Source: Podarcis filfolensis (taxonomy: Eukaryota). Taken from it: DNA of 64,000 nt. Below the pieces are notes generated by a model. It saw only the letters and a list, made by a program, of their open reading frames with translations. It searched no databases and had not been told where the DNA came from. The DNA lies in the NCBI GenBank assembly GCA_964270895.1, contig OZ185440.1, one strand, 5' to 3'. The position numbers were made by a program, and so were the translations under genes. Shown here in pieces: positions 1 through 64,000 of this stretch (positions within the stretch are counted from its first letter, which is position 1; each line of letters begins with the position of its first letter).

Positions 1-347
1 GCATATTTGCGCAGACTGAAAATGAAGAAAACAAATCGAACAGCCCATATTAGGACATTTTCCCACAAAAAACCTGAAAGTGTATTGTGTGATTATTTGG
101 GGGGCCCAGTGTGTTGCTCCCAGATTTATGCATGGAATTGTGGACTTGATCTGGATCTAACTCCAATATGTTCATATGTGACCACTGCTGATGCAGTATA
201 GTGGCATGCAAAAGGGAGCTACTTTAAAATTCAAATGTACATTCCAGCTTATGTAGGTTATCAACATGGGGGTGCAAATAGCACAGAGATTGATGGATGG
301 ATTATATTTCTATGCCGCTTTTCATTCAAATGAATCCCAAATAGGCT

Positions 348-349
<2 letters not shown>

Positions 350-394
<45 letters not shown>
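350..394 (+). repeat. (AAC)15 microsatellite
   Basis: Read directly from the sequence. Confidence 0.97.
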
Positions 395-395
<1 letters not shown>

Positions 396-916
396 TGATA
401 GAACATAATACAACATCACATAAATCACATAGAATAATTAATAAATCATCCCTGAAACAATTATGATCTATAAAACACTATTAACAAAGCAGCAACTAAC
501 AAAATAAGCTAAACATCACACTTAAAGCAAAAGTCATATTCTATGCTTAATAAATCACTACAGCATTTATAATCTATACAACAATATTAACAACGTCTAG
601 CAACCAAAATCTAAACTAAGCAGCATTAAGTTCATACTCACAGCCTCCACACCATCATGACTCATCATCTTTTACTTTTTTCAGCTCATTAAAATACACA
701 TCTACATAATGCCTATGGCAGCAACTCTCTTCTGAAGGTTCTTCAGGCTGGAGGTGGTGCATCGGAGGTGAAACAAGCCACCCACTGATGGCAAACAGAG
801 CATCTCTCTCATCAGTTCTTCCTCTGGAAACAGGTCCCTTATGAAGGCACTTAGGGCTGGAGGGTGGGGCAAGGCAGGTGGGAAAAGCAATAACTTGCTG
901 GCCAAGGTGAACACAG

Positions 917-1117
917 TGGGCAGGATTCACCTAACAAACTCCATCACAGCCTCCATTTGCTCAACAGGGCTTCCCCCATCCTCCCACTGCACCTCTTCCA
1001 TTGGCTTGAGGGAAGGGGGGGTTCAGGAGAATCCCCAGAAAAGCATGTGGGGAGAGGGGGATAATTCCATCTGGCAAGCTGACATGCTTGCGCAGACATA
1101 ATGTTGAATTCCACCCA
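917..1117. mobile_element. Non-autonomous DNA element (MITE, PIF/Harbinger-like ends)
   Basis: Imperfect TIRs TGGGCAGGATTCACC / revcomp TGGGTGGAATTCAAC; no clear TSD. Confidence 0.5.
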
Positions 1118-2653
1118 TAGTATTGAAAGTAGACTCAAAGCAGAATACTTCTGTATCCCCCAGACCCTGCATGTGTAGCGTGCAGGATTATTTTGGAAGA
1201 TTTGACATGCTTGTTTAATGGGACAGTTCTTTGCTCATCGCCTTCACTAACCCCAAATCCTTCTTCACCACCACTTCCACTATGAGCCTCGCTGTTTGCA
1301 CTGCTGACTTAATGATGTGTCGGTTGAAGAGGTACCTGCCTTTTGCAAGGATGTATTCCATTTCTGATGTGAACTAAAGAAGGGAGCCAACAAGGGAGCG
1401 TCTCCCTTTTTCAAAAATCAGAACTGATTGCATTTTCTTTTTTAAAAAAGGAGGGTACCTGTATTTTACATTTAGTTATAGAGTATTATAATTTCTAATC
1501 GTTTTGCATGTTGCTTCATATCAGGATGAGCCTTTTGGGACGGGAGATAAGTACAGAGAACAAAGCACTGAATTCAACAGCGAAATGAGTACATGCTGTC
1601 CTTCTGTTCTTCCGTACAATCTTCTACTGTTCAGCTGCTCAGAGGATAATGGCAAAACAATGCCAACTGCATATCCACAACAACTGGGGAACAGCTGTAA
1701 CCACAAGGAAACTCATGAACACCTGGGCCTCATACGTGTTAGCTTAACATCTTGCTGGCTGGGACTAGCAACTCATACATTTATAGGCAGGTTTGGTTTT
1801 GTCCTTTGCCTAAAATTAGACACACAGACGCACCTAAGGTAGATTCAGTTGACAAGCATCTGGTTGCTTTAGATCCCACTGTATGGAAGGTTATTTTAGC
1901 CCTCTCTAGAGGTGCATTTTGACAGCAGCCATGCTTTTAACATAGTGACATTTTCAATTAAATGTCTCAACACATGAAAACTGAGGTCTACGCTAGATAC
2001 TATAGGCAGAGGCGTGTAACATTATCAGGACAACAATTTCAAATATTGAAATGTGGCTTCCAGAGGGAACAACAGAGATCACAGAAGTGGCAGGGGAGGG
2101 GTTACATAATATTTCCCCACCTGCAACTCCCCCCGTGGATTTCTCCCTGCAGAATACCAAGTATGAGTTGTTATTTGGAATCCTGATCTATAAAGATCAG
2201 GAGAACCGCTTTCATGCCCAATTTGGAATTCTGCAGGGGGAAGCTTGGTGAGTATGATCTGAAACAGGAAATAGTGTGGGGGGGAAAGGGTTAAGTTCCC
2301 TGTTCTCCCCTGATGCATCTCTCATCCTGATCAGAGATTCTTGAACTTACAAGTTGCTTACCACATACAGGGAGATTTTGGCCTCTTTACTCCCAGCACT
2401 GAGCTTCTTAAAGTCTGTCTATGCACATTAGTTTAGAGCAGGGTTGGTCCAAGACATTTTGGCACCTGAGACGAACTGCAAAATGGTTCCCCCTCTCCCC
2501 CGCCAGGGAAGGTCAGTGAAGATCTACATTGGGAATAAGAAGGGGAAGAAAGATCTACATACAGATCTGCTGCCCTTGTGCATCCTGAGGTGGCTGCCTC
2601 ACCTGTTTTAGAGGGTTGATGGCTGTATTTCAGAGTTGTCAGTGATCATTGTT

Positions 2654-2890
2654 CAGTCATACCTTGCATCCCAAATGCCTTGCAAGCCGAAGGTTTTGGC
2701 TCCCGAATGCTGCAAGTGACTGTTCCACAAACTATTTTTGGAAGCCGAACGTCCGACGGGGCTTCCACGGCTTCCAATTGACTGCAGGAGCTTCCTGCAG
2801 CTAATCAGAAGCCACACTTTGGTTTCCAAACGTTTCGGAAGTTGAACGAACTTCCGGAATGGACTCTGTTTGACTTCCAAGGTACGACTG
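2654..2890. mobile_element. Tc1/mariner-pogo (Tigger-like) MITE
   Basis: TIRs CAGTCATACCTTG / CAGTCGTACCTTG; right TA intact, left TA appears mutated to TT. Confidence 0.8.
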
Positions 2891-4589
2891 TACTTACATT
2901 CACCTTGTAAGTCCTGCCATCGTCACAGGAAGAACTGGTTCTGGAAGTTTTTGCAGCACTTTAAATAAGTACTTTGAAAAAGCTGAAATCTAGTACCATA
3001 ACCAGTATTGCAGCAGTGCTGATAATGGCTTTCAAGAATACTCATTATAAGGAGTCCCCTTTCTTCAAGGTCCAGAGCACTTTTGGAACTATTTTTAGCT
3101 TTGCATAAGAGAAAATGGGTGCATATTTGCAAATTTGCTAAAGGAGCCCTTACAAAAGAAAACAAAAGTGCATTTTTCCCCTTAACAGTTCCATTGGCTA
3201 GACTAGGTGTTATTTGCAATCCTTTCTATTACCCTTTTATTTATTTGGGCTAGACAGAGAAGCTGAAATCAGGAATTAGACAAACTGAGTAAACAACTGC
3301 ACCCCCCTCCGCCCCAAAGAAAAGTTCCCCTTCTTTCATCACAGTGGTTCCAGTGATCAAATTACTGACACTGGATCACAACGGTTGCCGTGGAAGTGTT
3401 ATTGGGGATGCTGCTTCTGTTTATTTAGAACACTGTTAGTCCCCAGGGGTCAAGAAATGTCTACTTACCAAAGTAACAAGATGTGTAAACATTTTTATCA
3501 AATCTACAATATGCCTCTTCTGCAGTGGCAACATTTTAGATTCCTGTATCATTATGCAACGAAACCTCATAGCTTTAATGGTCTTAACAAAATCAACTGC
3601 TCAGGTATATTAAATATACCTTTATCTCCTCTAAACAGAGTATATAGAGAAATAGTTGCCTGGACAAAGCCTAAGATTCCTGGCAACTTTGAACATTCTG
3701 ACTGCACAAACCCGGGAGGAAATGACCAGATTCTTACTGGAAGGAAATAATAATAGGTAAAAAGGTGGTAAAAGTGATCCGTACTTTTTCCAGCAAGTAG
3801 AGAGAAACTCATTCAGGAAGAAGTTGCCCTGAAGAACTTACCTAAAGGTAGGGGAAGTCAAAGGATCCTTCATATATTTTTGTCTCCAGAAAGTTTTGAG
3901 TTTCTGATCTGGACATCCATATGGAACAGAGTTCTGTCTGTGCTGTGGAAGATGAGGTGAGGTGAATTTGAAGGAGGGAAGCTGTGCAAGTGAATAGGTG
4001 GACAGGCCTGCATTTGTGCAGGCTCTCTGTGTATTTGTGAATACTAGTCAAGTAACTAGGAGGCAAGCAGAGTTATGGGTCAATGATGCATAGAGTCTAG
4101 CGCTACAACTTTTAATAGATTAATTGGTTTTAAAAACCCAGTAAAATAGTAACCCCCGTTAGTTGTGAAATAGACTTTTATTATTATTGCCTAGTGTATG
4201 CATAAAAGAGACTGCTGGATCAGGCCAGTGGCCCATTTAGTCCAGCATCCTGTTCTCACAGTGCCAATGAAAAGCCCAGTATTTTATCATGGAAGCATTC
4301 GAGCTGCCAAGATGCTGCCTTGAAAAACTACCCTTGATGAAAGTTGAATCATTCAGTCAATTAAGAATCATAGCATTCATTGGCTTAGATTTATTTAATT
4401 GGCTGGCAGCTCTAAGTAAGAAGCCCATAATCTGCTTTAGCATAATGCTTTAATCCACTTCTGCCTGCCAGTCTCTCCTGTCTCTCTCAGGTGTCCTCCA
4501 CAGCCTCTTGTAAATTTTGGCTCCTGGTTGCCAGCCAGTGCCCAGTCACTGAGAGGCCACCAAAAGATGGTGAGGAAAGATTACAACGC

Positions 4590-4900
4590 TTAGAGCTTTT
4601 GAGGTTTGCGGGGGTGGGAAGCTGAATAAGGAGGGATTTGATGGAGGTCTATAAAATGATGTGGGAGGGGGAGGAAAGTGGATGGAGAGAAGTTTTTCTT
4701 CTTTGCTCTCATAAGACTAGAGCCTGTGGTCATCCAATTAAGTTGAAAGGTGGGAGTTGCAGGACAGATAAAGGGAAATGCTTCTTCACACATCATATAG
4801 TTAATTTGTTACCACGAGGCCGCAACCAGCTGGGAAAGATTTTAAAGAGGGATTCAGTGAATTTGTGAAATATGTGTCTATCAAGGACTACTTGTCACAG
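4590..4900 (+). mobile_element. Decayed CR1 LINE ORF2 C-terminal fragment
   Basis: Translates DLMEVYKMM...RACGHPIKLKGGSCRTDKGKCFFT, the typical CR1 ORF2 tail. Confidence 0.75.
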
Positions 4901-4936
4901 TGGCAATATATAAAATGTTTTAAACTGTTTTTAATA

Positions 4937-5162
4937 CAGTGGTACCTTGGGTTACATACGCTTCAGGTTACAGACTCCGCTAACCCAGAAATATTACCTC
5001 GGGTTAAGAACTTTGCTTCAGGATGAAAACAGAAATCGTGCAGCGGTGACGCAGCGGCAGCAGGAGGCCCCATTAGCTAAAGTGGTGCTTCAGGTTAAGA
5101 ACAGTTTCAGGTTAAGAACAGACCTCCAGAACGAATTAAGTTCTTAACCCGAGGTACCACTG
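4937..5162. mobile_element. Tc1/mariner-pogo (Tigger-like) MITE
   Basis: TIRs CAGTGGTACCTTGGGTTA / CAGTGGTACCTCGGGTTA, TA target duplication on both sides. Confidence 0.9.
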
Positions 5163-7401
5163 TATTGTGCTTTAATTTTGTAAGTAACTCATTCTGGACC
5201 CTAGAGTGTGGGCAAAATTAATAATAATAGTAATACATTGGCTCCAGTGTCAGAGGCATATTAGTTGGTGGGAAACATGAGCAGATTTCTTTTGTGAAAC
5301 TCTCCTACTTGTGAGCTTCCTATAAACAACTGGTTGGTCTTTGTGAATGCTGGACAAGAGCAGGACTTTTGTTCTTGTGTTCTTATAAAGTGTATCACAC
5401 GCCAAGGCCTGAAATTCGAGTTCTTTAAGGACCACAGTGACCTCTACAGGCTATGAACCATGTTGGCAGCCTCTACTAAATGCATCTTTCTACAAAGTAG
5501 GGAATAAGGTGGAAAAGATGGGGAAAAAATTGTATGAGCCAGAGAAAAGGGCGATACTCCTAACTGAAATTGCACTCCTCCTTTTCCCAGAGAATTTCAC
5601 TTCTGTTAATTGTGGCTCACACTTTGGAATATGTTTTGATCTTGCTCAATAGAATCCTAAGCAAAGCTTCACAGACCACTGAAGCTCTCACATGAAGGTT
5701 TTACCGAAAGCTACCCACACATTAAGTACTGCTTAAAGTCCAAAATAAAGGGTGCAACATTGGAAAGGGATATGCTGTTGTTTAGATATGGTTCCAGCAT
5801 ATTGATAACACCACTCACCTTTTGATTTGAGAAATATTTATTCCAAAATCCACTGTTGGGCAATACAGTTATCAGAGCCAACCAAAATGTCACAAAATAG
5901 CTCAGATTTTTCTAGATTTCTTTTTATCAGGTTATATGTTACCCAAACTGGGTGGGTCAGATCCCACCCTGCAAAAAAAGAAAACCACATCCTAAACTTA
6001 GGCTGGATGTTGCAGCCTTGAGGTCTGCATTTAGATTCAGTCTGAAGATGAAGACTGAATTAGACTGCTGAGTGCTTGCAGGTATCAGGTTACATGTAGG
6101 ATTCAGGGTTGAAGAAGCAATGGCTGATGCCCATTTTTTAAAACATACAGCTGTTGTTCAGAATGTTAGGTAAAAGTCATCCATAGAAACAGAGGCTGCA
6201 TTCTACACATTTACCTGGGAGTAAGTTCCATTGAACACAGCAGGAATTACATAGCACTGGTCTTCCTCAAAACTCTGAAAGGATATAATCCTAAACGTGG
6301 CTTCTAGAAAATAAGTTTCACTGGGAATTTTTTTGGAATAGACATGCTAGAACTAGGCTAGAGAGGACCCATATTTGCAGAGCAATTCCACCACAGAAGT
6401 GCAATGGATACACCCAAACTGGCATGCTTTGACCAAAATAAGTTTAGCATGTATTTTAATGAGGGATGTTTTTAAAATGCACCCAGATAGTGTGTTGCAA
6501 TCTAATCAGGGCTTCTTTTCCCCCACATCACATCATTTGCTGCTATTCAGGATAAACAAGGATATATATTTCACTATTAAAACTTTGAACTTGTGTCACT
6601 GAATAAAAGCGAGAGCAAATATTTTCCTCCTTCCTGGGACTTGGTATTTAGAAGCTGTCATGTCCAATTATGATGGTAGTTTTCCCATTAAAAAGGGTAA
6701 GGGAGGGAAGGAGACACCCAAAAGTAATTTGGAGGCCTCATTACGTGCTCTATCTGGGCTCTCTCGACTGTGGGGACGGGGCTTGCAGCATGATTAGTTT
6801 TCCCAAAGCCACAGCAACTGCTTACATTAATGGTTCTTGACACTTGCAGGAAAAACTGTGCAGAGTAGTTTATTGGGCTCCTCTGTTAGTGGCAAAGTTC
6901 AGGCAATTTGAATGCACAGCTATTAGAAGCCTTAGATGAAGGCCCTGATCTGTTTATCTCACTCTAACTTCATGTACATTTGGGACATGCTGTTAACGAA
7001 GATGGGGGAAGGAAACAGGGGTGCCTGTCAAAGAACAGTGGATAAAAAATGTAGTCTAGTTGGAAAACAGCTGCCAGAGATGCTCGAAAATATATCCTGG
7101 TTTAGCCACACAACTCCTAAGGCTTCTGTACTTTCTGATCATTAACACAAGACAAGCCTACTGGATCTGCCACTGGCCTTGCTAGTCCAACATCCTGGTC
7201 TCACAGGGCCTAACTAGATGGCTGCAGGAAATCCATAAGCAGGACCCGAGCACAAGAGCACACTTTCCTCCTGCAGTTTCCAGCAGCTAGTATTCAGAAT
7301 CATACTGCCTCCAACTATAAACCTCTATGCAATTCAGGTGAGGAGATTGATAAATGATCTTTTTTAGGTTGGTTAAAAGTACAGAATTATTAGGTCTAGT
7401 C

Positions 7402-7567
7402 CAGTGGTTCCCACTTAGCTAAGAACTGCAGGCCCCATTTTTCAAAAGCCAAGCCATGGACCCCCTACTTTTGGAAATTTTGATTTCTCTATGGTAGCTT
7501 TTGATATGTGAATGGTGCCATGGACCACTGGGTAGGGGTGCCACAGACCTCCAATTGGAAACCACTG
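7402..7567. mobile_element. hAT (Charlie-type) MITE
   Basis: TIRs CAGTGGTTCCCA / CAGTGGTTTCCA; perfect 8-bp TSD GTCTAGTC (7394-7401, 7568-7575). Confidence 0.88.
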
Positions 7568-8562
7568 GTCTAGTCTATTCTCTTGTGGTAGCAGGTCCCA
7601 CACACATACTAGCACGCATCAGAACTTGGTGACTTTCCCAAGAAGAGAAACACCTGCCTAAGCATAAAGAGAAACATTTTTGAGACAAGGGCCGATTTGC
7701 ACTCAAGCTAGTTAGTCATCTCATTTGTGTATTGTGGCTCTTATGGAAGAAATTCTTATATAGCTTAACCCTGTGTATACTTTGTTGCACTGATTCCAAG
7801 GGACTCACTCTGAAGTAAGGATACAATTGAATTTATGTTTTATATTGTCTTGGCCCCGAGGATATGGATGTCTTCATTTCCCATCTATGATCCAGCTCGC
7901 AGCGCAGCTTCACAAGTGCTTTCCGATCCAGCCAAAGAACCTCTCTGCAACGTTCCTTACTGAAATGTTGAAATGACAAGGGAAATCAAAGCAAGGACAT
8001 TTGCAAACTTTAGAAGGGAATTGTAACTGCTACTTCCAGACTATCTGAAAGGAACTTCAGCTAGTGGGGGGGGCGCCACACCCCCAAAGACATATTCTTG
8101 GCTTCCACAAGATCCTTTTCAATGCCAGATCCTTTTCAACTCAAGAGTGGGCTGTGACAGCATTAGGAATTATGGTAGTTGGAGAGGGCCAAAGGAAATG
8201 AGACACGGCTGAAAACTATGTCTCATCTAGCAAAGCATAGTGACAGAATTGAGAGTCTGTGGGCAGGAATGAGTGATGTCTTACACAGAACTGGACAGCG
8301 CCTAGAGCATTGACTTTGTGAATAATAAAATGATGAAGAAGATGACTGGAGCGAGTAGGGAGCTGGCATTCCAACAACATGTAATATAAAAATATATAGT
8401 AAAATGCTAATAATATCTTACCTAGTTTGGGGTTGGGGGTTTGTTTGTTTTTGCTCCACTTGCAGCATGACTATATAAGATTGCTATATAAACCTCAGAT
8501 AGCTGATAATAAAAATAATCCATAATAAATAAAACCACTCCACAGTGATACTGCTTCATTTC

Positions 8563-8568
8563 TTTAAT
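8563..8568 (-). terminator. PGM1: Probable PGM1 polyadenylation signal (ATTAAA), giving a 3' UTR of about 620 nt
   Basis: ATTAAA on the minus strand, followed about 15-45 nt later by CA and a GT/T-rich tract (ctgtggagtggttttatttatt). Confidence 0.6.
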
Positions 8569-9162
8569 CTCTTGTAACATTTGTATCAATGGTGAATTTT
8601 GTGCAGGGCTGGCAGTGCAATCTGTGTATGGCAGATCATGGGACAAAGTTCAATTGATTCTTTGGGGTTCTTGTTTTTCTTTTGGAAACAAGACATTCCA
8701 TGGTGATTGGAAAAACAGCTGTTCACAGTGATTGTACATTTTGTTGCACAAAGCTAAAAAGAAAGCCTACACATTGCCAATAAAACCAAAGAAAACCACC
8801 TTTGTGCAGAGGATCTCCTGAGAAAGGAAGAGTAGTCTTTTTCCAGGGTTTACTCCCATTGTTGTTTTTGTACAGCCACATCTTACAATTCCTGCTAAAC
8901 CAAAAGGCAGTGTATACTAAGTAAGTCCATTGCACGAATGATAACGGTAACAGGTGACATTAAAAAGACAATGTATAGCAGCATACACATAGTGTAAACT
9001 TTTAAAAAATATCACATCTATCCTTTTATAGGGCTTTTAAATACAGTGCTAGCTAGTATTTTTAGGAATAAACTTGATAACAGCAATTAAAACTAGCTAA
9101 TTCCAATTGACAGCTGCCAGTCACTCCATGAAACCTGTCCCAAATGGCTTCATGTGTTACAT

Positions 9163-9291
<129 letters not shown>

Positions 9292-9901
9292 TCAAAATCC
9301 TAGAAACAGTGCAGCGTTTATTATTTCATCCTATTCAGAAGCACTGCAAAGATGGATAAAGCTAGAGATCTAGAAACCTTCATGCAGTGGCAGACTTTGG
9401 GAGTTCAAATTTCAGTGGCACCCTGTGCAATGCAACTTCCTACCTCTCACCTTCTGTTCTACATCATTGTTGTGGTATCCCCTGAGGCACCTTCTCGACT
9501 CAGCACCCTAAATCTTCCTCTGCTTCATGGCTATAATCATCCTATGCAGCGCAGACTCAATATTGGTTTTAACATTACAAAATGAATGACAACTTTCTAG
9601 CACTCATAGTTACACATTTAATAAGCTTTGGTACTTTGTATACCTCATTATGACCCCTTTGTTCAGAAATATGCTAATATATATTAGCATCCCTGTTTCT
9701 TACTTTTCTGACCATGACAGCCTATGCTTCCTTTTTGCACCTCCCACAGTCTTCGCTACAAATAAATAAAAAATTGAGCACATTTATGAAAATCTGTATC
9801 AGTTAGTCTAATAATGAGAATCTAAGCACTCCCACCCCAGGAAAGGAGTCTCAAGGACAGATGGAACAGAATGAGGTCCTGAACGTGGCAATGAAGCCTA
9901 C

Positions 9902-10036
9902 CTGTGGATCTTCATATATTTTTGGTGCATCCTTTTCATAGCTATCAATATACAGTCGAACAGTTGCTCCAGCACTTCCTGTACCACTTAGTCTGAAGAT
10001 GATGCGAGAACCATCAGCAAAGATCAGCCTCAAACC
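9902..10036 (-). CDS. PGM1: PGM1 exon 10 ([45 protein letters not shown]), phosphate-binding loop
   Basis: tcttgctAG acceptor, CAG|GTAGGC donor, 135 nt. Confidence 0.98.
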
Positions 10037-10626
10037 CTAGCAAGAGAAAAACACACAACAACAGTTTTCCTGGAAGGCCACTCCTTTCAGATTGCAGAGA
10101 TACAAAAAAGTGTGTATGCGTTTAGAAAACCACATCCGACAGCTGGTGAACTATCCTCTTTGGTGATCCTTGATATATTGCTGTTTGGGGGACAAGAGTC
10201 CCAAATTTTATTTTTTGCTGAACAGAGCGACACATGCTAAAAAAGATGCATAAAAGAAATAATATTATGTATGCCATGAAGTTATATCTCTTGTAGTTCC
10301 TTTGTCCGTTAATTATTATCCAGCTAAATGAACTACTTAGCTATGTTTATAGGAAAACTCAGGGAAGGCAGACACCACACAAAATAGAACTGGACAAGAA
10401 AAGAGCAAAGAAACATTTAAAAAAGAGCTTCTAGAGGGGCTAATGTAAAGGCTGAGGCCAGTGAAACCAGGATAGGCAAATTATTTCCAAGTGAGCTTAA
10501 CTGCACCCAAGCAGGACAGATGATTCCATAGTTCCTAGAGAAGCAACCCATTTTACTATTGTTCATTGAAACAGACAAGCATTGTGTCACTTTAGCTCTG
10601 AAGTATATTTGCCTTCAATATGAGAG

Positions 10627-10720
10627 AAGCTCATATTGAATCCTAGAATCATACTATTGTTGAGTTGGAAGGGTCCCCAAGGGTCATCTTGTCCAACCCT
10701 CTGCACTGCAGGAATCTCAA
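10627..10720 (-). mobile_element. 3' part of a CR1-tailed tRNA-derived SINE (P.s.1/SINE-like)
   Basis: Reverse complement of the ttggactagatgaccc...ggtcccttccaactc...atgattc tail shared with the copies at 19.8, 40.4 and 53.0 kb. Confidence 0.7.
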
Positions 10721-10852
10721 TATGCTGTCCCCCATCCAATTTAAAACCAAACCAGATCCTGCTTAGCTTTGCAAATGTGCTAGCAGTTTTATTGCTGCAC
10801 CACCAGGAGGATATGGCACTCTTTTTGCACAGTCTGCAACAACTATTTAGAT

Positions 10853-10989
10853 CAGGCTTCCTCAACCTTGGCCCTCCAGATGTTTTGAGACTACAATTCC
10901 CATCATCCCTGACCATTGGTCCTGCTAGCTAGGGATCATGGGAGTTGTAGGCCAAAAAACATCTGGAGGACCGAGGTTGAGGAAGCCTG
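10853..10989. mobile_element. hAT (Charlie-type) palindromic MITE in PGM1 intron 9
   Basis: TIRs CAGGCTTCCTCAACCT(T/C)GG; perfect 8-bp TSD ATTTAGAT (10845-10852, 10990-10997). Confidence 0.92.
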
Positions 10990-11381
10990 ATTTAGATGAT
11001 CAAGAGTCCAAAAGAAATGTTCTCTTGCTTTTCCAGATCAAGTCAAAAGGACCTCAGGAGATGGAGGGCAACATAAGAGGCATTCATTCTTATGACATTT
11101 TCCAATAGAAATTGTGATTATAAGGCTCTAAATTGTGTGAGTTATTGTTTAGCATAATAGCTCCTTGTAGCCATGGGAAGAACAAAGAAGTCTGATATGG
11201 CTTCTATGCTTCCCACAGGTGACCAGGCATGGTCTTACCATTACAAAATGGAACTAAATACAAAATTAATTTTTTTCTCAAGTAAGCTGTGTGCATGTCT
11301 AAGGGCATCATTATAAATTGATTTATAAGGCAAAGCATATCTTTCTAGGAATTTAAATCTACAAGTCCATCTTTATTCTAC

Positions 11382-11565
11382 CTGGTTCCTTGAGATGCTT
11401 CCATCCACAGGATCACTGTACTCAAAATTATCAGCTTTCTCCACAGTGTAAGATTTGTCCCCTACTGATAACTTCTTCCCCACAAAAGAACGGTCAAAGA
11501 ACATCGTCTCTAGATCCTTCATCATCTTGTTGGCACCATCAGCATCCACTTCTTCATAGTCATAC
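11382..11565 (-). CDS. PGM1: PGM1 exon 9 ([19 protein letters not shown]...DGSISRNQ)
   Basis: cctctAG acceptor, CAG|GTAGAA donor, 184 nt. Confidence 0.98.
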
Positions 11566-11994
11566 CTAGAGGTATTCAGGGAGACTTTAATGAGACAGAG
11601 GGGCAAATATGACCAGTAACCACCACCATCCAGACATGCCTTTTCATGTTTAGCTTTTCATACAGTCTGTGCTGGGTGCTTTCCTAGTAAACCTTCTTGC
11701 GCTGGATTAAAAATAAGGGGCAGTAAGGAGAGCTCTCTTCTTTGGTTCCTACTCAGCCACCCCAGCTCCTGAATCTGTAAAGTGGCTTTTGGTCCCCCTT
11801 CCCAAGTGCCACATTCAAACAGGTTGTTTGATCAGTATTTTAACGTTTGGTGCAGAATTTGATTCTCCAAATTTGCATATCAGTTCCTTTCATGGAATAT
11901 GGGGCTATGGGAGTTCTGCCCGTTCCAGCTAACCACATATAAAATGTGTGACACTGCCATGACACAATTCTTAGGTGAAATGTGCTAATCCTCA

Positions 11995-12147
<153 letters not shown>

Positions 12148-12959
12148 TCAGACAAATGGAAGAGCAGCACACCCGGAGAAAAACTTGGGTTTACCATAGT
12201 GGGGGAAAACAATGTCTAATCTGCAACTCACAAAACTTGCACCTTGCACAAAATACAGGTGGTTGGTAGATGGCTGCACTAAAAGCATAATAAAGAGTAG
12301 GCAATTGATGCTTCACTGACTGAGAAACATGTGTGTTACGATCAGAGGGCTGAAACAAGTATTTTGCATAGTAAGACCTCTCTCCGGTAAAAATGTTTGT
12401 TATCTACTGGTTTGTACAGAAAACATAGTCAACAATAAGTTTGGTTTATAAACTTATTATATTAAGGGTAGCATGCAAATGAATTTCCCCTTCTACAACT
12501 TCCTCTTCTTTGCTCCCCCCCCAATCTGTTTTACCCTTAATCCTTCTGAACAAATAAGAGGATTCATGGAGGCTGCAGGTCGGAAATAGAGGAAGAGTAA
12601 ATTATGTTGCCCCAGTGGAAGTCCACTTCCATTGATGGGTGGCCACAATTAGATGTCACCCTAAGAGTTTAAGAAAAGAAAAGCACAGGGTTCAATCCAG
12701 GCCTCTTACTCCTGCTGGCTCTAAGCTAGATTTCTCTGCTTTATAGCACAGTGATATGCATACCTACTCAGAAATAAGCCCCATCAAGGAGAATGTATCT
12801 TACTCTTACATAAATATATATGGGATTAAAGCCTTCATGCTATATCTGATGGAATGGTAGTTATAAAGCGTGCATACTTAGAATCATAGAGCCTCATCCT
12901 CTACCGATGGAGCTATCTTGTAGAGTGTCTTTTTGAGTGCTGAGATACTTTTGACTAAA

Positions 12960-13190
12960 GTATGCATGGTATTTTATAATCCCATTGATTTAATGTTTAT
13001 GCATTTTATATGGTGTCTTAACTGTTATCCCTCCCTTAAGAACCGAATTTACATTTTATAGTAGCATTTTTATGTTTTAAACAATTTTTCATGTTGTTTG
13101 GATGTTGCTTTTTATATTATTGCAGTCGGTTTGGTATGTTGTGGTCTTCTGTTTACAATATATAAGGCGGGGTACAAAAACTGAAATAAA
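12960..13190 (+). mobile_element. L2-like LINE 3' UTR remnant
   Basis: T/G-rich run ending ...ggcggggtacaaaaactgaaataaa, a typical squamate L2 3' end. Confidence 0.55.
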
Positions 13191-13215
13191 GCAACTGGAT
13201 ATTTGAGGCTGTTTA

Positions 13216-13359
<144 letters not shown>

Positions 13360-13454
13360 TCACCAATGTTTTACTATAGAGAAGAACAGCTGTTATTGGG
13401 CATTCCACTTAATAAACCAGAGGTGCAAGGCTCATTTCGGAAGTCAGCCCCTTT

Positions 13455-13920
13455 GGGCCATAGCTCAGTGGCAGAACTATTTCGCATGAGGAAGGTTCCA
13501 GGTTCAGTCCCCGGCATCTCCAGGTAAGGGTAGGAATGTCCCCCATTTGAAAGAGCTGCTGCCAGTCGGTGTAGGCCAGAGGTCAGCAAGGTTTATCTTG
13601 CCTGGGCCGGATCGGTCCTGCGGAGATCCCTTCGTGGGCTGGATCGCTTATGTAAGCACACACACCTGTGATTTTCGGCGTCTACATCTGGGCAGGTGTG
13701 ATTTTCGGTGTCTGTGCATGCAGACACGTGATTTTTGGCACTGTGGAAGCGAGTCCCTGCGCCGCGCTGTGCCAGTTTAGCACAGTGTGCATGTGGGCGG
13801 CTCGTGGGACGGTCAAACAACCTCTGCGGGCCACTTCCGGCCCATGGGCCTTAGGTTGCTGACCCCTGGTGTAGACAATACTGAGCTAGATGGAGCAACG
13901 TATAAGACAGCTTCCTGTGC
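13455..13920 (+). mobile_element. tRNA-derived SINE (Squam3-like) interrupted by a hAT element
   Basis: A box TAGCTCAGTGG (13461-13471) and B box GGTTCAGTCCC (13501-13511). The body ...gctgctgccagtcggtgtag|acaatactgagctagatgga... resumes after the insertion. Confidence 0.75.
13577..13868. mobile_element. hAT (Charlie-type) non-autonomous element nested in the SINE
   Basis: TIRs CAGAGGTCAGCAAG / CAGGGGTCAGCAAC; TSD GTGTAGGC / GTGTAGAC (7 of 8 match); internal 30-bp-period repeats. Confidence 0.85.
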
Positions 13921-14926
13921 TTTTTAAGAGCATGCTTACCTTACTCAAGCATCAGCTAGGAATGGATGAGCTGGAAGTCATCAGATTCCAACTTTTTAGA
14001 CAAAGGGGCCTTGAGAGCAAGGCCAGGTCCCAAAGGTCCAATGCAACTTGATCTGTGTGCTGAAAGGGGCTCTTTGGATTTGGTTTCCCTAAATAAAAGC
14101 CCCTCATGCTGCATGACAACACACTTTTAAAATGGGAGAAGAGTCCCAAAAGTAGCTTGCCTGGCAGATTGGTTGTTTATATAATAATATAGTAACAACC
14201 AACCAGAACCTTACTAGGCATGTCCAGTATCTTGAATCCAAGCCAATACTGCTTGCATAACAACAATTAAAAATACACTAAAAAACCCAACAATTTCCCG
14301 TGTGTTCAAAAATTTTATCCTCCCCCTCAGCTAACAGACTGGTCACTGAAATGACACATACAATAAAGCCAATTAAAAACTGTTAAAAAACAAATCCATT
14401 TAATAGATGCTGTAATAAAAATCTAGCCAACAGTTAAGAACCACTATTTTAAAAGAACATGCATCAGTTAAGAAAGTACCATCTTAAAGAGGAATTAGGG
14501 ATGCTATAAATCTATTAATTTGGTTTCAAATCCCATGACTCCAAAGGAACCTTCAGTTCATGCGACCAGTTCTGTCTGCACACAGATCATCCTCACTCCT
14601 GTTATTACATCATTCAATCCCTACAAGCGTTCCCAGAGCACACACAGGAAAAGAGGGTCGACAGTGGCTCCCAGACATTTCATAGCTGTGGAGAAGAGTG
14701 AGTTTTCAACATGAGTAGTTTATCAATCAAGCCACATCAACTGAAATTCTCTCTTGTACACAGCTATTAAAGGTGTCAGAGCCCTGTTCTCTTTTGCATA
14801 TGTCCACTCTAATAGAATACAATGTGAGAGTGTAAAACATATTCATTCCTAGTCATGGTTCACCCATAATTTACATAAACCGAAGCAAATGAATCAAGCA
14901 GAAGGCCTTCCACATGTAGAATCCTA

Positions 14927-15082
<156 letters not shown>

Positions 15083-15613
15083 CTAATGAAGACAGTAAAA
15101 TAATAATAATAGTGGCGACAGATTGTTACCTTGTTGATACAAATGGCTGGAAGAAAAAATCAAAAGCGTACTCCACATAAACTCTGAGAGTAAGATCAAG
15201 TTTTAAACACATTGACAATACAATCCAGGATTCCAAGAGAGAGAAGGTGGCAAGTGAAAAGCACCTCGGAACCTGTCCTAGCTGGACTGTCCCTTCCCAC
15301 CTCCAGGCCCCCAGCTGTCCTGTGGGAAGGACTGAGCATCTCTATAAACTTTGATATTGTGGTTTTTAAAATGTGCATTTTGATGTTACTTGCATAACGT
15401 GAGTGGGATGTTTATGCTCAGTTTAACACCATGTTCACCTGGCGCTCTCCAGATATTATGCAGGAAGATTGCCACTATAGAGCTTTGCTCAAAAAATAAA
15501 TACAAATTACCACCCTCTAGCTTATAATTATTCTATAAGTAGCATACAGTCCTGAACAAGTTCCCCTTACAACTCCAGAACATAGCAATTAATTCATCCT
15601 AGATTTCAATATA

Positions 15614-15947
15614 CCGTATTTTTTGCTCTATAAAACACACTTTTCCCCTCCTAAAAAGTAAGGGGAAATGTGTGTGTCTTATGGAACAAATGCAGGCAGG
15701 AGGCTCTGCTCAGTGCCCCCTTTAAAGAGCCGCACACACGCTCTGCGCGCTCTTTAAAGGGAGTGCGGCTCTTGGGGGAGCCTGCATCCCGCTGCCTGGG
15801 AGAGGCTGTGCGTGGCTATCCCATAAGCCAGGACAGCAAGAGGCTGTACTGGCTTCTGGGATTCAGAATATTTTTATTCTTGTTTTCCTCCTCCAAAAAC
15901 TAGGTGCGTCTTGTGGTCTGGTGCGTCTTATAGAGCGAAAAATACGG
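15614..15947. mobile_element. Tc1/mariner (Tc2/pogo-type) MITE in PGM1 intron 5
   Basis: TIRs CCGTATTTTTTGCTCTATAAAACAC / CCGTATTTTTCGCTCTATAAGACGC, TA on both sides. Confidence 0.9.
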
Positions 15948-15984
15948 TAAGTTCTGCCAATGATAGGTCTAGTCCAATTCTTCA

Positions 15985-16299
<315 letters not shown>

Positions 16300-16935
16300 T
16301 CAAAAGTTTATTGTATTCTTTTAAAGATTTTGCTATAAAATGAATGTGGTTAAGGAATGGTTGACTGCTCATACACGTTAAAGAGGTATTGATACGCTTC
16401 ACACAAGTGTTTCAACAACATTTAATATGCACAAAATTGTTTGGGTACATGAAGTTCAAGAGCAGCACTGGACCGAGACATTTTGCTGCCTGAAGCAAGA
16501 TGGCGCTCTCCCCTTCTACAAACAGAGGCCAACCAAACTAGAATTTTCCTTGAACACTAGCAATGGAACAGCTTCTTTCATTGCACCTGACAGCAGCAGG
16601 CTAACTCGGAGGGTGCAAGGCAGACAGCATATCACACACAACTCCATTCACTCTGTGACCCTCAACACCTGTCTCAGTCTGCCTAATGGTAGTGGCAGCC
16701 CTGTTCAGGAGAACTTCACCTCAAGCTCATGGAACAAAGAAGAGGAAGGTGGAAAACTTGACAGTATTGTAACACAAGGCCTCTTTTAAATGGCTTCCTC
16801 AAGCTAGTGATGGTGCTTGGAAAAAAACAGTCTCTCTTCCTCTCCTTATCAAAATATGAAATATATCTTCAAGCAGTTTTAGAGTAGAACATTTGTACTT
16901 TTTCAGTGGAAGTGTCCCTATGTAATCTTTCTTAC

Positions 16936-17061
16936 CTCCGTGCATAGCATCTATCCGAATCTTTAGATGGTTTTGACCTGAGAGTAGTTCTTTCAGTGCA
17001 CTAAAATCAAAAATATTCCTCAGCATGTTAGCATAAGCTTCTACTGAGTCCACAATTTCAA
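16936..17061 (-). CDS. PGM1: PGM1 exon 4 ([20 protein letters not shown]...IRIDAMHG)
   Basis: atttttcAG acceptor, G|GTAAGA donor, 126 nt. Confidence 0.98.
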
Positions 17062-17781
17062 CTGAAAAATAAAACAGAACAACCCACAATTATTTGAAGA
17101 ACCTGATGATATGAAAGATACTACTAATTCAATACAAGTAGATACTTTCATGATCATTCGGCACCAGTAACAGGGGAAACGCCCAAGAGATGTGCTTACT
17201 GTATACAAATATGGAACATCTCCACTTTGAGGGAAGAGTACAAAAGATGTGCAACTTCAGGAAACAATCCTCATCTTTCCAAACTTGTCTGTGCTAATAT
17301 AACCCCAATGGAAAATAGTGTTTGATATTTACAACTTGGTCCTTTGTGAAACTGCCCAACATTTTTATGTACAAACCCACTAGCACAATGCCCCATGGCA
17401 ATATTTCACAATTACCAAATTGTAAAAGTGGGATATGGACGCAAGAGGCAAACTTTGATAGATCAATTGGTAGTTCAAAATGGAATTAAACAAGTTAGCA
17501 TTTTACAAAACCAAAAACATACATGTATGTGTCTTTGTTGCCTGGGCTGATTACATGTCCTCTCATTCAGGAGAATATGGGCTGGATCCAGAGTTTAGTC
17601 ATGATTATTTGTAAGTCTACTCTAAGCAAGGAAATGAGGTAAGTCAAGCATGTCTGAACCCAGTCCAATTAATGCTTCCTTTTGAGGCTTTCAAGGTTGA
17701 AACAATACTACAATATTTAAATTGCTAGCTATTGCAAGTGAGAACCTTCATTAATAAGGGGAGAAAATGGATTTTACTTGC

Positions 17782-17928
17782 CTGTAAATGGTTTAAACTT
17801 ATTCTCCAAGTCAAACTGCTGCTTTCCAATGGTACTGAGGTCTACATTTAGATCTGGACATATAGCATACTCTTCAATAGTCTTGCTAATTTGGAAAATT
17901 TTATCAGTAATTCCTTCAGGAGCAGGCC
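17782..17928 (-). CDS. PGM1: PGM1 exon 3 ([27 protein letters not shown]...KFKPFT)
   Basis: ttttctccctAG acceptor; 147 nt; ends at a GC donor (CAG|GCAAGT), which is required to keep frame with exon 4. Confidence 0.96.
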
Positions 17929-18700
17929 CTAGGGAGAAAACAGATTTTTATGGCAAACCACAAAAGATATGCTCAGATATGCTCTCAGAGTCAGAGATAG
18001 AAGAGTGCGCCTCTGGAGATAATGATAAAAGGAGGTAGATTTAATATATGTGCTCAGAACATAAACACAAAACTGTTTGCATAATTCCCAGCACATCAGT
18101 GGTAAAAGAAAGCTACAACGTCCTATGATACAAAAGGTGTGTATGTATGTGCGTGTGTGTGTACACACACACACACACAAAGAGAGAGTTTTATATTTAA
18201 ATGGACAAGTCACTCCTGTCTTCATATGAAATGAGTATGTATTGGCAGTGTAGATCATAGAAGAAACAACACCTTAAATGGAGTTATATTATCATTGTTT
18301 TTCTTTAAGGAAAACCTTGTTTGCTTTTTAACCCAAGCAAGATACATCTGGGTAAGAAAGTAGTAAATGCAGCATTATCTTAAAACAAGGGTAGCCAATG
18401 TGGTACCAATGATTACAATTCCCATCATTCCTAACTATTATCCATGCTTGCAGGGACTGATGGGAGTTGTAGTCCAACAAGCTCTGGAGGGCATGCATTG
18501 CTGTGGCACTGCTGAAACTAAGTGTAACATTCTAACTACACTGCTCAATTTCTGCAATTCCTTCCTGGTTTCCCCTTCAAACTCCCTCCCTCTCCCTTTT
18601 CCTCAACTTCTGCTCTACCCTGAAGCAGCTCCCCCCCCCAATGGATTTAACAATAGTCAAGAGGGAAGCGATCACAGGTGATGAGTGGGATTGGCGGTCA

Positions 18701-18913
<213 letters not shown>

Positions 18914-19829
18914 TTAGAGACATACGGCTTGTGAGCATTAAAAAAAAAAAGTTGCTATGCATCAGAGTAGCAAACGTAGTGCCCTGCAAAAGTAGGACTA
19001 TGGTTCCCATCATTGATGGGAGATGGAATCCAACAACATCTGCAGAGCGTCATGATGGCTAACTCTATATGAGCAAATCCTTTCAAAGATTCTTAGAAAT
19101 ACTGTGCTGCATTTTTTTTAAGGCAGTTTTCCATGCACTAAGTGGAGTGCAGCAAGTTTGTTTTGAGCTCTAATATTCCACCATAACTTTTTAAAGATAG
19201 GTTTTATTTATATGCAAGTTAAGATTATAAAAAAATAAATACTTACAAATAATCAAAAAGAAAAAGAAAAAATTCTCCATAACTTATGACTTTGTTCTTA
19301 CTTAACTCATATATATTTGTAGGGTCACATTCTATTTGAAATGCCAAAAGACTTCTGATCACTTCTAGGTAGCCTCCATTGCATTACTGCACGTATTTAG
19401 AGCTTATCCACACCTCCTCTTGTCCTGGTACTTTCCCTGGGGAAGGAGACTGCTCTTTAGCACTCAGTTGAGCAAACAACAACTGGGTTTTCTGCAGATT
19501 GCAGTTTGTTCCTATTTAGAGCTAAAGAATGCATTTTCGCTGGGAAAGGAGCGGCCAAGGGGAAAAGCACTTGAGGTGGTGCGTTCAAGGCAAGCAGCAG
19601 TGTGGACAAGCACTGAGCGTATCTTGGGTAGTTCTATGCTGCTTATAGAAAGTGAAATTACAATTTAGCAGTTCTCACTGTACTTCTTTCCTATTAAATA
19701 TTCTCCAACAGAAACTTTACTGTACCTGTTTTTCTTTTGCAACCAGTGGCTTTTCCCTTATAAAGTAAACTATACAGCTAAGTTTTGGTTTTCACTAATA
19801 TATACTTTCCGTTCATGTCGCTCAAGCCA

Positions 19830-19960
19830 ACAAGTCACCTCAGTTGGTTAGAGTGTGGTGATGATAATGCCAAAGTCATGTGTTTGATCCCTGTATGGGT
19901 ACATATTCCTTGGACTAGATAATCCATAGGGTCTCTTTCCAACTCTATGAGTCTATGAAC
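19830..19960 (+). mobile_element. CR1-tailed tRNA-derived SINE (P.s.1/SINE-like), decayed
   Basis: ctcagttggttagag head, gtttgatccc B-box-like motif, ttccaactctatgagtctatga tail. Confidence 0.7.
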
Positions 19961-21688
19961 TTATCACAGTAATTCAGGATGGTTCATCAAGTTGTCTTTC
20001 ACTACCAATGAAGCCAAAGAGCCATTGTACTTTCTTCCACTAAATATTAATAAAATATGAGTTTGATCCAATCTTGCTCTTCCACAGACAGAACTCCAAC
20101 TAGTTACGGGAAGCACTGCAATCCAGTGAGGGTCTCCACTGGAGGGATGCAAGTCATGTTCATAGATTCCCCTTATGCAACCCCGCCCACAGTTCAGGAG
20201 GATCACCCGACTCTATAGCAGATTTTCAGGAGAGAAAGGAAGAATTCATGGAAATTATACCCCCTCTACATACAAACCTTTTCTCCAGCGGAAAGGTTTT
20301 GTGCATGGAACTTGTTCCCTGCAAGTCTTTATTCAACCCTTTGTACGTTCGCAAACATCTGCCACCTTATCAAGACCTTGGCCCATCTGAAATATTTGAC
20401 CCATTTTCTCCCTGCCTCTGTATGTAAAAGAAGAAAGAGAAGGCATCTGCACCAGCCATGGGGACTTATAATGCTGGCTCCAGAGAACATCTGCCACAGA
20501 TTCTTACCCAAGCATCCTAGGTCAGAGTCAGAAATCCTGAAGAGTGGAAGCATGTTATCTACCCAAGATTGTCCAACGGTTTAGCAAGAATTATGCATGT
20601 AAAAGCATGGAACGAAAACTATGAATCTCATAAGGAGGAATCAGTCAGGAGGGCATGGGAGCAAGTGACAATAGTCATGTTAATAATAGCATTAAAGAAG
20701 CAGGGGGATTATAAAGAAAGACTGAAGAAATGGAGGTCAGTTGTGTAATATATAAGCAAGGAATTTTGAACAGCTGGGGATGGGGCAGATCAACTGCATA
20801 TGGAATGGTGTAAGTGTAATACTTTAGCCTCCTCTAAAAGTTATGTTATTTAATATTTGTTAATTCTTTATATTCTATTTAAGACATCTGTATATGACTT
20901 ATTTTAAATAATTGGAATCAATAGGAAATGCACTGGTAACATGAAAATAAATGCTGCTATATATAAATATATTGTAAGAATGAATTGTTTTAAATATTGT
21001 TCACACAGAAAGGGGGCTAAAGACTCAGCAGCTTTTACTGATGTCATGCACGTTTGAGGCAACCTTTTGGATCACGCCCCAATTCTGCTGTTAATGACCT
21101 ATCGTTAACATACCTAGGGAATACCATGAACATGCCATCAATAGTAGTTACGGTAGCTATTTCGAACTATGTCACTAGCCTGGTTTAAGGATTAGGTACT
21201 AACTCTGACCCCTTTTCAAAACTAACAGGATCATTTTTTATCTTTTAACACAGAACAATGCAACTGATCTCATCAATAAACACACTTCCTCAAGTCTGGC
21301 AACATTCTGATGTTTTCTACCTGCTTTTAAGATAAATAGGGCTGGTACTTTTCTCCCCACTTAGTTATTCTGGTGCTTTCCTATTAAGAGTGAAGAAGAG
21401 CTTTGTGTCTCTCTTCTGACTCCTTGGGGTGAGAGCTATGTGAACTTCGACTTAGCTGGCCATATTCAGGAGCAGTAAGTATACTGATAGCTTGTTGTGA
21501 CTCTTGTGTAAGTTCATAGGAACTTGCTCAATTAGGATGCGACTGAGAGGGAGGGAGAACGGGAGAGGGCGGAAATTGGTGTAAGTTACAACTCAAACAT
21601 TAGACATGCACATTTCAATCTCATTTCCTGCAGCTATCCAAACAGCTCATTTGTACATCCCAAAGGTAAAGAATATCCCTTAGCAGAA

Positions 21689-21877
21689 NNNNNNNNNNNN
21701 NNNNNNNNNNNNNNNNNNNNNNNNNNNNNNNNNNNNNNNNNNNNNNNNNNNNNNNNNNNNNNNNNNNNNNNNNNNNNNNNNNNNNNNNNNNNNNNNNNNN
21801 NNNNNNNNNNNNNNNNNNNNNNNNNNNNNNNNNNNNNNNNNNNNNNNNNNNNNNNNNNNNNNNNNNNNNNNNNNNNN
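21689..21877. other. Assembly gap, 189 N, in PGM1 intron 1
   Basis: Run of N; the ORFs predicted across it are artefacts. Confidence 0.99.
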
Positions 21878-23199
21878 ACATTATAGCATTTTCTAAGCTC
21901 CAAGAAGGAGGGTTCATCATGTACTACACAAGAGTTCTCTGTATACCAAGGAAAAATGTTTAAGCAAAACATATTTCATCTGCTGCATTTCCTAAAGTGG
22001 AAAATAAATTGATTATTTGAAATACCAATTCAAAATAGATCCATTTATATAACCTGGATGGATTCTGTCATTTAAAATTGCATTGTGTTACCTATGTTCT
22101 TAATCAAATTCATGTCAGAGTACATCTCCATTTTTCTTTTCACATGGCTGGCTCTTGGGCCCTTAAATAGTAAAGATCAGATTCCCCAGTGAAGCTAGTT
22201 GCTGTCTGTAGTACCATTTTCTTCTTTAGAACATCTATATGACAGGAAGGAAACCGGAACGACACATCAGCAGTCTAAATGTGGCTTCTACGGCCCTGTA
22301 AACCATCCTATAATTACAAGTCCAATTATAGATATCACTGCCTAGGCATGCCAAGTCAGGGAGCTACTAACATATTAACTTCCCTTAATTAAATTAAATC
22401 ATCATGTAAAAAATGGAAAATACATTACTTAACTGACCAACCATTTACAGTAGTGTAGTCCCATCGGAACCAGTGAAAAATAACCAGCATAAAAGGTAAT
22501 GAATCACTTCTCAAGTATTTGTGGTCTTATTTGGAAATCCTTTGGATTCATCATTCCTAAAGAGGTAATTGTACCTGCCTCTATCACCTACCACTGCTCA
22601 CACCTAAGATGTGATATGTTCATCTCATAAGAAGTTTATATTAGCAGATGTCCTTGGAAGCATATTTCATTTAACCCCTACAATTACTGATGAATGAAGG
22701 CCATAAATATATTACCAGATGTTGAAAAACATTTCACAGAAGTAAAAACATTTAATAAAATTGTATTTAATGTATGACACTCACAAATAAATAATGTGAG
22801 GTGATCCTGGTCTTAAATTCCATGCCCTAAAACACTGCTAAATTAAGAACTTTCTAGAACTAAAGCCACAAGTGTAGCAGCTGTGTACTAAATTACTTGC
22901 ACAAAATAACCAGTTTCAACAGACTTTAAACAAGTGTGCTATAAACTACGGTAAATTGCAGTCTAGTTATCATTTGGATTAAAAAGTCCTGTTTTTTGGT
23001 TTCTTTGTTTAGTTATAGTCGTAATTTTTGGCAGGGCTCTTTCAGCCAGAATCTCAGATGGGCACCATTGCTATTATAAGAGAACAAGGGAGGTGTTCCC
23101 GGTGAGTTCTGGCACTTCTAAAACAGCACTGATTTTTGGTGAGATGGAAAAGTAACCCTTAAAAAAAAAGTATCATGTTTTTTCAGTTGGAAGATACCG

Positions 23200-23322
23200 T
23201 ATATAGGATTTTAGCCAATACTAGTCCGACTCAGAGGAGGCCATTGGAGTTTGTATACATGTCTAACTTAGGTTTATTACTTTCAATGGGTCTACTCTGA
23301 GTAGAACCTAGTTGGATACAAC
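23200..23322. mobile_element. Palindromic MITE (GG..TTGTA/TCCAA-type ends); related copy at 38648-38764
   Basis: Ends ggattttagccaa / ttggatacaaccc, with internal inverted actcagag...ctctgagt. Confidence 0.55.
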
Positions 23323-24774
23323 CCTGCAGAAGTCAACATAACACTCTTCCAGTTGCAAGCATTTCAGTTCACCTGATGAAATGACCCCCCCCCTCCTTCT
23401 CCTACATGCTGTTCTGGTGGTTCTCCAGACCAGCTGATAATCGGGGCTGACTAGGGGTCCCATTGCACTAGTGGGCCTTGTTGCCCTGGCTCCTGCCAGC
23501 GCACCTACTTAATTGAATTCAGTCTATAATGGCCAGTGTGTGTAGGTCAAGATAATTGGATCTGGGCTACTTTACTGACAGATTTGGAAGCTGAGCTCAA
23601 GAAAGTTAACACCTCTAGTAGCCAATACCCTGAAAGAAAGACTAATAGTAAGCAGAAAGGGGCCCAAATGAACAAATGAGCAGAGCAGCGGCAAAAGTGT
23701 AGAAGAAATGGCATGACAGTGATGGAGTAGAGGGCGGAGGGGGAGAGCTCTTCAATCTTTAAGAATAAATCCCACAAGTACAAGGCATTCTAAAATTTGT
23801 TGAGAATTGGTGCCAAAGACAACTGTAGCACAACAGAGCAGAAAGGCCAAGTGTGGTTAAGTGAGGGAGGGGACTTGTTTGTATCATCCAATGGCTACTG
23901 CACCATCTTTGTCCAGCAAGCATAGGGTGCTTATCCCCAATCAGCTGCACAGAAGCACGGGATGTGGTGAAATAAACTGTACAAATTGCTGCATCAGCAC
24001 GGGACAGTCAAGGGCTCTGGAATTCTCCACTAAACAAATTCCTGCCGTGGTAAACAGAATTAAGTACTGCTTCACACGTGAGTTTCCTACAGTCCTATGG
24101 TCACTTTAAGGCTTGCTACAGAAGGTCTTAGATGACTGACATGCTCCCACGCTGAATAGCTTCATGTTACAATTTTACAGTAACTCGTTTCTGTTCCATT
24201 TATTCTCTTGACCTATTTGGCCTTTGTAAATCAGTGCAGACTTGAGTGCACTTTAGTTCACTGGGTTAGATCTTTGCCATGCTAGAAGTAGAACTCGGTA
24301 ATTCCCATTTATTTCAATGGAGCTACTGAAAGCATGGCTAAATCTTGATCCAGTCCATTGACTTTAACATGATTAAAACACACACACAAGCTGTTCACTG
24401 TGAACACATCCTATGCCCCTTTTAAAATGTGTTATTTGGTTGTTGTTTTTATTTTGATTATGTATTTTGTGGTTTTATATTCTGATTTTATTCTGTACAC
24501 TGCTCTAAGACCTTTGGGTATAGGGTGGTATATAAATTCAATGACATTAATGAAATGAAATAAATGCTCACAGTCTGTGGGTCTAAATTGTGAGAAGGAA
24601 ACAACACACTTTCATCACTTATTTACTTTCCTAAACATTTTGAGCTTCAAAGATGGGAGAGAGAGGGACAGCTGGAATTATTGAGTTTCTAACCATGGTT
24701 CCTCCATACTGCTGAAAACTTTCAGAGAGCCTGTTCCCTGCCCACCAACCTCTTTTGAAGCATAGCAATCCTAA

Positions 24775-25310
24775 GGAGAGCCAGCTGGATCAGAACCATG
24801 GCCCATCCTGTTCTCACACACTGGCCAACCAAATGCCTATAGGAAGCCCACAAGCATTGCATCATGGAAGCTTTTGACCTGCTCAGATGTTGCCTTTAAG
24901 AACCACCCTTGGTAATAAATTGCCCTAATCTAAGGTATCATTTGGACAACAATGTAAAGTTCATTTCCCTGATTTTGAGCAGATACCTCCAAAATATTTT
25001 ATTTGGGTTATCCCTTCACACGTCACATTGTTATACAGTACAGCATTCACTGCCACAAGACACAGTGATTGGTGCCAATCTAGACGGCTTCAAAAAAAGG
25101 GATTAGACACATTCATGAAGGATAAGACTATCAATGGCTACCAGGAATGATTGATGTATATTGCCTCCAGGATCATGCCTCTGAATACCAGTTGCTAGGA
25201 AATGACAGCAGGAGAGGACTATTCCTCTTGTTCTGTTTGCAGGCTTCCCAGAGGAATCTGGTTGGCCATTGTGAGAAGAGAATGTTGGACTAGATACACC
25301 TTTGGAATGA
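24775..25310. mobile_element. Two old CR1-family 3' ends in opposite orientation (24775-24900 minus, 25050-25310 plus)
   Basis: ggcttcaaaaaaagggattagacacattcatg...ttggccattgtgag...tggactagat on plus, and its complement ctggatcag...ctgttctcac...ggccaacc. Similar tails at 4200-4270, 7150-7320 and 34021-34260. Confidence 0.6.
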
Positions 25311-26488
25311 TCTTTCTACTCAGCCCCCCCCCCCCAAGTTTACATGTGGTTTAATAACCAGTTGCAATTGCCTGATCCTGAGAACTCTGAAGCCAAAACT
25401 GTCTGCATTAAAATGCAGCATTATATGAGAAGCACCTACACCCTCTTATGCCTTGGGAGGGGGCACAGAAGCCTGAGGCTCCCTGGGGCTTGTTCTCAGC
25501 ATGCTAAACTATGCTTGTGCATGATATCCAAACACAACCATTGTCTTCTACATGCCCTTATGAATTACTTGATATCAAATTCTGGTGAAAAACTATTAAT
25601 TTTAAAATTGATTTAACCACCAATGCCAGTTTTCAGACATTCGTGTATGGAAAACCTCCATTGGCTAGAATGCATATTGATTTCTCTTTTGCGTTAACAA
25701 TATTCACGTGTACACACCAGAGGTTCAAATGCAATTTTAACATTATCCTTCCAAACTTACCAATCAAATCAAACGAATGATTTAACTGCCCTACACCAAA
25801 TCAGTGTTTGAAACTCCCATTGTTCTAGGCGCATTTTGTGATAGGGAATTTCATTAGTGCGAGCTGTTTCTGAGCTCTGGGCACAGTACTGCACTTAAGA
25901 TTTCAGATTAAAACTGCAGAGTGGAAGGAAAGGAGGACCTTTTTCTGCCTCTCCACTTCTAGCTACTCTGTGAAGATTGGAGAAGAGACCCTCTTAAGAA
26001 TATTAGGGGGGTGGGCAGAGGAAGGAGTAGACCATGTGAAAGGTGAACATAATATTTTAGCTGCAGTTCATTCATTTTCAGCTTTGTATTCTTGTTTTTA
26101 AAAAAGCACGCCTAGAGATTCCGTTGTTGCGCCCATAACCCAGGTTTAAGGTGCCATTTAGCTCCTAGCTTTCATATCTCAGTTTCTAACACTGTACCAA
26201 ATGACAGAAATAATTCTTAACATAAGGGTTTAACTAGAATGGAGGCTGACTCTGCATCACTCTAACTTATCCAACACCATGGTTTTACAGCAATTCTCAT
26301 AACACAGCTATTTATATTCATTGAGAAACTGAAAACATGCTTTGTCGATTCATCTACTGAGTAGCTCAGATGGAGAATGACAGAGCTTTGGCTACTCTAA
26401 GAAGAGCAGAGGAGGGGGATGATGACACAAAATCCTTCTCTCAAGCAATCATACACTTCTTACTATACTATACCGCAATATTTGCACA

Positions 26489-26634
26489 CAGTGGCGTAGC
26501 GTGGGTTGTCAGCACCCGGGGCAAGGCAAGTAATTTGTGCCCCCTAACCCGTGGATTTGCGCCCCCTAACCCTAACCCCAGATGTTGCGCCCGGTGCGGC
26601 CGGCCCCCCCTGCACCCCCCACGCTACGCCACTG
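26489..26634. mobile_element. Young hAT MITE
   Basis: Perfect 17-bp TIRs CAGTGGCGTAGCGTGGG, perfect 8-bp TSD TTTGCACA (26481-26488, 26635-26642), undecayed CpGs. Confidence 0.93.
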
Positions 26635-26967
26635 TTTGCACATGTTAATCTAACACTGAAATCCACCGAACAGCCAACCATTTGTTGTCGACAACACGGA
26701 AACAATAGGAAATATTTCTACGTTTCCATCAAAACCCAACTTTTCAAAGCTAGACTACAGAACAACATAAATTTATAGTTTCCAAGACTGCTAAGGCAGC
26801 CCCCACCCCCACATCCCACCAATCACCATATCTGACCCTAAGTAGTCAATCAGTAGCATCCAGATAAAAATGTGTTATTATTGCATTACAAAATGTTGAG
26901 AACTTTTAACACGTAAAGAGTCAGCACATCAGAGAGCTGTTAGGTATTAGAGATGCAATCACATTTA

Positions 26968-27246
<279 letters not shown>

Positions 27247-27719
27247 TCATATAAATGCATTAAAAAATAAAGATAGAAAAATACAACAACAGTGAAAAAA
27301 TATATTTGAATCAGCCTTGATACTGGTAATAGCAGATCTCTTGGTTAGAGGTTCAGTTAAGTAGCTCTGTACCCTAAAATAGCTCCTTGAACCTTCTGCT
27401 GAATGTGGTTTCTGTAACTGAAGAACTTTTCTTGCACTTGCTCTGAAAGATCACTGTCAGAGAGAATACATCCAATTCCACACTGCAATCCCTGAGGAAA
27501 AATGGATGTTGTAGAAGTCTTTAAAGCCTTTTGATCACGACAGCGGCAGGGCTCTGAGCTCCTGGTTGTCACCACAAGCGGGATTTAAATGCAATGAAAT
27601 CTGTATGACATTCTTTTTTGGGTAGAGGAGATGGGGAGAGAAAGCTGTTTAGTAGGTCAGCTCCTCAGTCAGAAGCATTGATTGATTTGTCACCAGGCTG
27701 AGCTCTCCAAACCAATGCG

Positions 27720-27790
27720 AAGCTAGAATTGTTTCAGCCAGATAAGCAGGTTTATAAATTGACTGCCTGGTTTCCAGTTGTGGAGCCTAC
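27720..27790 (-). promoter_or_regulatory. PGM1: Candidate promoter for the alternative (muscle-type) PGM1 first exon
   Basis: TATAAA on the minus strand at 27751-27756, with AGATAA (27740-27745) and an E-box CAGTTG (27775-27780) nearby. Motif-only inference. Confidence 0.3.
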
Positions 27791-28400
27791 TTTAACACCG
27801 TCTTCATCAAGAGGCAAGTATGTTGAGAAGGTAAGCCCTGTTAGAAGTGTGGTAATGTAGTGCGAAAGTTATTTTGTGGAGTCTAGCATGTAAAAGGTCA
27901 CTCTTAAAATGGAAGTCAGGACTTCTCAGTTACCTACAGTTTCCTTAACCCTCTGTTATTTTAATAACTAGAAAACTCTCCAGTGTCAAAAAGGATTTGC
28001 TTCATACTGTAAGCTGAGCTAATATAACAAACAGAAGAGTTATTGGCAATGCCAAATTTTGCACCCAATTTTCAACCTTCCTTGGATAAAGTGCAGTATA
28101 ATTGCTTTGATTTCAAACACTTCATTCCAGATACACCTAATTTTAAGCTGATCATAGCAACTTTATTAAAAATGCCATTTGCTTGACTACAATGCATATG
28201 ACAATCTAAGCAACCCATGTGCTTTAACTTTCGTATTACAAACAATTAAAAAAGAAAACACATCTCCATTCCATATAATAAACCTGAAACATTGATCTTA
28301 AAAAACAGAAACACAATGCCTTTTAATGGGTTTTAGAGAGTTGTGTAAGGAGCTCAAAATATTTTGCACAAGGAATTAGGGCAACCCTGTAGCAGGTAAA

Positions 28401-28402
<2 letters not shown>

Positions 28403-28437
<35 letters not shown>

Positions 28438-28650
28438 TAATATTTATACCCCCCCATCTGACTGCGTTTCCCCAGTCACTCTGGGCGGCTCCCAACAGAA
28501 TATTAAAAATACAATAAAACATCAAACATTAAAAACTTCCCTAAATAGGGCTGCCTTCTGATATCTTCTAAAAGTTGTTTCTTTCCTTGACATCTGATGG
28601 GAGGGCGTTCCACAGGGTGGGTGCCACTACCGAGAAGGCCCCCTGCCTAG
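28403..28650 (-). mobile_element. L2 LINE 3' end with (TAA)n tail
   Basis: (TAA)n at 28403-28436, followed by tttatacccccc...ctgggcggctcccaac...gggagggcgttccacagggtgggtgccactaccgagaaggcc, the reverse of a squamate L2 3' end. Confidence 0.7.
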
Positions 28651-31600
28651 TAGGTCCCTGTAGCACCACAACTTCAGTCCCTATATTCTGAACTGCTATG
28701 ATAATTCGCCTTTCATGGAGTTTATTCCTCCCATTAGGGTTGACCAGACATGTGGCTCACAAGCCATGTATGACAATGGGCAGATGAAGTACAGTTTTGC
28801 AGGGGCAAAACTGGGGGAAAGGTAGAAAAGACTGAAGGAGTAGCTCCTAAACTAAACTGCCTGGGGGAAATGGCCCCTAAATCAGCACCAACTAAGCCAG
28901 AATTAGGTGAACGAGATGCCACAGCTAACAAATCCAACACATAATTCCCCAACAAATCCAGAGCATACATAAATTTAAAAGTCTTAGCCTGTTTTGATAC
29001 CAGTGGGAGGCAGCACTCTTTTATAAGTGGATTTTACCATCTTTCCATCTCCTTTTAAGATGTATGCAAATCAGTAATTCTATCTCCAGGATGGAATTGT
29101 ATATATTCCCTCACTGTAGCCTCACCCTTGGGAAAATGACCGGCCCAATATATGGCATGGAAAACATCAAGTTTTAGGTAAGGGAAGAAAGCAGTGTTTT
29201 GTTTTGTTTTTTGTAAAACCCTGTCTGTATTGAAAATTGTGGAACACATGCACTTGAACTTTGCAATGTGGTTAAATTCATAGGCAGAGGCTTTCCTCTT
29301 GTGGTACATACGTGCAAGTGCACGTCCCAAAGGGAAACTGTACATTCCTAACATAGAATAAGCTCTCCTTTCAGATTATTAAACAGCTAAGAATCTTGTG
29401 GCCACAAAAACTTGTGCCATAATAAATTTGTCAGTTTATAAGGTGTGACCAGACACTGTTGTTTCTGCCCTTCTGGAAACTATTTCTGGTTAATGTAGGC
29501 CAGAATTCAATTATGAAATCTTTGGTATGGTTGAAGCCAAAACTTTGGAAAAAGAAGTTTCCCCTACTATTTTCTATTAGCACTGGAATACTTAAAAAAA
29601 ATCTTCTCTGTCACAAAGGACAGCATCAGCAATGACTGGAAGGAACAAAAGGAGAAAATCTCTGCTTCTGTTTAGAAGAAGAAATACTGTAGTCACAATG
29701 TGTTTTTTTTAAAAAAACAACAAACCTATTTTTCTGAAGTCACACTTTATTAAATTCTGTCACAACTTAACATTACTGCTGGCATTTCTGAGATTGGCTA
29801 GTCTGCATTAAACACTACTTCTGAAGTTAGGATGGCTGACAAGAAAAAGAAAGGCTAACATTAGGATCCTTAAAACAATTTCATTGCAATCCTCCAAGTC
29901 TGAAGGTGCAGAAGTGTTTATCTCACTAAAAATAATTTCCACGTCACATTGGGTTATGTATTGCATCTATATGCTAACTGTTGCAGCAATCTGCATGTGT
30001 TCATAATCTCATTATTTTCATTTTTCAATAACTTGGTTCATTCTACAGCTCCAGAATTTCTTCTTTTTAAAAGTTCTTGGCCTTGCAGTTCAATTCCCAC
30101 AATTTTTTATTTAAAAAAGAAATAAAAGAAAGCAAGGAATCTGGAACATATGGCTTACTGTCCCTGTTGTCCCCACCTCCTACAGACGCCCCTGATTACT
30201 GATCCAGATACAGCTTTGCTTGATTCAGAAAAGCATCCTCATTCAACTTGTAGAATATAACTTGGCTCCCCCTGGTGGCAGTCCTGGGTGCTTTTTGAAC
30301 AGGTCTCTCTTCTCTCAGCAGTAATGCAGTCAGGGTGAGTAATCTATCCTAATGGCTTTAAAGAGAGTTGTGGTGTCACTGGTTCCCACCCACTCCCTGG
30401 GTGGTTTAAAGCTTCCTGTGGTGTTTGAGGTAGTGGAAGTAGCTCTGCCTCTGTTGTTCCTGGGAAAAGGAAAGAGCAGCTCTCCTGAAGCAGCCTGCCA
30501 GGAAAGCCAACGTAGAGACCTTTGCTGTCCAAACATGGCACTAATTAATTTTACAAGGATATTCTTGGTTTATATTAAACATTACAAATAAAAGGGACTG
30601 AGGGGACACTGTGACATTTTAGGTAAGTTGTGCCACTTATGGTTTAGCAGGTCAAGATCCTGCATCTTGAACTGTTCTGGAAGGTATTTAGTACATTTTA
30701 CACTCATTCAATATGTGCACAGCCACAAAATCAGCCCTAACAGAGAGGGCAAAACAGAGCAAAAACAGTGCTTAGCAATCCTAGAAGCCTTTGCAAGTGC
30801 AATCCCAGGAGCCCTTGCACCAACCGTTGATGTCTGTGGAGAGTTGGTGTTTGAGCAAGAAGGTTTGGAGAGAGTGATTGTGCTGTTTGCAGGCTTTTTC
30901 AATGGTGTTCCCAATATACACACTTACACCTAAGTACACGGTGCTTTGGAACACAACCCCAACATAAAATGGCCATTGCCTGTAATGCATGTAGATTCTG
31001 GGGCATGTGTTGTCAGTGCCCAACTACAGATTCTGCTTAGAATCAGTCAATGGATTCTGCAGAAGCTAAATTTCCCAAACAACTGTCAAAGCCAGTGTCA
31101 TATAGCATGCCATTAGCAATATCTGATCAAAGCAGCTATGACTGTTAAACACCAAGTGGAACTAGTGAAAGGCATCCCTAGCCTTTAATTCTAGGCATAG
31201 TAATGAACCCAGACTCATTCTGCTATGTACCTCATTGATGAGTGGTGGTTTCCCACCTCACTGTAGGCCAATTTTGACAGGAGGGTGGGATTGCCCTTGT
31301 GGAAATCACATGACATCATTATGACATCAGATGACAAATTCAAAGGGGCTTGTTCCTTTGAAGGTATGCTGTCAGCACCAATCAGCAGAAAAAATATCTG
31401 TTTACGCCTGTAGAATGAATCCAAGCCATGTCTGTAAAGAGACATCCTTCCTCTCTGTTTACGGTTGCCTGCAAACAGTCTCTGACGGTGCACTGTCAGG
31501 CAAAGATCGTTGGTGCTTGCAAAGGCACAGGGCTTTGCAGGCACAGATGATCAACACTGCTTTGTCCTGTCTTTACCCTCCCTACCACTGATGCTATATA

Positions 31601-33883
31601 TAGTGCCAGGTATGGAGGAGTTGGGCATGGCTTAGCAAAGGCAGCCTTGTGAGCCAAATGAAGAGGGAGGCTGGGCTTAATAGGCCCTCTGGGCAAAAGG
31701 TTTCCCAACACTGGTCTGTGCAGCCTTAGGCTACAATTCTTCCCTGGAATTAAGTTCTATGGAATTCAGTGGGGCTTCTTAGTAGGTCTTACAGAGCTGC
31801 ACTGTTAATACACAGCACTATATACGTCTGCTCTGAATTCACACTGAGCACAATGAGATTTGTTCCTAGGTAAGTGGGTAAAGGACTGCAGCGTGAATTT
31901 ATTTTCAGACACACTAACTGGACACAGATATCCCTTAGAAAAGCATGATCTGCCATGCGCAGAATGCTGATTGACACAGCCACTTTTTTACGTAGTAAAA
32001 TTGCTTTAACTTTACCATTTCACTCATTTGGTATGCTGAAATCCTCCTGTGTATATTTCAACATGTGCCGAGTTCATGCCTCATTATGTGCCAGTTTAGA
32101 CTTTGAAACATTTGGGAGCAACCCAACCTTGGATGCTATCAAAAGGTTGCATAAGGCCTGTTCAACACTAGAGACCCTGTGAACTATGCTCCCACATACT
32201 AAATTACAAGATTCATTTGAAGTCAGAGAGAAATCTTGTCTTAGATTTCATCAGTTCATAATTTGTTTTCGGGACGGTGGGGGATCTTTGCAAGCATAAT
32301 ACCAAAATCTGTGGATTGGCTAGAGGAAAACCATTTCTTTTTTAAAATGTAAAGTTATCTCTACTGCGTATTCAGAAATGTGCATGTTTACTCAGATATA
32401 TGTTCAATGTAGCTTGAACAGAAATTGCTTCAACACACATTACAAAAAGAAGACGACTAGGACTCTGTGTGACCTAATTTCTTACTCATCCTTCACCACT
32501 TGGCATTGCTATGACATAAGCAGAGGCACTGCTATTGCTCAGTCTTCTGGAAACACGCCATGTTCCCTTAAGGTCCCCTGGGTATACTTCCAAAATCTGG
32601 ACAAACCAGCCTTTATATTTAGCTGAAGCCAATCCTAATGCCTGCCCATTTGTGCCCTCCCTTCTTCAAACAGATCTGTATATACACTTCCCCGTGTTCT
32701 GAAAACTAATGTTTAAAATTAGTGCTGTGTTGTACTACTAATCCCTTTTCATCTAAAATATTACTCTTTCCTTTCTAAAAACTTTATTCTAGAACAAGAG
32801 TGGGGAACACCCCCTCTCCAAAAAAAAAAACAACCTGTGTAAGGCTGCATTCTCTCAGGGGCAATCTGCCAGGGGTGGACAAAGCCAGTGTTAGAAGCAG
32901 GTGGGGCAGCTTTTCCCTACTTTTCACCTACTTCTCCACCTTCACCCCTCATTAGTGCTCACATTAAATTAAACCAAAGGTGACATGAAAGCAGACTGCA
33001 GTTTGCTGACCCTGTTCTAAAGCTCTAATTCTGAAGGACCTCTACGGTTAAGGAATAACAAGTTTGCTGTAAGATCATTATACATCTGAGGGGGTGATTA
33101 AAATTTAAAGGACAGCACCCCACTTTTATGCTATGGCTTCTTAATAAAATGCTATTGCTTTTGAGTGAGGGAGAAAAAAAGGGGAGGGAGTGAAGTAGCA
33201 GAAAGAGAGGAACAGGTGGCCTGCCCAGTTTTCTTTTCTTCTGTGCCCACCACCTATTCAAGCTCTGCCCATCCCTGGTGTACAACTCCCAAATGAATAC
33301 TGGCAAAGGAATGCAGTTGTTGGCATAGAAAGGGATCACCACATCTATTGGATCTTCTACAGAAGGGGTGGAGCATCTCCGGCCCATGGACTCATCTTGG
33401 CCTGCCATAGGATCAAAGTTGGTCTCCAAGCCTGCTTCACGCAAATCACAGCTACCTGTCCATCAGCTGACATCTGGCAGGGTTCAGCCATGCAGGACTC
33501 TGTTTTGCCAGCATGGATTGAATTCTCTGCTCATCAGACATGTAAGCACCACTGACTTAAATGGAACATACTCCCATGTAAGTAGCATACAATTGCAGCC
33601 AAAAAGCTATTCATTTTGGTTTAAAATTTCCAAGTGCTAAGCAAACAATGAAGTTCAGCAGAACTAGGAAGCATACCTCCAAAGCTAACAAGGCAATTCA
33701 CATTGGTTAGGATCTCTTTGATTAGTCCACTGAGGACAGACTAATCATGTGCTATAATTAAGTCGGGCAGAAAAAACATCCAAAGCACAGGTAATCTTTA
33801 TCAAGTTTCTTAGGGCAACTTCAAATCTTGCACAGCGGACAATGCACATTATTAAACTTAAATGAATGTCTGTTATATGCATA

Positions 33884-33885
<2 letters not shown>

Positions 33886-33921
<36 letters not shown>
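33886..33921 (+). repeat. (GT)18 microsatellite
   Basis: Read directly from the sequence. Confidence 0.97.
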
Positions 33922-33924
<3 letters not shown>

Positions 33925-36612
33925 CATATTCTGTAAAATAGGGCCACTTTACACCATTTTGGGAAGGTGCATGTATGAAGAGTGGCATATAAATGCCTAA
34001 AATAAAAACAGCACACAAAACATAAGAATATCCATCTGGATCAGGCCAATGCCCTCTCTTGTCTAACACCCTGTTCTCACAGTGGCCAACTGGATGCCTA
34101 TGGACAGCCAGCAAGCAGGACCTGAGTGCAGCAGCACACTCCCCACTTATGATACCCAGCAGATGGTATTTAGAGATATACTGCCTCTGACTGTGAAGGT
34201 AGAATGTAGCCATTGTGGCAAGCAGCCATTGATAGGCTTGCTACCAAATATTCTGTCAACAGTGAGTTTCTTGCTGAACACACCTGTAGGATCCATGTGC
34301 TTCCAAGCCCGTACTTGTGACTTTCAAACTTTGGACTTAAAACATCCTAGGGGAGGGAGCAGCTAACCCCAAGTTGGGTGGGGACTGATCCAACCCCTCC
34401 AGTTTGTCTGCCCCTGCTGCCTGCTTCCAGCAATTTTGGCAGTAGTGGCAAGGGGAGTGGGGATGATGTAGATACAACGCTGGGGTTGTAGATACAACAC
34501 TGGAGCTCAGAACAACTATTATTATTATTTGTTAGCCACCATATCTTGCCCATGGCAACCGTCCACCGATACATTAATACCAAGAGGAAAAAGAAATACA
34601 TTAAAAACATCCCACCCACTTCTAAACGGCCACAAAAAAGCCAAAGGCCTTTCCCAGTCAGCAAATCGTTCATTTGATGAGCAGAGTAGAGGCAGTAACC
34701 CTGGATCAGCTGAGGCGGAGGGGTTGTGTGCCTGTCTGACTACCCACTTTTGACCACACCCATCACTGGCACGAAGCCCCTGAAGGACTAACCAAGGGTT
34801 AAAGTGGTCCTCAGACCAAGAAATGGTAAGCACTCCTATTCTAAGGGCAGCCCCTTAAAAAACATAGTACAAACTCAAATTTGGAGCCCAATCATTTTAA
34901 ACCTTTGAAAAATTCAACAATTAGACCATTAAGACTATAAATAATGCAAGTACAATAGGTATGTAAGGGGAGACAAGAGCAAATGGAGCACAAATGATAA
35001 GAGACTGAGCTACAAAACAGTAAATCTCCAGTTCAAATCCCGCTTCTGTAATGAACTCCTTAGATGGTCTTAGACATGCTACTCTCCCTCAGGCTCAACA
35101 TTTACAAAAGGGGGGTAATAGGGCTGACTTACTTTAGAGGGTTGTTGTATTGCAACTAGATAACGTATGTGAAACATTTTGAAAGTGCCAAACAAATGTT
35201 ATTATGTATTCTAGATTGGTTACAGGCATAGCTACACTTTGACTACTAAATGAAATCACCATAGACTAGAAATGCAAACCCAGGAGTGATGCATAGTGTC
35301 CCATCAAGGGTTCATTTAACGCAGCAATACTGATTTCCTATCTGGGACTGGGAAACCACAAGGATTGTCAGGGTCTGCGAGGCTGCAATGCATGGCTGGT
35401 GAACTTTGCACAGGTTGCTAGGTCTCAGGCTGTGCAGGCTTAAGAAGCCCAGATATTCAGTCTTACAAGTTTTATCCTTCTCCCTTGGAAAGATTACCTT
35501 TAAATAGTATTGGGCAATCTATTTACTTTCAGAGGGACAGAAAAACCTACTGATTTATTGCTCATGCCTCATTAGCATTTGTTTGAAATATGTACCTGAA
35601 GGATAGTTTCTTTCAAACTATGCTAATCATCATTTTAGTTCCTGCCTGGCGAGAGGCCAGCATTTTCGCTGCTAGGGAAGCGAGGCCTTTTTAGAACCAT
35701 GCCAAGAGGCCTAGCAATGCACTTGGCATTAAAGCTGCCTTTGGCAGAGGGGGCAGGGGTGGAAATCAAGAGTTTTAAAAAATATAAGAAGTGGACTTTT
35801 AACTGTCATGAGGTACATAACCACAAGCTTTTGCACAATCAAGGTCTTTGCAAAAGGTCACACAAATGCAAACATATTAAGAGGTAACTTAGGTCCATTT
35901 GCAAAGTTCCAAAAATCCTACTTTATTTTAAATTGAGGGTCACCTTTCAAGTGATTTGTTACGAGCTGCACGTACTCCTGCAGCAAAGCAAGAGAAACCA
36001 TATCTCTAATGCCTGAAAGGTTAAGCTAAATGTCAGAGATTGCCGAGCCTTTTGCAGTAGGCAAGAGGAGTGCCATCACAAACACCCCCCTCTAATGGCA
36101 ACGGATGTGTGTGTAAAAATAATTAACTTACCTAAGCAGTACCTCAATCCCAACTTGGTCTAACTTTACTGGTGTTTCGTTCTCTGTTAGCAGTCGCTAC
36201 AGTCACAAGAAACATTTTCATAAGGGGCACTCGGAACATCTTTTTGTCTACAGCACATCACTTGTGGTTGTCATTAAGGCAACACAAAACGGAAGAGAAT
36301 GGTAAAAAAAGAACTCTGTAGGCAGGATAATTTTTTCCTTTGAATTTGATACTAGAAATTTGTATTTGTTTTGGGATTTAAGCTTCAGGTGTGGAATTAG
36401 TTTTCCCTTCCTACCAATTTAGACAAGGATTTTAAATTCTCCCATGGCTATTTCTCTTGCTTATGACAATGCAATGGCGGTTCCATTCACCGGCAAATCT
36501 TGACAACACTCCACTCAAAACAATGGGGAGGGGACGCATAGAAGGAAGATTAGGAAAAATGAAACTTTATAATGATGCATACAGCCACTAGCCTAGTGCA
36601 CAGAGCCCATCA

Positions 36613-37510
<898 letters not shown>

Positions 37511-37608
37511 AGATTCGAGACATATTTCATTCATGACTATTTCACTTTGTTCAAACAAAATAAAAAAATCCCTTCCAGCAGCACCTTAGAGACCAACTAT
37601 GTTTGTTA

Positions 37609-37652
37609 TTGGTATGAGCTTTCGCGTGCATGCACACTTCTTCAGATACCAA
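37609..37652 (-). ncRNA. Minimal type I hammerhead ribozyme motif (Penelope-associated), intact core
   Basis: Minus strand reads UUGGUAU CUGAAGA A GUGUG-CAUG-CACGC GAAA GCUC AUACCAA: 7-bp stem I, conserved CUGANGA and GAAA, 5-bp stem II, palindromic AGCU stem III, NUH = CUC. Confidence 0.75.
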
Positions 37653-38063
37653 AGGATAAATGGACATAAATCTGATATCAGGAATCGCAAGACAGAGAAA
37701 CCAGTAGAAGACTTCAATCTCCCAGGACATTCTATACAAGATCTCAAAGTAGCTGTCTTATTACAAAAGAATTTCAGAAATAGACTGGAAAGAGAAGTTG
37801 CTGAATTGCAACTTATTACCAAACTTAAAACCATGGAGAGACCTGGTCTGAATAGAGACATTGGATTCTTATCTCATTATACATGATAAAGCTATTTTTA
37901 GCCATCTCACCCCTTGCTTTTTCCTGTAAGACCAATTGCAGTCGTTAACAGTCAACAGGTTTAGCACACCTATCAGCCAATCACCCATTCCCACCACCCT
38001 TCTGAGTAATACCCCTCCCCACCCTCTCACTATATATAAGGGTCTGGTGACTTTTGTTTCAGT

Positions 38064-38101
38064 GTATCTGAAGAAGTGTGCATGCACGCAACAGCTCATA
38101 C
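38064..38101 (+). ncRNA. Degenerate hammerhead copy (GAAA mutated to AACA)
   Basis: GUAU CUGAAGA A GUGUG-CAUG-CACGC AACA GCUC AUAC: same scaffold, two core substitutions. Confidence 0.65.
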
Positions 38102-40414
38102 CAATAACAAACTTAGTTGGTCTCTAAGGTGCTACTGGAAGGATTTTTAAAATTTTATCATAGACAAAGTCCAAGCTTTTATTTGTCCATCACCTTGCTC
38201 TTTGGGGGGCAAAACGGGGTCTTTGAGCTGTACATCAGCACTGCTAACATATATATAATCATCAACTAGTTCTCTTGCATATGGGTTACCAATCCACCTT
38301 CTGCTAGTGATTTTATTTGCTCACCTCCTTAAAAAAAAATCATATCTGAAGTATGGTATAATCCCTTCATTCCAGTTTTAACTGTATCAAAGCATGGTTA
38401 AGTGTAACAATCCTATATTACTTCCTTGCTTATCTGTCACCACCTCCCTCATCCTCCAATGTGTGCTGAATTTAAGATAGTAAGCTCCTCGGAAAGGGGC
38501 CAGCCCCTTTATACATTGAAAAACACCATGTATACACATACAATGTTAATTATAATCTATTTTATTCAATTAGGCCACAATTTTCAGAGAAGGGAAAATG
38601 GCTTGGGGGGGGTTAGGTCAATAATAAAGTCAAATGGTTAAAAACAAGGGATTGTAGCCAATGCTAATTTTACTCAGAGTAGACACATTGACATTAATAA
38701 GCACAACTTAGGTCCAGGAGTTCCCATGGGTCTACTCTGATTGGACCTTAGTTCGATACAACCCATTTTGATTTTTTTTAAAAGCTCAACAGATCAAAAC
38801 ATTCTAAAATAAGCATTATGTGCCACACAAATTGCTTTTGGAGTTTATAGCTCTGGGTTACTGTACACTGATGAGTTCTGAAGTGGAGCTTCTCAAACTG
38901 GTTACACTGAGCAATGTTTCCTGAAGTTGCAGTATCTTGGATACAGTTTTTTTCTGGATTAAAATCAGAAGCAAACTTCACTCCACTTTTTAAAAAGTGA
39001 TTTCTTCATAATAGAACAACGAGCAGTCAGGTAGAAGATTAAATACTGCATATGCCCCAGTTATTTAAAGTATTTTTACCCTACTTATCAGTGGCAAAAA
39101 GGCTCCCAGAATGTAATATAAATATAGATATAAATATAAATAATAAGACAATCCTTGTCCCTCAGGAATAAAATAAAAAATGCACAATATAAATGGAAAA
39201 AGAATTGGGATGGAAGAGGGGAAATAAGCCATTTTCATAACGGCTACTATTGGTAATGGAATGCTGCACTCAAGAGACTTTAGTCTGACCCTGCAGAGCC
39301 AAGTCATATGCTCTTATGGTGATGCTCAATTGTGTGTAGTTTCTCCAGTTTTCTTAGTTTACGAAATGTAGCCACAGATGTAGCCTTCTGTGATGGAAGA
39401 CTAAGTTGAGTGTGTGAGACAGGGGCTGCTTAACCCTTTCCCCCCAGATATTTCTCACAATCTTCTCCAGCTGTTTTACCTTGCAATGGGGGGGGGGGTT
39501 TATGGTTAGACAAAAAGAAACATGTACTTGTATTTTTGCCCCTCTGGATGAGAGGGGAGAAAGGAGTTTTGTAATGAAAAAACAATTTTAGCAGGGGTGA
39601 CCCCTCTCCTTATTTGGCAGCTGACACTTTGGCAAATGCATTTTATAAAAGAAGAAACTCAGAGAATAAATACTTGGAATAATAATTTCCCCAAATGTGG
39701 GCGTTTTTAGACAATTGACACCTGGGAAAGGTGTTTAATAGTCCTTAGAAGTCTGTGTGTGTCTGCCTAAGCCCTTAGACATTACTTCATGCTCTCAGAT
39801 ATGAAACATCTGGTTTGTGCAAAGTGAATAACTGCTTTAATCTAGTTTCAAATAGGCAAGTATTAGAAGAAGAAAAAACTCCACTTACTGTTCGGATAAA
39901 GGTCAGAGTTGCCTCATCTGAAGTCATGTAGAGACCTCTTGCAGGTTCTGCATGATGCTGTAACCTGCAGAGTGTGGCATGAGGATGGAGTTTGGAATTA
40001 TCTAGCAAAGCATTTATGCATATTGTCATAATTTTATAAAAGACTTAAAAAAAAAACTTAATACCATCACCGCTTAAAATTAAATAATTCAGCATCCTAC
40101 AAACCAAAGTATAAGCATGGTTTTGCAAATCCTATTTGACTTTCATGAAGCTTTATTTTACTTTAGAACAACAAAAAGCAGTTCTCATTATTTTGCTCTT
40201 AAAAAGTAGCTTACCAGAGGCTGATGCTTTCAGCTACAGTACAGGGAGGCCCACACTGGCAAGCCCTCTGAAAACAAGAATTCTGCCTTGTCTTTGGGTT
40301 ATATAGATGGTAACTACCAACAATTGTGCTAGATCATGTAGCCTTACTTTATGACGGAAGAGACGTACTTGTTTGGCTTTTTCAGTCCAATATAAAAAGG
40401 GAGATGGAAAAATC

Positions 40415-40560
40415 CATGGATAGTTTGGTTAGATAATGGTCTGGTAACACCAAGGTCACAGGCTCGATTCCTATATGGGACAGCAGCATATTCCTGCATT
40501 GCAAGGGGTTGGACTTGATGATCCTCAGGGTCCCTTCCAGCTCTACAGTTCTAAGATTCT
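40415..40560 (+). mobile_element. CR1-tailed tRNA-derived SINE (P.s.1/SINE-like), near full length
   Basis: tRNA head (tagtttggttaga...ggctcgattcc), body gacagcagcatattcctgcattgcaaggggttggac, tail ctacagttctaagattct. Confidence 0.8.
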
Positions 40561-40926
40561 GTGTGCGCCGCCATAGACACCATGCATGGCAATATTTGGT
40601 AAATGGATGCCTTTATTCATGAGCAGCAAAAGGGATCAGTAGATGTTTGGTGATGGAAAAAATTGCATACACACAAAATCACACTATGCTTGCCCTGATA
40701 GAACAATTGCCAAGATTCTTAAGGTATACTGGTACAAGGAAATTTAGGACTTTAAAAATCAGTACCTTGATTTATTATTTTTACTTATCTCTCTATACTC
40801 TAGAGGCCTTCCTTATACTTTAGAATACATGGTTCACTTATTATTCCTTGTTTAAACATGTTGTTTTAGCTTCTCTGTTTAAAAATTACTTTCCAAACAT
40901 GAAGTTTTCATTAGTTCTACAGTTTC

Positions 40927-40929
<3 letters not shown>

Positions 40930-40991
<62 letters not shown>
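40930..40991 (+). repeat. Compound (TA)20(CA)11 microsatellite
   Basis: Read directly from the sequence. Confidence 0.95.
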
Positions 40992-41863
40992 AACATATAT
41001 ATGAGAACAGTTTTAGACAGACTTAAGCAGGCAGTTTCTGCACTCGACCAAGCATGGTTTAAATTTCATAACTGACATTTACTTGCCTAGTATCCTGTTA
41101 CGGCATAAGAAGCCAGTCTACAAGAGTGGCTGTGATATAAATATAGCTTTTCAAGACTTCTTGCACTTTCTTAGACAAGGTCATATAAATCTGATCTCTT
41201 ATTTAAATTATAAGCCTGTTTTTAGTAGGCAGTTGTAACATTTCCTCATAGGCGTTTTGAAACTTTTTCAATTCTCCCTTTTGAAATGTGAAAACCAGAA
41301 CTGTACACAGTACTCCAAGGGCAGTTGCACCAAAGATATGTATTGGCTCGGTTTTTCTCAATTCTTTATCTAATTAACCCTGACATGGTAATCATTTTTT
41401 CCATAGGTGTCATACATTGTGTTGCCATTTTCATTGAACTATCCACCACTGCTCCTAGCCAGTAACTGCCAGTTCAAAACTTGAAAACATATACATCAAA
41501 TTAGGATTTTTTACCCCAATGTACATCACTTTATACTTGCTTACATTCACTCACATTGGCTATTTTGATGCTCATTCATCCAGTTTGGAAGGCTGCTTCT
41601 GGAGCTCCTTTCTGTTCTTACTGTCATAAACAATTTGGGATCGTCAGCAAACTTTGCTACCTTATTGCTCATTCCTAACTCTTGGCCATTTATAAACAAG
41701 TTTAAAAACAGCAATCCAAATAATGATCCTATTCTTATATCCCTTCTTTGTAAGAACTCTCCATTTATTCCTACTCTCTGCTTCCTGTTCTGTAGACACT
41801 TACTGGTTCCTAACAGGACCTGTCATTTCCCCTAACTGCTTATGAGTCTTTAACGGACATTAA

Positions 41864-42513
41864 TGCACCAGATAAGCTCAGTATAAACTTAATATTGGAT
41901 TTGCCTTCCCCATAGCAATGGTCACAACTTTGGCGGAGAAGCCATTGCATGAAATTCTTTAAGTCTAACATCAGGCGGGGGGTGCAGCGGTGCATCAACG
42001 CCACCACAGAACAGTGCAATAAGAGGGTACCCCTTAGAGGAGTCTAGCTGGAAGGCTCGGTCCAAAAGCCTAGGTGTATGGCAGATGGGCCACAGAGCTT
42101 TCTTCAGTGGCTTGGGAGGGTCATCCGTGTAGACCTGTGTCTTGGGGAGGACCCATTAATCCTAGGCTTGACTATCATGTGCCTGCCCTCCACCAGTCCT
42201 CCAATGCCTAAGCCAAATCCAACCTACACCGGGAATCAATAAAGTTGTGGCCTTATTTTAAATTCCAAAACATTGCCTGTCCAGTTTGTTCAGGGCCACT
42301 GCATCAACTGAAATGCCCTCGGTGCACCAGATAAGCTCAATATAAACTTATTATGGCCATTATCTCGGTCGCACTGTTTTCTTCCATCAGAGTCGATGGA
42401 CAATATGGCGAAGAAGAAAAGACCCTGTATCCACAGGGTGGACATGGTCTTTGAATCCTCTTTGAAATGCCCTCTGTGCACCAGATAAGCTCAATATAAA
42501 CTTAAAATTGGAT
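41864..42513 (+). repeat. Three dispersed copies of a 28-41 bp motif (TGCACCAGATAAGCTCARTATAAACTTA)
   Basis: Copies at 41864-41891, 42323-42350 and 42477-42504, with longer pairwise extensions. Confidence 0.9.
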
Positions 42514-42949
42514 TGTGGTGTAAGCTGACAGCCCTTGCTTGAATCAGTATCTGAGCAAGCAAACAGCAGAGCAGTGGGAGCTGAAAGTGTTGGCAGCAGG
42601 GGTGCCAACTTGAATAAAATATGGGGGGCAGGTAAAGCCTGCCCTGCATAATAGAACACATGATGGAGTACACACACACCATTATTATTTCCCCTGCACC
42701 TGATGTCAAGTGGATGCAGCTTGGCAGAAATAGTCTTGTGGGCTAAATTGGGGCTGGGGAGCCTAATTAGATCTGCAGCTGGAAGTTCCTCACCCCTGGC
42801 AAAATAACTTGCTAGTGATAGGGGTAGCAATGTGTAAACTTCCTGTTGGTTATTGGGAGGTTATTGGTTTGTTTTAGTTTTATTATATATTTTGTATTCT
42901 CATTTTCTGTTGTGAACCATCCTGGGATCTTTGGATGAAGGGTGGGATA

Positions 42950-42951
<2 letters not shown>

Positions 42952-42985
<34 letters not shown>
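42952..42985 (+). repeat. (AC)17 microsatellite following an L2-like 3' tail
   Basis: Read directly from the sequence. Confidence 0.95.
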
Positions 42986-42986
<1 letters not shown>

Positions 42987-43474
42987 ATACAATATCTAAT
43001 GGATATGCTCAAAGTGTTAACATCTCAAAGATCTCTAAAAGGTTAGTTAGACAAGACTTACCTCTTGTAGAACCCATGCTGTTTCTCCTTCAGCAAGACT
43101 TATTCTTCCATATGCTTGGCAATCCTAGCTATAACAATGCTTTCCACCAGTTTTCCCATGACAGACATTAATTTCTCTCATGGATGGATGCCCTATGGAT
43201 CAGCTGATTTGGCAGTTTTTATTTCATCAATGAAGTCTAGAATTTCATCTCTTGTCACCACTGTTTATTTCAGTTCCCAAGATTCCATTTCTTAGAAAGT
43301 TAGCTAAAGCACAGGGATCTCTTACATCGTTTGCAGTGAAGATTGAATTCTTTGCATCTATGCAATCTCCTTTTCCTCCTTTAACACGTCTTTGACTCCT
43401 TTGTCACCCAACAGTTGAACCGCCTCTCTAGCTGCTTTCCTCCTTTAATGTATTCAATATTATTTATTGTTGAT

Positions 43475-43830
43475 TTTTTTTAAAAAAATATTTTTATTAA
43501 ACAATTTCAACATAACAAATTATCAGTCCAAATAGTCAATTACATTATTCCCCCCCTTTTTCCCTCCCACTCCCCCCCCACCAAGGACTTTCCTCAGTTC
43601 CCCTCTGATTTCTTTGCACATATTGTTCTCTGCATGTTATAAAATTGTACATAACCTTGCCTTATCTATCATGTGTTCAACTAAAAAATTTGTGGATGTT
43701 TATTCAAAACCTGCCAAGGAGTCCAGATCATTTTGTTGTCTTTTTAGGTCATTTGTAAAATTATTTATTGTTGATCTTAATGCTTTAATGATGTGCTCCT
43801 TGAATTATTAATTTGCATCTTTGATTGACT
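43475..43830 (-). mobile_element. L1-like LINE 3' end
   Basis: T/A tail followed by ttattccccccttttttccctcccac..., and a minus-strand ...LAGF* type ORF2 terminus. Recognised by pattern only. Confidence 0.5.
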
Positions 43831-45513
43831 GCCTGATACTTTGTGTGTGTGTGGGGGGGGCAAAGTTTGCATTCCTGCATTCCTATATTACTCTTGGGCC
43901 AAGTATTGCCACCCACAGGAATTCCATGAAGGAGTCTGCCCTATGGGGATTTCTAGTTTGCTTGACTCAACATCACTGAGGTACAGAGCAACACCACCTC
44001 CAGTGTGCCCTTCCCTATCCACTGTATAGTGTTCGTATCTCATACAATGCCTACCACATTTCCATTGTGCTCTCTGTATCCATGCTCTCCTTTAAAACCA
44101 AGCACTCCAGTCCATCCATCTTTATTCTAGCCAATCTCTAGCATGAGCATATAAACACCTTTGCCAGCTCTCTTTTTCCAAATGCCTCTGGCACATGCGT
44201 TTCACCGTATGGCATTTGGTATCATCCTCTCACATTTTGACAATCAAACATTTTCACCCACATCTCTTAGGGATGTTTTATCCTGTGCCAATACTTCTCA
44301 GCTCCTGTTGGCTTTCCCCAATCAGTTCAAAAGCCACTTTGCTACTTCTTTAGTTTAAGCACCAACAGTCTGGTCCCACCCTGAATGGAGGTACTCTTTA
44401 GAATGGAGGGGAAGAACTGATAAAAGTGCACACAGCCTGGTTTATTACAGCTCAGGTGAGCAAGCTTATGCCAGTTTACAATTCTCGTACCCCAAATGGG
44501 TTAAACTCAGTTTCTTTACTTGGTCTTAACCCTCCACCACCCAATCCAATTTACAGCAAGGAATAGAGCTTGGAAAAAGCAACTTCCACATATTAGGACT
44601 GTCATAAAAATAGTCATGCTTAATATTGCTTATTGTTGTATTAATTCTCACCATCCTAAGCCAGAACAAATAAAATGTTTTCACATTGCTTCCAAAAGAT
44701 GGCAGACTCAGGTTTTGGCTACTCTTCAAAAATTTAAGTTAATTTTTGTGGATGAGCCATTGCAAATATTGCTCTGTAAATTCATTCTATGTACTCCTCA
44801 CACGCTTGCCATAATCAACTGGACCCTCTTGGTATATCTTAGACATTGTGATATGAGGGGTTAATATTTAAAATATCATGGATTTTAGCTATCAAGGGCT
44901 CTGTAGGCCAAGTCCATTACCTGCAGGAAGGATAGCACAGACAATGGATGCTACAGACAATGCACTGATTGTATTATTCACAAGGCTGAGAATAAGGTGG
45001 ACCTGCTCGTAATAGAACAGGTGCAGTTTCTGCAGAGTCTTCATGACCAGTTGTACACAAACATGCAGCAATAGTACAGGTTTAAGATTATGAATGCATG
45101 ATTGACCATTTCAGACCCAAATCCCAGATAAAAGACCACAGCCAGCTTTGAAATCACAGAAAGCTGTAGTTTTGAAAGTGGAGCGAAGAAACTTTGATGT
45201 GAGGCATCATCTTCATATTGCACTCTGATGTTTGTCTTTATGCACAGAAATGTCTAGGAATATTAGAACGTGTTTTTTTGATCAGGCCACCTCTGTTAAG
45301 TCCCCTGCTTATGTATGAAACTGTACAGAAAGGCAAAGGCTGAAGATTTGTGATAGATTCTTGAAAAGATAACCACAATAATCCAAAATGAGGAACAGAT
45401 TCTTGGTTTTAAAAATGATGAGATAAATCAAGCCATCCATGTATCAACGTGTAGTGCAAGACTGAATCTTTTCTACAAGGACCAAGAGAATGCCATTTCC
45501 TACCTATGATAGC

Positions 45514-45588
45514 TTAAGGCAAGATAGAATAAACACAGCTGTATATCCATTCTTCTTGCTCATTCTGTGGCATCACATGCTGACAGAC
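45514..45588 (-). CDS. EFCAB7: EFCAB7 terminal coding exon (VCQHVMPQNEQEEWIYSCVYSILP*)
   Basis: ttttgtatgcAG acceptor; TAA at 45514-45516; VCQHVMP...EWIY is the EFCAB7 C-terminus. Confidence 0.96.
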   Translation of the reverse strand, partial: VCQHVMPQNEQEEWIYSCVYSILP

Positions 45589-47022
45589 CTGCATACAAAA
45601 AGCAGAAAAAGGAAATAACAATTTCAAGAGAAAAATGATTTGTATTGTGCAAGGACTATGGAAAGTGTCAATAGTTACCTAGGATATATTAACACACACA
45701 CACCATTTATTTTTCTTGATTTGAATGTTTATCCCACACTTCCCCTGTAACTAGTTATAGAATTACATCTATGTTTTGACTTTTGTAAATACGCTAGAGA
45801 TTTACCTCTAGAATTCTACATAATTACCATATTTTTGAGGAAGCATTGGGAACTGCTGGGGGAAGAAGGAAATCAGCAAAAATCACCCCATCCCTCCATT
45901 AGTGACACTTCCAACTAGAGCAAAAGCACAAGGAAGACCAAGTGGATTCCACCCACTGAGGATTACTGGCCAAGCATCTTTTCCCTCCATTATTACACAT
46001 TGTGAAAACCCTGATCTACTATTGTGAAAAAGCCTAGACTTTTGGTTAATGAAAAGCATGAGAAACATAACTGTTCTACAATATGTGACAAGCCATTCAA
46101 AATATACCTCTGCGGCTGCAATGTGTGAAATGGCGGGCTGTGCACTGCATGCTGCCTCAATGCTCATATGCATGTATTTAAGTGGATGTGCACTATGGGT
46201 AATATGCATTCATTCCCACAAAGTGACTGAACTCTAGTGACTCCGTGAAGGGAGTGAAAGTCTGAAAAATGAGTCTGGCAACTTGTGCTAACAAAATTTC
46301 AAAAAGGGAACCCTCAAGGCAAAAACAGGGAGAATGCTTTATCAAGTATAGTTACCAAAAACTCAGTACTATACCTGGGAACTAGTGACAGCTGGGTCAT
46401 ATGTAATAGGGAAACAGAACAGAAAAAGGCACAGGCATGGACACTAGAGGCAGTTTCTCCATCAGCTGTTCTTGTAGCAAAACATCCACATTTAGAGAAC
46501 AGTTTGGGGGTTTACTTTGGAGAGCTGTTCACAGGGGCAAACACTGAAAATTGTTATTGTGAGATCCATGTGTATAACTCTAGATCTAAGATGTGGTGAA
46601 ATGAAGTTTATCCTGTACTTGAAAGCATTGTGCAAACTTGTAGAATAGGAAAACAAATCTATCAACAGCATGAAATAAATACTGTACACATTTGGCTATG
46701 ATGAATGCCAATACCCAGCCATGGACACAAAATGTATTTTCAAAGTCTAGCCTATCACGTTGTCTAGACTTTCCTAAAAATTGACACTTTTTCTTTTCAT
46801 GTGTTCAAGTCTGCAAGAAAATGTTTTTAAAGAACAGGACATAAATGGTTGTGTATAACGTTTTGTTTACAGCGTATTACTGCACAGCTTTAAACAGCAT
46901 GAGTTTTGTCCCTGGTTTGTTTGTGGTATTGTTTTATTACATTTGCTGTTTTAAGCTGCCCTTTGGACCCTGACAATTCAAAAGGCAGAATATACATATC
47001 TTAAATAAACAGATGCAATTAC

Positions 47023-47130
47023 CATCATGGAGTTGGATGCTACTTCAATGGCAAAAGTGTTGAGTCCTCTATTACTGACACAGTTTCTACTTTGCTCATT
47101 GTTGAGGTGAATTACTGTTTTGCTTTCAGA
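47023..47130 (-). CDS. EFCAB7: EFCAB7 penultimate exon (SESKTVIHLNNEQSRNCVSNRGLNTFAIEVASNSMM)
   Basis: ttttctcttaacAG acceptor, ATG|GTAATT donor, 108 nt. Confidence 0.95.
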
Positions 47131-49313
47131 CTGTTAAGAGAAAAGCAACTTTAGCATAAACACATTTAGAGCAGTATCAATCCATGGGATTAATATTAAT
47201 GACACTACAAGAAAAAGCAAGACCATTAAGAAATTATCTAAATACTGTCCATTGAAAAGATCATAAACCTAGTATTAGCTATGGGAGTTCTGCTTTTAAC
47301 TCAATCTATACAGGGCAGTGATTTTCAACCCCCTTGAGGCCCAGGACCCATCTTTAAATTCAACCAGCAATATCAGATCAACTTATTTTTGTTTTGCTTC
47401 TTAAAAATTGTGTGTGGCTTTTTATGTCCCTATCTCTAGCCTTTAAAAACCCAGTAAGAAAAATAAAATAGTGGTTTTGACAGTGGTTTGATCCAGTTGT
47501 GTCATGGTCTATCACCAGCAGTTCAGTACTCCCAAAGGCTGGCTTGGGAGTAGACTGTCCAAGGAGATCATGAATGTTTGTGAATGTCATTATTGTGTCT
47601 ATAGGCCAATAATTCTCAGGCTCCAGGGCTTATTAGTGGGCATCTGTGTATTTTTAGGTGTTTTGAAGAGATAGAAACTCACTGCAACAACTTAAGAGGA
47701 AAGCAAAGTTGAACTTTAAATTAAAAGTTGCTTGGTTCCTCAGTAGTGCCATGGCTGAAACAGAAATATCCAGGCATTAAACCATGTCATGCAGGGCAAC
47801 CTGCATGGTGGCCATAATGGCCCTGAATAACCAACAAGCATTATTATTATCATCATCAATATTGTTTGTTACATTTATTTCCTACCTTCCCTTCAAGGAG
47901 CTGAGGACAGTATACATGGTTATCCCCCACTCCATTTTCTACATATGTTCTTCACATCAACAGATTTAAAATAAAAAAATGGACCAGATTTATAGCCTAA
48001 GGTGGGATTGTTGGCAACTAAGTGGTTAAAGCTGTTGTAGAGGGAAATATAGACAAGAGGACCTTTGTTATTTGGACTACTCGGGGGTTTAAATGGATTG
48101 CCATTTGGTATAGCATGCTTTAGTAAACAAAGTGCTTAGAAATATTTTATTATGGTAAGCATATTTTATCGTACACACAAGGTCCTTAAAGTTCATTTGC
48201 AAAGAACACTACAGAAAGTTTGGTCTATTTGCTTTTCTCTGTTACTGAGCTAATGTGATATGGATTAGCCTGGATAAATAATTAAGTATAGAGTACACTG
48301 AAGACTAGCTTTTTGCTATTTTCCTTTTTTATTTCTTAATATTTCATTGCTTATTTGGAATGGAATTTGTCGGGAATAAAATGTTTCACTAATATGGATA
48401 CTGAATATATGAAAACTTGCAATAAGTTGAAATAAACCTAGTAAAGATAAATTGCAAAATATACAGTGGAAATGCCCAATATACCAACTTTTCTAGTTCC
48501 TGAATATATACACAGAAATCAGGAAGGAGAAATGAAGAGTGTTCATTAGGCTGATTCACGTGATCCATTTGATCCTTAAATTCAAACCGCTTCCCTTTCT
48601 TTGCTGTAAACCTAGTATAAATCTGGATATGGTGAACTGGTCATTAGGCAGGCTCCCCGCCACCCAAGTCCAGGTTGACAGCATGGTGACAACAATCATC
48701 ATAGGGGAAAGCCTATCACAGGTTTGCTGACGATCTAGGCTACAAGTGGGGAACTTACCCTGCATCCTACCCAACTTTGAGATGTAGCTGGGGTCAATCA
48801 CCTGACAACATTAAGATGTCAGGCAACAACTTGAGAAGAGATCACCTATGAAATCCATTTACAAGTGGTTTCAATAACAAGCTGTTCTGCAAAGGGACTT
48901 CCAATTGATGCCTCTCTGGGCCCATCAGGTGACTGGAGCTGATTAGTAAACAGGCAAGAACACCCAGTTGTCTCCGCTGGAGTGCCCATGCAGCTCTGAC
49001 CTTGCCATCGCCTTGCCCCACCTTTATCCTGTAAACAGCAGTGACACAGTCAGGAAGGCAGCCACATAGCACTGTCCCTCTGAGCCAGTCACACCTCATT
49101 TCCTGGCTTTGCTTGGTCAGAATTTACTGCTTACTGCATGTCTGGCTTCAACGTGAGAGTCCAGCTCAAGTCATTGACAACAAAGACCCTGAACTAGAAG
49201 GGTTAGATTGGTCCCAGTCTGACTGTGATAAGTCAATGGTAAAAATACAAAAAGAATTTGTAAGGAAATGCTTATGTAAGGGCTGTTCCTGTTATATATA
49301 TTTCATACAATAC

Positions 49314-49523
49314 CTTGTTTCCAATAACAGATGTGATCCGTGTATCACTTTTATAAGTGTAAATAACTATATTTTCACTGGCATCCATCGGCTTAGCGTC
49401 TCCTTTATTAGCCACACTCATACAAATGGCTGTCTTAAGTTGCTCACCACCTGCTTCCAGACAAACAGGTTGAATCCTGGGTTTGCATTTTTCTGCATAG
49501 ACGCGAATGGAAAAGGGGCATGC
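49314..49523 (-). CDS. EFCAB7: EFCAB7 internal exon (ACPFSIRVYAEKCKPRIQPVCLEAGG...SDTRITSVIGNK)
   Basis: ctcactctttatAG acceptor, AAG|GTATTG donor, 210 nt. Confidence 0.95.
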
Positions 49524-50297
49524 CTATAAAGAGTGAGGGGGGGACATTTGTTATATCTATCATTGTAGATATCATATTTTGATCCATTCAATGAAAGGAA
49601 CCTGAAAATGACCTTAGACCTGTTCTATTTGATGACCTAAAACTGCAAGATAGGCACAACAGTTGGTTTTAAAAGCCTTGAATGCTCCTTCCCTGGTTAG
49701 CTATGATTGTGACAATGCTACATAATGTTCTGCTACAGTTAATGCTAACAATGGAGCAGGGAGCAGCCAGTGCTCCCCTGATGACTGAAATGGACCGTTA
49801 TCTTATTTCCAAGCTATAACTGGGGACTACTTATCCTTACATGGCCATGGACAATATCTGAAGAGGTAGCAAATGCATATGCATGCCAGAGAATATTCTC
49901 AGCTTCAATTTTTGCTTCATCTGAAAAGCTGCTTTGCCTCTTTGGCCAAAGGAACTGCTGCAGCAAGAACCACCACCAATTGCCAGCTGCACTGTTTTTG
50001 GATTCCATTCCATATTGTCAGTCTCATTAGTCCCTTTTACCTGCTGGACTGGAGAAAGTTTTGGATACTTTCCCTTTGGATAACAGATGTGATGCCTTTA
50101 CTTTGGGTATCTATATGACACATAAACTATTAATTAATTTGGGGTCCCTCCCAACTCTACAATTCTATGATTCTATGATAACATGCAAAGCTTGAAGCAC
50201 ATACTTACATTACGACTTTGTAACTGGTTCAACTTAAGATCAGCAAAATTACACATTGTGGCTACTTCCCCCTCACCTTGCCCAACACTGATCATAC

Positions 50298-50446
50298 CTC
50301 AGTCAATTCCAATGCTTTGTTGTAGCCCATTGACCGCAAAGTCATCCAGAGACTGCTAAGATCCCTGTCTTGTTGACTGGCTTCCATGAGATTCAGATCC
50401 ATAAATCCCTGTCTTGTGAGTTCATTATTCTTCATATCAAAATTCT
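50298..50446 (-). CDS. EFCAB7: EFCAB7 internal exon (ENFDMKNNELTRQGFMDLNLMEASQQDRDLSSLWMTLRSMGYNKALELTE)
   Basis: gttttcttAG acceptor, GAG|GTATGA donor, 149 nt. Confidence 0.96.
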
Positions 50447-53002
50447 CTAAGAAAACATAAGGCAAATATTTTCACAGGCTACAGTGGAAACGATCAAAAT
50501 TGCCTGTATTCAGGAGAAACAAACATTGGATTCCATCCCTTGGCCCTTCCCATCCCTCTTTTCATTTTGTTGTTTGCCACACTTGCTCCTCTCTTACTTC
50601 CTTTGTTCACATTGCCTCCTACTGTAAGCTCCTTTAGGCAGGCCTGTGTCTTTTTGATTTGTGAAACTCTGTGAAGAACCGGCACTTTGATGGCAATGTT
50701 TGCATCAGCGGTGGAGAACCTATGGCCCTCCTAATGTTGTTGGACTGCAACTCCCATCATCCCCAGCCGTCAAGGAAATAATAAGGGAAGACAGGAGCTG
50801 TCGTATATACCAGATTCCCCAGTCCTGGTATATATGTCAGTAATTATAAAGGTTTGATTTTGCATCCTTGTGTTTCAGAAAATTTGTTATGAAATGTATA
50901 CATGACAAAGTTATTTATTTGGCTTCACGGAAAACTCAACATGCAAGAAATGACAAATTAAATGAGTTTCTCTTGAAATTATTTGAGGCAGTGGGTGGAG
51001 TTTTATCAGCAAATCAATAAAAACCTTGGCCACAAATTGTGGTTCGTTGTAAGGTCTCTTATGGCTTTCTTCTTCCCAGGGCAAGCAGGGAAGAGCAAAT
51101 TGGCCAAGATGGGCATATTCATGGTAAACTATTAACTATGATATACTGTGATGCATGAAAGAGGCTAATGGCCAATCCCCATTTTTGGAAACAGCAACCT
51201 AGATCAGTAGTAACCTAGATTTCTTCAGCAACAAGAATAAACACAATATTGGCTTTTAAATCAATGGAAGACAAGGTATTGCAAAGTAAATGAATACAGT
51301 ATATAAACAATGTCTACAGTCTGCAGTGTATAATTGTGGAGGGTGAACCAAGCGGCAATCCTTGGTATGAGAACTGGATTGATACAAGAATGCCACTATA
51401 TTTGCATCTATGAAATTATCATTCACTTTCATCACTGAGAGAGGCTTTTATGTTATGGATGCTGTGAGCTCATATCTTAGATAAGTTTGATTTTTGAAAA
51501 GTAATATGGTTCCAATAATATTCAGCAAATTCTTCTAGCAAATTCTTGCTAGAAAACCAGGTCATCAAGCAAATACAAAATTAAAATGTTCTTAAAGCAC
51601 AGAATATTTAAAAATGGATTTCTCATCTTCATTACAATGCTAATTCTTTACTATGTATTATTTAAAAGAGATTACCAAATGAATAAATCTAAGGGTTCAG
51701 GTGCTATTATAAACTGCTTGAACTTTGTTCTCAAGATTTATGAGGTTCATCTGAACCCTCCAGCTGATTAATTGCCAAGTAATCTATTCACAGCTTTTGC
51801 TGTTGCTTCCTTTTGACGGGCCGGCTAATGTCTTCTAAGTATTGTTGCTGTGTTTGTTCCAGAAAATGTAAGAATTAATGAGAAATGGATATACATTCCC
51901 TTGTTCTCTGACTTGTGTCCCCTACTCTCAAATATATAGGAAACCAAATGCACAAAATGCAAAGCCAAAGCTGAGAACTTTATGTCTGCCCAAAGGCTTG
52001 GGCATGTCCAGTGAGATTTTTATAATTCGCTTCTTTGAGCAACAGATTTTGAGATCTTCATGGAAGTCCCCTCAATTTCAATTTCCCTTGGGCATATGGA
52101 ATTAGTCACATGGTCCTTTGGACTGAAGCCATCATATAAAGGATGTCTGAATTTGTGTTCCTTAATGAAAACATAAAAAGCTCTAAAGATTTTACAGAGT
52201 AATATGAAACAGGATCTGTCAAATGCTGAATATTTTAGCCGGAATTAACAAAGCACCGCAGCCTTTAAAATGTCTATTTAAGCTGTTGCAAGCCTACTGG
52301 TACACCTCATTAATTCCAGTTTCTATTTTGTGCTGTAATAATAACGAAGTTTCTCATAAGCATTAATGAATTTACCTTCATATCATCCATGTGCGAGATC
52401 ATTTATTCTTAGCATGCAATTCCTAATTTGTGATACTGAAGGCCAAATAAGAAGTGACAATAAATTGAACTATGTCTGTGGATTATGAATAGTTGAATGC
52501 TTAGATGAAAGTCTCCGAAGGCATGCACAGTCATAGTTTTATCAAACGTATTTACAATCTAAAAATTCAAAACTGAGAACATACAGCACTCTGGATGAGT
52601 AAGGGCTAATTCAATTCTCTTCCATGTCAGGAAATGCAATTCCTGCCATGCATGAACTCATTACGCACTTCCCAACAATAAGGAGAATGAGGTGGCATGC
52701 ATTTGTGCACACATGCTGAACAGACATAGTTTTCAATGCGGTTACGTGAACCTCCTGAAGTTTTATTTGCAATGAAATATATCTACATATACAGGAACAT
52801 TTATGCAGCCAGATTTTTCCAAAGGCGTGAACACATTATAAAACTTTTTTAAAAAATGCAATTGACATGAATGAATGAATGATTATTATGATGACCAAGC
52901 AGCCAGCATAACATGGGCCCTTTCATGCAAACACAAATCTATTCTGTCTCCCTTCCCCCTCTGAGTGCCAATATCTCAATATTCTTTTTTATGTAATAGA
53001 AC

Positions 53003-53118
53003 CTGTATAGCTCATTTGGTTAGAGCACAGGGCTGCTAATACCAAGGTTGCAGGTTCGATTCCTACATGGGACAGCTGCATTGCAGAGGGTCCCTTCAAA
53101 CTCTACAATTCTATGATT
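53003..53118 (+). mobile_element. CR1-tailed tRNA-derived SINE with intact Pol III boxes
   Basis: A box TAGCTCATTTGG (53008-53019), B box GGTTCGATTCC (53053-53063), internal deletion, tail ctacaattctatgatt. Confidence 0.8.
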
Positions 53119-54458
53119 TTTCCACCCATTTTCTTTCTAAAAGTGGAAGATACTTCAGCGCTGGATTTCAAAACATGGTTGACACTAGTAGCAGGACATT
53201 TATGTGGAGGAGGATGGTAGGTTATATGAACTCTCATTTTAACATGGAAAGCGCTGCCTGTATACCAGTCTAGAAGTAATTTAAAATAAAACAAGCTTTA
53301 CAAAATATTGCAGGAAATGTGCTGGGAAGTATTTTGGTGAAGTCATGGACGTTAATCAATTGGTGCCTGTGACACAAAACCATATTTCTCCAGAGTCTGG
53401 AGTGGTGGCACAACAGATTTGACTCTTACCTTTGTACAGTAGACTACATTCCAGCCATGCAAAAGTAAGAGGCTTATTCTCTCTCTCTCTCTCTCTCTCC
53501 ATTCATACAAGCAAGGGGCATCATCACAATTCAAGCAAAACAACAACAGTTGAGGAGGGTGCAAAACAAAGTCAGTAAGGGGGTGTGATCTATGAAGGAA
53601 GCAAGGTCTGAGGAGTCTGAGGGCCACATTTGGTCCCTGGGCCTGTGCTTTTCTACTCCTGCTCTGCACTGTAGAATATGTGCAGGAAAACATCACATTT
53701 TCCCATTAACAAAATATTGCTGCTTGAATGCTGGGGAAATGAAAAAGAAACATTACCTTAGGGCAAAGACATTTAGATCCCCTGCAACAAATGAATAACA
53801 ACTGTACATTTACTGTGCAATAAAATGACCATCTGGAATGCCCCCCACAACTGACATGAGACTTACTGAAGCTGCAAGAGTAGAAGCCATGAGGAGATAA
53901 AGCAGTGGAGGGTTTGCCCCCTTTTTTTGTTATTCTCCAACATAACCCCCTATTAGGGACATCTTACAGTCTGACCTCAGGCAAGAGCAAAATAAAGCAA
54001 AAGGAAATGGGAGAGCTAGCAGGGAGACTGAAAATGACAGTCAGGGGACTGAAGGAGCTGCCTTTGATATTACAGAGATGCACGCTAAAAGAAGAAAGAG
54101 GAAAGAAATGAATTTATGAAGTAATAGAAAGACCTCGTAAGAACAGCACAAAGCAATAAGGGAGGGGGGAGATGACAAAGCAATATATGTCACACAGAGC
54201 TTAAGATGCTGAATTCTATGGTATATTTTCATTAGAAAAATAACGTTGCCTGTGAATACACCCAAACTACATTAACAGTTAGCGAACTATATTGTTCCTT
54301 CCATGTAGCCTCATGCTAATGAACTGTGAATCTATGTAATCAGCATTTCTATTTAATCATATGATTATCTGAATAATATTGCCAAAGGCATTCAGATAGA
54401 TGACGCTGCACTTGGGCATAGAGAGGTTAAATTTGCATATAGATAATTTCAGTGTTAC

Positions 54459-54592
54459 CTTTGCATATGGCCCAAGCTTCTTCATCACACTTTTCTCCAC
54501 TAGTTCTCATTTCAAAAAAGTTGTTCTCTTCCAGGCTGAGAAAGCCATTCCCATCCAAATCAATCATTTCAAATATTTCTGATAAGGCTGCT
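54459..54592 (-). CDS. EFCAB7: EFCAB7 EF-hand exon (AALSEIFEMIDLDGNGFLSLEENNFFEMRTSGEKCDEEAWAICK)
   Basis: cctttcAG acceptor, G|GTAACA donor, 134 nt; canonical 12-residue EF-hand loop DLDGNGFLSLEE. Confidence 0.96.
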
Positions 54593-54770
54593 CTGAAAGG
54601 TTGAAGAGAAAAAGCAGCTCAACAGATTGTCTGCTTCCTTCATTTCATCCCTTGGACTCACTCATCAGTTCATTTCAGAAGACGGATTTCTTTGGGAGAC
54701 AATTTTTTCAGCAACATATTTTTGTTAAAATATGAAGAGCCTAAATTTCACAAAAGCTGGCCTGCCTTAC

Positions 54771-54922
54771 CGGAACTCTTTGGTAGCTGTGAATTCTCCA
54801 TCTCCATGTACAAGTTTGGCTTCTCTTCTAATTTGCTTTTTTGATTTTCTGAATCTACAGCCTGTGGTGAAAGGAATTACCCAATAGACACCACCTTCAA
54901 GTTCGCCTCTCCAACCAAAAAC
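54771..54922 (-). CDS. EFCAB7: EFCAB7 internal exon (VFGWRGELEGGVYWVIPFTTGCRFRKSKKQIRREAKLVHGDGEFTATKEFR)
   Basis: tttcctttgtggtAG acceptor, CG|GTAAGG donor, 152 nt. Confidence 0.95.
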
Positions 54923-55010
54923 CTACCACAAAGGAAAAAGATAGATGCAGGATGTTTTAGATTTCTGACCACCATCATTCTTTCTCCTCATACAAGCCCA
55001 ACAAGTATTT

Positions 55011-55979
55011 GAGTTCATATCTTGTAGACCTTTCCCACATGTAGATCACATAGATTAAAAAAGGAACTAGAGATAATAAAGTAAGAGCCAATGAAGTGCA
55101 CAAAATTGAGTTCTGGACTCAGAACTCAGAAGCCTGTGCTCAAAAGCTCACACAGCACTGCTTCACCCTTTACAAGGCAACCTGGGTACACAAGTATTTG
55201 CTGTAATAAATGCATAAAACGTGGAGGAGAGCTGCACATTCCCACTCTCTATAAAGTAGATTGGAATGCAGTGGATTTGGGCCCAGTTCCCTGACGTGTT
55301 TTCTGGAAGTGAGTTTATTTTCATGTAAACAAACAAACAAATTTATTTTATTTTATATGTTTATGTACAATTATATACTTAATGCTTAAGATAGTCTCTA
55401 AGTGGTCTACAAAACAACAAATACAATATGTAAAACCTCGAAAACAGTGTGAGCATGGGAAATCTCTCTCACCAATTGTAGTTTTTCAAACACTGGAGAA
55501 GACAGCAGGTTCAGAGCTACCTTTCAGTGAGAAAATTATGTGTGGCTTTAGGATTAAACTCTCTGTTCCCTGGCAGTCCTTGTACTCCTGCAACTACTTT
55601 TTTTAAACAAAGGGACGTGGCCAGTCCAAATATGTTTTTGAATCCTGTCCTTAAAGTCACATATTGTTTGACCTTGATGAAAAGGGGTAATAATGGCATT
55701 ATATCACATACAAAACAGAGTACGCCAAATGTGGGGAACACTGCAATGGCCCTCCAAAAGAAATGTTATATTGAGGGAAGACATCAGCACTCTGCACCAG
55801 AAGTGGGTTACATATGTATACTTACTGTGCTAAATAAATAAATAAATAAATAGATTGGACATAGAAGGCCTTGGACTCCTATTTATACTTGGTTTAAGAG
55901 AGTTCATATCTTGTAGACCTTTCCCACATGTAGATCACATAGATTAAAAAAGGAACCAGAGATAATAAAGTAAGAGCCA
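55011..55979 (+). repeat. 80-bp direct repeat pair (55011-55090 and 55900-55979), 1 mismatch
   Basis: gagttcatatcttgtagacctttcccacatgtagatcacatagattaaaaaaggaac(t/c)agagataataaagtaagagcca occurs twice, 809 bp apart. Confidence 0.95.
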
Positions 55980-56433
55980 TAAGAGAGAATCCATCTATTT
56001 GGATTGACTCATATCTGGTATAGGAGGAAATAAAAGTAATAAGTATTTGATTTATCTTAGTATTTCTACTACACTCACTTGAGGACAGTTTGGAAATTAA
56101 AATGAAAGTTCTGTTGCTTATTCAAGTCCACATTTATGTGTTGTGAAGGAAATCAACAGTCTTCTCAGGCCTAACCAACATAAGTAACTTTTTAAAGGGA
56201 TTCTTCAGATTTTGGCTTTTATCATCTGTTCATAGGGGAAATATTTGGAAAGTATATAATTAACAGTGTATTAATTCTGTTAGGAATAATATTACGTTTC
56301 CTTGACTACTTCATTGATAATTTAGCTATTTTCTCAATGGCAAAGCACAAAGTACCAGCCATTTATAGATATCATCATTATTAATATGCTACATATATAA
56401 AGTCAGTAAAGGTAACTTAAAAATGTCTATGAC

Positions 56434-56543
56434 CTCTTTATTTCGTAGCTCAGTGAAGCCGACAAGCTGTATGTTTTCTTCAGTTTCATTTTCTTTGAGT
56501 ATGTACAAAGCTGTGTCCACCACTAACCAAGGAGAAGGTTTTC
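56434..56543 (-). CDS. EFCAB7: EFCAB7 internal exon (GKPSPWLVVDTALYILKENETEENIQLVGFTELRNKE)
   Basis: ctttttgacAG acceptor, weak GAG|GTCATA donor, 110 nt. Confidence 0.95.
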
Positions 56544-56987
56544 CTGTCAAAAAGCAAGCAAAATTGTACTAATAGTCAAAGATCTGTCATTAACTGAGTG
56601 ATGCAGCTGAATACAGTGGTACCAAAAGAATCCATCGTGTTTTGCCCATTATCATTGTAAGGTCTCACATGCAGTGAAAACAGTTGTCATGCATGTTTGT
56701 GATTGAATGCATGTTTGCAGCATACAATCAATCAATCAATCAATCAATCTTTATTGTGGTCAAAGACCAGAAAGCTGCTGCTGTTGCTGTTAACAACAGC
56801 AACATATGCCGCAAATATTAACCTTTATGTTTTTGGTTTTTTTAAAAAATGCTAGAACTAATAATTTGCAACCCTGCAATGGTTACATTTTATCTTGGGC
56901 TGCTCCATTAATCCTTTGTGCAGTTCTATTACAGGGACATCTCCCAGTTTTCAACCCCTAGTTTTTTTTAAAAAAAGGTATTCCTAC

Positions 56988-57129
56988 CTTCCATTTGGCG
57001 AAGGTTCACAGGATTAATGGTAATGCATACTGTAGATCTCTGAGATAAAAACAACTTATATTTATGACTAATTATCTCTCCATTTTCCTCTAAGAAGAAG
57101 CATCCTTTGGACTGTGCCTGTTGCCATTC
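56988..57129 (-). CDS. EFCAB7: EFCAB7 internal exon (EWQQAQSKGCFFLEENGEIISHKYKLFLSQRSTVCITINPVNLRQME)
   Basis: tttgtctctAG acceptor, G|GTAGGA donor, 142 nt; QSKGCFFLEE-GEIISH motif. Confidence 0.95.
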
Positions 57130-58329
57130 CTAGAGACAAATCAAATAATTAATATAAAAGAAGTTACTTAATTCCTTGTAAGGCAGTGACTTTGCTAGTC
57201 ACTCCTACCATCTGTTGGCCAAGCGGTTCTTTAAGTCTTAAAAGGTTAGTGTCCGATCTTTTGAAGGTTTATTTTCCAAACCTTATTTACTGCATAATTC
57301 TTTGGATAATTGGAAACTGGAACATTCCCCTTCAGAAAATTTGCTTGCGACAACAACGTATCTTCTGATACAACTTAGAACAGTACTGCTAACAACAGCA
57401 ATAATAACACTTATAATTTATATGGCACTTTGAGTGTTGAGAGTATGCTATGTACATCATCTTAGTCATCCCTATAATGACGCTTTAAGGTTTCCAGTTT
57501 TATCCCACATTACAGACGGGGTTGTTGTGGAGGATGAGAAAACAGTAACTTGCTAGGGCAACCTTGTAAATTCTTAGCTAAGACAATGTTTCAATCAGGG
57601 ACATCTCACTATTCACTCTTGTTGAGACTGCACTAAATTAGCTCCTAATATTTAAATGCCGGAGTGGATTTGCATGTCTCAAATAACAGAAAAATTCAGC
57701 TGCAATAATTCTGCAGAAAACACTGTCTATGTTGTGGAAAGGATTGAAAAACTCAGAAAAAAACCCTAACTCTAGCCTGTTATGCTTCTGAAGAGCATAA
57801 GGTGGTGCTACAGACCCTGTATCTACTTGTAAACCAAGATAATATAGCATTCTTCAAACTGATATTTGCACATTGTATGGCTCATTTCAATTTGCAGTGC
57901 AGAGTGTGACATGGGAAAGAACAAAATGTTGAATAATAAGGAACATCCACACTCTGAAAACTAAGATTAAATGCTGAAAGTGTATTAGAGAAATGGCCAT
58001 GGCTTTTTAGCTTTGGGCACAATCAAATAAGATAAACTGCCATTCATTTTGCCTAAAATTCCCCATATATGGTCCAATGAATTGAACAAGGCTTGTGGCT
58101 ACAAGCCTACTTACAGTTACTTTGGAGTAGGACTTGATACCATGTATGGGATAAAGCTGCATGATGCCACTGTGTTTGTTTAAGCATAGAATGGCTTTTT
58201 CTACATGCCTTGCTAATTGATACTGCAGATTTAAATCATAGGAATGGTTATACTGGAAAAAGTATACTTGTCTATGCCTAAATCCAAGAGAAAAGTTAAC
58301 CCAAGTCAAGTGACAAATCATAAATGATG

Positions 58330-59050
58330 GCATCTACTGCTGTTTGCAATGAATTCTGGCATGGAATTCACCAAGTTTTCTGGTTTACAATATTTCAGAT
58401 GGATTTTGCTTTTTTACATATTCTTCTACATTTATTTCATAACAGCCTATTCCTACATTCACTAAAACACTTACCGTATAAGGGGGTCACAGGTTCTATT
58501 GCTCTTTTATATCATATTATTACGGAGTTGCCTATCTTCAGTACAGGACAGTTGACTAAGATGGATATTTTTGCAATTTATCACATACACTGCTCAACTT
58601 TATATAGCATAACTGGAAGGGCTCTCCCACGAATGCTTTGCTGTTATTCTTATGTGGTAGACTGGAGGCAGGGTGGGGTTATAAGCATATAGATGAATGT
58701 TCCTTGTAATTTATCAAGCTTTCCCAATTGTCAGGGATGTCTGCAATTAGAAACTGCAATGGCTTGGAAATTTATCATATATTCTTGATTTTTTTGATTT
58801 GCCACATAACCTGTGCATGCTGCAATAACCAGTGTAAAGTAGACATCCAAGTGTTATTTGGGTTTCAGCTTTCTGCTGCACCTTGTGGTGGGAAAGGATA
58901 TTCACATATATCCCCTATTTGAAGCTGGGGACCACACAGTTCCCCATATGCGGCAAGAGTCTGCTTTTCTTCTTTGTGTATTACATGTAGTGGGAAAACA
59001 GTTGAAGTGGAACTGGTACCTAATGGTTTGAGGTAATTGTAGTGCTCAGA
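58330..59050 (-). mobile_element. Possible highly decayed L1-like ORF2 3' region
   Basis: Fragments such as TLHWLLQHAQVMWQNQKNQ and FIYMLIT loosely resemble the L1 C-terminal Cys-rich region; many stops. Confidence 0.3.
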
Positions 59051-60470
59051 AAAATACTGGAAAATATCCAGACACCTCAGCTGATCCTGTCCTTTCTAGC
59101 AGTGCCCACCTGTTAGGAAACCAAACCTTGTTTCGGAATACTCCTGTTCCACCTGCAAAATCACCTCATGCACAAATAGCTATCAGCAGAATACTATTAA
59201 GAGATACACAATGGGGTGCAAGTCAAAAGAACAACGATGAACTTTTATTAGCAAAAATTTAATAGAAACCTACTCAGAACACTAAACTCATCTTTGGGAA
59301 CTTCACTATTTAAGCAGGCGGTGGATCACTCTTGTGATGACCAAACTGATCATTCGCTAACAGCTTAGAAAGCTAGTTTTCATTACCATCTAATAGGTTG
59401 TTGAAACTGAACCAATTACAACTAGTAGAAAACTACTGTATGTGTTTTTATAACCAACAACATATCATCTTTGAACATACTGGAATTACAGGCTAAATTG
59501 CATAGGGGTTTGGATACCTAAACACACAGAAAAAAATCCTTGGAGAGGATGCTTTTAAATTTTAATATAGAACAAATGTCACTGTCTAGCAATGTTAAAG
59601 ATATAAAGGACTTCAGAGTTCAATAACAAATACAGAGTTGTTATTTGAAACAAAAATGTAACTCAAGAGAACAATCAGTTCAGTCTTCTAGCTGCAGTTA
59701 TATTATGTGGTCATAACCATTCGTTCTCCCTTACACAGAGGTCTCAAGGTGCACATTTTTAATGTATCTTAGCAGTTTCCAGTTAATGTTTTATATTTCT
59801 CTAGCTATTATTTTCTGCTGAAAGAAAACTAGTAAAGGTTGAATCAGGAAAGGGAAAACAAAGGGAAAAGATCAATATTAACACTCTACAAATATTGACT
59901 TAGCAAAGTGACTTTGTTGTCTTTCTCCCTTAGGAATGGTTATTGAATGAATGACTTATTTAAAAGAAATTACTTGCAAAACTTATTAGTCTAAATAACA
60001 GTCAATATTTTCAGGCTACAGTGTATATTTACCAATTAATGTCTTCTGATCTGGGTACGTTTGAAGATATTTATTTCCAATTACCTTGCCTATAGAGGGT
60101 TGTGATATATAATCTTTCAGGCTACTTAAGCATTTAAAGTACTAATAAATTATTCAATTTTGCATTTCTCAAACAGTCATTAACAATTTTATCCAAGAGT
60201 GCTTTCCTTTATAGAAAAACATGTTTTGTTCTAGCAAACCTTCACACCTGAAAAATGATCCTAAATAACGGGATGTCAGCAAAACCAACATTATATAAAA
60301 ATGTTTATAGTGTTTTGCAACCAGAAATCTCTGTGTGCTGTGTTGCTGCCCTTGACAAGCAGTTAATAAAACATAAGCTATAAAAGAGAGAAAAATTGCT
60401 TTCTATTTAAAATGCAATGTCTATACCTGGTGAGGGGGAGCAAGAGTCAAACTAAATTAACGAAGTCTAC

Positions 60471-60595
60471 CTTTGCAGCATTTGCCTCAATGAGCTTCGA
60501 ATGTTTGTTGCTGCTGGCACCCATACTGATAGTGGAAGAAACAGATGCTTTGCAACTTGGAGCTGAGGAACACTGTGAAGAAGTCTTGCAGTGAC
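60471..60595 (-). CDS. EFCAB7: EFCAB7 internal exon (GHCKTSSQCSSAPSCKASVSSTISMGASSNKHSKLIEANAAK)
   Basis: ctgcaattgtAG acceptor, AAG|GTAGAC donor, 125 nt; phase-compatible with both neighbours; divergent low-complexity linker. Confidence 0.88.
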
Positions 60596-61468
60596 CTACA
60601 ATTGCAGAGTTTTATTTATAGCACCTTATTTATGAATATTTACATTCATCAAGTGAGAAAATAGATACAGAATGATAAATATACCTTATAGTAGTTAATC
60701 TGGTCTGGTAAACTGATTTGTGTTTTGCTGGGCCAGTATATGCACTGGAAAAATTTGGTATCTGCTTTGATTTGCACTGAACCTGCCAAGTCTACTGGTA
60801 ATGAATCTCCAACCCAGCAGCTGCCAAGTGATATTTGCACTAAAAGATTAGAGAATCTATCAAATCTATTAATTCAAACATTAAATAACCCATATCACAA
60901 AGTTGGTGTCATATAATACTGTGCTAAATCTTATCAGGGTAAGGCCAAATTTAAATTGTAAACTGCCCTTTTATTAAATAGAGTGGACATTCTGCCAGCT
61001 TTCAGTGAACCAGCCACTCATAATGCAGGAAAAGTTCATTTGCCAAAACACAACATATGGAAGATCTCTGGTCCAAGGTTTGCTCTTAGCTTATTTGGAA
61101 AAAAACAAACTGCAAGTAAGGTTCAGAAGACATGAAAGCCAAACTGTAGCTTGCTTCTTCTGTGGCATTGCAACAGCAGCAGAAGAGTGCTATTGGGATA
61201 TGCTATGTGAATGGGGTCACTCAAACATTAATCAGCTAATGCTAGAGAAAGAAAAATGCTGAAATGAGGGATGTAGCAAAACTTCTTCTGAGCCTAGGGC
61301 TTTGGAAATACCAGAGAGACATTTCTACCATTGATAAAGCAAATATTTTTAGTGAAATAAATGAACACACATTTCAAAAAAGAGAGAGAAAAATCTATAT
61401 CCAAGGTGTCATGCAGAGGGGAAATGACACTCTATGAAGTAGAGCTTTCTTGTTTGAAAAATTATTAC

Positions 61469-61664
61469 CTCTTTTTAGCATTGGTTTGGATTCTGTTTTC
61501 CTTGCAGCTTTTGGTATTGTTTTTGATATTAGTGATGTAGCCAGTTCTGATGAAGTCTCAAGTTGACTTCCAAACTGCTGACGCTTCAGTTTACTGTCAG
61601 CCTCCAGTTTCTCTAGTGCGTTCTTCAGACATTGCTCGTTGGTTGTCATATACAATTTACAAAA
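61469..61664 (-). CDS. EFCAB7: EFCAB7 internal exon (FCKLYMTTNEQCLKNALEKLEADSKL...KPMLKR)
   Basis: tttgtttacAG acceptor, G|GTAATA donor, 196 nt; FCKLYMTTNEQCLK recognised as EFCAB7. Confidence 0.95.
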
Positions 61665-63267
61665 CTGTAAACAAAACACACACACACCTTAGTCTCTTAA
61701 GTATTTTAGAAGGAAAATAAACAAAGGCACTACTAAGCAAGAAATAGATCAACAGATAAAAAATATTTCTTCTGTTAGTACAATCCTCATCTTGCTTTCA
61801 TGAATCAAACTGACCACTCTCCAGTGGCACAATAAAATGGAGACATGATTCAATGAGGAGATCATACAACTGAGAGAAAATAAAAATGAAAGGTACCCGA
61901 AGATAAGATTTATATTGTCTACCAGACATATTTGTGGACAGACTGGCTTTTTATGTCTAATTTTAAATGAAGGAGTTTTCTTTTCTTTTCTATGAGTCTG
62001 GATGGGAAACTTTAATGAACAACATAGTCATTTCAGATAAGGTAAACTCCAAGATTAACAAACTCCAGATAACATAAAATTAACAGTTGCATTTTTTAAA
62101 AGAACATTGCTTTAGCTACAGCCAGAAAGATAGTATTGTGATAGATGACACTGCATACTCAGGAAAGTATTTGGAAAGAACTGCCTTTAATCAACACTTA
62201 TTTTACACATATACATTCCTTATCCTATTTTTCTTTGTTAAAAAAGGGATGTTCTTCTATATTCACTGTGAACTCTTATGAGAAAAAGACATTGTCAATA
62301 TAGCTCGATGGGATACTACTCCTGTTCTGACACTCTCTACACTCCTTCTATTTTTAAGTATTAAGCTTGATGTCTGCCATAAATATATAGTTGTATATAG
62401 GGTTGTGTCCAAAGGTTTATGTTTGCAAGCAGAACTGAATTCTGCTCACACAATGGGATATTACCTGCCTCTCCTCCCCCTGCAGTCTTCAAAATCTGCT
62501 TTGGAGGACTGGGGGGACCCTGCAGAGCAGATCTGGGGTGTGAGTGAAGTTTGCGGGGAGGAGAGGGATGACTTACTGCATGAGCACAAGTCTGCCAGTG
62601 CAAGTCTGGATTTCACTGATACATGTATGATCTAGCTAAGATCCTTGCATTGCAGGGAGTTAGACTAGATGACCCTTGGGGTCCCTTCCAACTCTATATT
62701 TCTATTGTTCTAATACACTCAGGCTGACAGTGACTCTTCCTTTAGTAAAAAGCTTCTTCATTTCTAGCATATTGAAAGAGTGTCACATGGCAGAAATGAC
62801 TGCATATTCAGAGAAGCTCTTCCATTTGCACAAGTTCCTTCTCAAGAGATTCTTATAGCCGACTAGAGTTTCCATGCTACAGCATGTATCTTATTTATCA
62901 TGGTTGTCATACTATAACACAACCTCTGATGTACTGTGGTGCCTCACTGTGAGAAGTCTTACACTCCCTTGCCAAGCAGCACATTGAATAGCACCAATAC
63001 ATTTTCTCCCTCCACTCCTAGTACTTTGCATCCAAGACACAGTGTGTGATAAGATATTTATAAGTACTAGCTACATTACCATATTAATAAGCATACTTCA
63101 AGGTTGCAAACCTATACCTTTACTTTGTCAAAGGCCAACCACACTGAGCTCTATTGTTCATGTCTGCAACATGAAGAGCTGTTCTAATATATCACAACTA
63201 AAAACTTGCAATTTTTTAGTGCCTGACATACTTTTCTCTGAAAGCATGCACTGACAATCAGATCCTC

Positions 63268-63750
63268 TAGAATCATAGAATCATAGAGTTGGAAGAGACC
63301 ACAAGGGCCATCGAGTCCAACCCCCTGCCAAGCAGGAAACACCATCAGAGCACTCCTGACATATGGTTGTCAAGCCTCTGCTTAAAGACCTCCAAAGAAG
63401 GAGACTCCACCACACTCCTTGGCAAGCAAATTCCACTGTCGAACAGCTCTTACTGTCAGGAAGTTCTTCCTAATGTTTAGGTGGAATCTTCTTTCTTGTA
63501 GTTTGGATCCATTGCTCCGTGTCCGCTTCTCTGGAGCAGCAGAAAACAACCTTTCTCCCTCCTCTATGTGACATCCTTTTATATATTTGAACATGGCTAT
63601 CATATCACCCCTTAACCTCCTCTTCTCCAGGCTAAACATGCCCAGCTCCCTTAGCCGTTCCTCATAAGGCATCGTTTCCAGGCCTTTGACCATTTTGGTT
63701 GCCCTCCTCTGGACACGTTCCAGTTTGTCAGTGTCCTTCTTGAACTGTGG
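63268..63750 (-). mobile_element. Relatively young 5'-truncated CR1 LINE
   Basis: ORF 63382-63693 reads MVKGLETMPYEERLRELGMFSLEKRRLRGDM...RTRSNG.KLQERRFHLNIRKNFLTVRAV. There is a 1-bp frameshift near WNLL and a (TTCTATGA)n tail. Confidence 0.95.
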
Positions 63751-64000
63751 TTCAACTCTAACACCTATGTATCACATTCTGAACTGCTGTAACCTCCAAG
63801 GATTACTAAAAGGTGACCAGAAAACTTTGACACCATGGAAATATCCTATTAGGCGTTTAAGAACCAAATCACTCTCACTTATTCAGCCTCACCTCTTTCT
63901 TGTTTAAGCCCCCTTAACAGCATGTCAGGGCTCAGGGGACCTCCACTATTATAATCTGCTTTCCCCCAATTTTTACCCATTCCGACTCCCAGTCAAGACT

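Follow-up and report, generated by a model that had tools for sequence, protein, structure and literature searches.

Minimal type I hammerheads are a regular component of the retroelements known as Penelope-like elements (PLEs), where they occupy the terminal repeats beside the ORF for reverse transcriptase and GIY-YIG endonuclease (Cervera and De la Pena 2014, PMC4209133). They are recognized by the CUGANGA and GAAA boxes, a G10.1-C11.1 pair, a base left unpaired between positions 9 and 10.1, a short helix I, a longer helix II and a helix III that consists of a palindrome. Pairs of such hammerheads on opposite strands, 100-700 bp apart, are frequent (PMC4209133). A lizard example is the Poseidon PLE of Anolis carolinensis (PAc; PMC11167929), which encodes a GIY-YIG endonuclease, carries its hammerhead in a pseudo-LTR and uses its 3' tail as the start of reverse transcription. 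The protein of this element cuts and extends both target strands in vitro, and its hammerhead, when assayed, cleaved only after that protein had been added; no RNA-seq reads start or end at the cut site (PMC11167929).

Two further groups are relevant to the comparison. Domesticated hammerheads are known from amniote genes, namely HH9 and HH10 in RECK, CTCL and DTNB introns and those of the Clec2 3' UTR (PMC6155905). These are of type I and probably of retroelement origin, lie sense-oriented within or close to a host gene, and are canonical in form, with a stable helix III, loop-loop contacts, activity as monomers and conservation across orders. The hammerheads of newt satellite 2 and avocado sunblotch viroid, in contrast, have an unstable helix III and work only when two copies pair within one RNA (Forster et al. 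1988, cited in PMC6155905); both occur as tandem repeats on the same strand, in which a partner is always present.

The motif considered here lies on the minus strand at 37609-37652 of a 64,000-nucleotide stretch of contig OZ185440.1 from Podarcis filfolensis (assembly GCA_964270895.1), which we refer to as the window. It shares all of the PLE hammerhead traits listed above and differs from the published minimal forms in nothing essential, the one departure being a helix I of 7 bp that is supplied in part by an insertion junction. It resembles PAc in the features given above, and there are two differences: the window element is dead and truncated and codes for no protein, and its hammerhead is known from sequence whereas that of PAc has been assayed. 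The domesticated hammerheads resemble it in type, in probable origin and in their sense orientation in or near a gene, but the window motif has neither a helix III nor loops for tertiary contacts, is positioned upstream of the gene and not within the transcript, and shows no sign of constraint. Unlike the newt and viroid motifs, it has only one other copy at the locus, which is on the opposite strand and mutated. In our judgement the motif is, with a probability of about 0.9, a neutral relic of a single Penelope-like retroelement insertion, which makes it an already known kind of transposable-element relic.

Anatomy and predicted fold of the motif

The minus-strand letters from 37652 to 37609 are identical to those transcribed in the first-pass annotation, and direct inspection of the sequence bore out both that reading and the intact core which it reported. 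From 5' to 3' the motif comprises the first strand of helix I (37652-37646), the CUGAAGA box (37645-37639), the extra A that follows A9 and precedes G10.1 (37638), helix II with its 5 bp, one of them G.U, and a 4-nt loop (37637-37624), the run G12 A13 A14 A15.1 (37623-37620), then G15.2, C16.2 and U16.1 (37619-37617), C17 (37616) and the second strand of helix I (37615-37609). Every nucleotide of the general hammerhead core is present, that is C3 U4 G5 A6 N7 G8 A9, G12 A13 A14, the A15.1-U16.1 pair and H17. The two strands of helix I form a perfect 7-bp duplex. Cleavage is predicted after C17, between 37616 and 37615, which is the position that had been proposed for it.

The fold is less complete than the core. 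RNAfold recovered helices I and II (-13 kcal/mol, z -2.2), but in place of a third helix there is only the A15.1-U16.1 pair closing around two nucleotides, the four together forming the palindrome AGCU. A monomer of this sequence cannot close helix III and does not reach the three-helix hammerhead fold.

The hammerhead covariance models of Rfam expect a helix III hairpin and probably miss forms that lack one. A search with Infernal and these models had been suggested as a check; no match was returned at the gathering score in the whole window, nor at E values up to 10 in pieces of 701 nt and 71 nt. As the motif is a minimal form without helix III, we consider this negative result to be weak evidence and not a disproof.

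The Penelope-like insertion and its family

Judged by the arrangement of its parts, the motif belongs to the inverted 5' arm of a 5'-truncated PLE that extends from approximately 37545 to 38172. The arms form an inverted repeat (37557-37649 and 38064-38156) of 93 nt, 90% complementary, with a spacer of 414 nt. The inverted arm (37545-37649, minus strand; outer boundary approximate) reproduces the element's 3' end, with the hammerhead from GUAU onwards and the tail, and stands head to head with the forward copy. The forward copy begins at 37650 with the end of a truncated ORF (37650-37886, plus strand), in which the final 78 codons of the GIY-YIG endonuclease region are followed by a stop codon at 37884-37886. 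Set against the 233-aa ORF of family copy L041, this fragment lacks one codon and shows 91% identity to the C-terminus. The L041 ORF scores above the Pfam cut-off for GIY-YIG (26.5 versus 22.6 bits) and bears the YIGQT...R...H motif. The hammerheads are thus found in a PLE 3' region or terminal repeat beside a C-terminal GIY-YIG ORF. The reverse-transcriptase part is missing from the truncated window copy, and none was seen in the short contigs that hold the other family copies.

A 3' untranslated, pseudo-LTR-like segment follows at 37887-38063 (plus strand). Within it we note a TATA-like box, ctatatataagg, at 38030-38043 (plus strand), some 25-30 nt upstream of the forward hammerhead, which is also conserved in L001 and L002 of the family; this box is the probable promoter of the PLE pseudo-LTR and is directed away from PGM1. 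The forward hammerhead occupies 38064-38104 (plus strand) and is succeeded by the 3' tail of the forward copy (38105-38172, plus strand; outer boundary approximate). The first-pass annotation had treated this native-orientation copy as a hammerhead with a shorter stem. Its helix I is indeed only 4 bp, but the copy is not merely shorter-stemmed, since a CpG transition has turned G12 into A at 38090 and A14 has become C at 38092; on these two core substitutions the forward copy is catalytically dead.

An inverted 5'-truncated copy adjacent to a 5'-truncated element is a typical PLE build (PMC8557442), and the two head-to-head 3'-end copies are explained if both target strands were cleaved and extended. 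The anatomy and the literature together suggest the following course of events. The GIY-YIG endonuclease of the element would have cleaved the target on both strands, and each of the resulting 3' ends would have served as a primer for reverse transcription that began at the 3' end of the element RNA. The outcome would be two copies of the 3' end in head-to-head orientation, the short one at 37545-37649 (minus strand) and the longer one at 37650-38172 (plus strand), each of which would have carried in the minimal hammerhead of the element itself. During the life cycle of the element such a motif would help to process element RNA only when a second copy, or the protein of the element, is available. 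The lone copy that was left beside PGM1 is most likely inert.

The family was defined from ten copies aligned via blastn, namely the two window copies and eight from other assemblies (ENA sample ERZ27260045 and Logan run ERR14042347), the latter fetched via short ORFs overlapping the element. Over approximately 90 nt these copies are 88-94% alike, as expected of a multi-copy consensus family. The extra A and the G10.1-C11.1 pair are present in all ten. The first-pass annotation had held that an extra A between A9 and G10.1 is tolerated in a natural viroid hammerhead (CChMVd); an extra base at this place is a family trait of PLE hammerheads (PMC4209133). The AGCU palindrome, with its 15.2-16.2 G-C pair, is retained in eight copies, the window motif included, and reads AACU in L037_b and AGUU in L039. 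With the published traits all fitting, the assignment to the minimal type I hammerheads of PLEs with a palindromic helix III is supported. The head-to-head build recurs in the independent copies L001, L002 and L037 with different junction sites. In the L037 insertion the opposed arms, at 59-151 (minus strand) and 239-331 (plus strand), are only about 88 nt apart; one of these arms has the G12A change, and the other has a mismatch in helix II and a broken helix III palindrome.

The alignment also accounts for the unusual helix I. In nine of the ten copies GUAU is preceded by UUUCAGU, so the helix I of the family is only 4 bp. UUG is found at this position in the PGM1-side copy alone, and it is the reverse complement of CAA, the first codon of the truncated ORF piece. 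The proposal that the inversion junction had lengthened helix I, to 7 bp here compared with 4 bp in the family, therefore holds. Microhomology was considered as the origin of the 7-bp helix and set aside: the junction shares a single base (C), and for this reason we treat the three extra pairs as a coincidence, which is expected by chance in about 1 in 64 insertions.

Position beside PGM1 and capacity to cleave

The coding part of PGM1 exon 1 lies at 36922-37167 (minus strand), as indicated by the translation of its ORF and by relatives with the PF02878 domain, inside a CpG island at approximately 36750-37500. The ORF opens with MVKIV... at the start codon at 37167 and is on the same strand as the motif. 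The predicted cut site is accordingly 448 nt upstream of the start codon, in agreement with the distance of about 450 nt given earlier, and the PGM1-sense orientation claimed for the motif follows from its location in the inverted 5' arm of the insertion. The observed/expected ratio of CpG is 0.76-0.99 in 36750-37500, 0.55 in 37500-37750 and 0.0-0.18 in the bins beyond; the left end of the insertion coincides with the drop in CpG density at approximately 37500-37550. We also note a TTTAAGA directly followed by a GGGCGG box at 37315-37327 (minus strand), about 150 nt upstream of the PGM1 ATG, as a candidate core promoter. The sequence hints at a PGM1 start site approximately 300 nt downstream of the motif, which would thus probably lie upstream of the transcript. 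Further upstream of PGM1, an EF-hand-like exon ORF at 50292-50465 (minus strand) is consistent with EFCAB7 on the same strand; as a single exon ORF it weakly indicates the identity of this neighbour.

Other features of the window include two LINE remnants on the minus strand, a reverse-transcriptase fragment with the FADD box at 41547-41714 and a CR1-type ORF2 C-terminus at 63382-63693. Microsatellites at 33886-33929, (GT)n, at 40922-41009, (TA)n(CA)n, and at 42937-42998, (CA)n, account for most of the inverted-repeat matches in the window. A run of N at 21689-21877 represents an assembly gap or a masked stretch.

Whether the motif could cleave in this setting depends on a partner or on a cofactor, and the available indications are unfavourable. 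No second hammerhead that might serve as a dimer partner was found on the minus strand in the 64-kb window; a candidate at 54643-54668 was rejected as it is without helix II. The intermolecular AGCU/AGCU duplex contributes only -3.9 kcal/mol, and two copies of the motif are predicted to pair through the palindromic helix II instead. For PLE hammerheads in general, cleavage of a single minimal motif was undetectable in vitro, and dimers gave only low cleavage, mostly at non-physiological Mg (PMC4209133).

The predicted folding of a longer transcript is also unfavourable. In the predicted structure of a 661-nt minus-strand RNA (-263 kcal/mol, z -14.5), the motif is contained wholly within a stem of approximately 95 bp formed with the other arm. 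Burial in read-through RNA is to be expected because the antisense of the forward arm is transcribed first. With no helix III and with this predicted burial, the motif does not have the monomer-competent fold of a domesticated hammerhead.

The same hairpin raises the possibility that the inverted repeat, and not the ribozyme, is the functional unit of the locus, either as double-stranded RNA, formed on transcription in either direction and feeding small-RNA or RNA-editing pathways, or, as DNA, by marking where the PGM1 CpG island ends upstream. The 93-nt arms with their 90% complementarity and 414-nt spacer, the very high stability predicted for the hairpin and the position of the left end of the insertion at the fall in CpG density are all compatible with such a role. 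The head-to-head layout, however, is a generic by-product of PLE insertion that is present in unrelated copies, and arms that have drifted to 90% are what would be expected without constraint. We regard this reading as unlikely.

Neutral decay and the question of recruitment

To see whether the intact core of the motif is evidence of selection, we asked how the other family copies have fared. The whole motif is intact in four of the ten. Among the remainder, G12 is changed to A in four copies and A13 to G in one, while one copy has changes in helices II and III. Departures from the family majority amount to 6 of 120 positions in the core (5.0%) and 20 of 412 in the tail (4.9%); core and tail thus change equally often, and the intactness of individual copies fits neutral decay. 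The usual casualty is the catalytic G12 (four of the six core changes among the ten copies), because it is the second base of the C11.1-G12 CpG (37624-37623 and 38089-38090 in the window; also in L001, L037 and L039). By this count, CpG decay is the main way in which the hammerheads of this PLE family die.

The window arms can be examined separately. Polarized by the L001 copies, the minus-strand arm and its dead twin alike have about three derived changes per 82 nt. In the minus-strand arm none of the approximately three changes falls in the 44-nt motif (P of about 0.1 under neutrality), and none is found in the 12-16 essential sites (P of about 0.5). If each site has a probability of change of about 5%, all of 12-16 core sites would escape with a probability of about 0.44-0.54. 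The intact core is accordingly explained by an insertion of moderately young age, at which about half of the copies would be expected to remain core-intact. Counting against a neutral history, besides the three extra pairs in helix I and the motif free of derived changes, is that the minus-strand arm has kept both CpGs of CACGCG, of which the twin has lost one. Low methylation on the shore of the PGM1 CpG island may have spared the CpGs of the motif, including that of G12, although such protection is not needed to account for its intactness. Selection on the PGM1-side copy is unsupported.

Searches for the same insertion in relatives were directed at several parts of the locus. Relatives of PGM1 exon 1 were recovered in five contigs, in which only the exon aligns (85% identity), with no upstream homology; since only the exon is shared, these contigs are not from close relatives. 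Searches spanning the junction and with the tail of the ORF found other family copies and no orthologue. A metagenome scan with a hammerhead 20-mer found nothing, and a 17-mer from the tail gave 24 metagenome and four viral matches, all of which were discarded as chance matches with no hammerhead upstream.

These observations bear directly on the proposal of the first-pass annotation that the motif is an exapted, active ribozyme by which sense transcripts, whether EFCAB7 read-through or initiated upstream, are severed ahead of the PGM1 promoter, making it an insulator at the RNA level. In favour of the proposal are the intact core in the sense orientation 448 nt upstream of the PGM1 ATG, a helix I lengthened by the junction to 7 bp, a minus-strand arm without derived changes within the motif, and the precedent of domesticated hammerheads in amniote genes (PMC6155905). 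Against it, helix III and a same-strand partner are both lacking, PLE minimal hammerheads tested singly were inactive in vitro, the one from a lizard PLE depends on protein, and in read-through RNA the motif is predicted to be taken up in a duplex of about 95 bp. Furthermore, its intactness matches the neutral expectation, it probably lies upstream of the PGM1 start site, and it is unlike the known domesticated hammerheads, which are canonical, with a real helix III and loop-loop contacts. We do not uphold the insulator proposal and consider it very unlikely.

A variant of this idea would supply the missing component in trans, such that the lone hammerhead, made sufficiently stable by its longer helix I, cleaves sense transcripts entering the PGM1 promoter with the help of a second RNA molecule, or of PLE protein from elsewhere in the genome, and has been kept by the host as a co-transcriptional terminator; we consider this highly improbable. 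That the sequence is a chance match to the hammerhead consensus, unrelated to ribozymes, is barely credible: the Rfam models give no match and the loose CTGANGA...GAAA pattern occurs nine times in the window against 4.8 expected, but a stricter pattern matches at a single locus of the window where 0.25 would be expected, the published traits of PLE minimal hammerheads are all present, and the family alignment, in which nine other copies beside a GIY-YIG ORF are homologous for more than 90 nt, refutes it.

The neutral-relic interpretation is thus the one that we favour. If the insulator reading were true, this would be the first PLE hammerhead without helix III to have been recruited by a host gene and would represent a new kind of promoter insulation, through the self-cleavage of RNA. 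As it stands, the motif beside PGM1 adds a further copy to a transposon motif that is already well described. The CpG at G12 may explain why a copy has survived beside an unmethylated CpG island, and in lizard genomes that are rich in PLEs an intact core alone is a poor flag of function.
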